Shown piece by piece: positions 1 to 64,000 of a stretch of DNA of 64,000 nucleotides. The stretch lies in the NCBI GenBank assembly GCA_027923505.1, contig BROI01000025.1, positions 1 through 64,000 on the forward strand, in the 5' to 3' direction. How positions within the stretch are numbered: position 1 is the stretch's first letter; every line of letters starts with the position of its first letter. This stretch comes from Mayamaea pseudoterrestris (lineage: Eukaryota). A program made the translations under genes and the position numbers. Under the pieces are notes generated by a model. It searched no databases and was not told the DNA's origin. It saw nothing but the letters and a program-made list of their open reading frames with translations.

Positions 1-507
1 TGGGATGGCACACCAAGCTTTAAGTTCAGATTGAAAGTGATTACGGACTCATCATACGCGTCGGATCCAGACACAAGAAAGAGTCCAGGAGGCTACAGCA
101 CGTTTTCTAGAGGAGCAGCTATCGTTCAATGCTCAAAGATGCAAGACTTTGTCACGCTGATCACGGAGGCGGAGTTAGTGGAGATGACGAACGGAGCGCG
201 CGAGCTGTTAAGCCACAAGCGATTACTGGAGTCGATTGGATTACAAGTCGAGCTCCCAATGAAAGTTATAGGAGACAACAAGGGCGCGTTTGATCTAACG
301 AACAATTGGTCGACGGCCGACAAGACGCGTCATATTGACGTGCGATATTATTTCCTTCGAGAGTTGAAGGAGAAAAAGATTATAGACATTGAATGGATTG
401 GAACCGACGACAATTGCGCCGATATCTTTACAAAGAATCTGGGCGTGAAGGCGTTTAACAAGCACGCAAAGGTGTTCGTCGGCGACGATGAGTACTTTGA
501 AGATTAA
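1..507 (+). CDS. Copia pol C-terminus (RNase H), 5'-partial
   Basis: Frame is open from base 1 (WDGTPSFKF...) and carries the Copia RNase H motifs. Confidence 0.88.
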   Translation, partial: WDGTPSFKFRLKVITDSSYASDPDTRKSPGGYSTFSRGAAIVQCSKMQDFVTLITEAELVEMTNGARELLSHKRLLESIGLQVELPMKVIGDNKGAFDLTNNWSTADKTRHIDVRYYFLRELKEKKIIDIEWIGTDDNCADIFTKNLGVKAFNKHAKVFVGDDEYFED

Positions 508-528
508 GTACATCGGATCAGAGGAGAG

Positions 529-798
529 TGCTGAGAATCGGTGATTAAACAGGTGATCCTCAGTACTATGGCCTACATCCCAGGGCATTGGTAAAGATGC
601 GGGATCGACTGGCTGCGTTGCAATGAACAGGACAGTTAGCTATAGAGACTCGGAGACACTCTTGGAGAGGTCAAGATTCCAAGAGTTACGGCGGTCGCTT
701 AGGATAGAATAAGCTCACTCTTTTATAGCGGATCTTTTGCAAGCGAATAGGAGAGGTTTATATCGTAAATTACAAGTACATTTGGAGCAATCTCAGCA
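529..798 (+). repeat. 3' LTR, 270 bp
   Basis: Starts TG directly after the PPT; 8-bp perfect terminal inverted repeat TGCTGAGA (529-536) / TCTCAGCA (791-798). Confidence 0.8.
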
Positions 799-3700
799 TC
801 CAATGCCTCCGCAAATGATGAATTGCACAATGGAGAAGTTACTTTGGTGACGAAAAATGATGAGTCAATAGAGATTTTGGGCGGTACGTTAACAACAGCT
901 AGAGTTTCCACTGAAAATGAGCTAGCTGCTAGTACCGATACGAATGAGTTTAATTCACTCGCTCAGCCGGTAATAACTGAAACTGGCAAGGAAAATGAAA
1001 CAAAAGAGTCAAATGTTCAATCATATAGATCTCCTTCTATGATTAAACGGAATACTACGAATGAATTGACTAGTACAATGACGAAAAGATCCATATTCGA
1101 GGATGGCGATAAGGCGGACCATCGTAATCTTTTTGGGAGTCCAGTCAAAGAGATTACTATTCACCACAAGGACATGCGAAACAATAATATGTCCAAAAAG
1201 TTGCGCAAAGCCCCTAATGATTTGGACGAGGAGACGATGCGCATTGTCTTGGCCTACCTGAAGGACAACGGGCCAAAGAGCTTTCTGAATGACGAGGAGA
1301 TTACCGCGTTTATGGTTCGAATGAATCGTGCGGCCGATCGCCAGACTGAACATCATTTTAACCTTCTCGGCCAGTCGGATGAGAGTGACACGTCATTGTT
1401 TAATGATCTCTTGACCGAGGAGGAAGAGATTGCCATTGGCCAGTCCTACATGAAGGACATTGTCGCGAATCTCAAGAAAGAAACGGACTATGAGCTCGAT
1501 CCTCGTACGCTCGGTTGGATACGCCGGGCTGCTGGTCTGCATCGCAGCAAGCCTGAATCATATTTGCGAGAGGGTTTGAATGGAATCGGTAAGGGTGATC
1601 GGGCCATTAAAACTCGCCGGACGACCCAGCAACAAAAGAACCAGCGTCGCGACAAGGGGATTCACCTTTTGGTGGAAGCGTTAGATGACGTTGAAGACGA
1701 GATTGGAAAGTTTGAAAAGGTCAACGTTAACATTAAGCGCAAGCGAGAATTATCGGAATCCTCTAATCCCGATGAGGAGGTTGCTAAAAAGCCAAGGCCG
1801 GTGACGAGCAATGCTATGCATACTCCCGCTGCGAACAAAATACTGATTGCTAAAATTCCATTTCGAGAAACCCTACCCAATGGGCTCTCTTTTTTGAAAT
1901 CCAAAATAATTCGAATTGGGCGGCTTGTTGTTAATGGTTCAGTACATGATGGAACGATGGATATGGTAAGTCGTGCAACGTACTCGGTATATATTTGTAC
2001 TCGTACGCGAATGCCTTACTCACTAGCCATTCCTTCTCACAGGCAAATGGGTCGATGGGAGGTATAAGCTTGCGGGATGCTGGTAAACAAGCCTCAAAAG
2101 TGCCAATGAAACGAGTTACCGCTAAGGATTTATGCTTGAAACGGCATCTGAGAAGACGCACTCGCAATCTCTCCATTAGCGCAAGAGCTTTTGACGGGTC
2201 AGAAACAAAAGAGCTATACCACAGCATGGTCTTGGCCAAGATTCCTCCTGCGATAAAAGCTGCTGGTATTGAATTTCGTCTTCCTCGTTGGGAGACCATT
2301 AATAGGACGTACTCATCAGCTCTAAATCCGCCGCGGCAGCGTCACTCTGACACCACATATGCCTCGCTTTGTATGAGGCTGGTGCGCTCATTAAGAAAAG
2401 GACCCACTCGAGCTTTTGCGTCCCGTGAATTCTTTTACAGCGATATTGATCGAGAATGGTAGGTGCTTCATTTCTTTGCTTTGGTAGCCAGCGCTTTGAT
2501 CACTAATTGTTGTGATGGTTCCGAACAGGTTCAGTCGGAATGAGATACGGGAAGAGGTTGCTCGCCTAGGGTTGAGCCCGGACGTGAAGCTGACGACATC
2601 CGAGTGGAGAGTGATACGCCGACGAGTCAAAAAGAATATTCGACGTTTCAGTCGTCGCTTTGTTAAGTCCCAGCTGGAAGGGCTACGAAAATACAGGGCA
2701 AGAGTGAGACTTGTACAACACAACGCCATGAAGTTGGCCTTGGCGAGCGTTGATTTCGATATCCCAGCACCTATTCCATTCGGCACAACTGTCAGCGTAT
2801 ACAGCGCCAAGCATGATATCATTCTTCGAGGTACGGTATTGACGCATGAGACAAGAGCATTCTCCTATCTTGTTTTGTACGATAGGAAAGAGTTTGGAAG
2901 CGAAATTTGTGCAGATTACGACGTCGCCAGTCATGGAGGCCCGGCCAACCTTCTTTCGCGCAGTCGCCGGCTTGGTACACCCCCTATGTCCTTTTGTGGT
3001 AGCGTTAAAGGCACGATCAATGATGCACTTCGCTTGCCGCCGATCGAGCGACGAATTGAGATGCAAGAGTCGTTGGTCTTCGATCCATATCCAAGCCCTA
3101 CATCAGGAAAGAAGCCTAAGATGGACATTACAGGCCTAGATACTAAAGTGGAAGCTGTCCTTCGTGTAGCTGAAACCGAAGCTTTCGTTGGACTGCTTGC
3201 TGTCATTGATGCAGCGACTCGTCGGAAGGAGGCGCTCCTGGCTGCCCTGGAAGAAGCAAATGCTGTTGTTGCTAACAACGATAATGTTTCGGTGCAGTTC
3301 CAGTACTCCTGCGAGTGGCTCAAACTGAATCTACTTCAGACAGATCAAGTTTTAAATGCTGCCATGCCGAAATTGCGATTAATGTACGGCACACTGTACA
3401 TGCCAACTCCAATAGAGTAAGTCAACCTACGGCGTCGCGTCTGTATCTAACAATCTTCACAAACTTACCCTGATTCGTCTATTGCATAGAAGACGTGACC
3501 AAACGAGCCAAGATGAGCGATACTCTTTCGTCGAGAAAAGCTTTGATACAATCGCACAGTGTTGTCGTCCCGGGTCAAATCTGGGTAAGGATTGGAATAC
3601 AATTCTCCTCAGCGAAACGGCGAATGCTTCTAAAACAATGGCAACAACCGTCATTCAGCGCGCTCTGGCCGACAAAAGAGTAGCCTTACCCCCAGCTGAA

Positions 3701-4015
3701 GATTTACGGTCGACGGAATACCTTCTAGGACCAGTCGGAAGCGTCCTACTTGCCGCATCATATGGTCATCGTTTCGCGAGAACGAGCAAGGTCACTGACC
3801 CTGTTCCTCTCACATCCGCTCTTGAAACAGCTTCAAAAGCGCTCGTACTATCTCCCGATATTCCTGAGGTCGCCAATGCCGACGAGCTGTACGTGGACGT
3901 GCAAGCTGGTCGTGACTCCGCTGCCGACGATTTAAAGGAGGCGCTCACGTTACTGCAGACGGAAATTTTACTTGCAACGGCTCAAAAGAGTTTAGGACAA
4001 GCCGATCAAACGTGA
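799..4015 (+). CDS. LIN9: LIN9/ALWAYS EARLY (DREAM/MuvB subunit) with DIRP and Tudor-like domains; 4 exons; 5' end unresolved
   Basis: DIRP motifs EFFYSDIDREWF and LTTSEWRVIRR...RRFSRRF...LEGLRKYRARVR, followed by Tudor-like PIPFGTTV...GTVL...YLVLYDRKEFG. Frame-preserving GT-AG introns at ~1966-2042, 2459-2528 and 3417-3489. Confidence 0.85.
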
Positions 4016-4061
4016 ATATAGGCAAGCAAAAGGTCAATTATAGCTATGATCACGATACATT

Positions 4062-5075
4062 CTACTTGTTCCAGCTTTGCTCCAGTCGCTGCTGCACTTG
4101 CTCGTATACAATGAAGAAACAAACAACAGATGGCGCAATGTAGACGACTCTTGGAACAACACCTTCAAAGAAGCCAGGCAAGCCTCGTTGCCTGTAAATG
4201 TGCGCCGCGCACGACGCAACGCTGCCTCCATAGGCAGAACTATCCGTCATGAGTAGCGTCTTGATTCGATCGAGCGGCGCGGTAATTGCCGCAGAAAATG
4301 ACCCCGAAACAGCTCCGCACACGGCAGTCTCCAGCGGGGACAACTCCAAAGGCTTGCTGGGAGCTTCATTTCTTCTTCTATTTCGCCTTTGCTCCGTCAC
4401 ATGGTTTCTAGACTTGATGCGCAAATACAAATTTTTGGTAATTTCATAGGAACACAGCTGCGACACCCGAAAGGGCACGTCTCGCGCAATACCTCCAAAG
4501 TATCCCTGATACAGTCCAACGATACCCTTGTTTCGCAATATACTCGAAACTGCTTCACTTGTCGTCGAATACATGCCCGCCTGCATTTGCTGCTTGACCA
4601 CCTCCGACGGACACAGCCAGCCGCTGCCCGTCAAGTCACCCATGACTGCCGCCACGGCGTACATGAAGACTGGTTTCACGTTTGGAAACCGTTGGATCAA
4701 GGCGCGCTTGTACATTTCGTACGAGCCAAAGGTCAGAACGCCGTAGGGAACCTGTCCCAGCAGCGATCCGCCGACGCCATTGTAGAGACCAGTCAGTCGA
4801 AGTGCGTTTGGCTGCTCCATTTGAATGCGAGTCTTGATGGTATCCACGGGGAACATGAGAAAGATGGAGGAGCTTCGGGCGCACGCTGCCGCTATCAAGT
4901 GGCGCTTGGAATCCTGAATGGTGCGGACAAAGGTTTGGAGTGGGCCATCGTTTCGCAGCGCGGAAGCGGCAGATGCTGCACCTCCTCGAATGACGGACAA
5001 TGGACCATGAGATGATGATGCTGAAGCAACTAGCAAGCTAGTTAGTAGAAGACGCGCTAGTCGCTTTGACTTCAT
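4062..5075 (-). CDS. Mitochondrial carrier family protein (S-adenosylmethionine carrier-like) with N-terminal signal peptide; probably plastid/periplastid-targeted
   Basis: Three carrier signatures PVDTIKTRIQ, PSEVVKQQMQ and PLDRIKT; RDVPF motif typical of SAM carriers; hydrophobic signal peptide. Confidence 0.88.
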   Translation of the reverse strand: MKSKRLARLLLTSLLVASASSSHGPLSVIRGGAASAASALRNDGPLQTFVRTIQDSKRHLIAAACARSSSIFLMFPVDTIKTRIQMEQPNALRLTGLYNGVGGSLLGQVPYGVLTFGSYEMYKRALIQRFPNVKPVFMYAVAAVMGDLTGSGWLCPSEVVKQQMQAGMYSTTSEAVSSILRNKGIVGLYQGYFGGIARDVPFRVSQLCSYEITKNLYLRIKSRNHVTEQRRNRRRNEAPSKPLELSPLETAVCGAVSGSFSAAITAPLDRIKTLLMTDSSAYGGSVASCAAHIYRQRGLPGFFEGVVPRVVYIAPSVVCFFIVYEQVQQRLEQSWNK

Positions 5076-5162
5076 GTTTTGGATGCGTCGCGCAAAATGT
5101 GAGGTCGGCCATGGTGATTCCTTGCTTTGATGTGTTGAAACCGCTACGACAAAATGCAGCTG

Positions 5163-5180
5163 TTTTGTGACGTCACAAAA
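5163..5180. promoter_or_regulatory. 18-bp perfect palindrome TTTTGTGACGTCACAAAA (bZIP/CRE core) in a divergent promoter
   Basis: Read directly; lies between the starts of the carrier gene (5075, minus) and ALDH12 (5351, plus). Confidence 0.55.
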
Positions 5181-5350
5181 AGAAGCCGATCGTCACGTCT
5201 ACCATGGCGCGCGCCGCGACGAGACGCAAAAGGCCGTCCCTTCGTCACAATTTGCAAGCGATCTTGTTGCACTGCAATCGATTGTTTGGAACGGATCTAA
5301 TACCTACAATTGATCAAGCTATCAAATATACGCATATTGTTCATAAAAAC

Positions 5351-7160
5351 ATGTTGTCACTTCTCAAGCGACCATTGAGCAGCAGCGTCGCCTGTCGCGG
5401 CATCATTTATCATGCGCCCTTGACCGCACCGTTAGTACGAGCCATGTCCTCCCTTCCATCCTGGGCCACCGTCGACCCTGCAGACCTTGGTTCCACCAGT
5501 GATTCAGCATATTTGGTTCCAAACTTGGTGAATGGCGAGTGGAAGACGGATTGTAAAAAGATTATTGACATTATTCATCCGCTCGAGAAAAACAAGCCGC
5601 CCATTTTTCGAATCTGCGACGTGCAGGAAGATGAGATAAAGCCATTCGTCGAGTCGCTCCGCAAGGTTCCAAAGAGTGGATTGCACAATCCAATCAAGGA
5701 TTCTCATCGCTACGTGGAATATGGAGAAATTTCGAGGCGTGTAAGTGTGCAGATTGACATGTGCTTGCTCTGCAGATTGTGCGCTCAGTCACATCATGTT
5801 CAACATATTTGATCTAGCATAACACTCCCTCATTGACTTATCCTTCTTTAATTCAATCAATCTACAGGCCGGCGACGCGCTCTGCCAACCAAACGTTGCC
5901 GAATTCTTCACGCAGCTCATTCGCGCCTGCGTTCCAAAGTCACACGCCCAAGCCTTTGGCGAGGTCAAGGTAACGTCCGCCTTTCTGAACAACTTTGCCG
6001 GTGACAATGTGCGACGACTGGCAAAGTCCTTTGGCGTGCCGGGTGATCACTATGGACAGTTTAGCGTGGGACATCGCTGGCCGTATGGACCAGTGGCGAT
6101 TGTCACGCCGTTCAATTTTCCGCTCGAGATTCCAGTCTTGCAGCTCATGGGGGCCTTGTACATGGGCAACAAGCCAGTGCTAAAGCCGTCCGAGCAAGTT
6201 TCTATTGTCATGGAACAATTCATTCGATTATTGCATCACTGCGGAATGGAAACGACCGATGTCGACTTTTTGAACTGCCAAGGCTCCGTGGCGCAGCAAA
6301 TCATCATGCAAACGCCGGTGCGGCTGACTCAATTCACCGGATCGAGCAAAGTGGGCGAGCTACTTTCCAGGGCGACGCATGGCAAGGTGCGACTGGAGGA
6401 TGCTGGCTTCGACTGGAAGGTGATTGGACCAGATGTGGGCGACGTTGACTATGTTGCCTGGCAGTGCGACCAGGATGCGTACGCTTCGATTGGGCAAAAG
6501 TGCTCGGCGCAATCAATTTGTTTCATTCATGAAAATTGGAAAGATAGGGGGTTAATGGAAAAGATGAAGGCTAATGCATTGTCCCGCAAGCTGGAGGACT
6601 TTACTGTCGGACCAACCTTGACAGTGACGACCAAGGCATTTCTGGATCACACGAGTGCTTTGGGCAGTATTGCTGGCGCCGAAGTATTGTGGGGCGGAAA
6701 GGAATTGCACACTCACAATATACCTGAAAAGTATGGAGCGGTCGAGCCTACGGCCGTGTTTGTGCCACTCGAGGAATTGATGAAGCTAGAAAACTTTGAC
6801 AACTGCACGACGGAAATATTTGGTCCATTTCAGGTCATTACTTTCTACAACGATGACACGCTTGACACTGTTTTGGCTGCACTGGAAGGAATGTCTCATC
6901 ACTTGACCGCTGCTATTGTCTCAAACGATGTTGACTTTTGCTCCAAGGTCTTGTCGCACACCGTCAATGGCACAACATACGTTGGCCGTCGAGCTCGTAC
7001 GACTGGAGCGCCCCAGAATCATTGGTTTGGACCTGCCGGTGATCCTCGTGGAGCAGGCATTGGAACTCCGGAAGCTATTCAGCTTGTTTGGTCTTGCCAC
7101 CGCGAAATCATTTCCGACAACTTGGTAACAGCTGGCTGGGAGCAGCCAGCGGCAACCTAA
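5351..7160 (+). CDS. ALDH12: Mitochondrial delta-1-pyrroline-5-carboxylate dehydrogenase (ALDH12 family); 2 exons
   Basis: PKSGLHNP, RWPYGPVAIVTPFNFPLEIP, FTGSS, LEDAGFDWK, catalytic GQKCSAQS, TTGAPQNHWFGPAGDPRGAGIGTPEAI. Intron 5741-5867. Arg/Ser-rich mitochondrial-type presequence. Confidence 0.93.
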
Positions 7161-7500
7161 GATGGATATTTTGTCTTCCCTGTATTAAATTCGTGCGTTC
7201 ACTTTTCCATTTGTTGCGCTGTTTCGCTGCCAAAAATAGATTGTTTAGATAATACAGTCATAGCTAAAACACTAATTAACCGGTACGACATTTCTCGAGC
7301 CGTTGATTTTGTGACGGTCAACCATGACCACGACTGCCGACTGTACCGTTCACAATTTCGACATTGGCCATCCAAGTCGACAATCCTATCAATAACTAAT
7401 CATTGCAACCATATAAACGTTAATAGCAGCTTTCATATTTAGGCACTTCAGGACAGAACGAGCCAAAAAGCCTGGAAGTTTTCACAGAACACAATTCACC

Positions 7501-8310
7501 ATGCTTGCCGCCGATACGCTGGTGCTACAGTCTGCTTACAAACAAAAAGCCACGGCGCTCAAAGACAAGGAATTTCAACTTCATCATTCCAACAATCTAA
7601 CGGTCGGAACTCAAAGTGCCGTTCTGGCAGGCCTGGACATTACCTTGTTCATTGAGTTTAGTGCGCCGGACGATGCCGTGTGGCAGAGTAGTTTGTTCAT
7701 GATCAATGTCGGACGAGCGTTAAAGCTGGTGTACTATACGCTCATCGTTGCAGCCTTTTGTGCCAACATTAGTGTCGTGGCTCACACCACAAGTCTTAGT
7801 GTCTTGGGGGGATCGTTGGCGCTGCGAGGACCAGATGGAAGCATGATGACGGCGACGGATGTTTTGTATAATGAACGACCGACGGTATTCTACACATTTG
7901 GCATTGGACTTGCCTGTACCGTTCTTAGTGTCATGGTTTGCTTGTTCATTTTCTTGCCATGGGAAGTTGCCCTTGTGTGCTGGTGCGTGACGATAGTTTT
8001 TACGCGGCGCATGTACAAGAACCATCAACGAGTGTCTCGAGCACTTCAATTCGATGAAAGTCAAACGGTGGATTTCAAGGACATTTTTAAATTCTTTCCT
8101 CCTGCGCCACCGCCGGCACGTCGGGGAGCACCACATCGAGCATTGAGTGGACCGGCCAAGATGAATGCAAGTATTGACGATGAGGACGACGACAGCAACG
8201 ATACTTTTGAAACAGATGACCACTATTTGGAGTCGACACGAAGATTGACTGGGAATCGACTAAAGAGTGTCAAGCGACGTGGAGCACCCTATGCCATGGA
8301 GACAGTGTAA
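7501..8310 (+). CDS. Four-TM membrane protein, Orai-like channel candidate
   Basis: Four hydrophobic segments; TM1 SAVLAGLDITLFIE aligns without gaps to Orai TM1 SALLSGFAMVAMVE. Confidence 0.6.
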   Translation: MLAADTLVLQSAYKQKATALKDKEFQLHHSNNLTVGTQSAVLAGLDITLFIEFSAPDDAVWQSSLFMINVGRALKLVYYTLIVAAFCANISVVAHTTSLSVLGGSLALRGPDGSMMTATDVLYNERPTVFYTFGIGLACTVLSVMVCLFIFLPWEVALVCWCVTIVFTRRMYKNHQRVSRALQFDESQTVDFKDIFKFFPPAPPPARRGAPHRALSGPAKMNASIDDEDDDSNDTFETDDHYLESTRRLTGNRLKSVKRRGAPYAMETV

Positions 8311-8952
8311 GACTTATATTGAAAATTTTCGAGCGCGGCAAGCTGGAGGCCTGGCAATCCCCAGACAACAACTGTGTTTTGGGTATTACCAAACCCATCA
8401 TACACCTTAAACGCCTATTTTGATAGACATTATGCAGTATACAAGTCTACTATTCACTCATGGTAGCCAAATGAGAAGTAGTTTGTTTGGATTTTCGTGG
8501 ATTTCACTTCTTATGAAATGTCTGGCCTTTCTATCTGCTTAATAGTGTTATAAAGGTAGAGTAGCAGCCCGATATAGCCAAACCTGCCTTTTCTTAGTAT
8601 AATGTAGTTCAGAACACTTACTTGCTCACTGTCTTCAAGTATAATATATAGGTATGTATGGGCACGTGAGTAGCTGGACGCTGGAATTCAGGTAACAGAA
8701 TGTCGCAACGAGAACCAGAGCGACTTTAGGATACCTTTCGAATGGACGCCATGGCATCTGTCGACTCCAAACGAGGGCGCATACTCACACCATTATTGCT
8801 CCATTTAAATTCATCACTAGCTTTAAACAATTCAAAGCTACAAATTGATAGAAAGGAGACAGGAACGTATCGCTCAACCAATCAATAGTGACGAAGGAGT
8901 TGTATTTCTTCGAAACACGTCGCCGTCTCCTCGTCCTTCTTTCGAACTTATC

Positions 8953-11822
8953 ATGCCATTATTCTGGATAAAGACGCAAAATATACTACTACACGAAGTT
9001 CATGAGCGAAGTCATCAAAATATAAAACGAAGATGTGATATCAGTCGCAAGAATACTTGGAAGACAAGAAGGCTTTGCTACAGCTGTTCTCTCATTCTGA
9101 GCTTGTGCTGGATCAACTGTTTCGGCTGCACTACTGTGAATGCTGCAGCTGCTACATTCACGCGACACAACACCAATTTCATACAACCAGCAAAACGAAA
9201 TACTCCTTGGGGATTAAATACCAGCAGCAGCAGTGCCGTCATGGAGCTTCGAGGGGGTGGATGGCGGTTTCGAAATCGCATTGACACTGCAAATGCTACA
9301 ACGACTTCAATAATCAACGTGACAGTCGAGGAAACTGCAATCATCGAAAGTAACCAAAGTGTTAGTCCAATTGTTAGTAAAGCAAGCGACTCTTGGACGT
9401 CATCAGTATCTTCGCTGTTTCACTTTCACAATCAACTCAAGGCGCAAGCTTCCGTGGACGAAGCAGCCAGTGCCAGTGCTTCGCCCGTTCGCATACACGC
9501 CGCGCAAGCATCGAACCGCGGCGGCGCCATGGTGGCAATATCCAAGCCAAAGACAACGTCAATGTGGCGAAGAGCGATTCCAACGTGGTTGGCACCAGTC
9601 GAGTCAAGCTTGGTGTCGTCGTACACAGCGCAGTGGGTCGCCATGGATGAGGCAGCAGCCACGGCTAGTCTCGAGGAGGAAGACGACGAGGAAGAAGAAG
9701 ATGCATCTGGTGATGCAGATGACGATGAGTCGAGTACTGATGTGTTTAAAATACAAGAGCCGATAAAGCAGACACTGGACAAGTTGTCAAGAGATGGCAC
9801 TAGGCGGAATCGTGCTGCGAAGGAGCCGCATAAAAAGGTCGAAGCAAGGATTGCACAGCAGCGTAGTCCAAACAAACATGTACCCCAAACGAAAACTACG
9901 AAAATTAATAAAGAACTACTTGAAAAAGAAAAGGCGGAGGAAGATGATGATGAATTGGAAGATGATGACGACGAAGATGATGACAAAGAAGAGGACGAAG
10001 CGGATATGGATGATATTGCTGTAGATGAAACAGTCGCCCAAAGTCTGGTTCCTTTCGTCTCGGGTAATGTTTCGGCTTCGCTCAACGCTTCCAGTTTCAC
10101 GCCGTCAAGCAGCGTCGACAGCACGGATGACGCGACCTTTGTCTCGTCAGGCTATGTAAGTACAGCTCTTGCTCTCCGAATACTTTGCATTTCTTCATCT
10201 TTGACTAAATTTTTGGCCTGCTTACGCAGTGGGACGGCATTGACCGCGCATTCACCTTTGGCTTCGCCGAAACCCACCCAGCACTGCGCATATCACGGAA
10301 GCTACGAAGAATACGAAAAATGTCGGCGCAAATTACAGGAATGCACGGATTCTTGAGCGGTAAGCCGACAGCATATAAAAATAGCTCAGTAATTGGCGAT
10401 GACGATCCACACATGGGAGCGATTCGGCGTAGAATTGCAGCAATATCAAGGGCTCGAGAAAATCTTGCCAGATTTGCGGGTGTAGAAGTCCACGAGGATA
10501 TTAAAGGCAAGCGAGCAGCCAAAGAAAAGTCGTTTGAATTTGTCATTCAGCAAAGTGCCGAGGAAGAAAGCTTGGAGAGGCTGCGCCGGAAGAGGGTTCG
10601 AGAGATTGATGACCTAATTGCAAAAAGCCAGAGACTACTTCAAGATTTAGCGTGCGAGAAAGATGTGCTGCAAAGGAGGCCTAATCCACTGTGGAACTAT
10701 ACTGCAGAGGAACATGACATTAAACACTCGCTTACCATGAACGAGACTGAGGAATCGGTAGATGCAGTTGAATTCACGTTAGCCACGTCGCGTGATTTTA
10801 GTTTTCCGCCACCTGATTTAGTCGATGAATATCTGGACATGCTTTTCGCCAGTGGTCGGATTGTAAAGCTCAATCACACAGATCTTTGGCATAATTCAGA
10901 TTCATACTTTGACGATGATGAGGATGATGATGAACTTTCATCACCAATAAACAACGATTTTGCCCGGCAGCGGACGCCAGCACCAAGCGGCGGTTCTGGA
11001 AGCTGGCTGCTGCGCAATGGTCTTGGTGAAAAGATCGGTGAAGCGGCTGAAACAGCAGGCTACAAGGCAGTTTGTCAATCTGTCATGTCAGTGCTTGCGA
11101 GAGGGTTGGCAGCTTTGCACGGCGTCAATATAATGAAGTATTCCGACATTGCCCTTTCCATGGAGTCAGTCCCAGATTTGCCACCACTAGCGGCTGGGAT
11201 CATACCATCCAGCGGCAAGTCGGCCAACTATGCTCAGGGTGCGATTGAGCGGGCTATGAAGCGAGGAGCGCGGAAGCGACGATCTTCGCGTCGCAATAAT
11301 GACTTTATTCAACGAGATGCGGTGGTTGAGACGCTGTTATCTCACTGCCAGATCTCTGCTCCACTGCTGACGTTATTCCCAATTGCTTGGCAACGAGCAT
11401 TGCTCGGTAACATTATCACCTTGGTTGCCGCGGTGATTACAGATTTCTTTGAAGGAGTGGAACTACAAATACTTGGACATCGCCTTTCATTCTCCTTCAA
11501 ACCAATCAGCGAAAGCGACATGCTCCGCAACCTCGGCTCTGCTGGCCGCGACAGTTGGAATCGCCGGAGTAGTGCAAGTCAAGAACAATTTGAAGCAGCA
11601 GTGCAAGCGACCGCCACTGAGCTGTCTGAAAATCTCAAGTTTTTGGATCGATGGCATGAACGAGCACTTGGTAGCGGTTTGCTGCGACAACAAATTGCCA
11701 ATCTCATTGCTCGAGTCGTCTTGACGCTCGCTGATGATGTTTTGGGTAGCGCGAGGATGGATCTGTGGACTGCGCAGGCTGGTGGTCCGCGTTTGATAGC
11801 AGGTCTGGAGTATCGGCAATGA
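8953..11822 (+). CDS. Hypothetical protein (signal-like segment, LRGG motif, acidic linker, globular C-terminal half); 2 exons; start uncertain
   Basis: ORFs 8845-10356 and 10320-11822 join in frame across GT-AG intron 10156-10229. Confidence 0.7.
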
Positions 11823-12051
11823 TGCGTGCTGTCGTTTACAAAGTTACAATTCTGATGATGAGGAGATTGTGTGCAGATCCGAAGATTATGCTCCGCCCGG
11901 AACCAGGATAGAACCCATTGGTAAACGGACCAACACAACTCACGCTGCGCTGCAAGCACCTGCAGTGATTTCGACGCGCATCTGACTGCTTGATAGAAAT
12001 CATTACCGCGATTTACGAAATGTGGCGACGTGTGTTATAGTCTGTTATACG

Positions 12052-12743
12052 CTACCGTAAGCTTCGATCATATAGATTGCCGTTATCACCTTTATCGTCA
12101 TAGATTGGTACAACTCCATTCTCCACTAGTCGCATTAGCAACTGCGCTTTTGACCCTCCCACTGCCAGTTCGTTTCGCCTTGCGCGTTCCTTCAACTCAT
12201 CGAGCGTAAATCGCCCGAGAGCCCCATCGACAAAGAGTTTCTGACGCTTCCATTGCTCCAGTTCCTTCACTTGCTCCGACAGCTCCGATACGCGCCGCTT
12301 TAACACGACAATTTCTTGCTCACCGGTAATGACGGCGCGGGCCACCGCCTTGACCTTTGGCTGCGACACTTGCATGCCGCGCAGCGTGACGCGACCAATG
12401 AAACGCGCCAAGGCGCCGCCAAGATTGTCGTCCTGCTCGTCGAGCGGATCAATGTTGGCAATGTAACATACCATGAAAAATATAATGCCGGATATAATAA
12501 CGTTGTGATTGATGACTAGATACGATGCCGCGCCTGCGACACTGGCAGAAGCCAAGGCAATCTTCCACTGGGAGTTTGTCGAGGCTTGCTCTTTGACGCT
12601 GTCATTATCATTGAATGCGTTTCGTAAGCGATTGACATCGATTTGAGCCTGCGCAGATGCAATGACTTGTTTTTCCAAGGCAACCATGTCATCATTCTTG
12701 GACGCAGCTGACAATAGAGTCCGTGTATTATGGTTGTGACGAG
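12052..12743 (-). pseudogene. 3' part of a plastid-targeted membrane/SAP-domain gene interrupted by a Copia insertion
   Basis: Two hydrophobic segments, a coiled coil and SAP motif FTLDELKERARRNELAVGGSKAQLLMRL. Joins in frame to 17969-18073 once the element and one TSD copy are removed. Confidence 0.8.
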
Positions 12744-12954
12744 TGTTGGATCTAGAATATATCTTGCGCGCCCTTGAAGCGACACTAATGATTAAGCAGA
12801 ACAGAGTCAATAAAACCACTTTACTTATTTTCTCCAAGAAGTGATCGTCCTCGATCCACTCCTTCGGTTGCCGCTTACCGCGCTTACTTAAATGTGACCG
12901 TCTTCGTGACGTCACCGCTGCCGCTTCGGTTTGGGTTCTCATCCATGCTCAACA
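12744..12954 (-). repeat. 3' LTR, 211 bp
   Basis: TGTTG...CAACA ends; preceded on the minus strand by the short purine tract AAAGGAGTG. Confidence 0.95.
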
Positions 12955-15541
12955 CACTCCTTTGGGCCGAGTAGTACTTACTGCTCGAGGCCAGATTCAT
13001 AACCAGGTTGCGGAGCTTGCCAAACTGGGCTCCCTGCAATGGTTTCGTGAAGAAATCCGCGACCATGTCTCCGGTCGGACAATGCTCAATGTTGACTTCA
13101 CCAGCTGCCACGCGATCTTTCACAAAGAAGTACCGAACATTCATGTGTCGCGTGCGCTTTGTACTTGAGCTTCTGCCATTCTTTTCCAACAGCATTGAAC
13201 TCATATTGTCTTGATACAATTTCGTGTCTTTGACCCCGAAACCTTGCGCCTTCAGAAAATATCCTGTCCACAGCAACTGCGGTAGCACATCATGAACTCC
13301 CACAACTTCGCTCTCCGTCGAGCTTCTTGTTACCAACTTCTGTTTAGCCGACGTACTGTACACTGATCCTTGGCCAAGTGTCATTGTTCCACCAGTGTGA
13401 CCCTTCATGTCTGGGTGCACCGCGTACGACGCATCCACCCACCACTGGACTATCCCGGACTGGTCCGCCTTCAGCGTCAACACCATGTCCACGCTTCCGC
13501 GTAAATATTTAATCACTCTTGCAGCCTTCTTATAGTCGTCTTCGTCAGGCTGCTGCAGCCTCGTGCTCAAGAAAGAAATCGCTGTGCGAATATCCGGTCG
13601 CGCTCGCTGACTCAGATACAGACACTGCATCACAATCGTCACAAAAATCTGCTTCTTCGCTTCGCTCAACATGACAGGATTTTCCGATATCTGAAACAAG
13701 TGACTGGCTGCCGGAGTAGCTGCCGTTCCATCCATGTCGTCTGGCGCATGATGCAGGATGTTCTTCACATAGTCAACCATGTTGATTGCTACTTCTCCAG
13801 GCTTAGTATAGTCCAATACCATGCCGAGGTAGTCGTGCACTTTTCCGCGTGACTTATTCATTGGAGTCTCCTTGCCAAACTCCTCATCCATCTGCGCGAT
13901 GAACTCATCCACTACGCTCACGTCGACGTGCGAAATCTTCAAATCGTCCACGTGCCATCCCACGGTGATTTGCTTCCCATTGACAATCTTGTTGCACACA
14001 CACGGATCGTACGGGTTCTTCTCGAAGCCCCACTCAAGCAATTTTGCGGACAACTTCTCCCAGAATAGTCGCGCTGCTCGAAGCGTACCATAAAGCGCCA
14101 TGAGTAATTCAACATACATGACTTTCTCGCCATTCTCCATTGTGACGCAAGGCTCGTACATCTCGCGATCAATTTCCAACAGTAGCTCCACCATCTTCCC
14201 AGTGAAACGAACGTGCACCAACTCATCCATTTCCGCTTGCATGAAAGCACCCGGTACATCAACCACAGCAACCTCGCGCCCTTCCATAGCGTCAATGATA
14301 GCTGTCAGAAAGATGGCCTCTGTCGCTATCGTTGGAGATGCTGCGTCTTCCTTTGCAGTGTATGCTCGTTGCTTGCGTCCATCCGCGCATCCGCGTCCCT
14401 TCACAGTCCCGCATCTCTTGCGCTTGAGAAACATCAAATACGCCAGAGCGTCCTTGCGCTGCTGCGGAGTCAGAGTGCATTGGGGGACTGCCTTCATGAC
14501 GTGCCTGTCGTGTAGCTGCTGCATTTCCTTGCGCACTGCCTCCACTCCAGCATCGCCAAAAGCCTTTAAACCTTGTCGCATATTCATCTGTGCCGTGACG
14601 AGTGGCTCCGACACTTCCTCTGCAGCGTCGAGCGTGAACAAATGAGCGAACGAGCGAGGTTTGCGCGCACGCAGGCCATACCGACCAGTGCGTGGGCCAT
14701 AGCGCGCATCGAAATCCTCTTCGTCTGCAGCAGCTGGCACTCCTTCAATTTCGCCTTCATCGGGCACTCCTTCAATTTCGCCATCATCCACGGCTGGCGC
14801 GTCGTCAAGTTCGCCGTCAATGGCCTCACCATCCTCGTCGTTCGGCACTCCTTCGATTGCGCCGTCAGCACCATCGTCGTCGTCGTCGTCGTCATCGGTC
14901 GCATTCACTCCTTCGCTTCCGCCGGCAGAGTCGTCGTCACCGCGAGAAGCGTCGTCATCATAATCAGAGTCATCATCATCCTCGGCGTCATCTTCGTGCC
15001 ACATGACTGGCTCAGCAGCCTCCGCAACACGGTGGCGGTCCATGAACACGATGCCCGGATTGGCCTTCTGTTGACGAGCGAGACGATGCACGCGCTCAAT
15101 GACATCATCAGGCATGGGCAAAGGCGTAGCGTGCCCACGATTCAGAACTTTGCCCGAAGACAAACTGAGGAAATAAAACCCACCCTGCACATTACCAGTC
15201 GGGCGCAGAGCCAGCGCACCGATCGTGCGCGCCTGCATGTCATTGCTGTGCGACTCATGCGTTTGCACATACTGACCAAATTCATACTTGCAATGCCGAT
15301 TAAAGTCAACTGTCTGACCAGTCACAATAGTGCGTGGACTGAGATCCTTCGAAATGCCACGCTCGTTCGGAAACGCATTCAACCAAAACACGGCAGACTT
15401 CGTCATTTCGATAACCAAGCGTGCCGGCACGTGCTTAAATGGCAACGTGTTGTATGTCGCGCGCACCCGTTCTTTCACGACACGGATAAAACGTTCAATT
15501 TCGCCAACGTGTTCATCCTCAGATGTCGCATTGAGCGCCAC
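12884..15541 (-). CDS. Copia pol, second part (integrase C-half, RT, RNase H); stop codon lies inside the 3' LTR
   Basis: EHVGEIER (IN catalytic E), KGRGCADG, ALYG, WHVDD, SSTESE, RTRHMNVRYFFVKD, ADFFTKPLQG. Confidence 0.92.
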   Translation of the reverse strand: MALNATSEDEHVGEIERFIRVVKERVRATYNTLPFKHVPARLVIEMTKSAVFWLNAFPNERGISKDLSPRTIVTGQTVDFNRHCKYEFGQYVQTHESHSNDMQARTIGALALRPTGNVQGGFYFLSLSSGKVLNRGHATPLPMPDDVIERVHRLARQQKANPGIVFMDRHRVAEAAEPVMWHEDDAEDDDDSDYDDDASRGDDDSAGGSEGVNATDDDDDDDDGADGAIEGVPNDEDGEAIDGELDDAPAVDDGEIEGVPDEGEIEGVPAAADEEDFDARYGPRTGRYGLRARKPRSFAHLFTLDAAEEVSEPLVTAQMNMRQGLKAFGDAGVEAVRKEMQQLHDRHVMKAVPQCTLTPQQRKDALAYLMFLKRKRCGTVKGRGCADGRKQRAYTAKEDAASPTIATEAIFLTAIIDAMEGREVAVVDVPGAFMQAEMDELVHVRFTGKMVELLLEIDREMYEPCVTMENGEKVMYVELLMALYGTLRAARLFWEKLSAKLLEWGFEKNPYDPCVCNKIVNGKQITVGWHVDDLKISHVDVSVVDEFIAQMDEEFGKETPMNKSRGKVHDYLGMVLDYTKPGEVAINMVDYVKNILHHAPDDMDGTAATPAASHLFQISENPVMLSEAKKQIFVTIVMQCLYLSQRARPDIRTAISFLSTRLQQPDEDDYKKAARVIKYLRGSVDMVLTLKADQSGIVQWWVDASYAVHPDMKGHTGGTMTLGQGSVYSTSAKQKLVTRSSTESEVVGVHDVLPQLLWTGYFLKAQGFGVKDTKLYQDNMSSMLLEKNGRSSSTKRTRHMNVRYFFVKDRVAAGEVNIEHCPTGDMVADFFTKPLQGAQFGKLRNLVMNLASSSKYYSAQRSVLSMDENPNRSGSGDVTKTVTFK

Positions 15542-17730
15542 TCGAGATCAGCCAACGCGCCAAGCATTGGAGCGAACTCCCCATCCATCAGAGCCGCGAC
15601 GACACGGAACCCACCGCGTGCGTAAATCTTCAACACAGACTCGATTGCCTTCAACATAACCGGAAGCGTACGGTTTTGAATCACCTCAACCGTAGCAAAA
15701 CGAATGCTGCGGGAGAACGTCACCAACATAGGGACTTTGTTGATATACATGATGTCAGCACAAAGAGTAACGTCTCGATAGCGACTCATGATAGCCGGTG
15801 GAAGCTGCTCAACAATCGCAGGCTTCACCAGATGCGACGCGCGACGCGTCGTCTTTCCTTTTAACGAGCCAACATCTGGTCCAAAGATGTGCTCAGCAGC
15901 CAGGATGTCGGCCTTCGTCACAGGACAGTTCGGCAACTGATTGCTAGTAACGATGCGCAGGTAATCCTTGAGGCTTGGCCGTCCAATTTTGATTTGCAGT
16001 TCCCTAGCTCTAACAGCGCGTAAATAGTCATCATTGGTGTAGTTAGTACGGTTATCGTCTACCGTAGTCAACATCGCCACTCCATCCTTGACATCGCTGC
16101 GCTTGCCCTTCGAAAAGCTCTCGCAAACATACAGCCCAGAGTCAGTCTCGACAAACTCTCGCTGCTTACCATCCGGCTTCTCCACAACGAACATTGGACG
16201 ATCCACGCCGTGCATGAGATACTCCACGGTAAACTTCTTGCGGACTTGCGCCAAACTCAAAATGTTCGCCAGTCCCTGCGGATACCACCACACCGGACCA
16301 TAGCCCTCCAGGTCGCCCATCATGTTCGTCCTTACTGTACCAGCGTTGCACTTGATCACCATCCACGTTGGCACCGGGCGAATGTTCGTCAGCATCTTGG
16401 CGTTGCAGAACAGATCCACTGTCGACTGATTGTCCAAGAGCACAGCCTTCTTCGAGATGTTCACCTTCGGCGGCTGCGCGAACATGTATCCGACCTCATC
16501 GTCGTCATCGCTTTCTTCCTCGCTACCCAGCGTGAAGTGCTGCGCCCCACTAGCCTCTGCAGCCGGCGCACTCTCCGTAGACTCCGTTCTCGTAGGACAG
16601 TCTCGCTGCACATGACCAACCTGTTGACAGGTCCAGCATCTGGGAGGGTCACGCGCTGTACCAGTTGTGCATAACGCCACGCCCTCGTTCGTTGGCAACG
16701 TGGCTTCTCCATCCGCATGCTCACGACGCTGCATGATGTTGTATGCATCGTGGATCGTCAACGGGAAGTTGTCGTGCCCGTCGAGGTAGCAGTTGCGCAA
16801 GTGCTTGCAATACCCAGCGTATTCGCCCGTTGCGCCACGCACGAAAAGCATCGCAAGCTCGAGCTCTTCGGCGGCCTTGATATCCTCCTTGTTCGCCTTG
16901 TTACGATTGTCATCCTTGGCAATGTTCAACGCCACAATCTCGTTGTGCATCGTGACGCCAACCGCCTTCGCCACGTCTGCCAGCGTGACCATGCTTTCGT
17001 AATATTTCTGCAGGCTTTCGCGCGCTCCTTGAGTACGTCCGAACAACTCAGCTTGAATGTCCACGACTTGATCCACAAGTTTGCAGCGCCCTTCGTACGT
17101 ATGCGAGATCTCCTTGATAATCGCCAGCAACTTAATTCCGTCCGTGTCCTCCTCGGCGTCTCGGAACTTGGCGTGCGACTTGACACGATCCTTCATACGC
17201 TCCGTGCATTGTCCATGCAACACGGCGTAGAGACCAGCGAGGAAGTCGGAGTATACACGCACGCGCTCGACATGCTCTTTCTTGTCGGCCTTGTATTCCT
17301 CGAGCATTATGGACCAGTCCGAGTCCGTCGTGTCGGCATCCTTCGTTGGACGTGCAGGCTCGTCAGGAATCTCCAGTTCCACGTTGCGCATGCCCTTGAG
17401 CAGCTCCTTGGTATATTTCTTGTAGGAGCGCCCGACGAAAGTGATGATCTCGTTCGTCGTACGGATGAATCCATCGGGATCGCGCGAACCGTTATAGTCG
17501 TAGATGAATCCAGCGAGCGTCGGCTCGCTTCCTTGGAAATTTCCACTCGGCGCACGACTCGGTCCGTTGAGTCTGTTACCATTGCCTTGATTCCCGGAAC
17601 GATTCCCAGCACGATTCCCACGACGATAATGACGGTTGCGTCGGTTTCCTTCGCTTGCTGGCGGAGCGGGAGGTGCACCTCCACCGCTCGACGCCGCTCC
17701 TGTCGTCGGAGTATTGCTCGTCGAAGACAT
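15475..17730 (-). CDS. Copia gag-PR-integrase N-half; frameshifted into the second pol ORF at ~15543
   Basis: Zinc knuckle, protease LLDNQST, IN acidic residues in ADIMY and MDGEF. Confidence 0.9.
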   Translation of the reverse strand: MSSTSNTPTTGAASSGGGAPPAPPASEGNRRNRHYRRGNRAGNRSGNQGNGNRLNGPSRAPSGNFQGSEPTLAGFIYDYNGSRDPDGFIRTTNEIITFVGRSYKKYTKELLKGMRNVELEIPDEPARPTKDADTTDSDWSIMLEEYKADKKEHVERVRVYSDFLAGLYAVLHGQCTERMKDRVKSHAKFRDAEEDTDGIKLLAIIKEISHTYEGRCKLVDQVVDIQAELFGRTQGARESLQKYYESMVTLADVAKAVGVTMHNEIVALNIAKDDNRNKANKEDIKAAEELELAMLFVRGATGEYAGYCKHLRNCYLDGHDNFPLTIHDAYNIMQRREHADGEATLPTNEGVALCTTGTARDPPRCWTCQQVGHVQRDCPTRTESTESAPAAEASGAQHFTLGSEEESDDDDEVGYMFAQPPKVNISKKAVLLDNQSTVDLFCNAKMLTNIRPVPTWMVIKCNAGTVRTNMMGDLEGYGPVWWYPQGLANILSLAQVRKKFTVEYLMHGVDRPMFVVEKPDGKQREFVETDSGLYVCESFSKGKRSDVKDGVAMLTTVDDNRTNYTNDDYLRAVRARELQIKIGRPSLKDYLRIVTSNQLPNCPVTKADILAAEHIFGPDVGSLKGKTTRRASHLVKPAIVEQLPPAIMSRYRDVTLCADIMYINKVPMLVTFSRSIRFATVEVIQNRTLPVMLKAIESVLKIYARGGFRVVAALMDGEFAPMLGALADLEWRSMRHLRMNTLAKLNVLSVS

Positions 17731-17757
17731 GTCTTTTCACTCGCTTCTTGGAGAAAA

Positions 17758-17968
17758 TGTTGGATCTAGAATATATCTTGCGCGCCCTTGAAGCGACACT
17801 AATGATTAAGCAGAACAGAGTCAATAAAACCACTTTACTTATTTTCTCCAAGAAGTGATCGTCCTCGATCCACTCCTTCGGTTGCCGCTTACCGCGCTTA
17901 CTTAAATGTGACCGTCTTCGTGACGTCACCGCTGCCGCTTCGGTTTGGGTTCTCATCCATGCTCAACA
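17758..17968 (-). repeat. 5' LTR, 211 bp
   Basis: Identical to 12744-12954; contains the palindrome GTGACGTCAC (17920-17929). Confidence 0.95.
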
Positions 17969-18073
17969 ACGAGAAGGAAAGGTGCTGATGCGAGTCGGGA
18001 ACTGAAACGAGGCATAAGCTTTAAACGAATTTGATATTAAAGCAGTCAGGATACAGACATAATTTGATTTCAT
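17969..18073 (-). pseudogene. 5' part (35 codons; signal peptide plus start of transit peptide) of the interrupted SAP-domain gene
   Basis: Translates MKSNYVCILTALISNSFKAYASFQFPTRISTFPSR, with an ASAFAP-like cleavage region; now followed by TGT TGA from the LTR. Confidence 0.78.
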
Positions 18074-18253
18074 TGTTTCATGGCTCGTAGCAATGACGAA
18101 GATCAAGACAATGGCAGCTGAAGTTTAACGAATACCATGGTGAGGAGATCAAAATGAGACGATGAGTTGCGCATCTCATGGCAAGCGGCACTCACTCTGT
18201 CGTAACGGCTTTAGGTATTATAACTGCAAAACGTCTTCTTCCAGGCTTTGGCG

Positions 18254-20063
18254 ATGCATCGACCATTGCAGCCCAGCAAGCACATCTCTCTACCTGCTCT
18301 TCATAACTCCATACCTGAATCGATAGGAGTATCTGTCTTTAACAATTCACAACTCGAAATTATGGAGCAGCTACAGTCTCGAGGCGACGACTACGACGAA
18401 GCTTGCATTGCAGTTTCGATCGACGACGGCGACTTGATTTTTCGTCGTCGCAAGCAGCAGCAAGGCCGGAAATATGTCGTGCTTTCTCCCAAGCTGGCCT
18501 TTTTACTAGTGTCATTTTCGCTCGGCGAGCTCGGAGATGGCCTCAACATTTTCCAGGGCGTCTACTTGGTCGGATTAGGTTGGAAGGAAGGCAGCGTCGG
18601 CCTGGCGCTTTCATTGATGGGTTTGACATCGCTCTTTGTTCAACCCTTTGCCGGAGACATTGTTGATAGAGCAGCCATTGATCGCAGATTATTCTTGGTG
18701 GTTGCAAGCATTGTCACGGCTCTGTCAGCCTCGGCCATTTTTCTGGTGCAACAGGGACAGCACGATCATGCGCTCATTTACAGCACCAAGGTGATTGAAG
18801 GTGTGGCATCGTCCTTCATTGCACCTTGCTTGGCGGCATTGACCTTGGCTACGTTCGGACCGCATCATTTTGATAGAATTATGGCAAATAACATGTTCTA
18901 TGGGTGAGTTGAAACCTTTGCGGTTCTGCGTATTTATATAATTGTCGATTGAAAGCGTTGTCGTCGCTGCGATGCTTGTCTTTTTCATTACGCAATTAAT
19001 CGTCGAAAGACTGACGCAGCACATATTACTTTCCTGCAGACACATTGGATCAGTCGCTGCAGCAGTCATTGCAGGTGCTGTCGCGTTTATCCTGTATCCA
19101 AAGATTAAATTCTGCTTTCTAGTGATTGGGGTTGCGGCGCTTGGAGCGCTTGTTATCATTCCATTCTTGCCGCAAGGCGACCCACTCATGGGACGTGGCT
19201 TTCAGGGAAAGGTTGCCATGGATGAGTATGGGCAGTTGGAGCGGCTCGAGAGTGACGAGTCAACGGTTGCCATTCAGAACCATTCCAAAGACAAACCACC
19301 CCAGGCGTTGCCGTACTGGGAAGTCTTTTCAGACCCAAGAACTGCTATTTTATGCTCGACTGGCTTCTTTTTCCACTTCGCTAATGCCAATGTGTTGCTG
19401 GTTCTCGGCGAGCTCATGTCGAGCAGCGACAATGACGACGGAACCCCTAGGCAATCGGCTATTCCTTTAATCGCTGGCGCCATTGTTTTGGCGCAAATTA
19501 CCATGGCCTTTGCAACATACATCGGTGACAAGCTGACGTTATGTGGAATTGGACGAAAGCCTCTCTTTCTGGCGGGTCTTGTCTCGCTCCCAATTCGATG
19601 TGCCTTAATCATCATTTGGAAGGACAGAGGGGACGCTTGGCTCTTATCGACGCAAATTCTGGATGGCCTCGGCGGTGGACTCTGCGGGCTCATACATCCG
19701 TACCTTATTGCGGACATTACCTTTGGCTCAGGAAGGTTCAATGTTGTCAGTAAGTAGTTGAATTGTGAAGTAGAGCATGTAAACAGTAAAGACCAAACTC
19801 ACATCCGTCATTTGTCACTTCTTGCCCTTTTAGTGGGTCTAACGGCAAGTTGTTTCGGCCTTGGAGCTACGCTTTCCAACTTTTTGGGCCAGCTAGTAGT
19901 CGAAAAGTTTGGACATGTGGCTAGCTTGACAGGGTCTCTTTTCATGTCTATACTACCAATCTTACTTTTCCTATTCATGCCAGAAACCCTGGGGCAGCGC
20001 ACGCATCACCATTATCGGGCCAGGGACATGGACGCCGTAGATTCATACAATCCAATTATTTAG
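18254..20063 (+). CDS. Major facilitator superfamily transporter; 3 exons; start may be 18362
   Basis: Multiple TM helices; motif-A-like GDIVDRAAIDRR and GDKL...GRK; FFFHFANA; ADITFGSGRFN. Introns 18904-19039 and 19749-19833. Confidence 0.88.
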
Positions 20064-20220
20064 AAAATAAATCGAAAAGCAACATAAGTAGTACAGCACT
20101 TTACGATGTAGATGTTAATGACGAGGAGGGAGTCGGCAGCAACGCGAAACCTTACAGAAAGCCAGGATCGCGTCCACCGAGCAAACATAATCAGTCAACA
20201 CCTCGCCCATACAACATGTA

Positions 20221-23200
20221 TTATATCGTTGTCCACTTGTTTGGAATTCCCATAAAATATCTCTCCATGGCATTGGTAAAGCGAGCTTTGTATAATGGAG
20301 GTTGAATAATTGTCGGTGCCTCACTTCCAACCACCATCGGTAGACTCTTCCCGACTCGTTCCATTTGCTTCATTATGTCGTACTCTGTGCGAAGCGAAAG
20401 GCAAATTAGCAAATACATCCATTTTACAGTAAATGATGGTAACACTCGTTGCTGCAACTCACGTCTCATGAAGTCAATGATTCCGACAACAAGTTCTTGA
20501 TTCTCTTCATCAATGCCAACAAGAATCGAGTAGTCGAGGACATTTATGATCGATAGAAATAGCGAATCATTCAAAATTGACATCTGAAAGACAGCCTTGG
20601 CACGATCCGTTAACGGCATCGGTCGACCAGACGTCCATTCAAGATAATCTCCGTCCAGCAGTGTCGGCAGTCCGTGTTCGCCCTGATTTGCCTCGTCATC
20701 GCCTGCTGCTGCCTCTTTGCCGTCGTTAGCATCATTTGTCTCGCGCTCATCAACTGAACTTGGCTTCGTCATGCTCCCTCCCATTGCATCACTGCCCGTC
20801 GCTGATGGCGTCTCTGGCGAACTCTCGTCCTTGCTGCGGTGAACATGCGCCGCGAAGCGTCCCCTGAGGGAGCCCTTCAAATCAAAAACCCGCGATATCT
20901 TTCGGTTGTAGAAGATATTTTGCATGACTGCAACTTGTTCCATAGTGCGCTTCCCAGTCACTCGGTTATGGACACCGATCTGATAAACACCAACTATCTT
21001 GCACAAAACGGTGGGGAGGCCGTGGAAAAACGCTTTACTCAAATATTCGAAGTAAGCTGGTGCGCAATCCAAAAACATTTGTAGCTCCGTCCGAGAAATA
21101 AATTTGATAACAAAACGATCATCTGAAGTGCGGTGGAAGCTAGCTCCACTCTTGCCGCCGCTCGCTGCCCAGAAAGCAGCCGATGATAGACTCTCGATGT
21201 AGCTTTGCTCAATTCCTTCAGGATCATCGTCAACTGTCTCCGACGCATTGGCAATTGTAGACCGGGATAAGAAAACTTGCCGGACCGCGTGAAACTGAGT
21301 TGCCCAGTACGTAGTGCAGACGAATTTACAAGTGGCCTGTCCTTTCTCATCAAAGTCGCGAAATGTATGCTTGACATGACTTTTACTCCGCACAAGCATC
21401 CGATTTTCAACGCTTTTCACATCCATCTGGACATTAGCTTGATGCACAGGGCCGGCGTTCGAAGATGACTGCGTCGCCTCATTTTTGGACGACAAATCGC
21501 CATTTACTGGAAGTGAATTACCTTGGGACGTGTTACCCCTTTGATCAGTTGATGCTTTGTCCGATCCGCCCTCTCCTTCAGTTAAAGCATCAGAGTCTGT
21601 AGCACTCTCTTGTCGACTGAAATACTTGAATTGTTTTGCATACTCAGTAGACGATAGCGAATAAGCAATTACTGTGGACAACTGGTCGTCGAAAACAGGA
21701 ACAACTGATGCGCATATGTTATGAGTGTGAGTGACGATCCTACGCGTTTATGACTGCGACACTGTAAAAGAGCTTACCGAGACCATTGACTCCAGGCGCA
21801 AGCCGTGGCCGACCTTCCGCGAAAACGCCAAGATCAACAGTATATGGATCTTGTTCCCTACCACCACGATTAAAGAAACGGTTTAGAGCTGATTTCACCG
21901 CTCCACCAGGTGTATTTTTTGTTGGTGCAGTTAAAGAATCTTCGGCTTCGGCACGAGACGAGTCACTGCGCCTCGCTCCCAAGGACTTGACTGCACGTGG
22001 ACGGGACGACGACCGATCCATGACTCCTTTAGCGTGTAACCTCCTTCGCGACGCAACTACATCCGCGTCGACACTCTCAGCAAAATCGACAGCCGACTCC
22101 TCCTCCTTATCGAAGTCGTCCTCATAATCTCCGTCCTGTTGTAGCTCGCTGTTAGTTTCAGGAAGTTGCGGCAGAACTTCTGCTATATCCGCCATATTAT
22201 AGCGAGTGTAATGCTCGTTTAATTTACGAAGCTGTTTCATCGACTCCATGAGTTCATCACTCCATGGATCACCCATATTAATGGCAACATTTGAAGCGAT
22301 GCCCTGATCTCGGGTTGAGGGCGATGAAGCAAGTTTCTTCATCGTCGATATAGCGTGGCCTGCGGCAGAGAGCTTTTCGTTCCAAGCGTATGTTAACATG
22401 AACAGATATCGTCGGGCAAACCATGGGAAGCGAAAAAGCGCAGCATTAATTTGATCCTCATTCTCAAGTCTTCGCAAACTGTCAGATACAGAGGCATTCT
22501 TATCTTGCAAAGACTTTGTTGCGTCATCCACATAAGAGCTCATTCTATTCAGCTCCGACAGCACCGTCTGCAGATGCTCAGGACGAACGGAAGGTGAATT
22601 GAAAAGCGAGCGTGTTTCTCGAGAAATTTTCTCAATTCGCTCATCAAATTTGATAAACAAAGTTGACGAGGCCCCGGAAATGATATCAAGTCGACGAAGT
22701 CCTTCCTCCCTTTGAAACGATGTCTCCATTGGAAGCGTACGTCGCACATAAACACCGAAAGGTCGAATTGGCTCGTAATTGAACTGCGCTGCCAGCTTGT
22801 CGCACCCAAAGTATAAACGGGCAGCCGGCTGTATCTCACAACAGCAATTGCTTTCAACAGCGTTGAATATTGCGTCACGATTATAGAAGAAAGACTCTAA
22901 AAATTTCCCAAAAGAATACTTCCAAGTATCCTCGCCGACCAATCGTAGAGGAGATACAATTTTATTGCAATTTTTGCAAAGAGACCAAGTATATATCGGT
23001 CGATCAGTCTCAGTCGATGCAGATGACTTCTTATCTGACGCTGGGCGTGTCGCAGATTCCCTCGGCATTTGAGAGAGCTCTTCGTCTAGTTCCTCGACAG
23101 TAATGCTCACAAGCCCATCGTTGTGGACGAACGAGAGTGAATGATCCAAGACTGATTTCTTGCAATTCGGATTTTGACACTTAAGGGAGAGATTGAAACA

Positions 23201-25930
23201 GGAATCGCGAAGAAAGTGGCCGAGGGCAACGTCTTGCATGGAATAGTAGCATATACCTTTCACCTCCGCCGGGCAACACTGGCTCTTTTGCGTCATCCAA
23301 ACCGAAGTAATCAAGATCGATTGGTGGTCAAAAGCCGTAATCTCGCCAGTGCTGGTACGAGGTATTTTTTCTGCATTACTTCCATTCCAAGGACGAACCT
23401 TCTTTCCGGCAGGAGGCGCACCATAATCCACGCAAAGCGATGAGCTGAAAGCGTTGCGTTCGGAAATTTGGAAATTAGGACGGATACGTACACTGCGTTC
23501 ACGAAAGTAGCTTGTTTCAAGACGTAGATTGTAAGCAACATTGACCAAAAATCGAAAAACGACTTTTAATTGTTTCAAGGCATCCTTTTGCGCCCCACGC
23601 AAAACGACCGTACATCCTAAATGCTTGGGGCAACCCTCCAACAAGACGAAAGTTTGAGCCACACCACGCTTGGCAAGTCCAGCCTTGACTGCCTCAGAGC
23701 CGTCAAGAACATGTTCTCCCAATTGCCTCGCAACTAATGCTGCTTGCCGATCATGATACATCGCCTCCGGATCGGCCAAGAGAGCTTCAATTGAACGCAA
23801 CGGACGACGAGGTAGAGCCAACACTGCGTCTTCGGCAACTCGCCGGGCAGATTGCTCTTCAGCATTTGTCCACACTTCATTGTCGCGAAAAGTCACCATT
23901 CGGAACCGATGACATCGGCCAACCATAGTTTCTTCCATAGCGGCACCATCCATATCGTGATCTGGATGCAGCATGAGATTTTTAATCTCTTCCGTTGTTA
24001 AGATTTTTGCTTGCGTCTGCCGAGCTATCCGTTGCAATAAATTGGGCTTCACGTGACTTATCAGGGTAATGTTTGATTGCGAAAGCATTTCCAGGGCACG
24101 TCGACAAACAGTTCCGCCCGTCAAAATCACGTCTGGTTGAAATTTTTGCAGCAACTGGCTCACTAGCCTGTCCAGGAATTTGTCTTCAAACTCCATCAAC
24201 GTGTCGAGTGAGGAAAGCACGACTGGCTCGTCGGTAGCAGATGTTGCAGTACCAGAGTTGGAAGATGCGCCCGCTGCATTTGCATTCCCAGCGCTGCCTC
24301 CTCGTCGCGACGAAGACGTTGCCGCCGAAATAGTGCTGCCGTATCGACTAATGGCACCCCGACCGACATCAGCGTGCCGACCACTGCCAGCGCTCACATT
24401 CGACGACGAAACCATGGACAGCATGGGCTGATAAAATTCTATACCGTTCTGCAGGAGCAAGATTCGTGGCTGATGAATGTTCGCCCGCATCACTTTATGC
24501 GAAACAGTTCTGCGAAACATGACGCCGCTAAAGTAGGCACAGTCCCTTCCCAGATCGCGTCCTCCAGCAATCGTCTTGATCTTTACATGCGGGCAAACGT
24601 CAAGCAAGTCACCATTCTCCTTGACGTTTGGATTGACTCGTGAAACAGTCTTGGTGGCGAGCGATAGCAACGTATTGATCCATGCCGCGTGGTGTCGATC
24701 GGCCGAGATTTGTTTCTTCCTACTTGAGCTTGGTGTAGCATGCATGTTCCAAAGAATGGGCGCATGTAGCTGCAGCAAGTGTTTCGCAACGACCTGCAAG
24801 TGACTGGCCGCCGTTGCTCCCAAATGCACGTTTCCCTCCCGTCGTGTCGCTGGAGCAGTTGTAGACGATTGACTTGCTGGTAAAGCATCAACGGAAGGAC
24901 TTTTGACTACCGCTGCAGATAAATCATCCGTCCGAATGCCTTTCGCTCCATCTAAATGTATATCGTCGTTTGCTTTAGATTGCATAACTGAACTTTTTGT
25001 GTCGTCTGGAGGAGGGGCAGGGGCATCGGTGGAGCACTGTTCAGGCATTTCGTTCACTGCTTGATCCGTTGCAGTCTCATCTTCCTTGACAACCTGCTTG
25101 GTAGCAGAAACAAGATTGCACTTTTCCTTCCATCGACATTTCACGCAAACATGTTGCGATACCGACAAGTGCGTCATGGTGGCTTGACATTTGCGACACT
25201 GCGGCTGATTCGCCAGGAGCTGCAACTGCAGCCGTTGCTTCCGCCGCTCTCTCCATGACAAGCTATTGTCTGGAATCAAGTCTCCAACTTGTTCCTCTTT
25301 AACAGAATCATCTTGTCGCTTGTCTTTTCGTCTGCTCACGGAATCCTTGACAGTATTTACATTGTTGATTGCAGCGTTTGCTTTCGCCTGATTACTTTGT
25401 TGCTGCTGCTGCTGCTCCAACGACGACGGCACCATCCACAATTCCTGCTCACTCGCCTCCCATTCAAAGTCCAAAGTCTCCTCCACTTGTTTATCATCAG
25501 CATGATTCTGTCCTGCTCCATGTTTCAAAGACGAAACGGCGTTCGCATCCGCTTGCTGCTGCTGCTGCTCCGATAGTGTCGCCAGTGCCGAAAGCTGCGA
25601 AAGGTGATTCAGCCAGTCGGGCGGAACATCGGGATGCTGCGCGCGCTGCTGCGTGGATCCGTACGGCGGAAACTGCGTCAATATGTAGTCGTTGCGACTG
25701 TTTTCGTCGTCGCTTCCTGCTGCCGTCAAGCGAGGGTGGTGCTGGTGGTGACGACCAATGCTGGCAATGGCAGAAGTATGCCATGGAAAAAATAGCCATT
25801 GATTATTGTGAATGCTGCTCGCATTGTCTGGAGTACTAGCATCGTCTGTTTTAGTCATGATGAATATAAACGGGAGAGAAAGATTGCAGCCATGACAACA
25901 TTCAATTTCCAATTGTTGAGTGTCGCCCAT
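20221..25930 (-). CDS. FAB1: 1-phosphatidylinositol-3-phosphate 5-kinase (FAB1/PIKfyve); 3 exons; start may be 25858
   Basis: CCT-like domain (VKIKTIAGG, LEGCPKHLGCTVVLRG), CCR domain (YYSMQDVALGHFL, SFGKFLE), PIPK domain (SGGKSGASF, FDLKGS, LDYSILVG, GIIDF, PTII.P..YK.RF). Introns 21705-21777 and 20385-20462. Confidence 0.93.
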
Positions 25931-26512
25931 CGGCTGTGTGATGCTGCCGCGTCCGACTGATGTCGCAGCAGTTCTTAATTGTCACACCGGTTCCCAAGTT
26001 TCAAGTGAGTCCGCTCGTTTGGTTGCGTCACACCTCCAACAATCACAGTCTCTTTCCTGATCTCCCGCCATGGTCTCCATTCCAAAGGTTCTAAGCAACA
26101 AGACGGTTCTAACAGGGTAAGGAAGTAATAAATACTTTACTAGAGTCTAGAGGCGACAACGGCAATTGGTTGCGATTACAAATTCTCTCCAAGTACCCTT
26201 CATCGACCCTCGATGGCACGAACGTTGCCTCGATGCGAAGAAAAAAGAGGATAACATTGAAACGTGACATCTTTGATTTTAAATGACAAGTAAAGTACAA
26301 AGGTCCCAGCTTTTAAAAAGGAGCTTGGTCAATCGGCGCGTCTTTAGTGATTGGGCCGTGAAAGGAGCATTTTCATAGTCCATAACGAGACGGAGCAATG
26401 GGCTGCAGTACCTTTTCCCCTTCGTACGAATGATATAGCAACATTCCTGCTTAATTCGAAAGTGACGGAAACGTGAATTTTGATCGAGATCGAGTCAAAC
26501 GCGGCAGGTAAA

Positions 26513-27596
26513 CGTTGCGATTTTTGAATGGTTCGAGCCAGATGTAATTACTGTCGTAATCATAGAGGACCATGATGTATTGATTCCCGTTGAGCGAGGG
26601 ATTAAATACTTTGCCAGTTTGATCAGTATAGATTTGACCAGTAGGCTGGAAGAAGGAGGCGTAGCAATGGTGGCGCGTTGCAACGGTTCCTTCTTGTAAC
26701 GGAAAGAAGAGGTCAGTGTCGTTGACAGCGTCCACGTTTGTTGTTGTTGCTGGCGTCTTGGTGGAGCGAATGCCTTGACGCAAAGCTTTCATGTGGCCTT
26801 TATGCATGGCAATGGAGGCGGGCGGGTGCTGGGGGAGGTTGCTGGCGGTGAGGCCCGGAAAATGTGGTAGCAAGCCTTTGGAAAGGGCAGCCTCAAGGGT
26901 GCGGAGACTGGGCGAGCCAAGGGAGGCATGATAGAACTTGAGGAGCTCAGGCAACTTGGGATCACCAATGGTAGTAAGAGCGCTCTGGGGCAACGGTGCA
27001 GGGAGCTCCATTTGCCAGAGTCCAGTGGTCGGACACCGAGCGCCACTCAGGATGAGCTCTTCTTGATAATGCACGAGGACTCGTTCCTTGTCAAAGGAAA
27101 TGAGGCAGCCTGCATCACAAAGTGTGCCAAGGGAAAGGAGTGAGTGAGTTGATAAAGCAGGAACAATATGAGCTTTAGTGGCCGACTCGGGCAGGCCGGG
27201 GATGTTGAGCGTTGCCTCATGTGTTGAATGCATGAGGGTGCCGTTGGGAGTTTGAATTGCAAGTGGGTGTGTCGTTGCAATCTTGTTTAAGATGGGAGCG
27301 CTAACGGTGACAAAGTGGGCAGAGGCGCCACTGTCAGCTATGAGGGTAAAAGTAGGATTGGCGGGAGGAGCAGTGATAGAGGATAACAAAAAACAAGTAC
27401 TATAAGCATGTGACATGTTGCTATAGGTGTTATCAATCACTGGCGTCCCTCCATCTCAGCTGCGAGGGTTGGCCGGGTTGCGGGGACTCATCTTGGTAAG
27501 GGTGCCACCCATGGTATTGTCAGCTGTCGCCGTGCTGACATGATTGGGACCAGGGTTCTGGCAAGTAGCACTGGTGTGGCGGTAGTTGAGGCCGAA
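26513..27596 (-). mobile_element. Internal fragment of a different Copia family (gag C-terminus, in-frame TGA, PR, GAG-pre-integrase, integrase start)
   Basis: gag-end H.SATC...GPNH...AT..NTMGG, protease ADSGASAHF, LLSLGTLCDAGC, TGLW, HASLGSP, IYTDQTG...YDYDSNYI. Homology ends near 26513. Confidence 0.85.
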
Positions 27597-27925
27597 TGAC
27601 ACGATAATATCAGACGAACCTTTATTCCAGCGACTACAATGGACTAGGAGCGATCAACCTCTTCGTCCAGCGTAAAGCAAACAAACAAACTCAATTGCTA
27701 GAATAGTGCATGTTACTCGCTACTCTACTCGTGCGCTTCTTTCTCGTTCTCACTGGGTTCACGGTCGAGGTTCACGCCTCGATCGTCAGCGATTTCACTC
27801 ATGTATGTGAGGATTCGGTCACAAGTGTGACTCAACCCTGCACAGGATTAAATGCATACAAAACACAGGTAACTAACCGTCTTGTCATAAGACGCAGGTC
27901 AACTCAACTCAATAATATTGTGTCA
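27597..27925 (-). repeat. 3' LTR, 329 bp
   Basis: TGACAC...GTGTCA terminal inverted repeat; direct repeat of 33755-34083. Confidence 0.95.
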
Positions 27926-27936
27926 TCCCCCTTGAT

Positions 27937-29925
27937 CTAGGCTTGTGACAACGATCGGTTTGCCGTATCACCCTTCCAGAAAAGAATCGGAATGATCAGG
28001 GGTCGGAACGTGGCATGCGGCAAGAACTTGGTAAGAACGTCGGCGACGTTCTGCTTGCCGAAGATGTGCTCAAAGTACAGAACATTGCTTGCAATGGCCT
28101 CGCGAACTCGGTGGTAGGCGAGCGCATTGTGTCGCTTAGAAAGTGTGGAGTGCGGGATCGTTGACGACTTCTTGACACTTTCGTTGTCACCGAACATCCA
28201 GGCTGGTCCACTCAAAGGAACTCCCAACATGCGTAGGAGTGTCGAAATGATAATCTGTTCGTCGCGGTCTTGGCGACGACGAACCGGATCCGTACGTTGC
28301 AGTCTCGACAGTATTCTGACGCTTGCAGAACCATTCGACGGCGTCTGGTTCGGAAATGCAGGACTCCCATGCGGAACGCTCAGTAGTGTAATCATGGTAC
28401 AGGTTTGCGTCCATAAAGGTAGTTAGTTGCACAGGCTTGCCCTTCGGGATCGGCATGTTCCACGGAAGCTCTTCGCTTGAGTTGCCGTGAGACCGATTGC
28501 AACCAAACATCCAAACATGGTCTCGTAGTTCTTGAGCATGCGACCGACGTAGGTCTTCGCGCTCATGCAGAGAGTTCCATCGGGATCACGATAGAAGTCG
28601 GCTCCAAGGTGATACTTGATGTCGCCGACGCCCTTCAACTTGTACTTGTACTTGTTCTTGAGGAGGTCTGTGAAGGCTTGTGGATCTTTCATGGCCATAG
28701 CCAGATCGTCGACGAACACGCCGACGTACTCGTAGTGAGTGCCACAGTCTTTCATCCAGACGTCAGGGTCCGCGTAACTGGGGTAGAATCCAATGTCGCG
28801 GAGTGTGTCGGCAAAGTGCTCATGCCAACGCGCGCCAGAAGTGCGCAATCCGTAAAGTGCCTTGTAGATGACCAAGGTATGGCCTTCCAATGGTCCAAAC
28901 TCGGGACCGGCAACAATGTAGACCTTTTCCTTGGTCTTGGCCTCGAGGTAGGCGTTACCGACATCGGCAGCCCAAAACTTGAGGTCGTTCAGTTCAGCTA
29001 ACAGTGCTATGGTTCGAATGCTTCGCATAGATACAACGCCGGAGTAGGCGGAGTCCTTGGGCGGAGCGGTCAAATGTCCCCCGGCGACGAGTCGGGCCTT
29101 ACGTCGTAGGTCGTTCTTGCAGTCGAAAACAAGATGCGCGTTGATGCGCTTCCAGTCACTTTCCATGAAGGCACCGATGCCCTTGTCGATGAAAGTGTCG
29201 TACTCGTGTAGCTGCTCCATCTCAGTCTTGACGGCGTCAGCCCACAGGGTGTTTCCATTAGCAGCGTCGAGGCGGTTCGCTTCCTTCCAGGTATTAGGAA
29301 CTTGAACGCCAAACTTGAAACGCGCTTCTTGGACACGGTTCTTCTTTGCAGCCTTGCACATGCGGTTAAACATTTTAGTGCGTCCTGCCATGCGCTTCAA
29401 GCGCTTCCATCCATCCTTGTCCAGCATACCCTTGCGCTTGCCGTACTCGGCAACGGTCACAGGGTCGGACTTGATAATCAATGCGAGTGGCTCCCAGGTC
29501 TTCTCGCCATTTGCCCATTGGATGAGCAAGTTGTAGGATGAGCCGCGATACGTAGCGTCGGCTTGTGTCAGTGGACCTTCATGTCCGTCAATGAAATCAA
29601 ACTTGTAGTACTGGTCGTCGTTGTCATCGTCCCCCAGTCGTAAAGAATCTTGCCGCTCGCACAGGTCGGCTAGTTCGTTGTAGGTAATAAGCTCGTCGAC
29701 ATCGCCGTCGCCGAGACTCAATCGAAACTTGATAATCTTGTGGTTGGCTTCATCGCGATCGTTCAGTTGCTCGATAACCTTGTAACGTCGCGTGGAGCCG
29801 TCTTCCTCGTCAAGAAGGACAGTGCGTCCCATCAGTTCAGCCGGAGTAAAGGACGGCATGGGTCCGTCGGGATCCAAACCGGCTAACTCGGCAGCGCTTT
29901 CCAACGTGAATGCGTCTTCATCCAC
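27937..29925 (-). pseudogene. Copia pol 3' part: chromodomain-like segment, RT, frameshifted/deleted RNase H
   Basis: ORF 28423-29925 carries RT. RNase H pieces are spread over ORFs 28187-28510 (KRQNTVETATYGS) and 27937-28395 (FGDNESV, KRHNALAYHRVRE, ADVLTK). Confidence 0.88.
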
Positions 29926-29938
29926 GGCTCCCCCAGAA

Positions 29939-32900
29939 TCAGGCGCGGGGTCGGTGTAAGGTCGTGTTCAAACACCGACCGACTAGGTCATACTCATCGT
30001 CAAACTCGTCGACAGTTTCGACTTGAACTCGTTCACGCGCGGGGCGCGCGTCGAAGACAGGTTCCGCGAACAGTGGTCGTTCGGACTCGGGTTCAGGAGC
30101 GCTTTCAGCTTCAGCGCGTAGGTTACGCCCTTCGGAGAAGGGACGAACGTTGGATCGGACGACAACCATTCCAGTCCGATCGGATCGAACTTGGTACGTG
30201 AGGATGTCACCCTTGTTCTCTGCAATGCCGACCCAGCGTCCTGCTGCTTCCTTGGTGTGAGGAAATGTCGGCGGCTCGTCGGCTCCAGCTTCGTACAGGA
30301 CTCGTTCCCAGAACTTGAACTGCAGGAACGGCGAAATGTCGGGTACTCGGTTAAAGGCGGCTTCAGTAGGGGTCTTCCAGTTGAGGGACTCGGTCGCCAG
30401 ATTGTTGAATAAGGCGATTACGTACAGCGCGCATAGGAGCCAGGCTCCAGCCGGTGCGCCCGTACGGTTCATGATGTTCTGGACTGATGACTTGACTTCT
30501 TGGATGCGACGCTCGGCAGGGTTCTGGTTCTGGTATCCGGGCTCGCTCTGTTGGTCACGAATCGCGTAGAATCGCAACAAGGTTTCAACTTGTTTCCTGA
30601 GCTGCACTCGCGAGTTATCGCTAATGAGCAAGTCGGGAGCGCCAATGTCTCGAATGAAGTCTTCGAGCGCCATGGGCATGTCACTCTCGGTTCTCAGTGG
30701 GTATCCCCTCGTCAGCAGACTCTTCTTGCCGACGAACAGTTGCATCATCTTGCATCCGCCATGGCCGCGGATTCCGTCGTTAAAGGCGGCTTCCTTGGAA
30801 AACCAGGTATCTGTCGCCGTATCGTCATGGAAACGAACCACATTGGCGGCAGGGAATCGCGACTTAAAGTGTTGGCGAAATGGGGTGTGTGCCGATGCAC
30901 GGAAAAGCTGTGTCGTATTCTTAATGGTGCGCTTGACTCGTTCAAGTGGCGTGTAGCCAAGGTAGGGTCGAAGCGCTTGGTAGTCAGGTTCTTGTGGCAT
31001 TATGCGTTGTGCATTGGCTTGGCGCGTCGTATCAGCCTGATTGCGATCAACATACTGCACCACACGTTCCACTGAGTTCATGTTGTTCCTGTAGGTGGCG
31101 TCGCCGAAGTCATCCATGCGGGCGTCGACGAAACCGTGGTTTTCTTCCAATTCGTCGAAGCGATTAAACTCAAGTTCTTCTTCGTTCCATTCATTATCCA
31201 GCTCCGCCGGATCCCAAAGGGTGTCCGCAGAGAAAATGACCGTCGGATACATTTCCAACTCTGCGTCCGTCGGTGGACGCATATCCATACGAGGCAAGCC
31301 GTCACGGATCGCCAAGGGGATGGTCTTGCCACAACTGGTGACAATGGCTTGTGCTCCATTCTGGGAGCGAGCGACGTCGTCGATCAGATGGCCGAACGAA
31401 CGAAGCTGCGATGGAGCATGAATGGATTCAGCACCGTCGTGCAAAGCATACTGGTTGAACTGACCGATAATGGGTCCAGTCCGAGTCTCAATCAATGCGA
31501 CGCCAGTTCCGACTTGAAGGTCGCGAACCGTGTGGTCGCTCAAACCTGTCACGTTACACGTGTGGTTGGTAGTACTCAAGATTCTCATGTCGCTTCCAGC
31601 GAGTCCACCGTTCGCACCGCCGTCAATCAGCGATCCTTGGCGGGTCTCGTTGCTGCGAGCTCGATTCACAGTGTAGCGCACCGATACCATTGCGCGGTAC
31701 CGACGGCCGTCGCTTCCCATAAACTCTTGCTGGGTGTTATTCGCAGCTTGAGTGCGAGACGACGCGGCGTTCGCAAGGAAAGATCTAATCATGTCATCCG
31801 GTGCACCTTGAGTGGCTGTCGTCGGGGCGATCGAGACAGCGTCATTCTGATACAAGATTGTACCAGGCACCGAGGCAGCCGCTTGTGACTGCTGGTTATT
31901 CGCGCGGTTGCCATTGTTCGCGCGTCTTGTTGTGGCGGGTCTTGGGACGGCTTCGCGTCGAGCCATGAGCTGAGCGTATTCGTCCTCGTTAAGTCGGCCG
32001 AGTCGTTCGTACGACATGTACGACCAGGGGGCCTGCAACAACTGTTCAAAGTTCAGATAATCGCCAGGGAATCGTTCCCGATGCGCTTGCGTACCGGCTG
32101 CTGGTAGTGGCGCGGAAGAGCCTCGTCCTCCGGAACCGCGGCCCGATTGGGTGCCACGTCCACCGTCTCGTCCACCGCCGCGTCCGCCTTGGCCGCCGCG
32201 TCCTCCGCCACGGCCGGAACCGCGTCCATTACCACGTCCTTGCCCGGAAGTGTTCGCGTTGTTCGCTTGGCGGTCGGCGTTCTTCTTGCCCTTGTTCAAC
32301 TTGGCGTTCTTGTTGTCGACGCGCAGAGCCTGCTGCGACAACATGTCGAAAAGATAGTCATAATCTTCCGTTAAGACGGCATCTGGGTCACCGTTTGCGT
32401 TGATGATGCGTCGTCGTTCAAATGTCAAGTGCTGGTCGAATGTCGTGCACGTGGGACCGAATTCTTCGTCGCCCTCCACTGCAGCTCGGAGCCAGTAGTA
32501 CTTCTTCTTGTCATCCGTCACTCCAGGACGGAACTCTTCGAGATTCTTCATGAGCTGTTCGATGTAGTTTAGGAACTTGTAGTGTCCTTTCGTCCAGGTC
32601 GAATCTAGGCGAATCGTCGCAAGCTTGGCTTGCAGTTCGTTCGCTTGGATGGTAGCTAACTCGCCGGAACCAAACTTGGTCGCGAGTTCGCGATAGACGC
32701 TCTGAGCGTCAGACTTGTCACCGTACTTCATTAGGAGCGACTGGTGTCCAGGGACTTCGAGACAATTGCGAAACGCAGTGTACATGAAGATTTGCTGATT
32801 CTCGAACTCTTGCTTCTCTTCTTCCGTGACTGGTACGTACTTGCTGTCGAGCACGTTAGAACAGCCATGGAGCTTGGCGATTGCCTTGGTAGACGCGCTC

Positions 32901-33535
32901 CAACTCAACCACGCGTGGGGATGTTGGAACGTTTTGTAGTCCTTGTAGTCTCGCTTCGTCTTGAGGTTCGAGAAACGACCCTTGGCATCTTCTTCCTTTT
33001 CGGCCTTCTCAGCCTTGATATTCTCATTTTCGAGTTGCTTGGCAAGTAGCTCGGCTTGCTTCTTCTTGGACTCGAGCTCGTAGTATCCTTCTTCACGCTT
33101 CCGACCGATTTCTTGTTCGGCGAGTATCTCTTGGAATCGCTCGAGCTTGCCTAAGTCGAGCAACGCCCACTTCCTGGTGGTAGGGGGTCCGTCGTGCATG
33201 TTAAACCATTCGCATGCATCGAGGATAAGGTTCACGTAGACTGGTGCTAGTGTCGTTTCGTATCGTACTGGGGCGGCGGCTTCTTGTTCTTCGGCCGGTT
33301 CTTCGGCCGGCTCGTCGCCCGGCGGCGCATCGTCGGGTTGCGCGCCTTCAGGTTGTCCAACGCCAGCTTGAATGGCGGCTCTGTCGACCCAGTAGGGGGC
33401 TTCAAGTTGCTCCTTGGTCAATCTCAACATCTGGGTAGTGGTGGTTACATTCCAAAACAAGAACGCTTCTTGGATGTCTCGTCCGAAAACGTTCGTGCAG
33501 AGAAGCTGCAAAGCTTCCGCAGTAATCGAAACCAT
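29939..33535 (-). CDS. Copia gag-PR-integrase ORF
   Basis: Long ORF with an RGG-rich gag tail, protease DGGANGG and integrase D,D,E motifs. Confidence 0.88.
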   Translation of the reverse strand: MVSITAEALQLLCTNVFGRDIQEAFLFWNVTTTTQMLRLTKEQLEAPYWVDRAAIQAGVGQPEGAQPDDAPPGDEPAEEPAEEQEAAAPVRYETTLAPVYVNLILDACEWFNMHDGPPTTRKWALLDLGKLERFQEILAEQEIGRKREEGYYELESKKKQAELLAKQLENENIKAEKAEKEEDAKGRFSNLKTKRDYKDYKTFQHPHAWLSWSASTKAIAKLHGCSNVLDSKYVPVTEEEKQEFENQQIFMYTAFRNCLEVPGHQSLLMKYGDKSDAQSVYRELATKFGSGELATIQANELQAKLATIRLDSTWTKGHYKFLNYIEQLMKNLEEFRPGVTDDKKKYYWLRAAVEGDEEFGPTCTTFDQHLTFERRRIINANGDPDAVLTEDYDYLFDMLSQQALRVDNKNAKLNKGKKNADRQANNANTSGQGRGNGRGSGRGGGRGGQGGRGGGRDGGRGTQSGRGSGGRGSSAPLPAAGTQAHRERFPGDYLNFEQLLQAPWSYMSYERLGRLNEDEYAQLMARREAVPRPATTRRANNGNRANNQQSQAAASVPGTILYQNDAVSIAPTTATQGAPDDMIRSFLANAASSRTQAANNTQQEFMGSDGRRYRAMVSVRYTVNRARSNETRQGSLIDGGANGGLAGSDMRILSTTNHTCNVTGLSDHTVRDLQVGTGVALIETRTGPIIGQFNQYALHDGAESIHAPSQLRSFGHLIDDVARSQNGAQAIVTSCGKTIPLAIRDGLPRMDMRPPTDAELEMYPTVIFSADTLWDPAELDNEWNEEELEFNRFDELEENHGFVDARMDDFGDATYRNNMNSVERVVQYVDRNQADTTRQANAQRIMPQEPDYQALRPYLGYTPLERVKRTIKNTTQLFRASAHTPFRQHFKSRFPAANVVRFHDDTATDTWFSKEAAFNDGIRGHGGCKMMQLFVGKKSLLTRGYPLRTESDMPMALEDFIRDIGAPDLLISDNSRVQLRKQVETLLRFYAIRDQQSEPGYQNQNPAERRIQEVKSSVQNIMNRTGAPAGAWLLCALYVIALFNNLATESLNWKTPTEAAFNRVPDISPFLQFKFWERVLYEAGADEPPTFPHTKEAAGRWVGIAENKGDILTYQVRSDRTGMVVVRSNVRPFSEGRNLRAEAESAPEPESERPLFAEPVFDARPARERVQVETVDEFDDEYDLVGRCLNTTLHRPRA

Positions 33536-33754
33536 GATAATGAATACCTCGCTTTCCGCAAGTCCTTTCTCACACAACAACCGCTCTCAATGCGGTCGAG
33601 CCTTATACGATCCTGTTCTACGCGCTCGTGCCAAGTATTCGGATTGACGACGCCGCAAGGAATCTGCTCTTTCTCTCTCAATTTCTCGATTCTTTCACTC
33701 TCTCTCTTTCGCACAGCTCTCTCAGGTCAAGACAAGCTAGCAAGACTGTTAATC

Positions 33755-34083
33755 TGACACGATAATATCAGACGAACCTTTATTCCAGCGACTACAATGG
33801 ACTCGGAGCGATCAACCTCTTCGTCCAGCGTAAAGCAAACAAACAAACTCAATTGCTAGAATAGTGCATGTTACTCGCTACTCTACTCGTGCGCTTCTTT
33901 CTCGTTCTCACTGGGTTCACGGTCGAGGTTCACGCCTCGATCGTCAGCGATTTCACTCATGTATGTGAGGATTCGGTCACAAGTGTGACTCAACCCTGCA
34001 CAGGATTAAATGCATACAAAACACAGGTAGCTAACCGTCTTGTCATGAGACGCAGGTCAACTCAACTCAATAATATTGTGTCA
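33755..34083 (-). repeat. 5' LTR, 329 bp
   Basis: Direct repeat of 27597-27925. Confidence 0.95.
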
Positions 34084-37000
34084 AGCGGTAGCCATTCCAC
34101 AATGCTCCGTGTGGATTCGCAGATCCCCAGCAGGGACCCTAGCCCAGCACCAGGACAGCTCCTCGTGCTCCTTCCAATACTCGTCGTCGCTCCCTTCTCC
34201 TTCAGACCGACGATCCAAACGACTTAAAGCATCTGCAATGGGGTTATCTTCGCCCTTTAAGTAATAGAAAGAAGGCGTAAATTCCTCGATAAACAAACGC
34301 CAGCGCATCACTCGATTCGACGCGTGCTTTGTCGTTGGCTCCACATTGTTCTTGTGGTCCGTATAGATTCTAACCTCATGCCCCAAGAGAATGTTTTGAT
34401 ACTCTCTAAGGGTTTCAACAACAGATAGCAATTCCCTTTCGCCAGTCGTATAGCGCTGCTGGGCGCCCGACAGCTTGCGACTGTAGAACGCAATCGGCTT
34501 GCCCGCTTGACTGATAACGGCGCCAAGTTGATACTCGCTAGCATCTGTATGAACGTCAAAAGGCAAGCTGAAATCAGGGAATGAAAGCATAACATCTGCA
34601 GTGATTGCTTTCTTAGCTTTGTCGAAAGCCGCTTGCTCTGCTGGCCCCCATCGAAACTTGTCGCGGGGCTTCAATTTCGTCAAGGCAGTGAGTGGTGCTA
34701 GGATATGACTCCGTTTGCGCCACATATCTCGATAGTAGTTGATTAATCCAAGGAAAGAACGCAGTTGCTTCAAGTTCTTTGGTGGTTCAAGACGCTTAAT
34801 AGCTTCCACTTTCTTTGGTATAGGCTTGACACCTTGCGGCGTTAGCCAGTCACCGAGGTACTCGAGCTCCTTCACGCCAAAGGAACACTTCAGCAAGTTG
34901 ATCCGTAAACCCGCGTCACTTAGACGCTTTAACACTTGCTCAAGCTTGTCCAAATGGTTGGTAAAGTTGCCTTTAGTGATGATCAAAAGGTCGTCCAAAT
35001 ACGTACGAACGAACTCGAGTCCTTCCATCAAGATCCCCATCTTTTCTTGAAAGATATCTGGGCTGCCTTTTGCCCCCATCGGCAATCGCAAGTACTCATA
35101 TTTCATCCAAGGAAGGACAATGGTACAAAGCCAAGAGGCATTTGGAGTCAATTGGATGGTATAATAACCCATGTTTAAATCCAACGACGAGGCGAGCGTA
35201 AAGCCGCCGAGTTTGCGTAGCGTGTCCTGTATATTGGGTATCGGCCACGGCTTCCTTTTGAGCATGCTATTAAGCTTGCGGAAATCCGATATGAATCGAA
35301 CAGTACCGTTCTTCTTTGGTATAATGAACGTTGGCGATCCCCATTCACTCCCTTGACTGGGGCGCAAAACGCCGAGCTCAACGAGTCGATCGCATTCCTT
35401 TCGAAGCGTTTCCTCATAAACCTCAGGGATTGGATAAGCACGCGAATGAAACGGCTTTGCGTCTTCCTTGAGCTCAAAGTCAACTGGTTCCGTCTTCCAG
35501 GATCCAAGGGTGCCGTCAAAGAGGTGCTCGTATTTGAAAAGCAACGACTTGAGGCCCGACTTTTGCTCGGTCGACAGGTTTTCCATTTCAGAGACCACTT
35601 TATCAATATCAGCCTTCTTGTATTTAGCATCAAGGATCCTGGTTGCTCTATCGGTCGCTTCCAAGAGCGAGTCGCCCTCGCGAACGGTGTTGAATAGCTC
35701 TTCGGCAAATTCTGCCTGCGCCACGTCATGGATCATGGACTCGAAAACCTCGTCCATTGTACGTCCATTCATCGCGAGCATTGGCATGCTTGCGCCATCC
35801 CACACGAGTGTGCCAGTAGACCACTTGATATCTATTCCAAGTTGCTGCATTAGGTCCCGCCCGATGATCAAATCAAAACGACTTGCAACATCATCAGGAA
35901 GCTCATCCACGGCAAACCTCCAGGTTACCTCCTTAGTTGGGGATAGCTCGGGCATCGTGAAGGTTAACGTGACATCGTTCCGGGTTACGAAACTGCCTCC
36001 GTTTGTTTTCCATATTGTTTCCTTTGATGCCTTCGTTTTGCCTCCTTTAAAGAGCTCCTCCGGGATCACCTTACGGCGTACGAGTGAACGACTACAACCA
36101 GTATCTAGCAAGACCCTATTGCAATTAACAGGCTTGTCGCCATTGCTACTAACGTTCTTAATCAATACCCTCAGTTCTGTGACTAAATCAACAGGACAGG
36201 TACGATCCGTTAGCGTGGGTTTGCGTGACACCGTATGCTTCAACAGAGCGTATAGCTCCTCGTCAAAGGGCAAGTCACTCACCTTAGCCTCCTCCTCAAC
36301 CAACTGCTCAGGAATAGCAGCGACAGGAGGGACACGTGATTCGGAATCAGAGTCACAGACATCCATCGCGTTCAAGGTTTCGACGAAATTCGCTTCTTGA
36401 GCAGCGCCATTCGTCTTGCCACGCTTGATGTCCTTCTTCTTCTTAAAGCACTTGTCTTCAATGTGCCCAGGCTTCTTGCAGTACGTACACGTGGGCTTCG
36501 CCGCGGTACCTGCACCATTCGCCTTGTGAGGCGGCGTCTTCTTCAACTGATTCGATTTCCCAGAACCATTCGACTTGCCGCCGCCATTGCCATTGCTTCC
36601 GCCTCCACCGCTCTGGTTTCCCGAAGACGGCTGAGGATGCGGCTGCGTGGCATAGAACTGGTCGAGGTTCTTGATGTACTCAACAATTTCGTCGAAGTCC
36701 TGCTCCTCCCAGTCATACTGCGATGCCCCCATAATGCCCTGCACCGTGTCCGACATGCCATTGACGAGGATATCTTTCTTCTCATCCTCTTCAAAGTCGG
36801 TCTGCTTGCGTGTTCCATGCAAGTACATGATGAACGCAAACTGACGACGCAAACGGCTGACGTAAGTGGTAACAGACATGCTAGCAGGCTTGCGAGTGTG
36901 GCGCATGCAGCGCTTTTGATCACGGCGAGCGGACGATTTCATGACTCGTAAAGCGAACTCCTTGAGAGCGCTCTTGAATCCTTTCTCTGACTGCTCATGC

Positions 37001-37527
37001 TCCATTACAAGATCCTTCCAAGCATCAAGCGAAGGGCCGCAAAGAAGCTGCACGGCGCCTTGAAACTTTTCCTTCACCGAGACAAGGGGAGTGTTCTCAA
37101 TAACTTCATCAAGTTGACGACGCCATTCGCAGTACTGCTCGGCTGTCTCAATGTCAACTTCCCAGATCTCCTTCTCGTGCTTGGGATTGGTATGCTTGTG
37201 ATACGGAACGGTTGGATCGCGTAAGTACTGGAGCTTGATGTTGGCCGTCTTGGCTTTGTGCTTGTCAAGCGCCTCTGGCTCAAGAGGGATTGGAGCCATC
37301 TTGCGAACACGCCTAAAGGCTGCTCCAACATCAACCTCGCCATTGCGCAAATGCTTGCTAAAAACGGTCGGCATCTTTCTTGCTTGTCTAAGCTTAATTC
37401 ACCCTTCTTTGAGGAGTGCTAGCACTTTGACCTATTGTAGATGGGTAAACCATGCAATAGCAGATTAAGTATGCGTTACGCTATTGATTGATACCTTCAC
37501 TCGTAATCCTCAAAAGATCCATCTATA
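34084..37527 (-). mobile_element. 3'-truncated Ty3/Gypsy retrotransposon (gag-PR-RT-RNase H; integrase and 3' LTR missing); 5' boundary uncertain
   Basis: ORF from 37374: CTYCKKPGHIEDKC, LLDTGCS, ISDFRKLN, LDLNMGYY, RLPMG, YLDD, TDASEYQLG, ERELL, TDHKN, ADALSR; it then runs into the Copia LTR at 34083. Confidence 0.9.
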
Positions 37528-38060
37528 GAGATCCAAAGGATCGGCTTGTGATTCAATAGTTAGAATACTCCTTGTCGTAGAGACGTCGTACCGTGATGTC
37601 AGCTCATAATCACTGGCAACCTGTGGGTAGCTAAAATGACCCGGTGCCCGATCGTGCCAAAAACAGTCATTCGTCATTTGGGGCATAACTATTTTTGTCA
37701 ACAAATTCGTCGAAACGGAACGGACGATGATGCTGCCGCGCCGCGCCGCGCGACTTCGCGACCGCGACATGAAGACTGCTTGACCGCTCCCTCCCTCCGG
37801 TTGACTGTGAGTCCATCCAATTGCACCAGCTACGGTATTACAGCATTTTATTGAGAGCACAATATATAGCACTAATAATGCAGGAACGACGGCGGAGGCC
37901 CAGTATGCAACCAATGAACATCTTGGCAGCGGCAGCAACGAAAACTAGCATCCGCCATCAAGAGGAGGAATTTCAAACGACGAGGAACCGTCGTCGGCAC
38001 GAACCTGCGCACCAATTCTGTCGAGCATGTTTGACTTCAAAACATTTATCCAAGCAAATT

Positions 38061-41000
38061 ATGATAAATGGAAATACTAATGATATGCAACGACAACGAC
38101 AACGACAACGACGACGACGACGAGAGTCGCTGCAGCAACGATTCATAACGCAACAATCCGCCTTGCTGCTGTCGCTCCTGTTTCTCCTTATACTACAATC
38201 AACGACCATAAGCGCACTACCCTTTGACACTTGCTCAAACGCGTTGCAATCAGCAGATGCAGACTCGGACGGCAGTTTGGATGCCACGGAGTACGCTCAA
38301 GCGGTGGAAACATTGTCAAACGGCGCAGTCACTTCTGTCACGTCAGGCTCATCATTGGAAACAACCTTTGATACGTATATCGACGGCATTGACTTGAGCA
38401 GCGACTCCACAGCCACAGCAACTGCCTGTCGCTCACTCTATCAAGCCTTGCTGCAAGCGCTCAACGTGTCCTTCACCTCGCAGCAATGTACGGTGGGTTT
38501 GATCGTTGGCGACGCAGACCGCGACGCGTCACTGAGTCAAGACTACGAGTACGTACGGTTCGTCAACTTTTTGGCCAATGGAGACTTGGCAAGCGTCACC
38601 GACTATGGCGAACTGGCAGCTCCCGTGCAAAACGTGTTTGTTGATTTTGCGTCGTCGACGACAATTGACGTGACTGGCAGCAAGCCGAGCGAAACGCCAA
38701 CGGACGAACAAGAACTATTTTTGGCGGATTTGTGCGACCAAGCCGCCGTGGCAATCTACACGAGTGCAGCAAAAAGTGGTAACGCAACGCCAGCACCCGC
38801 ATCGAGTCCATCAGCGGCAGCAGAAAGTCCCTCCTTGTTTGCTTCGACCAACGCACCGACTGCAGCCACAACAACAACTACTAGCGAAGCGTCCTTTACC
38901 TTTACGGAATGCACCACGAGTTTGGCCTTTTCCGACTTGACGCGCAACGGCGTCTTGGAGTCCAATGAATATGTGCGCTTTTTGAACCGACTCACCAGCA
39001 ACGCCTACTACGCGGAAACGTACGATACACTGCCAGTGGTTCTGCAAAACAGTTTTGAAACGCTATCGGACGTTTCCGCGCAAGGCATTTTGATTGACGG
39101 TTCGGCGCCTGGTTCGACGCCCACCGACGAGGAATTGGCGCACTTGCAGGAGGTTTGTGACGCGACGGACGTTGCCTTGCAGGAGGCTGGCGGAAGTGGA
39201 GGAGGAGCAACGACTACGAGTCCAGCCGCTGCGCCAACGACGGATGCGACTGCTCCAACCACAGCAACAACTAGTGCACCATCAGCAGAAGCATCATCGA
39301 CAAGTATTGAGCTAGAATACACCCGATGCCTCCAATATCTTGCCGTTTCCGACTTGGATCGCGATGACGCGTTGAGTGAAACGGAATACTTGCGGTTCCT
39401 CACCTATGCGAGTGCTCGCGCCATTTCCGCCACGGACTACTCCGAGTTGGATGAAACACTGCAAGGCAACTTTAGAGATTTGGCGGCTGGTGAAGACGCA
39501 ATTGACATTACTGGGAGCAAACCGGGCGATGCACCGACAACTGATCAAGAGGAACATTTGACGGACGTTTGCAATGCTACCGTGGCCGCCGTGAACGAGT
39601 CATTGAATCCAACAAGTGATGACCAGACGGTGCTTCCGCCGCCACTGGACAATGCCGTCAACGCGACAATTTACAATGCTTGGATTGTTTCGGATCCAAA
39701 TGGTGCTATTACGGCTATTTCGCTGCGGACGGGGCAGAACCGAAAGGCGCTCGATGAGGGTTACGCAACCTTTGTGAATGACCAGTTTCGTCTATTTTTG
39801 CAAACAACTAGTGAGAGTCGTCTGTTACAGGATGCTATCGATGCCGCACCGGCCTTGTATCTGGCGGATGGTTCGATCGAAAACTATCAACTAGTCGACT
39901 ACGCTCCTTGTCCCCCTTTTGCTAATGGAACACCAACGACTGGCACCTGCACAAAAATATTTTCGAGCTTTAACGTTTCCATGTCCAATGTAGATAACAC
40001 AAAGGTTATTGCGGATCAGCTCATGCAGCAGACCATGAAAAATATTCCGAAGGATCTGCAAGCGGATATACTCGAAGCATACCAAGCGACGGCGCTAGTC
40101 GTCGTCAATTCCAACTTGCCGATTCAGCCTCCAGCAGACCCCGGTGTCGCCACGGACGACGATGAGAGCGAATCCGAGGAGTCGGGTGAAAAATCTAATA
40201 CTGGTGCAATTGCAGCGTCTATCATTGTTGTCCTCTTGCTCATCTGTTTTGTTGGAGGAGGAATCTTCTACGCTCGTCGCAACAATATGAGTTGCGAAGA
40301 CGTGATGATATGGCTGCCGGAAATACCATGTATATTCAAGCGAAACCGCAAGGACGAAGATGCCGACAAGACGGCCGACATTGAAAAAGCCGCTTATGGG
40401 GATGACGACGATGATGACTACGAGTTTGGGACGGCACCCACTCCGAAAGAAGCGGCCGACAATGATTTTAAATATGGAGATGACGACGATGAAAGCAACG
40501 CCTTTAGTGTCATGGATCAAGATCCTTCGCAAAGCGGACACGACGACGAGGACGCTGTAGGTGGCGGTAAGGGTAACAAATTCAAGTTTGGTTTGGGAAA
40601 GAAGAAGGCGGCAGCCGGAACTTTCGACGGCGCTATCGGTGAATTGGGAGTTGACGCTTTCAATGATACGGCGGCAAATGACTTTGCAGACTATGGTTTT
40701 GATGACCCAGTCGCCGGAATGGGGAATACGACGGATGATATTTTTGGTGCGAACGGGGATAATGTATTCGAAAGTGCGTGGGGCAAACGAGGCGATGGTT
40801 CCACCACCGGCGACCAATATTCAAAGGCCTCACGTAGTAGACAGTCTGGTGATCGTTCGGGGTCCAATTCAGATTCTGGCTCGGAAGACGACGAGTCCTA
40901 TGATGATGGCGACGACGATGTTGCATTTAGAAAAGAACCAAATTTCGAGACTGCAGAAATACCCGACAATATGCGTCATTTGGACGCCATGGTCGACCAA

Positions 41001-42791
41001 GGAAATTGGGACGGTGTCATGGCCGCAGCTACAAAAATTGACAACGACTTAACAGACGGAGATGGTTCAGAACCTAGCCGACCATCGCTACAAGAAAGCG
41101 AAGGTCTGAGTCACTCGGATGGCTCGGATAATTCGTCAACAGAGCCAAAACCTGTGCTGTACGACCCAGACCGGACACGAGATGACGACTCTGCTGGAGA
41201 CTCATTCGTCAGCTATTCGTCGGAAGAGTTACGAAGGCGGGCACAATATAGAGGACAGGTAGAAGCGCTTGTGAAAAAAGTAGTGCCAGATGAGGTGGAC
41301 AACATTGACGCAATGATGGACCAATTTTCTGGGCGAGAAGCGGAGTTGATTCACACACTACAAACAATGGAGGAACGTTCGGCGACGCAACGCGCTCGCA
41401 AGGCGGTACACAAGAGTAAAGCAATGCCTCAGCGCGAAAATATACCTTTCGGTCCAGGTGGTACTGAAGGATCCGCTGCCATTGCTGCAGCCAGTACAAT
41501 TGGCGTTCAAGTTGGTGCCTTTGATGACGGTGGTGGATTCGCAGCTGGAGGTAATAATTTCGGCTTTGGTGCCCAGAATGCCGGATTTGATAACGGTTAT
41601 GGTGATGGCGAAGGCAGCTACAGCAAGAGTGGGTCCTACTCGGACGATCAGAGTCGATCCGACAGCAGAAGCGGCTCATATTCTCGCAGTGAACGCAGCG
41701 GGTCTCGATCTTACTACAGTGACGAGCGATCAGGCACAGGATCGCAGTCGTATTACAGTAAGGAAGATGGCACTGCAGCAAGTGGAAGCGTTGTCAGTGG
41801 GTCGCAATACTCTGGCAGTCGGACCGGAAGCCATCAAACAGGCTCCATTCGCTCCGGAGACGATCAAAGATCGTACGTTAGCGGCGAAGGATCCAAATCT
41901 TACGTTAGTGGCGCCGATAGCCGGACTGGGTCTCACTACAGCGGAGATGATCAAGGTTCATTTGTTAGCGGCGATGGTACTCGTTCATACATAAGTGGCC
42001 AAGGGAGCCGAACTGGATCGTATCATAGTGGAGAAGCAAGTCGAACAGGCTCGTATCGAAGTGGAGACGGCAGCAGAACTGGATCCTATCGAAGCGGGGA
42101 AGGCAGTCAGTCATATCGATCAAGGGACGGAGGATCCTATGTCAGTGGAGAAGGGTCGCGCTCCTATAGATCCGGAGAGGATGAGGGATCTTACATTAGC
42201 GGTGAAGGCTCTCGTTCCCGTCGTTCAGGTGACGAAGGTTCCTACATCAGCGGTGACGGCTCTCGCTCCCGTCGTTCAGTTGATGAAGGTTCCTACATTA
42301 GTGGTGAAGGCTCTCGCTCTCGTCGATCAGGTGACGAAGGATCCTACATTAGCGGTGAAGGCTCTCGTTCTCGTCGATCAGGTGATGAAGGATCATATGT
42401 AAGTGGTGAAGGTTCTCGCTCCTACCGCTCAGGTGATGAAGGCTCCTATGTCAGTGGTGAAGGGTCACGGTCCTACCGCTCGGGCGAAGATGAAGGCTCC
42501 TACGTTACTGGAGACGGCTCGCGATCATACCGATCGGGAGAGGATGAAGGCTCCTACGTTAGTGGAGAAGGCTCGCGATCATACCGATCGGGAGAGGAAG
42601 AACGGTCATACGTTAGCGGAGAAGGCTCGCGGTCATATCGATCGGGAGAGGAAGAAGGTTCCTACGTGAGTGGAGACGAAGGATCGCAAAGCTACCGCTC
42701 CGGCGAGGAAGGAAGCTACCAGTCGGGCTCGTACGTGAGTGGCGATGGCAGCCGGTCTCGTACAACCTACTCGGGCGAGTATGATGACTAG
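38061..42791 (+). CDS. Type-I membrane protein A: 4 Cys-flanked EF-hand-like modules, RLL motif, TM, acidic cytosolic tail with Ser/Gly/Arg tandem repeats; start 38061 or 38085
   Basis: Signal LLLSLLFLLILQSTTISA; loops DADSDGSLDATEY, DADRDASLSQDYEY, DLTRNGVLESNEY, DLDRDDALSETEY; TM IAASIIVVLLLICFVGGGIFYA. Confidence 0.85.
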   Translation: MINGNTNDMQRQRQRQRRRRRESLQQRFITQQSALLLSLLFLLILQSTTISALPFDTCSNALQSADADSDGSLDATEYAQAVETLSNGAVTSVTSGSSLETTFDTYIDGIDLSSDSTATATACRSLYQALLQALNVSFTSQQCTVGLIVGDADRDASLSQDYEYVRFVNFLANGDLASVTDYGELAAPVQNVFVDFASSTTIDVTGSKPSETPTDEQELFLADLCDQAAVAIYTSAAKSGNATPAPASSPSAAAESPSLFASTNAPTAATTTTTSEASFTFTECTTSLAFSDLTRNGVLESNEYVRFLNRLTSNAYYAETYDTLPVVLQNSFETLSDVSAQGILIDGSAPGSTPTDEELAHLQEVCDATDVALQEAGGSGGGATTTSPAAAPTTDATAPTTATTSAPSAEASSTSIELEYTRCLQYLAVSDLDRDDALSETEYLRFLTYASARAISATDYSELDETLQGNFRDLAAGEDAIDITGSKPGDAPTTDQEEHLTDVCNATVAAVNESLNPTSDDQTVLPPPLDNAVNATIYNAWIVSDPNGAITAISLRTGQNRKALDEGYATFVNDQFRLFLQTTSESRLLQDAIDAAPALYLADGSIENYQLVDYAPCPPFANGTPTTGTCTKIFSSFNVSMSNVDNTKVIADQLMQQTMKNIPKDLQADILEAYQATALVVVNSNLPIQPPADPGVATDDDESESEESGEKSNTGAIAASIIVVLLLICFVGGGIFYARRNNMSCEDVMIWLPEIPCIFKRNRKDEDADKTADIEKAAYGDDDDDDYEFGTAPTPKEAADNDFKYGDDDDESNAFSVMDQDPSQSGHDDEDAVGGGKGNKFKFGLGKKKAAAGTFDGAIGELGVDAFNDTAANDFADYGFDDPVAGMGNTTDDIFGANGDNVFESAWGKRGDGSTTGDQYSKASRSRQSGDRSGSNSDSGSEDDESYDDGDDDVAFRKEPNFETAEIPDNMRHLDAMVDQGNWDGVMAAATKIDNDLTDGDGSEPSRPSLQESEGLSHSDGSDNSSTEPKPVLYDPDRTRDDDSAGDSFVSYSSEELRRRAQYRGQVEALVKKVVPDEVDNIDAMMDQFSGREAELIHTLQTMEERSATQRARKAVHKSKAMPQRENIPFGPGGTEGSAAIAAASTIGVQVGAFDDGGGFAAGGNNFGFGAQNAGFDNGYGDGEGSYSKSGSYSDDQSRSDSRSGSYSRSERSGSRSYYSDERSGTGSQSYYSKEDGTAASGSVVSGSQYSGSRTGSHQTGSIRSGDDQRSYVSGEGSKSYVSGADSRTGSHYSGDDQGSFVSGDGTRSYISGQGSRTGSYHSGEASRTGSYRSGDGSRTGSYRSGEGSQSYRSRDGGSYVSGEGSRSYRSGEDEGSYISGEGSRSRRSGDEGSYISGDGSRSRRSVDEGSYISGEGSRSRRSGDEGSYISGEGSRSRRSGDEGSYVSGEGSRSYRSGDEGSYVSGEGSRSYRSGEDEGSYVTGDGSRSYRSGEDEGSYVSGEGSRSYRSGEEERSYVSGEGSRSYRSGEEEGSYVSGDEGSQSYRSGEEGSYQSGSYVSGDGSRSRTTYSGEYDD
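41870..42770 (+). repeat. Coding minisatellite, 51-54 bp unit (GSY[VI]SG[ED]GSRS[YR]RSG[E]DE), about 10 well-conserved copies plus degenerate ones
   Basis: Visible in the translation and in the DNA, clearest at 42130-42720. Confidence 0.9.
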
Positions 42792-43405
42792 TAAAATATG
42801 CTTACTACTGTATAAAGTGATATCTATGAATATTATTATAGGCTACCGCGGTATTGTATATGAATTGATGCTGGCGAGTGTAGCAGACACAAAGAAACAT
42901 ACACCAAGAAGTCATTCAACTGCTGCAACATCCTTGCAATAGTAAACTTCATGTTTGGCATGACATGGCAAAGAATAATGCTAGCTGCGAGTAGAAAAAG
43001 CTACCGGTATACGGTATGCTTTGGACTGGACCAAGTGATGCCATGTTGGCGCTTCGGACAGAGTATACCGGTGCGACAAAAATCAGTCATGCAGGATTGA
43101 TCGTGCCTCGACTGCTCGGAAGCAGCTCAGCCATTTTGTACTGTTTAATGGATAGTAAGTTATGACTTGTTTTGACAATTCACAACTACTATGGTTCAAA
43201 GTGTACTCTCTCGTTTCGTCGGATCACGATCAAGGGCGAATTGGGCGACGACGATGGAGGGCCGAGTCCGTTCAAGCGGCAAAAGTTGGCCATGCCCATG
43301 ATTAATTTTGGCCTACAGTCGTTCATCAAGCTACTACCGTAGCAGATCGCACTGAAGCAACAGCATCCAATACAGAGTGTATTTGTAGTATAGTACAGCG
43401 CTATA

Positions 43406-46400
43406 ATGGCAGCGAATGCTTGCGGTGACCAAACCCAGCAACCATTAGCAGCACGACCCATCAATATGAAGCGACCAAGACTACGTGAAACCCGACAATC
43501 CACTTGTTTCGCAGTGATGCAGCAACTATTAGAACGGAGAATGAAGTTGATATGGAATGACTCAAGTAGTTTGTTGATTCATGTGCTGAGACGTTTCGCT
43601 CAACTCGGCAAACGGCAGCAGCAGCAGCCCCGACTGCTCCTGCTGCTCATTCTTCTATTCACTTCTTCTGCATCAAACGTTGTCGTTTCAGCTCAATCGA
43701 TCAATTATTTCACAAAGTGCTTTGGCGTACTGCAACGAGCCGATGCCAATATTGACTTGAGCTTGGACCGCACCGAGTATGCCGCAGCCGTTCTGGAGCT
43801 GAGCCACCAAAAAATTGACATTTTCAACGACTTTGCCAACGTTCCACCAAGCGTGACGGAATTTTACACCGCCAATGAAGACTCGACGAGTGGTGGCATA
43901 CTGATCGCCGGCGCAAATGACGCTGCGGTAGCTGCTGCTGATCCAAACTACGACGCCACCTTTGCATTGTGTGACTCGCTGTACGATAGCATTTACAACG
44001 TTTGGAGCGTTGGCGTGGATGCGCCATCCTGCGTCGCAAGTACCACTACAGCAGACGCCAGTGGCAATAACGTATTGGATGAAGAGGAGTATGTCGCCTT
44101 GGTGAACGACTTGACCAACGACGCTGCTTCTGGCTTTGCGTTTGCGGAACTGCCGGAGAGTGTGCAGACGGTCTTTGTTGACTTTGCTGGCATTGCGACG
44201 GCAGTCAGTTTTGCGAATGAAAATGACGTTTGGCAGCGCAACTTTTGCAGCATGACGAATCTGGAAGTCACGGTGGCGGCATCAAATGTAGCAACCGAAG
44301 CTCCTGTCGCCACGGAACCGCCGTTGCTGACCATGCTGCCAACGGCAGTGGAAACTGCCACAAGCACTAGCAGTGCCTCTGTAACGTCGACGACAAGTCT
44401 GGCACCGACAAGTGCAGAGTCCATTGGATTTACGGTTGCTCCGACTGCTTCAACAATACCATTAAAGGCGCCATCATTGTTTGCAACCACGCTTGCTCCC
44501 GAGTCGCAAGCTCCATCAATTACACCTACAATAACTGATACTACGTCAGGGACTGGATCACCAGCAATACCAGTGACTACATCTTCAGAGTCGCCATCTG
44601 TTCTACCATCCAGCACACCCAGCTTATTACCGACAATTACAGTCACGTCTGCGCCATCCTCGCCACCCTCCGTAGCGCCCATTCCAGTCTCAGAGTTGTC
44701 AGCTTCCACGCAAGTTTGCCTCAATGCCATTGGCATTTCTGATTTCAACAAGGATGACAACCTGGCAACCGACGAGTATACCGCCTTTTGCAACATTCTT
44801 GGCCAGCAAACCTTTCCGCTAGCCTTTCGATTCTTGGATGAATCGCTGATTGGCATATTCGAAGCTCGACGGGTCTTTAGCGCCATGCCCGTGACTGGTG
44901 CTAACGTTGCCGAAGCTAGCAATCAAGTGCTGGCGCAAGACTTTGTCTATTTGGACGACTTGTGTACTGACGTTTGGACGGCTGTTTTGAAAGTTTCGAA
45001 TGGAACAATCGCTATACCGACGGAAGTATCTGGAGCGGGCGCAGTTTTGCCACCGACCGCGGCGCCAACGGCACCACCAGTGGCGTTTGCGGATTTGACA
45101 TCAGGCACGCAAACCTGTGTCACCGCCATGAAGCAAGCCGATGCTAATCTGGACGAGCAAATAGCGACGGATGAGTACACTGCCTTGGTGAATATATTGA
45201 CTGATAACACGTCACCGCAAGCCTTTCGCTACTTGGATCCAGCGCTCATTGCTGTCTTTGAGTCGCATCGAGAGGTCACGGTCATTCCGGCAGCTGGCAT
45301 ATTCTTGGATCCAATGCCGGCGACCAATGCGACTGCGCTGGAACAACTATGCACCGAAATATTGAATGCCTTGCCAATTGTCATTCCGACCGAGGCGCCT
45401 ATCGCCGTCTCTGACTTGACGCCTGCGACGCAAGTTTGCGTCGACGCCATGAAACAAGTTGACGCCAACCGGGATGAGAGTCTAGCGACCGATGAGTATA
45501 CAAACTTTGTCAATGTCTTGGGTCAAGATTCCTTTTCGAAAGCCTTTCGCTATCTTGACGAGTCTTTGCAATCTATATTCGATTCGCGACGAGATGTTAG
45601 TGTTATACATGTTACTGGTATTGGATCTAATCCGATACCTGCTCCGAACGCAACGTCACTGGAAGGATTGTGCACAGACGTCTGGAAGGCGGTATCGCGA
45701 CTTACAGCAGGCGTCATTCAGCCACCGATGGAGGCAGAAACTAATAATACGTCGTCAGACCCTCTTGTATTTGTTGCCGATCTGACTCCATCAACAATCA
45801 GCTGCATTGGCGCTTTGAAAGTAGCTGATGTTAACCAGGATGAGAGTCTTGTTACGGACGAGTACACAAATTTTGTCAACATTCTCGGCAACAACACTTT
45901 TTCCAAGGTTTTTCGCTATCTGGATCCCTCGCTAATATCCACTTTTGAGTCATACAGGGACGTGACCGTCATTCATGCTTGGGGAATTGCTTCTGATCCC
46001 ATGCCTGCTTCAAACGCATCGGCCTTGGAGGATTTTTGTGGCGCAGTATGGTCCGCCGTCGCTGTGGCTTCCAATGGCACCATCGCGCCGCCTTCTGGTG
46101 CCAGTGCCGGTAACTTGACATGCCCAGAGCCAGCACCGCTGAGCGAATCGGAAACGTCTGCATGCAAGATTGCTCTTATCATTGGCGATGCCAACCGCGA
46201 TGATATGCTCGATCAATTTGAATGGATTCGTTTTCTAAATAGGTTGACAAGGAACAAATATTCTTCAGTCACTACATTCGCCGGATTACCGGAAGTTGTT
46301 CAGACACCTTTTCAAGAGCTTTCTGATGGAACAGGGATGGTCAGCGTGTCTGGATCCAAGCCAGGAGCGACTCCTACGGAAGAGGAGCTGGTACAAATAC

Positions 46401-49400
46401 AAGATATATGCTCCCAAGTGTATGGTGTCATGAGTTGCATGCAATATACACTTTCCAACGATCCAGGCGATAACGACAGCTCCACTTTGAACACCACAGA
46501 CATTAATGCTACCGAGTTGAATTCGTGTAAGATAGCCATGGTTGTCTCAGATATAAGTCGAGACGAGCAGTTAGACGATATGGAATATGTTCGTTTTTTG
46601 AACCGCTTGACGGATAATCGGTGAGTGCTCAACTGCGTTTTTGGACGATATTGAATCGCGCCACGTGATGTCAACAACACAACACTCACGTCAACTGTTT
46701 TCAATCAACTATCTTAGCTACATAAATAAAGCCTTTTCAGAACTCGCTCAGCCCCTGCAAACCAATTATGAGGATTTGACCGACGCTAGTGGTTTCATAA
46801 GCATTACTGGATCACGACCGGGCGCTACGCCGACAATTGTCCAGTCGGACAATTTAAAGTCCATCTGTGTATCAACTCTGGCGGCGGTAGCGTCAGCGGA
46901 ACAACCTGAATCCGGTTATTCCACTAACGTCCCTAGCAACGATGCTCGATCAGCCTGCAACAGCGCTCTGGTTGTCGCTAACGTGAACCGCGACAGCATC
47001 TTGGTGCAGTCAGAGTATGTGAGGTTCATTGCAAAGATCTTAAATGCTCAAGCGATCACCTTTGACGAATTGGATTCAGTATTTCAAAACGCATTTTATG
47101 ATTTGAGTCAAAACGGTGCTATCGATATCACCGGTGCTGAACCAGGTCAAGATGCGACAAAAGACCAGCAAAGGAATGTTGCGAGACTTTGCGAGCAGGT
47201 CGATTTGGCTATTCAGGCGTACAATAACAGCTTAAGTCCAACTGGTGACGAGGAAGAGTTGCCAGTATATAATTCCTTTCTCCTGTCTATCGACAGTGGT
47301 TTGAATGCATCCGCTTTGGCCGATGGACGCCGTCGTCGAGAACTTGATGAAGCCTACGCTGAATTCATCGAAGACCTTATAAACACGATAATGCAATCAA
47401 GACTTCGTGGACGGCGGTTGCAGGTCAGTGATTTAAAAGCTGGCTCCCCGGAAATATATCAAATTGATGACTCCGTGTGCCCAGCAATTGTTGCGCCTGG
47501 CGCGACATGCCAGACTGCCTACGCTTCGTTTGTCTTATTTTTGCGAAGCAACACTGAAAACAAAGCGAGCATCACTCAGAGCTACCAGGCCCTTTCGCAG
47601 ATTGCCATTGACCAGGGCAAACTTGATGCTAAACTAAAAGAAATTAATCCGACAAGTGAGGTGACTGTCGTGTCATCTATATTACCCATCAAGCCCCCGG
47701 AGTCTTCGGAAGCAGCAGAATCAACGAATGACAGCTATCCGAGCATGGGCGCAATCATAGGCATCGCAGCCGCTGTTGCTGTGGTCATTGCTGCTCTTTG
47801 CATCGGCATATATGTTTGTTACGATTTCAGAAAAAATAGAGTTGCTGCTGTAATTGAGAAACCAGAGAAAGATAAAGACCATTCTGCCCACAAAGGTGCA
47901 TACTTGGATGATTCCGCAGACATTCTATTTGCAACCGGTGATCTTGATCACTTTGGAAACTTATTGAACGACGGTGATGGCACATCTCAGCCTTCAAAGG
48001 AGTACGACCTTCTTCTGGCCTCAACAAGCGAAGGTCATTACAATCAACGCTATCAAGAATCGGCCGTGCCGCAAGACAGTGACACCGTAATGTCACCCCT
48101 AACGCAGCCGGACATCGGCATTCCCATACCAAGCAATGGTGCTCTGGGCGTCATGACGAGATCAGACGACAAACTTTTAATATTTAATGATGCATACGAT
48201 GCTCAAGGAGCATCGGTTTTGTCTCCAAATTCTGCAACAACAGATCTTGCTACAGAAGGAGTGACGCCTGAGACGCTGGAGGAGGAGATTGCCGCCAGAA
48301 TATCCATGATTGACGCCATCAAAGCTGCGGAGGAAGCGAACGAAGAAATAGTCGACGAAGAAGAGTTTACTGAGGAAGAAATACTCGATGACGACGACGG
48401 TAGCTTGACATCTACTGAAGAAATGTTGGACGAAGAACAGGAAGTCATTACGTATGATGTGGAAGCGATGCAGGCAGCAGCAGCCGCCGCCGAAGCGGCA
48501 TTACTATCGAAGGATCCGGACGCAATAAATGAAATAGCGGCTCTCAGCGAGGAAAACGAGGTAGGCTGGTCAAGTGTAGACGATGGTAGCTCTGCGGAAA
48601 GTTCCGACAATGACGCACTTGCCGATATGCCTCTCGCGAAGGAGAAGACCGCCGAAGAAGCGTTGATTGGTGACGTGAGGCCCGAGCGAATGGTGCAGCC
48701 AACGGTAGTAACAGCTGAGAGTCTACCAGTATTGACGGAGGATCCCACCAACAATCAGACGGGCAAAATTGATACAACAAAGGAAGCACAAAGCAGCGGA
48801 GGTGAGAGCAGCGACGAAGAGGAGGACGAAAGTACTGACGAAAAGGAAGATGACGAAGAAAGCGACGAAGACGAAAGCAGTGACGATGAGAAGGCAACGC
48901 AAGTCAAAGCAGAGGAAGAAAATAGCGAGGATGAAAGCGAAGAAGAGGAAGATGAAAGCGGAGACGAGGAAAGCGCTGATGAAGAAAGCAGCGAGGAAGA
49001 ATCGGAGGAAAGTGAAGAAGATGACGAATCAGATAACGAGGCGGAAACAAGTGAGGAATTGGTCATTCCCGACGAAGCAACAAGAGCTGCATATCGCAGC
49101 CAGGTTGCTGCTCTTGTTGGGGAGGTTGTTCCAAGTGAACTTGATAATGTCGACGCCATGATGGAGCAGTTTCTGGGGCGGGAAGCGGAGTTGATTATGA
49201 CACTGCAAAACATGGCGGCAGCTCGCGACTCTTCGGACGAGGAAGAGGAATCCGACGAAGATGAGGAATCCGACGAGGAAGAAGAAAGCGGGGACGAAGA
49301 AGGTAGCGAAGATGGGGACGATAGCAGCGACGAAGACGAAAGCAACGATGAAGCGAAGCCATCTCCTACGCCAATTAAAAAGAAGGATGCTTCTGACAGC

Positions 49401-49439
49401 TCTGAGGACGAATCGAGCGAAGATAGTGATTCTTCGTAA
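43406..49439 (+). CDS. Type-I membrane protein B, paralog of A: 9 Cys-flanked EF-hand-like modules, RRL motif, TM, D/E/S-rich tail; 2 exons; start may be 43517 or 43541
   Basis: Loops such as DANIDLSLDRTEY, DFNKDDNLATDEY, DANRDESLATDEY, DANRDDMLDQFEW. Intron 46621-46717 is frame-preserving. TM IIGIAAAVAVVIAALCIGIYVCY. Confidence 0.85.
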
Positions 49440-50270
49440 AGTTATATAATGATAGAGATGCACTTACAGTGCTTTACGTACATTATGAAGTCCTTATGGC
49501 ATCTTACTCGTTTGCGATGTCAGGCTATGTTGATGTGTTAAGTCGGCTGCTGCACCGTCAAAGAGGCAGTTTATTACTCATAAAAGCCGTCGACCAAGCT
49601 AACATTCAATTTTTTCCACTCATTCACGCTAGTTCTACTATTGGTGCTCCCCCGTCGTTCGCAGCTGCCTCCACTTCGAGCAACCTGGCTTTTGGTTAGG
49701 TCGATCCTTCTTTTGACATTTTGGCGAGCTGTACGCAACGAGTTGACACTTTGCGCAAACTCAATACGTTTCATGCAAGTGAGCTCATTCCAAAAACCGC
49801 ATTGATCATTTCATGGCAACCTGCAATGTTTGTTGTTGGCGCCCACGCCTATAATGGAGAAAATGCAGACAGCGCATGACGCGATTCATAGCGTCCTATG
49901 GCCTAGAAGAGTTGAAGAGGTGAATTCCATCGGATAGCAAGCTGCGTATCGTACCCATGGTCATGCAGAAGCAGGAGAGAAAGAGATAGAGGCCGACATG
50001 ATATATAATTTAATGGCAGCAGCAGAAACAATGCAAATGAAGGAAATACGGAGGCAAATGAGAATGTGAGTGAGCTCAATGGCGAACGCGAATCCAAACG
50101 GTACTGGTGCGACTATCAATCCTGCGGCTCGTTAACCTGGATCTTAAAAGTGTCGCTGCGACACGATCTTTTACGGTCGCGCGAGAGCCTTGCATCCGCG
50201 GAGTGATCCACAACAAAACCTTTCGGACGAAAGCTGCCGAAAAAGATTGTCCTTCCATTGAAAAATTAGC

Positions 50271-51569
50271 ATGGAAAAGCTCTTGGAAGCCTTGACACCT
50301 CCGACGGCGAACGCTGCAAGCGGCGCGCCTACTAACGCTGCGGCGGCGGCTGCGGCGGCGGCTGCGGCGGCGATTGACTTTGCCGCTCTGGTGGAGGCTG
50401 CAGCGCCACCAGCGGCTGCGGCAAGCGTCGCATCAAACAATAACCAGGAAGGAGCTGTTACGACTCCCAAGAAGGAAACAGTCGAGAGTAATGAAGCTAA
50501 TGAAGCGACCATGGCGACGCCGACTGAGCAGAACGATAACGCTGCTGCTGACGCCGAGGACAAGGAAGGTGCGGTTATTGACACTCTGAATGCTTCAGAT
50601 CCACCCGTTGCTTCTGCTTTTGCAATTGCAAAGGAACAACCAAAAGATACTGATGATGCGGCGGAAAGCAAGGATCAAGACAAGACAGGTGATGTTGAAA
50701 TTGGCGACGAGAAGCTTGCCGAGGCGGAAAATTTGGAGGTAGTAGATGACGAGGGCGATCGCAAGATGCCAGCCGCCGCGGTATATGCGGACGCCAAGAT
50801 GGAGGTGGAACCAGCAAGCGAACCAGCGCAGGAAGAAAATAGCAAGCCCGCCGCCGACGATGATGACGATTGCGATCGCAAGATGCCTGCTGCAGATTTA
50901 ATTGGCGACGAAACTATGCAAGGCAAAAGCGAAGGCAAAGCTAACGTTGCTGAACCAGAGCACATGCAGACGGTTCGCATCAAGGGCAAAGTGGCGCGCA
51001 AGACCATGATGAGCAACAAGAAGGAGGAGGCTGCTCGCTCTGCTCGCATCAAGGCGACGCCTCGCAAGTCGGCCGGTAGCTCCCTTTCATCATCGTCACC
51101 CTTCAACTTGGCTGCGGCTGCCAAGCAGGCGGAAAAGGCTAGCACTACTGGAACTAAAAAGTCATCGCCGAAGGCGGTCACCGCCTCGTCCAAGAAGCGA
51201 TCGGCCAAGGAGGATACAACCTCGGCCAAGAAGCGGGCGGCGTCTGTTGCCAAAACCGCTTCCGCCGCCACCGCCAAGAAGTCTCGCAAGGATTTAGCGG
51301 CGGCTGCGTCTGCCGCTGATGCTGGCGAACCGCCATACTTACCCTTGCACGGTTTGATTGATCCAAAGAAACCCGACAAGTGGCCGACTGGATGGACGGT
51401 GCAGCACCGACCCCGCAAGTCGGATCCCTCTCGTCTTGATCCCTACTACCAGTCGCCAAAGGGGCACAAGTTCCGCTCCAAGTCGGGTGTGCGCGCCTTT
51501 CTTGCAAAGCTGAAGGAGCTAGGTCCGGGCCAGGAGGATGCGGCGTACAAGATTGTTGGTGCAAAGTGA
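50271..51569 (+). CDS. Methyl-CpG-binding-domain (MBD) protein with a long disordered N-terminus
   Basis: C-terminal WPTGWTVQHRPRKSD...DPYYQSPKGHKFRSKSGVRAFL fits the MBD consensus. Confidence 0.82.
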   Translation: MEKLLEALTPPTANAASGAPTNAAAAAAAAAAAAIDFAALVEAAAPPAAAASVASNNNQEGAVTTPKKETVESNEANEATMATPTEQNDNAAADAEDKEGAVIDTLNASDPPVASAFAIAKEQPKDTDDAAESKDQDKTGDVEIGDEKLAEAENLEVVDDEGDRKMPAAAVYADAKMEVEPASEPAQEENSKPAADDDDDCDRKMPAADLIGDETMQGKSEGKANVAEPEHMQTVRIKGKVARKTMMSNKKEEAARSARIKATPRKSAGSSLSSSSPFNLAAAAKQAEKASTTGTKKSSPKAVTASSKKRSAKEDTTSAKKRAASVAKTASAATAKKSRKDLAAAASAADAGEPPYLPLHGLIDPKKPDKWPTGWTVQHRPRKSDPSRLDPYYQSPKGHKFRSKSGVRAFLAKLKELGPGQEDAAYKIVGAK

Positions 51570-51903
51570 GGCAGTATACGGTTGAATGCAGGTTTGTTGA
51601 TGTTGAAAGCTTGGCAGTGATGCTTGGATTGGTATGATGGACGACGATGCAAGACTAGGTTTGCGATATCTGTCAAGTCTCGATATATTTAGTTTGATAT
51701 CATCACGATATTTTATGTAAGAGGCTTTCTTGCTTTACGTACAATCGTACAAAGGCGTGTTAGTATTGTAATATCAAAAGACGATAGCTAAGTATCCCAT
51801 CGGTTTTAAAATGCCATCGTTTTCTCGACCATGGCATTTTCTTTCATTCGTTTTCTCCATTGCAAGTCTCACTATAGACAATAGTACAAGAGACTTATTC
51901 AAA

Positions 51904-53274
51904 ATGTCAACCTCTATTATTCCGACCACTACAATGCGAGCGGCAGAAGTTCCAGCCAATGCCAATGAAGGATGCGTCGGCCCGTCCTCGGAAAAGGCTG
52001 GAAAGGCTTCCGGTATGATTCAAAGAAAATTTGCATTTTTGAGCGCCATTTAGCATTATCAATCACAGTACTGATTTTTAATCAATCGTTTCGTATTTAC
52101 AGCATGTGATGGATGTCCGAGCCAAGCCGCCTGCAGCTCTGGTCAGTTCCAGCAAGACCAAGCAGTGGTGCAGGACGAAACAATGCGACTGCAGACGGCG
52201 CTAGGAAACGTTTCCAACGTTGTCTTGGTCTTGTCGGGCAAGGGAGGAGTTGGGAAGGTACGTGTATATGTATAGTACATTTAATTTGGATGCTGATGCT
52301 GCTTGCTGATGGTTTTGATGACTCTGTCACACGGACCACGGACCCTGTCACACACGCTCGTTTGCTTTATCGTTGCACATCTGGACTAAACACACAGTAC
52401 CTTCCCCTACTACTCCCAGAGCACTGTAGCATCCCAACTCTGCCATACACTCGCCAGTCAGGGCTACGCCGTTGGTTTGCTGGACGTTGACTTGTGCGGA
52501 CCCTCGGCTCCTCGCATGGTGCTGGGCAACGCCGCCTACCAACAGGAGATTCACAAGGCGGGCAGCGGCGCCTGGACGCCAATCTACGTGAAACCGCACA
52601 ATTTGGCAGTCATGAGTATTAGTTTCATGTTGCAGGATCCTAACCAAGCGGTTGTATGGCGCGGGCCGAGGAAGAATGCACTGATTCAACAATTCTTGAC
52701 GGAAGTGGATTGGACGGGTGATACTGACGGTTTGGATTATTTGATCATTGACACGCCACCTGGAACATCGGACGAGCATATTTCAACCGTTCAGTACCTG
52801 CAGCGGGCCAATGCTGTTGCGGGAGCAATAGTTGTCACGACGCCGGAGGAAGTGAGTTTGGCGGACGTTCGCAAGGAACTAAACTTTTGTACCAAGACAA
52901 ATGTCAAGGTATTGGGTATTGTTGAGAATATGAGCACGTATCAGACGCAGCTTAGTAAATGTTCGTTTGTTAATCCGGAAGGAACAGACTGCACGGATGC
53001 AGTGTTGTCAAAGTTGAAAGAAACGTGTCCGGAGATGCTTGACATGATTGTCAATTCAGATGTATTCTCAACAACTCATGGCGGCGCGGAGAAAATGGCC
53101 AATGATTACGGTGCTCCATTTTGGGGCACGCTGCCGTTAGATCCTGACTTGCTAAAGGCTTGCGAAGACGGCAAGGCATTCTGTGAGCTGAAGAAGGATG
53201 CTGTAGCTGCAAAAGCTCTTGTGGAACTTGCCAGGAAGTTGACGGTCGCCCTTCCAGTAGATATGTCAACATGA
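51904..53274 (+). CDS. NBP35: Cytosolic Fe-S cluster assembly factor NBP35; 3 exons
   Basis: N-terminal CVGPSSEKAGKASACDGCPSQAAC, Walker A SGKGGVGKST, DVDLCGPS, VVWRGPRK, DTPPGTSDEH, ENMS. Introns 52013-52102 and 52258-52419. Confidence 0.94.
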
Positions 53275-53558
53275 GCTTACTGGTACAATTTGTACTCATT
53301 CTGGTATCGGTTGCTAATGTGTTGATAGTAAGATAGATAGCCATGGTTTAAATACTAAAGCAAACTGCATACAAAAATTTGTTTCGAAACTGTTCATCTG
53401 CGCTCGTTCGCATATATTCATTCGCGACTGGCAATCATGCTCCGAGATACTTCACAAGATAGCAACGATAAGGCATTGCAGTAAGCATGTTTTATACTCA
53501 CCAAAGTATAGACAAATCTGATTTCTGTGACACAATTCCCCATGTACAAGCGGGATTC

Positions 53559-55199
53559 TTACACTCGCTTGCGCTTGCCGACATTGCCCGGGAAGCATGG
53601 AATGACTTCGCCACCCGAAGCCCTCAATACTCCGTTGGATCCGTTAAACAGATCAAAAGTCCCAACAGGCGTTTCCAGCGTGTATCCCCCATTGTGCCCT
53701 TCCCAGCACCCATCCGCGTGGTAATGTATCAAAATGTCGCGAACAATTCGCTTGGTCGCCGTTGAGTCTGACTCCGACTCCGCCGCGGCCTCTTCAGCAG
53801 CCAAAAGTCGCTCCGTCAAGTCTTTATAGACGCTAATTTGATGCCGAAAAGGCTTGGCTGTTCCATTCTCTTCTATCGTGTAGAGCCGCGAAATTGAAAT
53901 CTTTTCCAGCTTGTCCAGCGACACAGACTCGCCCTGCACCACTGGCGACAGAAACACGGTTCGCTGTGTTTTGGCTTCCGCCTTGATGAAGTCGTGTATA
54001 TCAGCAAAACCATCTTTCTTGTAGAGACTGTACTCAATTGACTGCAAAAAGGCGTGGCAAAAATGGTTTTGGTTCACGTGCGAGTATACGTTGCGAACGT
54101 GTTGCTTCTTGGCCAGCTTGGCGTACTCGGCCAAGCGCTCGAGCATAAAGACTTTGGAATCGTCATCAAGGGCCGGCCAAACGACGGGACAAATGTCGGC
54201 GAGCAGCAAGGCTCCAAAGTATTGCGTGTCGGGATCGTACTCGGCGATTGACGTAGCATCTTCATGTTCGCCGTCTCGCGGAGTCGCCGAGTAGAATAGA
54301 ATGGCTCGAAACTTTGGACACGACGGCCCTGCATGCAGCAAGCTTCCAGGAAGCGAAGTGCAGTCTCCGCAGTGAAGGAGCTTCGTCTTGACCGCCTTTA
54401 GTTGAACATGCAAGGTATCGCCAAAGGAGCGAATCAAAGCCGCGGCACCAGACTCCTCATTGGACATGGCATCCAGCAGCTTCGGTGGCGCATTCTTCCA
54501 CGAAGCAACATGCTTTGGTAAATCGCGCGCACATATAATATTGCACTTGACCTTGTACGAAATGGTTCCAGGACTGGAGTTTGTCAGAAGCAGGCCAAAC
54601 TGAGCGTTTGGATAAAGCAAGTCAATGTGCGGACCTTGCGCGTCCACCGCATCGTAGGTAATCAGCAAGGAAAAATTGTTATAGGAATACCGACTGGATG
54701 GAAAGCGTTCATCTTTTCCAGCTTGTTTAATTGCAAAATTTATCATTCTCTCTTTTATTTGCTGGGCGCGAGCCTCTAACGTAGATTCGTCTTGGTCGTC
54801 ATCACCTGCAACTAGCATGCACAATTCATCAAAGGCATTGCACGGCTTGTAGGTAGACGAGCAAAAAACTTCAAAGCGCTTGCCTTGAATGCGGCGAACC
54901 GACTGGTCCTTCTCCTCGTCAATGAGTTGAATGAAGCGGCGCTCGTACCTTTCGAGGCGAGCGTCAAGCTTGCGGAGAATTTCAAGCGCTTCAAAATCTT
55001 CATCTGGCGATGGATGGATGATTTTCATTTCATTGTCATTGCTGCTGCTTGCGCTGTTATCATTTGCCATGTTACTCGCTTGCTGCGGCGGCGGCGGCGG
55101 CTTACTGCGATTTGATGCACGACGAGACGTCGTCATGGTGGAAGGGCTTGGCGCAGTTTGGTGGATTGTGATGGATGACAATGTCACAAAGGCCATCAA
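53559..55199 (-). CDS. Hypothetical protein with a probable 2OG-Fe(II) dioxygenase-like fold; start may be 55136
   Basis: QGPHID (HxD), distal LLHAGP, then RAILF. Confidence 0.6.
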   Translation of the reverse strand: MMAFVTLSSITIHQTAPSPSTMTTSRRASNRSKPPPPPQQASNMANDNSASSSNDNEMKIIHPSPDEDFEALEILRKLDARLERYERRFIQLIDEEKDQSVRRIQGKRFEVFCSSTYKPCNAFDELCMLVAGDDDQDESTLEARAQQIKERMINFAIKQAGKDERFPSSRYSYNNFSLLITYDAVDAQGPHIDLLYPNAQFGLLLTNSSPGTISYKVKCNIICARDLPKHVASWKNAPPKLLDAMSNEESGAAALIRSFGDTLHVQLKAVKTKLLHCGDCTSLPGSLLHAGPSCPKFRAILFYSATPRDGEHEDATSIAEYDPDTQYFGALLLADICPVVWPALDDDSKVFMLERLAEYAKLAKKQHVRNVYSHVNQNHFCHAFLQSIEYSLYKKDGFADIHDFIKAEAKTQRTVFLSPVVQGESVSLDKLEKISISRLYTIEENGTAKPFRHQISVYKDLTERLLAAEEAAAESESDSTATKRIVRDILIHYHADGCWEGHNGGYTLETPVGTFDLFNGSNGVLRASGGEVIPCFPGNVGKRKRV

Positions 55200-55552
55200 A
55201 CATCACATCAAAATCGCTTGTAAGAAGTCGTAGCGGCACTCGTGGGATGCGACGCTTTTGCAAGTTCGCATCGCACGCAAATGGCGGACTTGCTCATTAT
55301 TCGCGCAATAATCAAAAGGCGACTCGTCTGGACCAAAACAGGCTGCATCATTCATCGTCACTCGTCCAGCATGTAGCGATCAAGAATCTCTATAATGTCA
55401 TTGTTTAAGACAAGCCGATGATCAAGTCGCCATTTGGGATGAGAAAGCTTGTTGGAACCAATCCTACGACCGACTCACGTTAGGTAAAAGCTAATATACC
55501 GCATGAGCTACTTGTTTTATAGTCTTCCGACAATGTATTTCCACACTAAAGT

Positions 55553-57184
55553 TTATCCCGCAAACCTGCCTCGCCTTCTTGCTGGCTCGCCGTCACATAC
55601 TTGACTTGGAGCAACGATGCCGTACTTCGTCAGCACGTCGCTCGCCGATTGCAGTAGCGCCAAGTCTTCGGCGAGCGCCCGTTGCGGAACCGGTCTGTTT
55701 GGTTGACTTCGTAAAGGATCAAACGCTTGGTAAAATTCTCTCGAGCCGCTGACGCGTACATCATTGTTCAAATGACCAGGAATGATTCGTTGCATGTCTT
55801 TGAAACGAGTGCAGACTCGGTCGACCCATTCCAACGTTGCTTGCGGCTCACGATCAAGAATAAGCTTGGTCAGAATGGGAGGACAAAACAGTTTACCATT
55901 TTGACTGATTGCTTCAAAGTTACGAATGTCTGCATCATTGTCATGCCATGACCATGGATAGAGTGATGATATTGGAATGGCGCCGTCGCCAAGGTTGCGC
56001 AACTCGTTTGGCACCTTTGAAGCATCCACGAGTGCTTCGGCTGCACTGGCAACGTCAATCTGCGACGGAAAAAAGACGAGACCAAACTGCACCATGCGTC
56101 GCCATCCCTTTTCTCGCGTTGCAGCAGTGTCGCGTACAGTGTCACGAGCCGCGTCGCGCGCGTGAAAGAGCAAGGCGCGCGGATCCTCCTGGATAATGGC
56201 CGGCGGTGTCTTGGTGACACTGACAACGGTATCCGTCACGAGCAGTGTCTTGGTGGATTTATGGTAAAAGGCAGTTTCGGAAAAGCCACCGACGGATTGA
56301 AAGGAAAAGGGCCCCAAAACCTCGTAGTCAAAGTCATTGGCCCATGCGGGAATTTGTGGTGAAACCTCCTTCGTGACATACTTGGCATTTTGCTTTGATC
56401 CAAGCACTGGTATGTCACGCAGTCGTTTACCTCGCTGCTTGACGTAATACTCAATGGGCAAGTTGATTGGAAAACTCCATTGACCCGGTTGTATCCACAA
56501 AGTGGCGTCTGGATAGTGCGCCGAAAAGTCCCCAAAGGTTGCCTTGTGCTCGAGCGCCACCGTGCCCAAGACAATGTGCTTGACGGGACCATGCAGTTTC
56601 ACGAGTCGATCCATCATGTTTCGCAACTGCAGTGTCGGTGCCACGGGATTGAGTATCCACAAGCCTCCACTTTGGAGTCGAACGACGGTTTGTCGGATCG
56701 GAACATTGACATTGACGATGCCTTGAAGCTGATCGTGCGTCCAAATGGTGTTTGGCACAATGCATGTTTCAATGGTGGCGCGACGTGTAAACGTACCAGC
56801 CAGGGGAAGCAGGGAAAAGGCAATTTTGCCCAGTGGCCATGACAATTCTTTGGAATATGGAGGTGTCGGAATGAGGTATTTGTCAGTTGCTTGTAGCGCA
56901 AATGCAAATTGAGGAGAATATGTAACCAATGCAGTACTTGTTGCAGTAGCAATAGTTTGTAGCAATAACTTTCGTCGTTGGTTGGTGCTTGATATTGTTG
57001 TTGAGCATGATATTTCTTCGGCTACTGTTGCGGGTGCTGCTGGATCTGCGGCTTGAGCAATTCTCGCATCTACCGCTTTCCATGGGCGTATTCGAGGCAT
57101 TTCGAAAGCATTCGATCTTACTAGCAGCAGTGGTAGCAGTCGCAATAGGTAGCGGAACGACTTGCAACGTCGAGTGGTCGCCAT
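55553..57184 (-). CDS. DUF4336-like (metallo-beta-lactamase-like) protein, plastid-targeted
   Basis: VNVPIRQTVVRLQSGGLWILNPVAPT, GPVKHIVL...EHK, ETAFYHK..TLLVTD, RIIPGH. Signal peptide with SNA-F cleavage, then an RR..AFA segment. Confidence 0.8.
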   Translation of the reverse strand: MATTRRCKSFRYLLRLLPLLLVRSNAFEMPRIRPWKAVDARIAQAADPAAPATVAEEISCSTTISSTNQRRKLLLQTIATATSTALVTYSPQFAFALQATDKYLIPTPPYSKELSWPLGKIAFSLLPLAGTFTRRATIETCIVPNTIWTHDQLQGIVNVNVPIRQTVVRLQSGGLWILNPVAPTLQLRNMMDRLVKLHGPVKHIVLGTVALEHKATFGDFSAHYPDATLWIQPGQWSFPINLPIEYYVKQRGKRLRDIPVLGSKQNAKYVTKEVSPQIPAWANDFDYEVLGPFSFQSVGGFSETAFYHKSTKTLLVTDTVVSVTKTPPAIIQEDPRALLFHARDAARDTVRDTAATREKGWRRMVQFGLVFFPSQIDVASAAEALVDASKVPNELRNLGDGAIPISSLYPWSWHDNDADIRNFEAISQNGKLFCPPILTKLILDREPQATLEWVDRVCTRFKDMQRIIPGHLNNDVRVSGSREFYQAFDPLRSQPNRPVPQRALAEDLALLQSASDVLTKYGIVAPSQVCDGEPARRRGRFAG

Positions 57185-57385
57185 GGTCGAAATTGTGACG
57201 GAATTTTTGGTGCAAGACGAAAGAACCGACGTCAGAACCGATGCGTCATCCCCTATTATTTGTAAATTGTCTCATCGGTTTCTACTACGACATCTTCAAA
57301 ATCGCGTCCACCCGAAGTATCGTGCCACAACATATTATCTTTCGTCTCGACTTGTCTTTTTCCCACATTTCCATTGCACAAGACG

Positions 57386-57994
57386 ATGCTTTATTTATAT
57401 CATAATAGGAATCTAGCAAAAATCTTCCAGCGTCGCTTCTTTTCAGCGGATAGGCAACGTAACAAGAAGCTTGCCTCCGTCATTCGTGAAGGTCTTGGCC
57501 TGTTAAACGAGACTGCCTTGACGATTCAAAACTCCAGCCATACGCGCCGTCCACTCTTTCCCACGACTGTCGTTAGTTCCAAGTCGCCTCAACAAACTGC
57601 TGCTCTTCCGTCATCCGACAAGGCTCGCGCCGAGGAGCATCGGATATTTACGACTGCGCAGGAATGTTTAGAATCGCTCGCCACCAAGCACTCCATCTTT
57701 ACTCTGAAGGGAGAACCAATTAGTCTACTCGCATGTCGCGTGAAACCGTCCATACAAGTGGCGACGCTGTTTTGGACATTGCCGCTATCTATATTGGTCG
57801 AAGACAAACTCACCAATTATCAAAAGGAGCAACTACTGGAGGGAGTCCAAAAGAAATGGCTCAATGATAGTTCGGCCGAGTCTCTGCTGCAAAAGTGCGT
57901 TCACGGCAAGCTATCATCCTACTTTCCACCGAAACTGCGACTGGAGCCGGCGCCGGAAGATATGCTGGAGGAATATCTGCAGGAGTGGGAGTAG
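57386..57994 (+). CDS. RbfA-like ribosome-binding factor, probably mitochondrial
   Basis: Presequence-like IFQRRFFS; RQRNKKLASVIRE; ISLLACRVKPSIQVATLFW; C-terminal PPKLRL resembles RbfA P.L.F. Confidence 0.55.
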   Translation: MLYLYHNRNLAKIFQRRFFSADRQRNKKLASVIREGLGLLNETALTIQNSSHTRRPLFPTTVVSSKSPQQTAALPSSDKARAEEHRIFTTAQECLESLATKHSIFTLKGEPISLLACRVKPSIQVATLFWTLPLSILVEDKLTNYQKEQLLEGVQKKWLNDSSAESLLQKCVHGKLSSYFPPKLRLEPAPEDMLEEYLQEWE

Positions 57995-58061
57995 TAGAGA
58001 GCAGAGAGCAACGCGACTGCAACATGGCACGCACTTATAAATAATCATTTATATTATATAT

Positions 58062-58838
58062 CTACAAAGCAAATGCTCCAAATACCAGTAACGCAGTCAT
58101 TGCAGATAATTTAAACACCATGGTTGCCGCTGCACTTGATCCAGTCGTCGGCTTGCCTGTATCATCGCACGAATCGTATGCGCACTGCTCCCCCGCTAAA
58201 TTGTCACCTTGACACTGCAGAAACGTAAAGAGCTCATCGTTACAGACCGATCCACAATCTTGGTAGCACTCACTCGCAACGTTGCATGCATAGTCACTCG
58301 CGGCAACGCAGTCGCCACTCGATGGAAGCGCGTTCGCTCCAATGCATGCGTCACACGTTCCCGTGTTGGAAGGCGACGCCGCACTGTTTCCAGAATTGGC
58401 AGACAAGCAGCTCACCACCTTGTTGTAGTAGACGGAGCATGTATTGTTTTGCAACTGCTCCGGTGTGCCACTATCTGGCGGAGCACTGCAGTCTTGGGGA
58501 CATCCTGGAAAGAAGGTTTCCGACGTGCAGAATCCAAAGGCTTCAATCTTGTCGATGCAAGCATCGCCACATGTTTCCTTGCACACGTCTGCCAGCGTGC
58601 AGACAAAGTTGTAGTTGACGGTGCAGTCGAGTGAGGTTGTGGAAGGTGTTTGGTCTCCCAAACATGCGACGCAGAGTTGGGCGTCAAATTCCGTGTTGTT
58701 ATTGCTGCTGCTGACGGCAACAACGTTTCCAGTGAGACACTCCTGCATGTCTCCAAGCTCCGTTTCACATAGCGAATGAGCCAATGGTAGAAGGCTGGCT
58801 AGAATAAGGACGGAAAACAAGATGGATCGAAGCGACAT
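58062..58838 (-). CDS. Secreted Cys-rich protein with two internal repeats and a probable GPI-anchor signal
   Basis: Signal peptide; two C..C/C...C...C blocks; C-terminal GSSAA followed by a hydrophobic tail. Confidence 0.75.
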   Translation of the reverse strand: MSLRSILFSVLILASLLPLAHSLCETELGDMQECLTGNVVAVSSSNNNTEFDAQLCVACLGDQTPSTTSLDCTVNYNFVCTLADVCKETCGDACIDKIEAFGFCTSETFFPGCPQDCSAPPDSGTPEQLQNNTCSVYYNKVVSCLSANSGNSAASPSNTGTCDACIGANALPSSGDCVAASDYACNVASECYQDCGSVCNDELFTFLQCQGDNLAGEQCAYDSCDDTGKPTTGSSAAATMVFKLSAMTALLVFGAFAL

Positions 58839-59244
58839 GTTGAAGGTTGTGTAGGTGAAGTCGCAAGTATGTTGTAATTGAGGGATGATCAGCGGTCATT
58901 CGTCATGGTCATTTTCGCGATCAGATCTTGGCACGACCCACAACGATCGGCGGCAGATGGTTCATGTGAGTCATATTTATCGTAGTGGTACTCATGATAA
59001 ATAATTTTTCTCGTTTTCATCAGCGTCTGGGTTTGAGTGTTGACGGTTAAAATGCCTGGTAAACTGAACGCTTATGAGTCATAGGTGAGTCTTCTCCGAC
59101 TGTCACGCTCGAATGGTCGACGATCCTTTACATTTGATGCTCACAGACCATGGGCGACTAATCCATCAAGCCTTTTTTATCTTGTATTTGTAAATTGTTT
59201 CAGCAATCCTTGATTCTACGTAAAATTTAGATTGCTGAGATACC

Positions 59245-62200
59245 ATGGCGTCGCCAGCATCATCATGCCGATCGTACGTAATTCGCTTTGCTTCCTTCTT
59301 GTTCCTGAACCAGATACAACTATGTAGATGCACATCACTAACGCAGGTTACTCTATTACTTGACAGCGTCCTGGACTACGATACAGAAGCCTCCTTGCGT
59401 CGGGCTCTCTTGGGAGTGGATCTTACGGCATCGACTGCAGCAACGACAAGAGACGACGATGACGACGACGACGACATGAAATCCATGTCAACAACTGCCG
59501 AACACACGCCGAGTCGCGATTTGGATTGGGTGCTGCCAGCCTTTGATCCGGAGACAACCAATGTGCAGTCCATGCGGGAGGAGTTGAAGCGACTGCAGGT
59601 GCTCAAGAGTTATGCGATTCTGGGGGCCGACCGCGAGGCCGTCTTTGAACGCATCACTGGATTGGCGTCCAAATTGTTCAATGTTCCAATTGCATTGGTT
59701 AGTTTGGTTGATTTAGGTAAGTAATGAAACAAGGATGTTTATTTTCTGTTTTTATTTGCGTTGTCGTATCTTTCGTTGTTTTTCTTGACTCAATTCATAA
59801 TCACTTTGACACAGGCCGCCAATGGTTCATGAGTAACCTTGGACTACCAACTGAAGTGCGAGAAACACCGCGCAGCCAAGCCTTCTGCGCGCACGCCATT
59901 ATGCTCAAGCAAAACGTGCTGGTGGTGCCGGATGCGTCGCTGGACTTTCGGTTTCAAACCAATCCACTCGTCACAGGGCCTCCCAACATTCGCTTCTACG
60001 CCGGCGCGCCACTGATTTGTCAGGAAGGTTACAAGCTTGGAACATTGTGTATCATTAGTGATGTGGCGCGACCGCAAGGCTTGTCGAGTGAAGAGCAAGA
60101 GACGTTGATGCAAATGGCAGAGCTTGTCGTGGATGCCATGACGAACCGACGCAAGGATTTGGTGCGGAACGAAACGCCGGCGCAGCTGATTGCCTATACA
60201 GGTTCGTACAAGTGCTTGGAGATAATGCTTAGTGCGTGGCACTTTGCTTTGATGTTCTGCTCATTCCGTTCCTTCTTTCCTTAATAAACAGCCCATGACA
60301 TTATGACACCGTTAACAGCCATTCAGTTATCGCTTTCGCTGTTAAAGGATGACGAGGAAGTCACAAATAAACTCAATCCGCACCATATGGAGCTGCTAGC
60401 TACGGCATCCACATCATCGGAGTTGCTTATTCGAATTTGTCGAACGGCAATTGACGACTTGAGAACCAATCCACATGATACCATCATGTCGGATGAAGTG
60501 TTTGACTCGAGCAACGGCGAGTTGCCAGTCACAAAAATGGACGAACTAGTACGAAGTTTGCACATGCTCATGGAGCCAATACCAAAGTCCGTACCGCTAG
60601 TGATTCATTTGAGCGCTGAAGTGCCACCCATGGTGCTATGCGACGACTTGAAACTCTTTCGATCGGCGCTCAATTTACTTTCGAGTGCGGCTGGACGAAC
60701 GAAGCGAGGCGGCATACGGTTGAAAATTACACCACATAAGGGAAACACGGAGTTGCTGTTTGAATGCGAGGATACGGCCGAGAATATACCAGTAGAAGAG
60801 TATCAATATTTGTTTCAGCCGAGTGGGTCTGAAGACAGTAATTTGCGAATCTGCTTGTCGTCGGTGGCATCCTTGATTAGCTCGCTCGACGGGGAATACG
60901 GATTCCGCCCAAGAGTTGAAACCGTCTTAAAAGATGATTTAGGAGACTGGCACCAAATTGGATCAATTTTCTGGTTCAGTGTACCTCTGTTTGCGCCAGA
61001 CAGTCTTGGATTGGGCAAGCTTGATGAGTTGACGGGTCATATGCGTGCCCGATCCAAATTTGTCAACGACCGACCGCCTCGGCTATCGCCCAAGTCTCCA
61101 ATCTTGCCTCGAGTGAACTCGCATCACAGCATCTCTTCCCTTGGTGTGGGTGTGCGAGTGCCAGTCATGGTTGGTGACGTCTTGCAGGCAAAGGCGGTGG
61201 CAGATAGCTGTTTTCGGGATGTGTTTGAAGCGAGGCTCACACCTCCGCCACCTTCTAGCACAATTTCATCTGATCGCCATGGCGGGATTTCATCTATTCC
61301 CGAAAATATTGTAGTTCATGAAACGTTGGGTAGCAACCATTATATGCATAACTCCTCGCGGAATGCAACGTTTCCCACACAGACAGTTTCAGCTTCTAGC
61401 ACAAATAACGGATCCGGTGCGCCACTTTCGACAATCACAGCACGAAAATCAGCAATTGCAACCCAAAGCGACGGAACTCGGGTACACCGTGCACTTGTGG
61501 TTGACGATTCGTTAGTTATTCGAAAGAGTCTTGCCATGGCGCTGAAAAAGCTTGGTTACGAGGCTCACAGTGCGAACGACGGCTTGGAAGGATTGAACAA
61601 GATGAAGGAGATTGAATTTGACTTTGTCTTGATGGATTTTCTTATGCCAGTTATGGATGGACTTGACTGTGTTAGTCAATACCGCGCTTGGGAGAATCTG
61701 AACCGTCCAAATTCAGCCCAAATAATTGTGGGTATATCAGCACATGCTGACAATGATGTCGCCAAGCAAGGCGTTGCTGCTGGCATGGATGACTTTTTGT
61801 CCAAGCCAATAAGCATAAAAACTTTGACTGAAATAAAGGAGCGCGATTTAGTGAAGGAACGAGCCAACCAGCTCGATAAGCTTGCCAGCATCGCTATGCC
61901 ACAAAAAATGGAACAAATTGACGACAATAACACCACTCGAGGCTGGCGCAAAAGGGATTCTGGTGGAGATGAATCGATGAGCGAAAACGAGGACGAAAAT
62001 GCGAATAGTTTACTCAAGCGAGCCCGCATGGGCGATCAGGACGCAGGTGCTGCTCAATCCATATGCCTCATGGCAACCGATCACCCCAGTATGTGCTCGC
62101 CCAAACTAATCGGTCTTCTCGAGTCGGACAATTGGAAGGTTGTTGTTGTTCATGACGGTCATGATACGCTCCGCTTACTTAAGACAAGGAACTGGGATCT

Positions 62201-62462
62201 TGTTTTAATCGACGATGGCTTATCAGGCATTGACTACAACCAGTGCGTTTCGCAGTTTCGGGCGTGGGAGCACGAGAATCGCGTCAACCGACAAAGGAGC
62301 GTCTTCCTAGTGAGTTCCTACAAGATTCCACCCCTTTCAGACGGAACATCCATTGTACTAGCACCCCTTGGTTTTGACCATGTGATTCGTAGACCGATTG
62401 AGTGGAGTGATTTGCAGGAATTCCTTTCGACCGGGTGTAAAAATATGTGCATTGTGCGATAG
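59245..62462 (+). CDS. Hybrid sensor histidine kinase-like protein (GAF, HisKA, degenerate HATPase, REC, REC-like)
   Basis: GAF (RLQVLKSYAIL, FCAHAI, PNIRFYAGAPL, LGTLCI); H-box AHDIMTPL formed across intron 60202-60291; REC LVVDDS/MDFLMPVMDG/SKP. Intron 59717-59814; probable intron 59274-59366. Confidence 0.85.
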
Positions 62463-62767
62463 ACGCTTTATGAATCATTTACACCTTGCAGCAAACAAGT
62501 ATGTCAAATTTACCTTGTCGCAAATTTACACGGCATCTATAGGTATGCATTACTCATTCCAATAGATATGTCGCATGTCTCTGGCAGACGGTGGCGGTCA
62601 GGCGCAACAAAAAGTGTTCATGAGTCGTGACGTCAGTTATACTCTTTATCATAATCATTTAAACATCCTCAATGTTGTCTGCACAATTTTATTTTGACAA
62701 TTTATAGGAGCATGCTGGGCTTCACACCTGACCCGTGACACCGTGCGCGCAGCGTTTGTTACAATTG

Positions 62768-64000
62768 CTACCACTCATCGCCTTCAATCGAAGACACGGC
62801 GCTTGCGAAGCTGTCGTCAAAAGAACGATCATAATTCATGTTGAAAGGGTGCGGGTCAACTGTAGCTGCCGACGCTTCGAGACTTTGGCCCGACGTTGGT
62901 AGCTCCACCCTATTCGCGTCGACTTCATACGCAGGTAGTGATTCGTACAAACCGCAGCAAGATTGAGTCAGCAAAATGATAAATGAAGGGGGCAAGTTCA
63001 GCAGCAATGCAAGTGCATTTTCATTCTCTAGATTGTCCCTTGTGCTTGGCCATAACAACACTTGAATAAGAGCGGCGCAAGCAAGGCGATGAGGACTTGG
63101 TTTATTTCCTTCCATTTGAAGCTGCTTTTTCAACCAATCAACCAGCCATGGAGTTGCTTGGACGAGGTCTTGCCGAGTAATGCACCAAAAGCTTCGCATA
63201 AACAATTTTGCAGCAAATACTGGGTCGACACGGCCTCGAGAAGCGTCGTGAAACTCTCCATATGTGCGCACATGTAGAACGTGCTGCTCCAACAGCCAAA
63301 GAAGATGAAGCAGCGACTCGCCAAGCACAAACGTTTGTGGCGACATTGTTGAAAGGATTTGAATTTGGTCGGTTAAAAGGAAATCTTCCGCTTCGTCCAT
63401 ACTCATGCCGCACTCGCTCATTAATATATCACAACATTCAAGCGTCAATCCCTCGTTGCCGCCTAGCAGATTCGCTCCAGCTTGTAGGTTGTTAACAAGT
63501 GTGCACTGCTTTGATAATAACGCGATATCAGGTGCGAATGGTGACTTATGCAAAACCAATCTGCCGGCATGGAAACACGCTGCATTGATTACAATTTGAA
63601 GAGGAACGCCCGCCACAGGATCATTTTTGGTGTTTAATACGAGTAGGGATGGTAGCAACACATCAAAGTCGATACCAACTTGTTCTGCAGCAGGATTCAA
63701 TGCGAGCCGTACATCATTAATTATGCGACCATGCCGAGTTAGCTCGTCGTAATTACCATTCATTAATGATTCGTACATAGCGGGTAAAAGGACTTGTGCA
63801 TCGCAACCAGCATTCGCCATGCATGCACGAGCTAATTTCCAAATCCATTCCGTTGGAACACTGTGTTTGTCGTGCTCCATGTCACCGTTTATTTCTAAAA
63901 TTTCGCTGAGCTGCTGCACTACCCAAGACCGAACTTCTAATTGGCCCAACATCACATGCCTTCCATCCACCTCCAGCACAGAAAATGCCAGCCGTGTTTT
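62768..64000 (-). CDS. C-terminal part of a hypothetical alpha-helical protein; 5' end outside the window
   Basis: More than 400 open codons running off the window edge; no motif recognised. Confidence 0.65.
   Translation of the reverse strand, partial: KTRLAFSVLEVDGRHVMLGQLEVRSWVVQQLSEILEINGDMEHDKHSVPTEWIWKLARACMANAGCDAQVLLPAMYESLMNGNYDELTRHGRIINDVRLALNPAAEQVGIDFDVLLPSLLVLNTKNDPVAGVPLQIVINAACFHAGRLVLHKSPFAPDIALLSKQCTLVNNLQAGANLLGGNEGLTLECCDILMSECGMSMDEAEDFLLTDQIQILSTMSPQTFVLGESLLHLLWLLEQHVLHVRTYGEFHDASRGRVDPVFAAKLFMRSFWCITRQDLVQATPWLVDWLKKQLQMEGNKPSPHRLACAALIQVLLWPSTRDNLENENALALLLNLPPSFIILLTQSCCGLYESLPAYEVDANRVELPTSGQSLEASAATVDPHPFNMNYDRSFDDSFASAVSSIEGDEW

Follow-up and report, generated by a model that had tools for sequence, protein, structure and literature searches.

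A Young Copia Retrotransposon of a Pennate Diatom in a Large Diatom-Type Clade That Probably Primes Reverse Transcription with Its Own RNA

Introduction

LTR elements rely on a host RNA for only a few steps of their life cycle, among them the priming of reverse transcription, and lineages that escape this dependence bear on the evolution of retroelements. In Tf1 the priming is intramolecular, the cut being made by the RNase H of the element itself, and the duplex formed with the primer binding site (PBS) is 11 nt long. To our knowledge, what is known of self-priming from experiment rests on Tf1.

Self-priming has been demonstrated experimentally for the Tf1/sushi elements of the Gypsy superfamily, as cited in PMC6317226 and PMC5445492. 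Among Copia elements it has been predicted in silico for the plant TAR lineage, which includes Houba and Osr-1 (Neumann et al. 2019, PMC6317226; Capy 2005 as cited there), the criterion being complementarity to the LTR over at least 10 nt from a point 0 to 5 nt past the 5' LTR (PMC6317226). The fungal GalEa elements, also Copia, carry a "Conserved Hairpin Site" instead of a PBS; this is a local palindromic hairpin just after the LTR, for which the authors found no complement in the LTR (PMC5445492). The Copia elements of diatoms have been sorted by similarity of their reverse transcriptases (RT) into the groups CoDi1 to CoDi7 (PMC2806351).

Here we analyse a Copia element for which a preliminary description, made from the DNA letters, had proposed priming of the Tf1 kind, mentioning a similar proposal for a diatom CoDi element. 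That earlier proposal could not be traced: in the main text of Maumus et al. 2009 (PMC2806351), tRNA, priming and self do not occur and "PBS" denotes a buffer only. Nor did we find any account of self-priming or of PBS types in diatom retrotransposons in the main texts of the mostly open-access full-text literature searched. Novelty for Copia as a superfamily does not hold, as self-priming had already been predicted for the plant TAR lineage (PMC6317226).

Anatomy of the Element

The window, by which we mean the whole stretch of 64,000 nt that was analysed, contains a Ty1/Copia LTR retrotransposon of 5,225 bp at positions 12744-17968 on the minus strand. Its LTRs (12744-12954 and 17758-17968) are a direct repeat of 211 nt each with 100% identity. 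Their ends have the form TG...CA (TGTTG...CAACA) and the element is flanked by a 5-bp target site duplication (TSD), CTCGT, both as in Ty1/Copia elements. The features are as follows, in the order of the sense strand.

17969..17973, minus strand: upstream copy of the TSD CTCGT, read from the sequence and fitting the empty-site contig of run X6
17758..17968, minus strand: 5' LTR, TGTTG...CAACA, 211 nt, 100% identical direct repeat
17856..17968, minus strand: predicted U3, 113 nt, ending in the initiator-like TCA at 17858-17856, by which it is placed
17841..17855, minus strand: predicted transcript nucleotides 1-15 (start of R), putative self-primer segment CUUCUUGGAGAAAAU; perfect complement of the PBS, in a position kept in relatives; transcription start predicted
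17838..17843, minus strand: AATAAG, possible poly(A) signal judged from the sequence, overlapping the 3' end of the primer segment
17744..17758, minus strand: PBS AUUUUCUCCAAGAAG, from the last base of the 5' LTR to 13 nt before the gag ATG, by complementarity and by the duplex in the predicted fold
15475..17730, minus strand: ORF1, gag followed by the putative protease and N-terminal integrase region, with a zinc knuckle at residues 364-379
15542..15543: frame shift of the window copy, where all four runs compared have one extra C
12884..15541, minus strand: ORF2, the remaining pol, with Copia-type RT (RVT_2) at residues 376-599, extending 70 nt into the 3' LTR
12955..12963, minus strand: polypurine-like tract AAAGGAGTG immediately 5' of the 3' LTR, encoding with TGTTG the invariant RSVL
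12744..12954, minus strand: 3' LTR, 211 nt, of the same repeat pair
12827..12841, minus strand: copy of the primer segment in the 3' LTR (the R copy, RNA 3' end), found as an occurrence of the 15-mer
12739..12743, minus strand: downstream copy of the TSD CTCGT, read from the sequence

The gag ATG lies at 17730, and the sense strand between the 5' LTR and this ATG reads TTTTCTCCAAGAAGCGAGTGAAAAGAC. Pfam matches were obtained for RVT_2 (E 9.9e-17) and, upstream of the RT, for zf-CCHC (E 1.5e-5). No match to the Pfam models of integrase, protease and RNase H was obtained, E values up to 5 included, and no solved structure in the PDB was matched by a profile built on the 33 relatives of alignment A1. 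The basis of the Copia assignment is therefore RVT_2 together with the zinc knuckle, the TSD and the layout. About 740 aa separate the zinc knuckle from the RT, and about 285 aa of pol lie beyond the RT domain, a spacing compatible with the order PR-IN-RT-RH. Membership in the Tf1/sushi group (Ty3/Gypsy chromoviruses) was considered and rejected, since the RT is of the RVT_2 type and no integrase follows it, pol terminating within the 3' LTR some 285 aa past the RT.

The best database protein, with 99% identity, is annotated from the pennate diatom Mayamaea pseudoterrestris, which places the element in a diatom host as for the CoDi elements. Viral contigs scanned with protein P0002 gave no match. 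Two of the relatives of the diatom-type Copia pol, P0035 and P0106 (48-56% identical), are filed under the names of prokaryotic metagenome-assembled genomes (MAGs), a Nitrososphaerota archaeon and a Halothiobacillus sp.; most likely they are eukaryotic contigs binned into prokaryotic MAGs.

The Primer Binding Site of the Window Copy

The preliminary description held that the PBS lacks the usual TGG and is complementary to the LTR of the same element, and both points were confirmed. Directly after the 5' LTR the sense strand reads TTTTCTCCAAGAAGCGAG, without TGG, so that the 3' end of a tRNA cannot bind there. From the last base of the 5' LTR onwards, 15 nt (17758-17744) match the reverse complement of LTR-internal positions 17855-17841 without a mismatch (15/15). 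When extended, the arms 17741-17758 and 17841-17858 form an inverted repeat of 18 nt that is 94% complementary (17/18), with the arms 82 nt apart; the extension, which lies upstream of the predicted RNA start, is probably fortuitous. One small correction to the preliminary description concerns the boundary: the paired stretch includes the last LTR base, A17758.

The perfect 15-mer has three occurrences in the window, namely the PBS, the 5' LTR and the 3' LTR (12827-12841), and with one mismatch allowed a match was reached in none of 100 shuffles of the window. As a control, the 3' LTR of the same element together with its host flank was searched, and no inverted repeat of at least 9 nt was present. 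In the fold of the predicted RNA (17855-17738) the 15-bp duplex appears in both the minimum free energy and the centroid structure (z = -2.64). ARAGORN detected no tRNA gene within the window.

The Junction in Related Elements

With the alignment of 33 relatives (A1), 71 metagenome loci, 42-71% identical to ORF2, were retrieved. The end of pol, RSVL (R861, S862, V863, L864), is invariant in A1; it is encoded by the polypurine tract together with the start of the LTR (GGAGTG/TGTTG), and it marks the LTR start in every relative. A test defined beforehand took those loci whose contig, linear or circularised by terminal overlap, carries gag homology beyond the LTR start (n = 18). In all 18, the longest inverted repeat of the LTR-to-gag region had its downstream arm at the LTR end, in the form ...CAAC/A or ...AACA/, and its upstream arm inside the LTR. 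The repeat was perfect and 14-17 nt long in 17 of these loci and 10 nt long in L003.

Looser inclusion, which admitted regions after an LTR start without detected gag homology, regions upstream of gag, wrap-around contigs and a second element in L055, yielded 14 further positives. The preliminary description had named a loss of the complementarity in related copies as evidence against its reading. Among the 34 of 71 loci that could be assessed, the complement is perfect in 32 (12-17 nt) and imperfect in 2, with no clear negative and with sequences that always differ; 6 of the 32 (L014, L026, L043, L058, L063 and L067) were admitted through finding the repeat itself, which is selection by outcome, and several junctions were read on contigs circularised by terminal overlap, the arms of L056 coming from opposite ends of its contig. 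The perfect complements measure 17 nt in 2 loci, 16 nt in 10, 15 nt in 11, 14 nt in 6, 13 nt in 2 and 12 nt in 1. Decay is evident in both imperfect copies: L003 pairs over 10 bp and, past a 1-nt bulge, over 3 more, and L017, with LTRs that are 93% identical, has 15 bp including two G.U pairs. The other 37 loci were left out because the contig lacked the junction or the relevant part of the LTR. Counted as non-assessable were L020 and L068, which are cut within the LTR, and L053, which was dropped as a negative when it was found to consist of a 3' LTR followed by the truncated gag of another element.

Dinucleotide shuffling of 28 such regions (2800 shuffles) gave perfect inverted repeats of at most 13 nt, a length seen twice; 14 nt was never reached. 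The spacing of the arms varies from 27 to 205 nt across the junctions, and in 33 of 33 junctions one arm sits at the PBS position, at or directly after the LTR-terminal CA. Loci that bear the feature are found on all major branches of the RT tree (33 rows).

The arms have diverged widely, all 33 sequences being distinct, with 83% A+T and with TGG at the start of the PBS in none. A conserved host tRNA cannot be the primer for 33 distinct, A+T-rich PBS without TGG: tRNAs vary little and are rich in G+C, and one of them could not match 33 unrelated sequences, which implies that the primer must be encoded by the element. Compensatory changes between the PBS and the LTR arm, which had been suggested as a check, are present in two pairs of relatives: L004 differs from L003 by two double-sided substitutions, and L044 from L056 by one double-sided substitution and one double-sided 1-nt indel. 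In 9 of 19 regions, 1-34 nt separate the arm from the gag ATG (L033 has 1 nt, L004 5 nt and the window 13 nt), and the sequence in between is unconserved among the relatives; this short and unconserved stretch leaves no space for another primer site.

On the other side of the duplex, the LTR arm is followed by CTAG in 7 of 33 junctions, by CTGG in 4 and by CTAA in 2, often as CTAGTT (for example in L002, L004, L023, L030, L033, L038 and L050). The window copy differs here, with AAGTAA after the arm. This motif could indicate the cut site, the 3' boundary of R or a site of polyadenylation.

Predicted Start of the RNA

In 23 of 33 junctions a TCA borders the LTR arm on its 5' side, with its A at position -1 or 0, against a background of 2.1% per position. 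The junctions are distributed as follows.

TCA with A at -1: 17 of 33 junctions
TCA with A as the first paired base (0): 6 of 33 junctions
TCA with A at -2: 2 of 33 junctions
YYA at the arm edge: 7 of 33 junctions
No motif at the arm edge: 1 of 33 junctions

Phaeodactylum genes and diatom-virus promoters have led to the proposal of an initiator-like consensus for diatoms, TCAH+1W (PMC4686930), and the first two bases of the arm fit H+1 W in 17 of the 17 junctions with A at -1. The A that precedes the arm pairs in 7 of 33 junctions, about the rate expected by chance, and selection for pairing seems to stop where the RNA is predicted to begin. In the window the motif reads GATCA/CTTC, so that +1 is predicted at C17855, where the perfect complement begins. 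A start within TCACTT near 17856 had been proposed for this copy; it agrees with the conserved TCA (23/33) and with TCAH+1W, the predicted position of 17855 being one or two bases from 17856. The AT-rich element CATTTAAG that had been pointed out upstream of the start is indeed there in the window, but nothing like it stood out on reading the relatives. When their junctions were read by eye, no TATA-like box or poly(A) signal stood out, only the frequent CTAG/CTGG after the arm.

The element was found in nine public runs, all stored as contigs and none on record as RNA; the 11 runs surveyed included no RNA run that contains it. As contigs cannot show RNA ends, the predicted transcription start rests on the motif. 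The contigs of X5, a run of unknown kind, end at 17845 and 12816, and the DNA-like runs X3 and X4 span the whole LTR. If the X5 contigs derive from RNA, their ends are a weak hint: one lies 10 nt inside the predicted start, and the other 25 nt past the start of R in the 3' LTR, just beyond AATAAG. If they are RNA ends, R would be about 26 nt long and about 11 nt would be left for strand transfer after removal of the primer, which is short.

Age and Mobility of the Window Copy

Contigs of four public runs, which come from three studies and carry different coded organism labels, were compared with the locus, and the element is present in all four at 99% identity or more. A contig of run X6 joins 12738 to 17969, with 5 letters that fit both sides, and represents the empty target site; in the same run several different flanks adjoin the outer LTR edges, which are other insertion sites. 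The recent activity assumed in the preliminary description is supported by the identical LTRs, the TSD and this empty-site contig from another run. In another X6 contig, 33 other letters take the place of 12717-17978, and the sequence does not agree with the flank at 18017-18049; the contig may stem from a diverged allele of the target region or from a paralogue of it.

All four runs have one extra C behind 15542, exactly where the frame changes between ORF1 and ORF2, inside the presumed integrase region. A public protein of 1477 aa (P0003, 99% identical) is continuous across this point. The extra C in the runs and the uninterrupted protein indicate that the family encodes one gag-pol polyprotein. 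The C missing from the window copy, despite its identical LTRs, is either a very recent mutation or an assembly error, and a copy with this pol frame shift may depend on sister copies. The window copy also has four clustered differences (T>C, C>T, A>G and T>A) at 16666-16672 with respect to the contigs of all four runs.

Other Features of the Window

A second Copia element, of another lineage, lies at 27597-34084 on the minus strand, with RVT_2 in the ORF at 28423-29925. Its LTRs of about 330 nt (TGACAC...GTGTCA) are 99% identical over 300 aligned nt, and no matching target duplication was seen. At its LTR/PBS junction there is no inverted repeat of at least 9 nt, and the GATTAACAGTCTTGC that follows its 5' LTR has no complement in its own LTR. 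This GATTAACAGTCTTGC resembles the anticodon-loop type of PBS of the fungal FunCo1 (ATTAAGAGTCT, PMC5445492). The RT core of the second Copia gave no tblastn match to that of the putatively self-primed element at E 1e-5; it therefore belongs to another lineage and could not root the RT tree.

A Gypsy-type pol ORF (RVT_1, RT_RNaseH) at 34081-37374 on the minus strand directly adjoins the second Copia, and the region around the two looks like a nest of retrotransposons. Further on, at 42126-42704, there are two overlapping families of tandem repeats with periods of 51 and 54 nt.

A Model for Priming and Its Alternatives

The reading that we favor, and consider probable from the comparison of sequences, is self-priming of the Tf1 kind across the diatom Copia clade; the element of the window would then be a young Ty1/Copia element of a pennate diatom, M. 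pseudoterrestris or a near relative, within a large clade of the diatom type that probably primes minus-strand DNA synthesis with its own RNA. According to this model, transcription would start in the 5' LTR just after the conserved TCA, at the predicted C17855. The first 15 nt or so of the RNA would fold back over about 82 nt of R-U5 and pair with 17758-17744, and the RNase H of the element would cut the RNA at the end of the duplex, as in Tf1 of S. pombe. The freed 3'-OH would be extended by the RT through U5 and the rest of R, giving a strong-stop DNA that would transfer to the copy of R at the 3' end of the RNA. Integrase processing at the conserved CA would trim any tail derived from the primer. 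The 5' end of the RNA, the cleavage and its agent, and the R/U5 boundary are parts of the model that we infer.

Viewed alone, a single short inverted repeat could be a chance feature of one copy. This reading is refuted, as neither the 100 shuffles of the window nor the 2800 of related regions reached such a repeat and 32 of 34 assessable relatives share it. Priming by a host tRNA or a tRNA half, with an incidental match to the LTR, is very improbable in view of a self-complement far beyond chance in the shuffles and of 33 distinct PBS sequences, 83% A+T and none with TGG, set against tRNAs that are conserved and G+C-rich. What speaks for it is the habit of the superfamily, since most Copia lineages use the 3' end of tRNA-Met or tRNA halves (PMC6317226).

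Two further alternatives accept the pairing between PBS and LTR. The duplex may be a structural or regulatory stem of the 5' leader, acting in packaging, dimerisation or translation control, with something else as the primer. Retroviruses and Ty1 are known to form long-range 5' stems in the region of the PBS, and covariation proves pairing, not priming. Against such a stem stand an arm placed exactly at the PBS position in 33 of 33 junctions, an arm-to-gag gap that is unconserved and often very short, leaving no other primer site, and a pairing that ends at the predicted 5' end of the RNA, the preceding A pairing in 7 of 33 junctions, close to chance; we find this explanation improbable, somewhat less so than a tRNA. 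A little more weight, still well on the unlikely side, goes to a self-encoded primer that acts in trans, either a short 5'-terminal RNA fragment (from an abortive or degraded transcript, or an LTR-derived small RNA) or the 5' end of a second packaged RNA, with neither intramolecular fold-back nor a specific RNase H cut. The comparative evidence is indeed evidence of PBS-LTR pairing, not of intramolecularity or of an RNase H cut. Arms only 27-205 nt apart favor the fold-back, however, and in Tf1 it is the intramolecular route, with a cut by the RNase H of the element, that is followed.

Returning to self-priming of the Tf1 kind, a broader proposition may be put forward, on which we remain slightly short of evenly divided. 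Self-priming may be the universal and ancestral mode of this large diatom Copia clade, in families down to 42% pol identity, and may have arisen independently of Tf1/sushi and of plant TAR. The initiator TCA would set the 5' end of the RNA, and thereby the primer, so that promoter, primer and PBS would have to co-evolve. R may be very short, with the A+T-rich primer segment also serving as its poly(A) signal.

Dozens of covarying primer/PBS pairs in a second, unrelated superfamily would offer an independent system for the rules that govern the length of the duplex, the cut site and the length of R, the more so as one family or more has transposed very recently in a culturable diatom. Self-primed lineages would also evade host defences directed at tRNA-type primer sites, for example 3'-tRNA fragments (PMC7472051). 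Annotation is affected as well: pipelines that require a PBS complementary to a tRNA would discard the whole clade, and the Copia content of diatom genomes would be under-estimated. The LTRdigest filter used for Cyclotella cryptica is an example of keeping only candidates with such a PBS (PMC7466962).

Comparison with Known Systems

As in Tf1/sushi, the PBS of the diatom element adjoins the 5' LTR and can pair with what is here predicted to be the 5'-terminal part of the mRNA, with no complement to a tRNA; a fold-back over R-U5 of roughly 100 nt is implied, and the trait is common to the whole lineage. It differs from Tf1 in superfamily, having an RT of the Copia type (RVT_2), and in the duplex, which measures 12-17 nt in the diatom clade and usually includes the last LTR base, in place of 11 nt. 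Self-priming of Tf1 is shown by experiment, whereas the RNase H cut and the RNA start of the diatom element are predicted.

With plant TAR the diatom clade shares the Copia superfamily and a prediction by the same criterion of complementarity (PMC6317226), but the host is a diatom and not a land plant. The diatom clade goes beyond the TAR prediction in having a conserved initiator motif at the edge of the complement and covariation across families. As in the GalEa elements, we see a Copia without a tRNA-type PBS and with a conserved pairing element in its position; unlike in GalEa, the pairing partner lies inside the LTR, 27-205 nt upstream. The CoDi elements (Maumus et al. 2009, PMC2806351) resemble it in the diatom host, the Copia domain order, the short LTRs and a mostly single gag-pol ORF. 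Self-priming is known for Tf1/sushi and predicted in plant TAR, and what appears to be new here is its prediction, well supported by the comparison of relatives, for Copia elements of diatoms.
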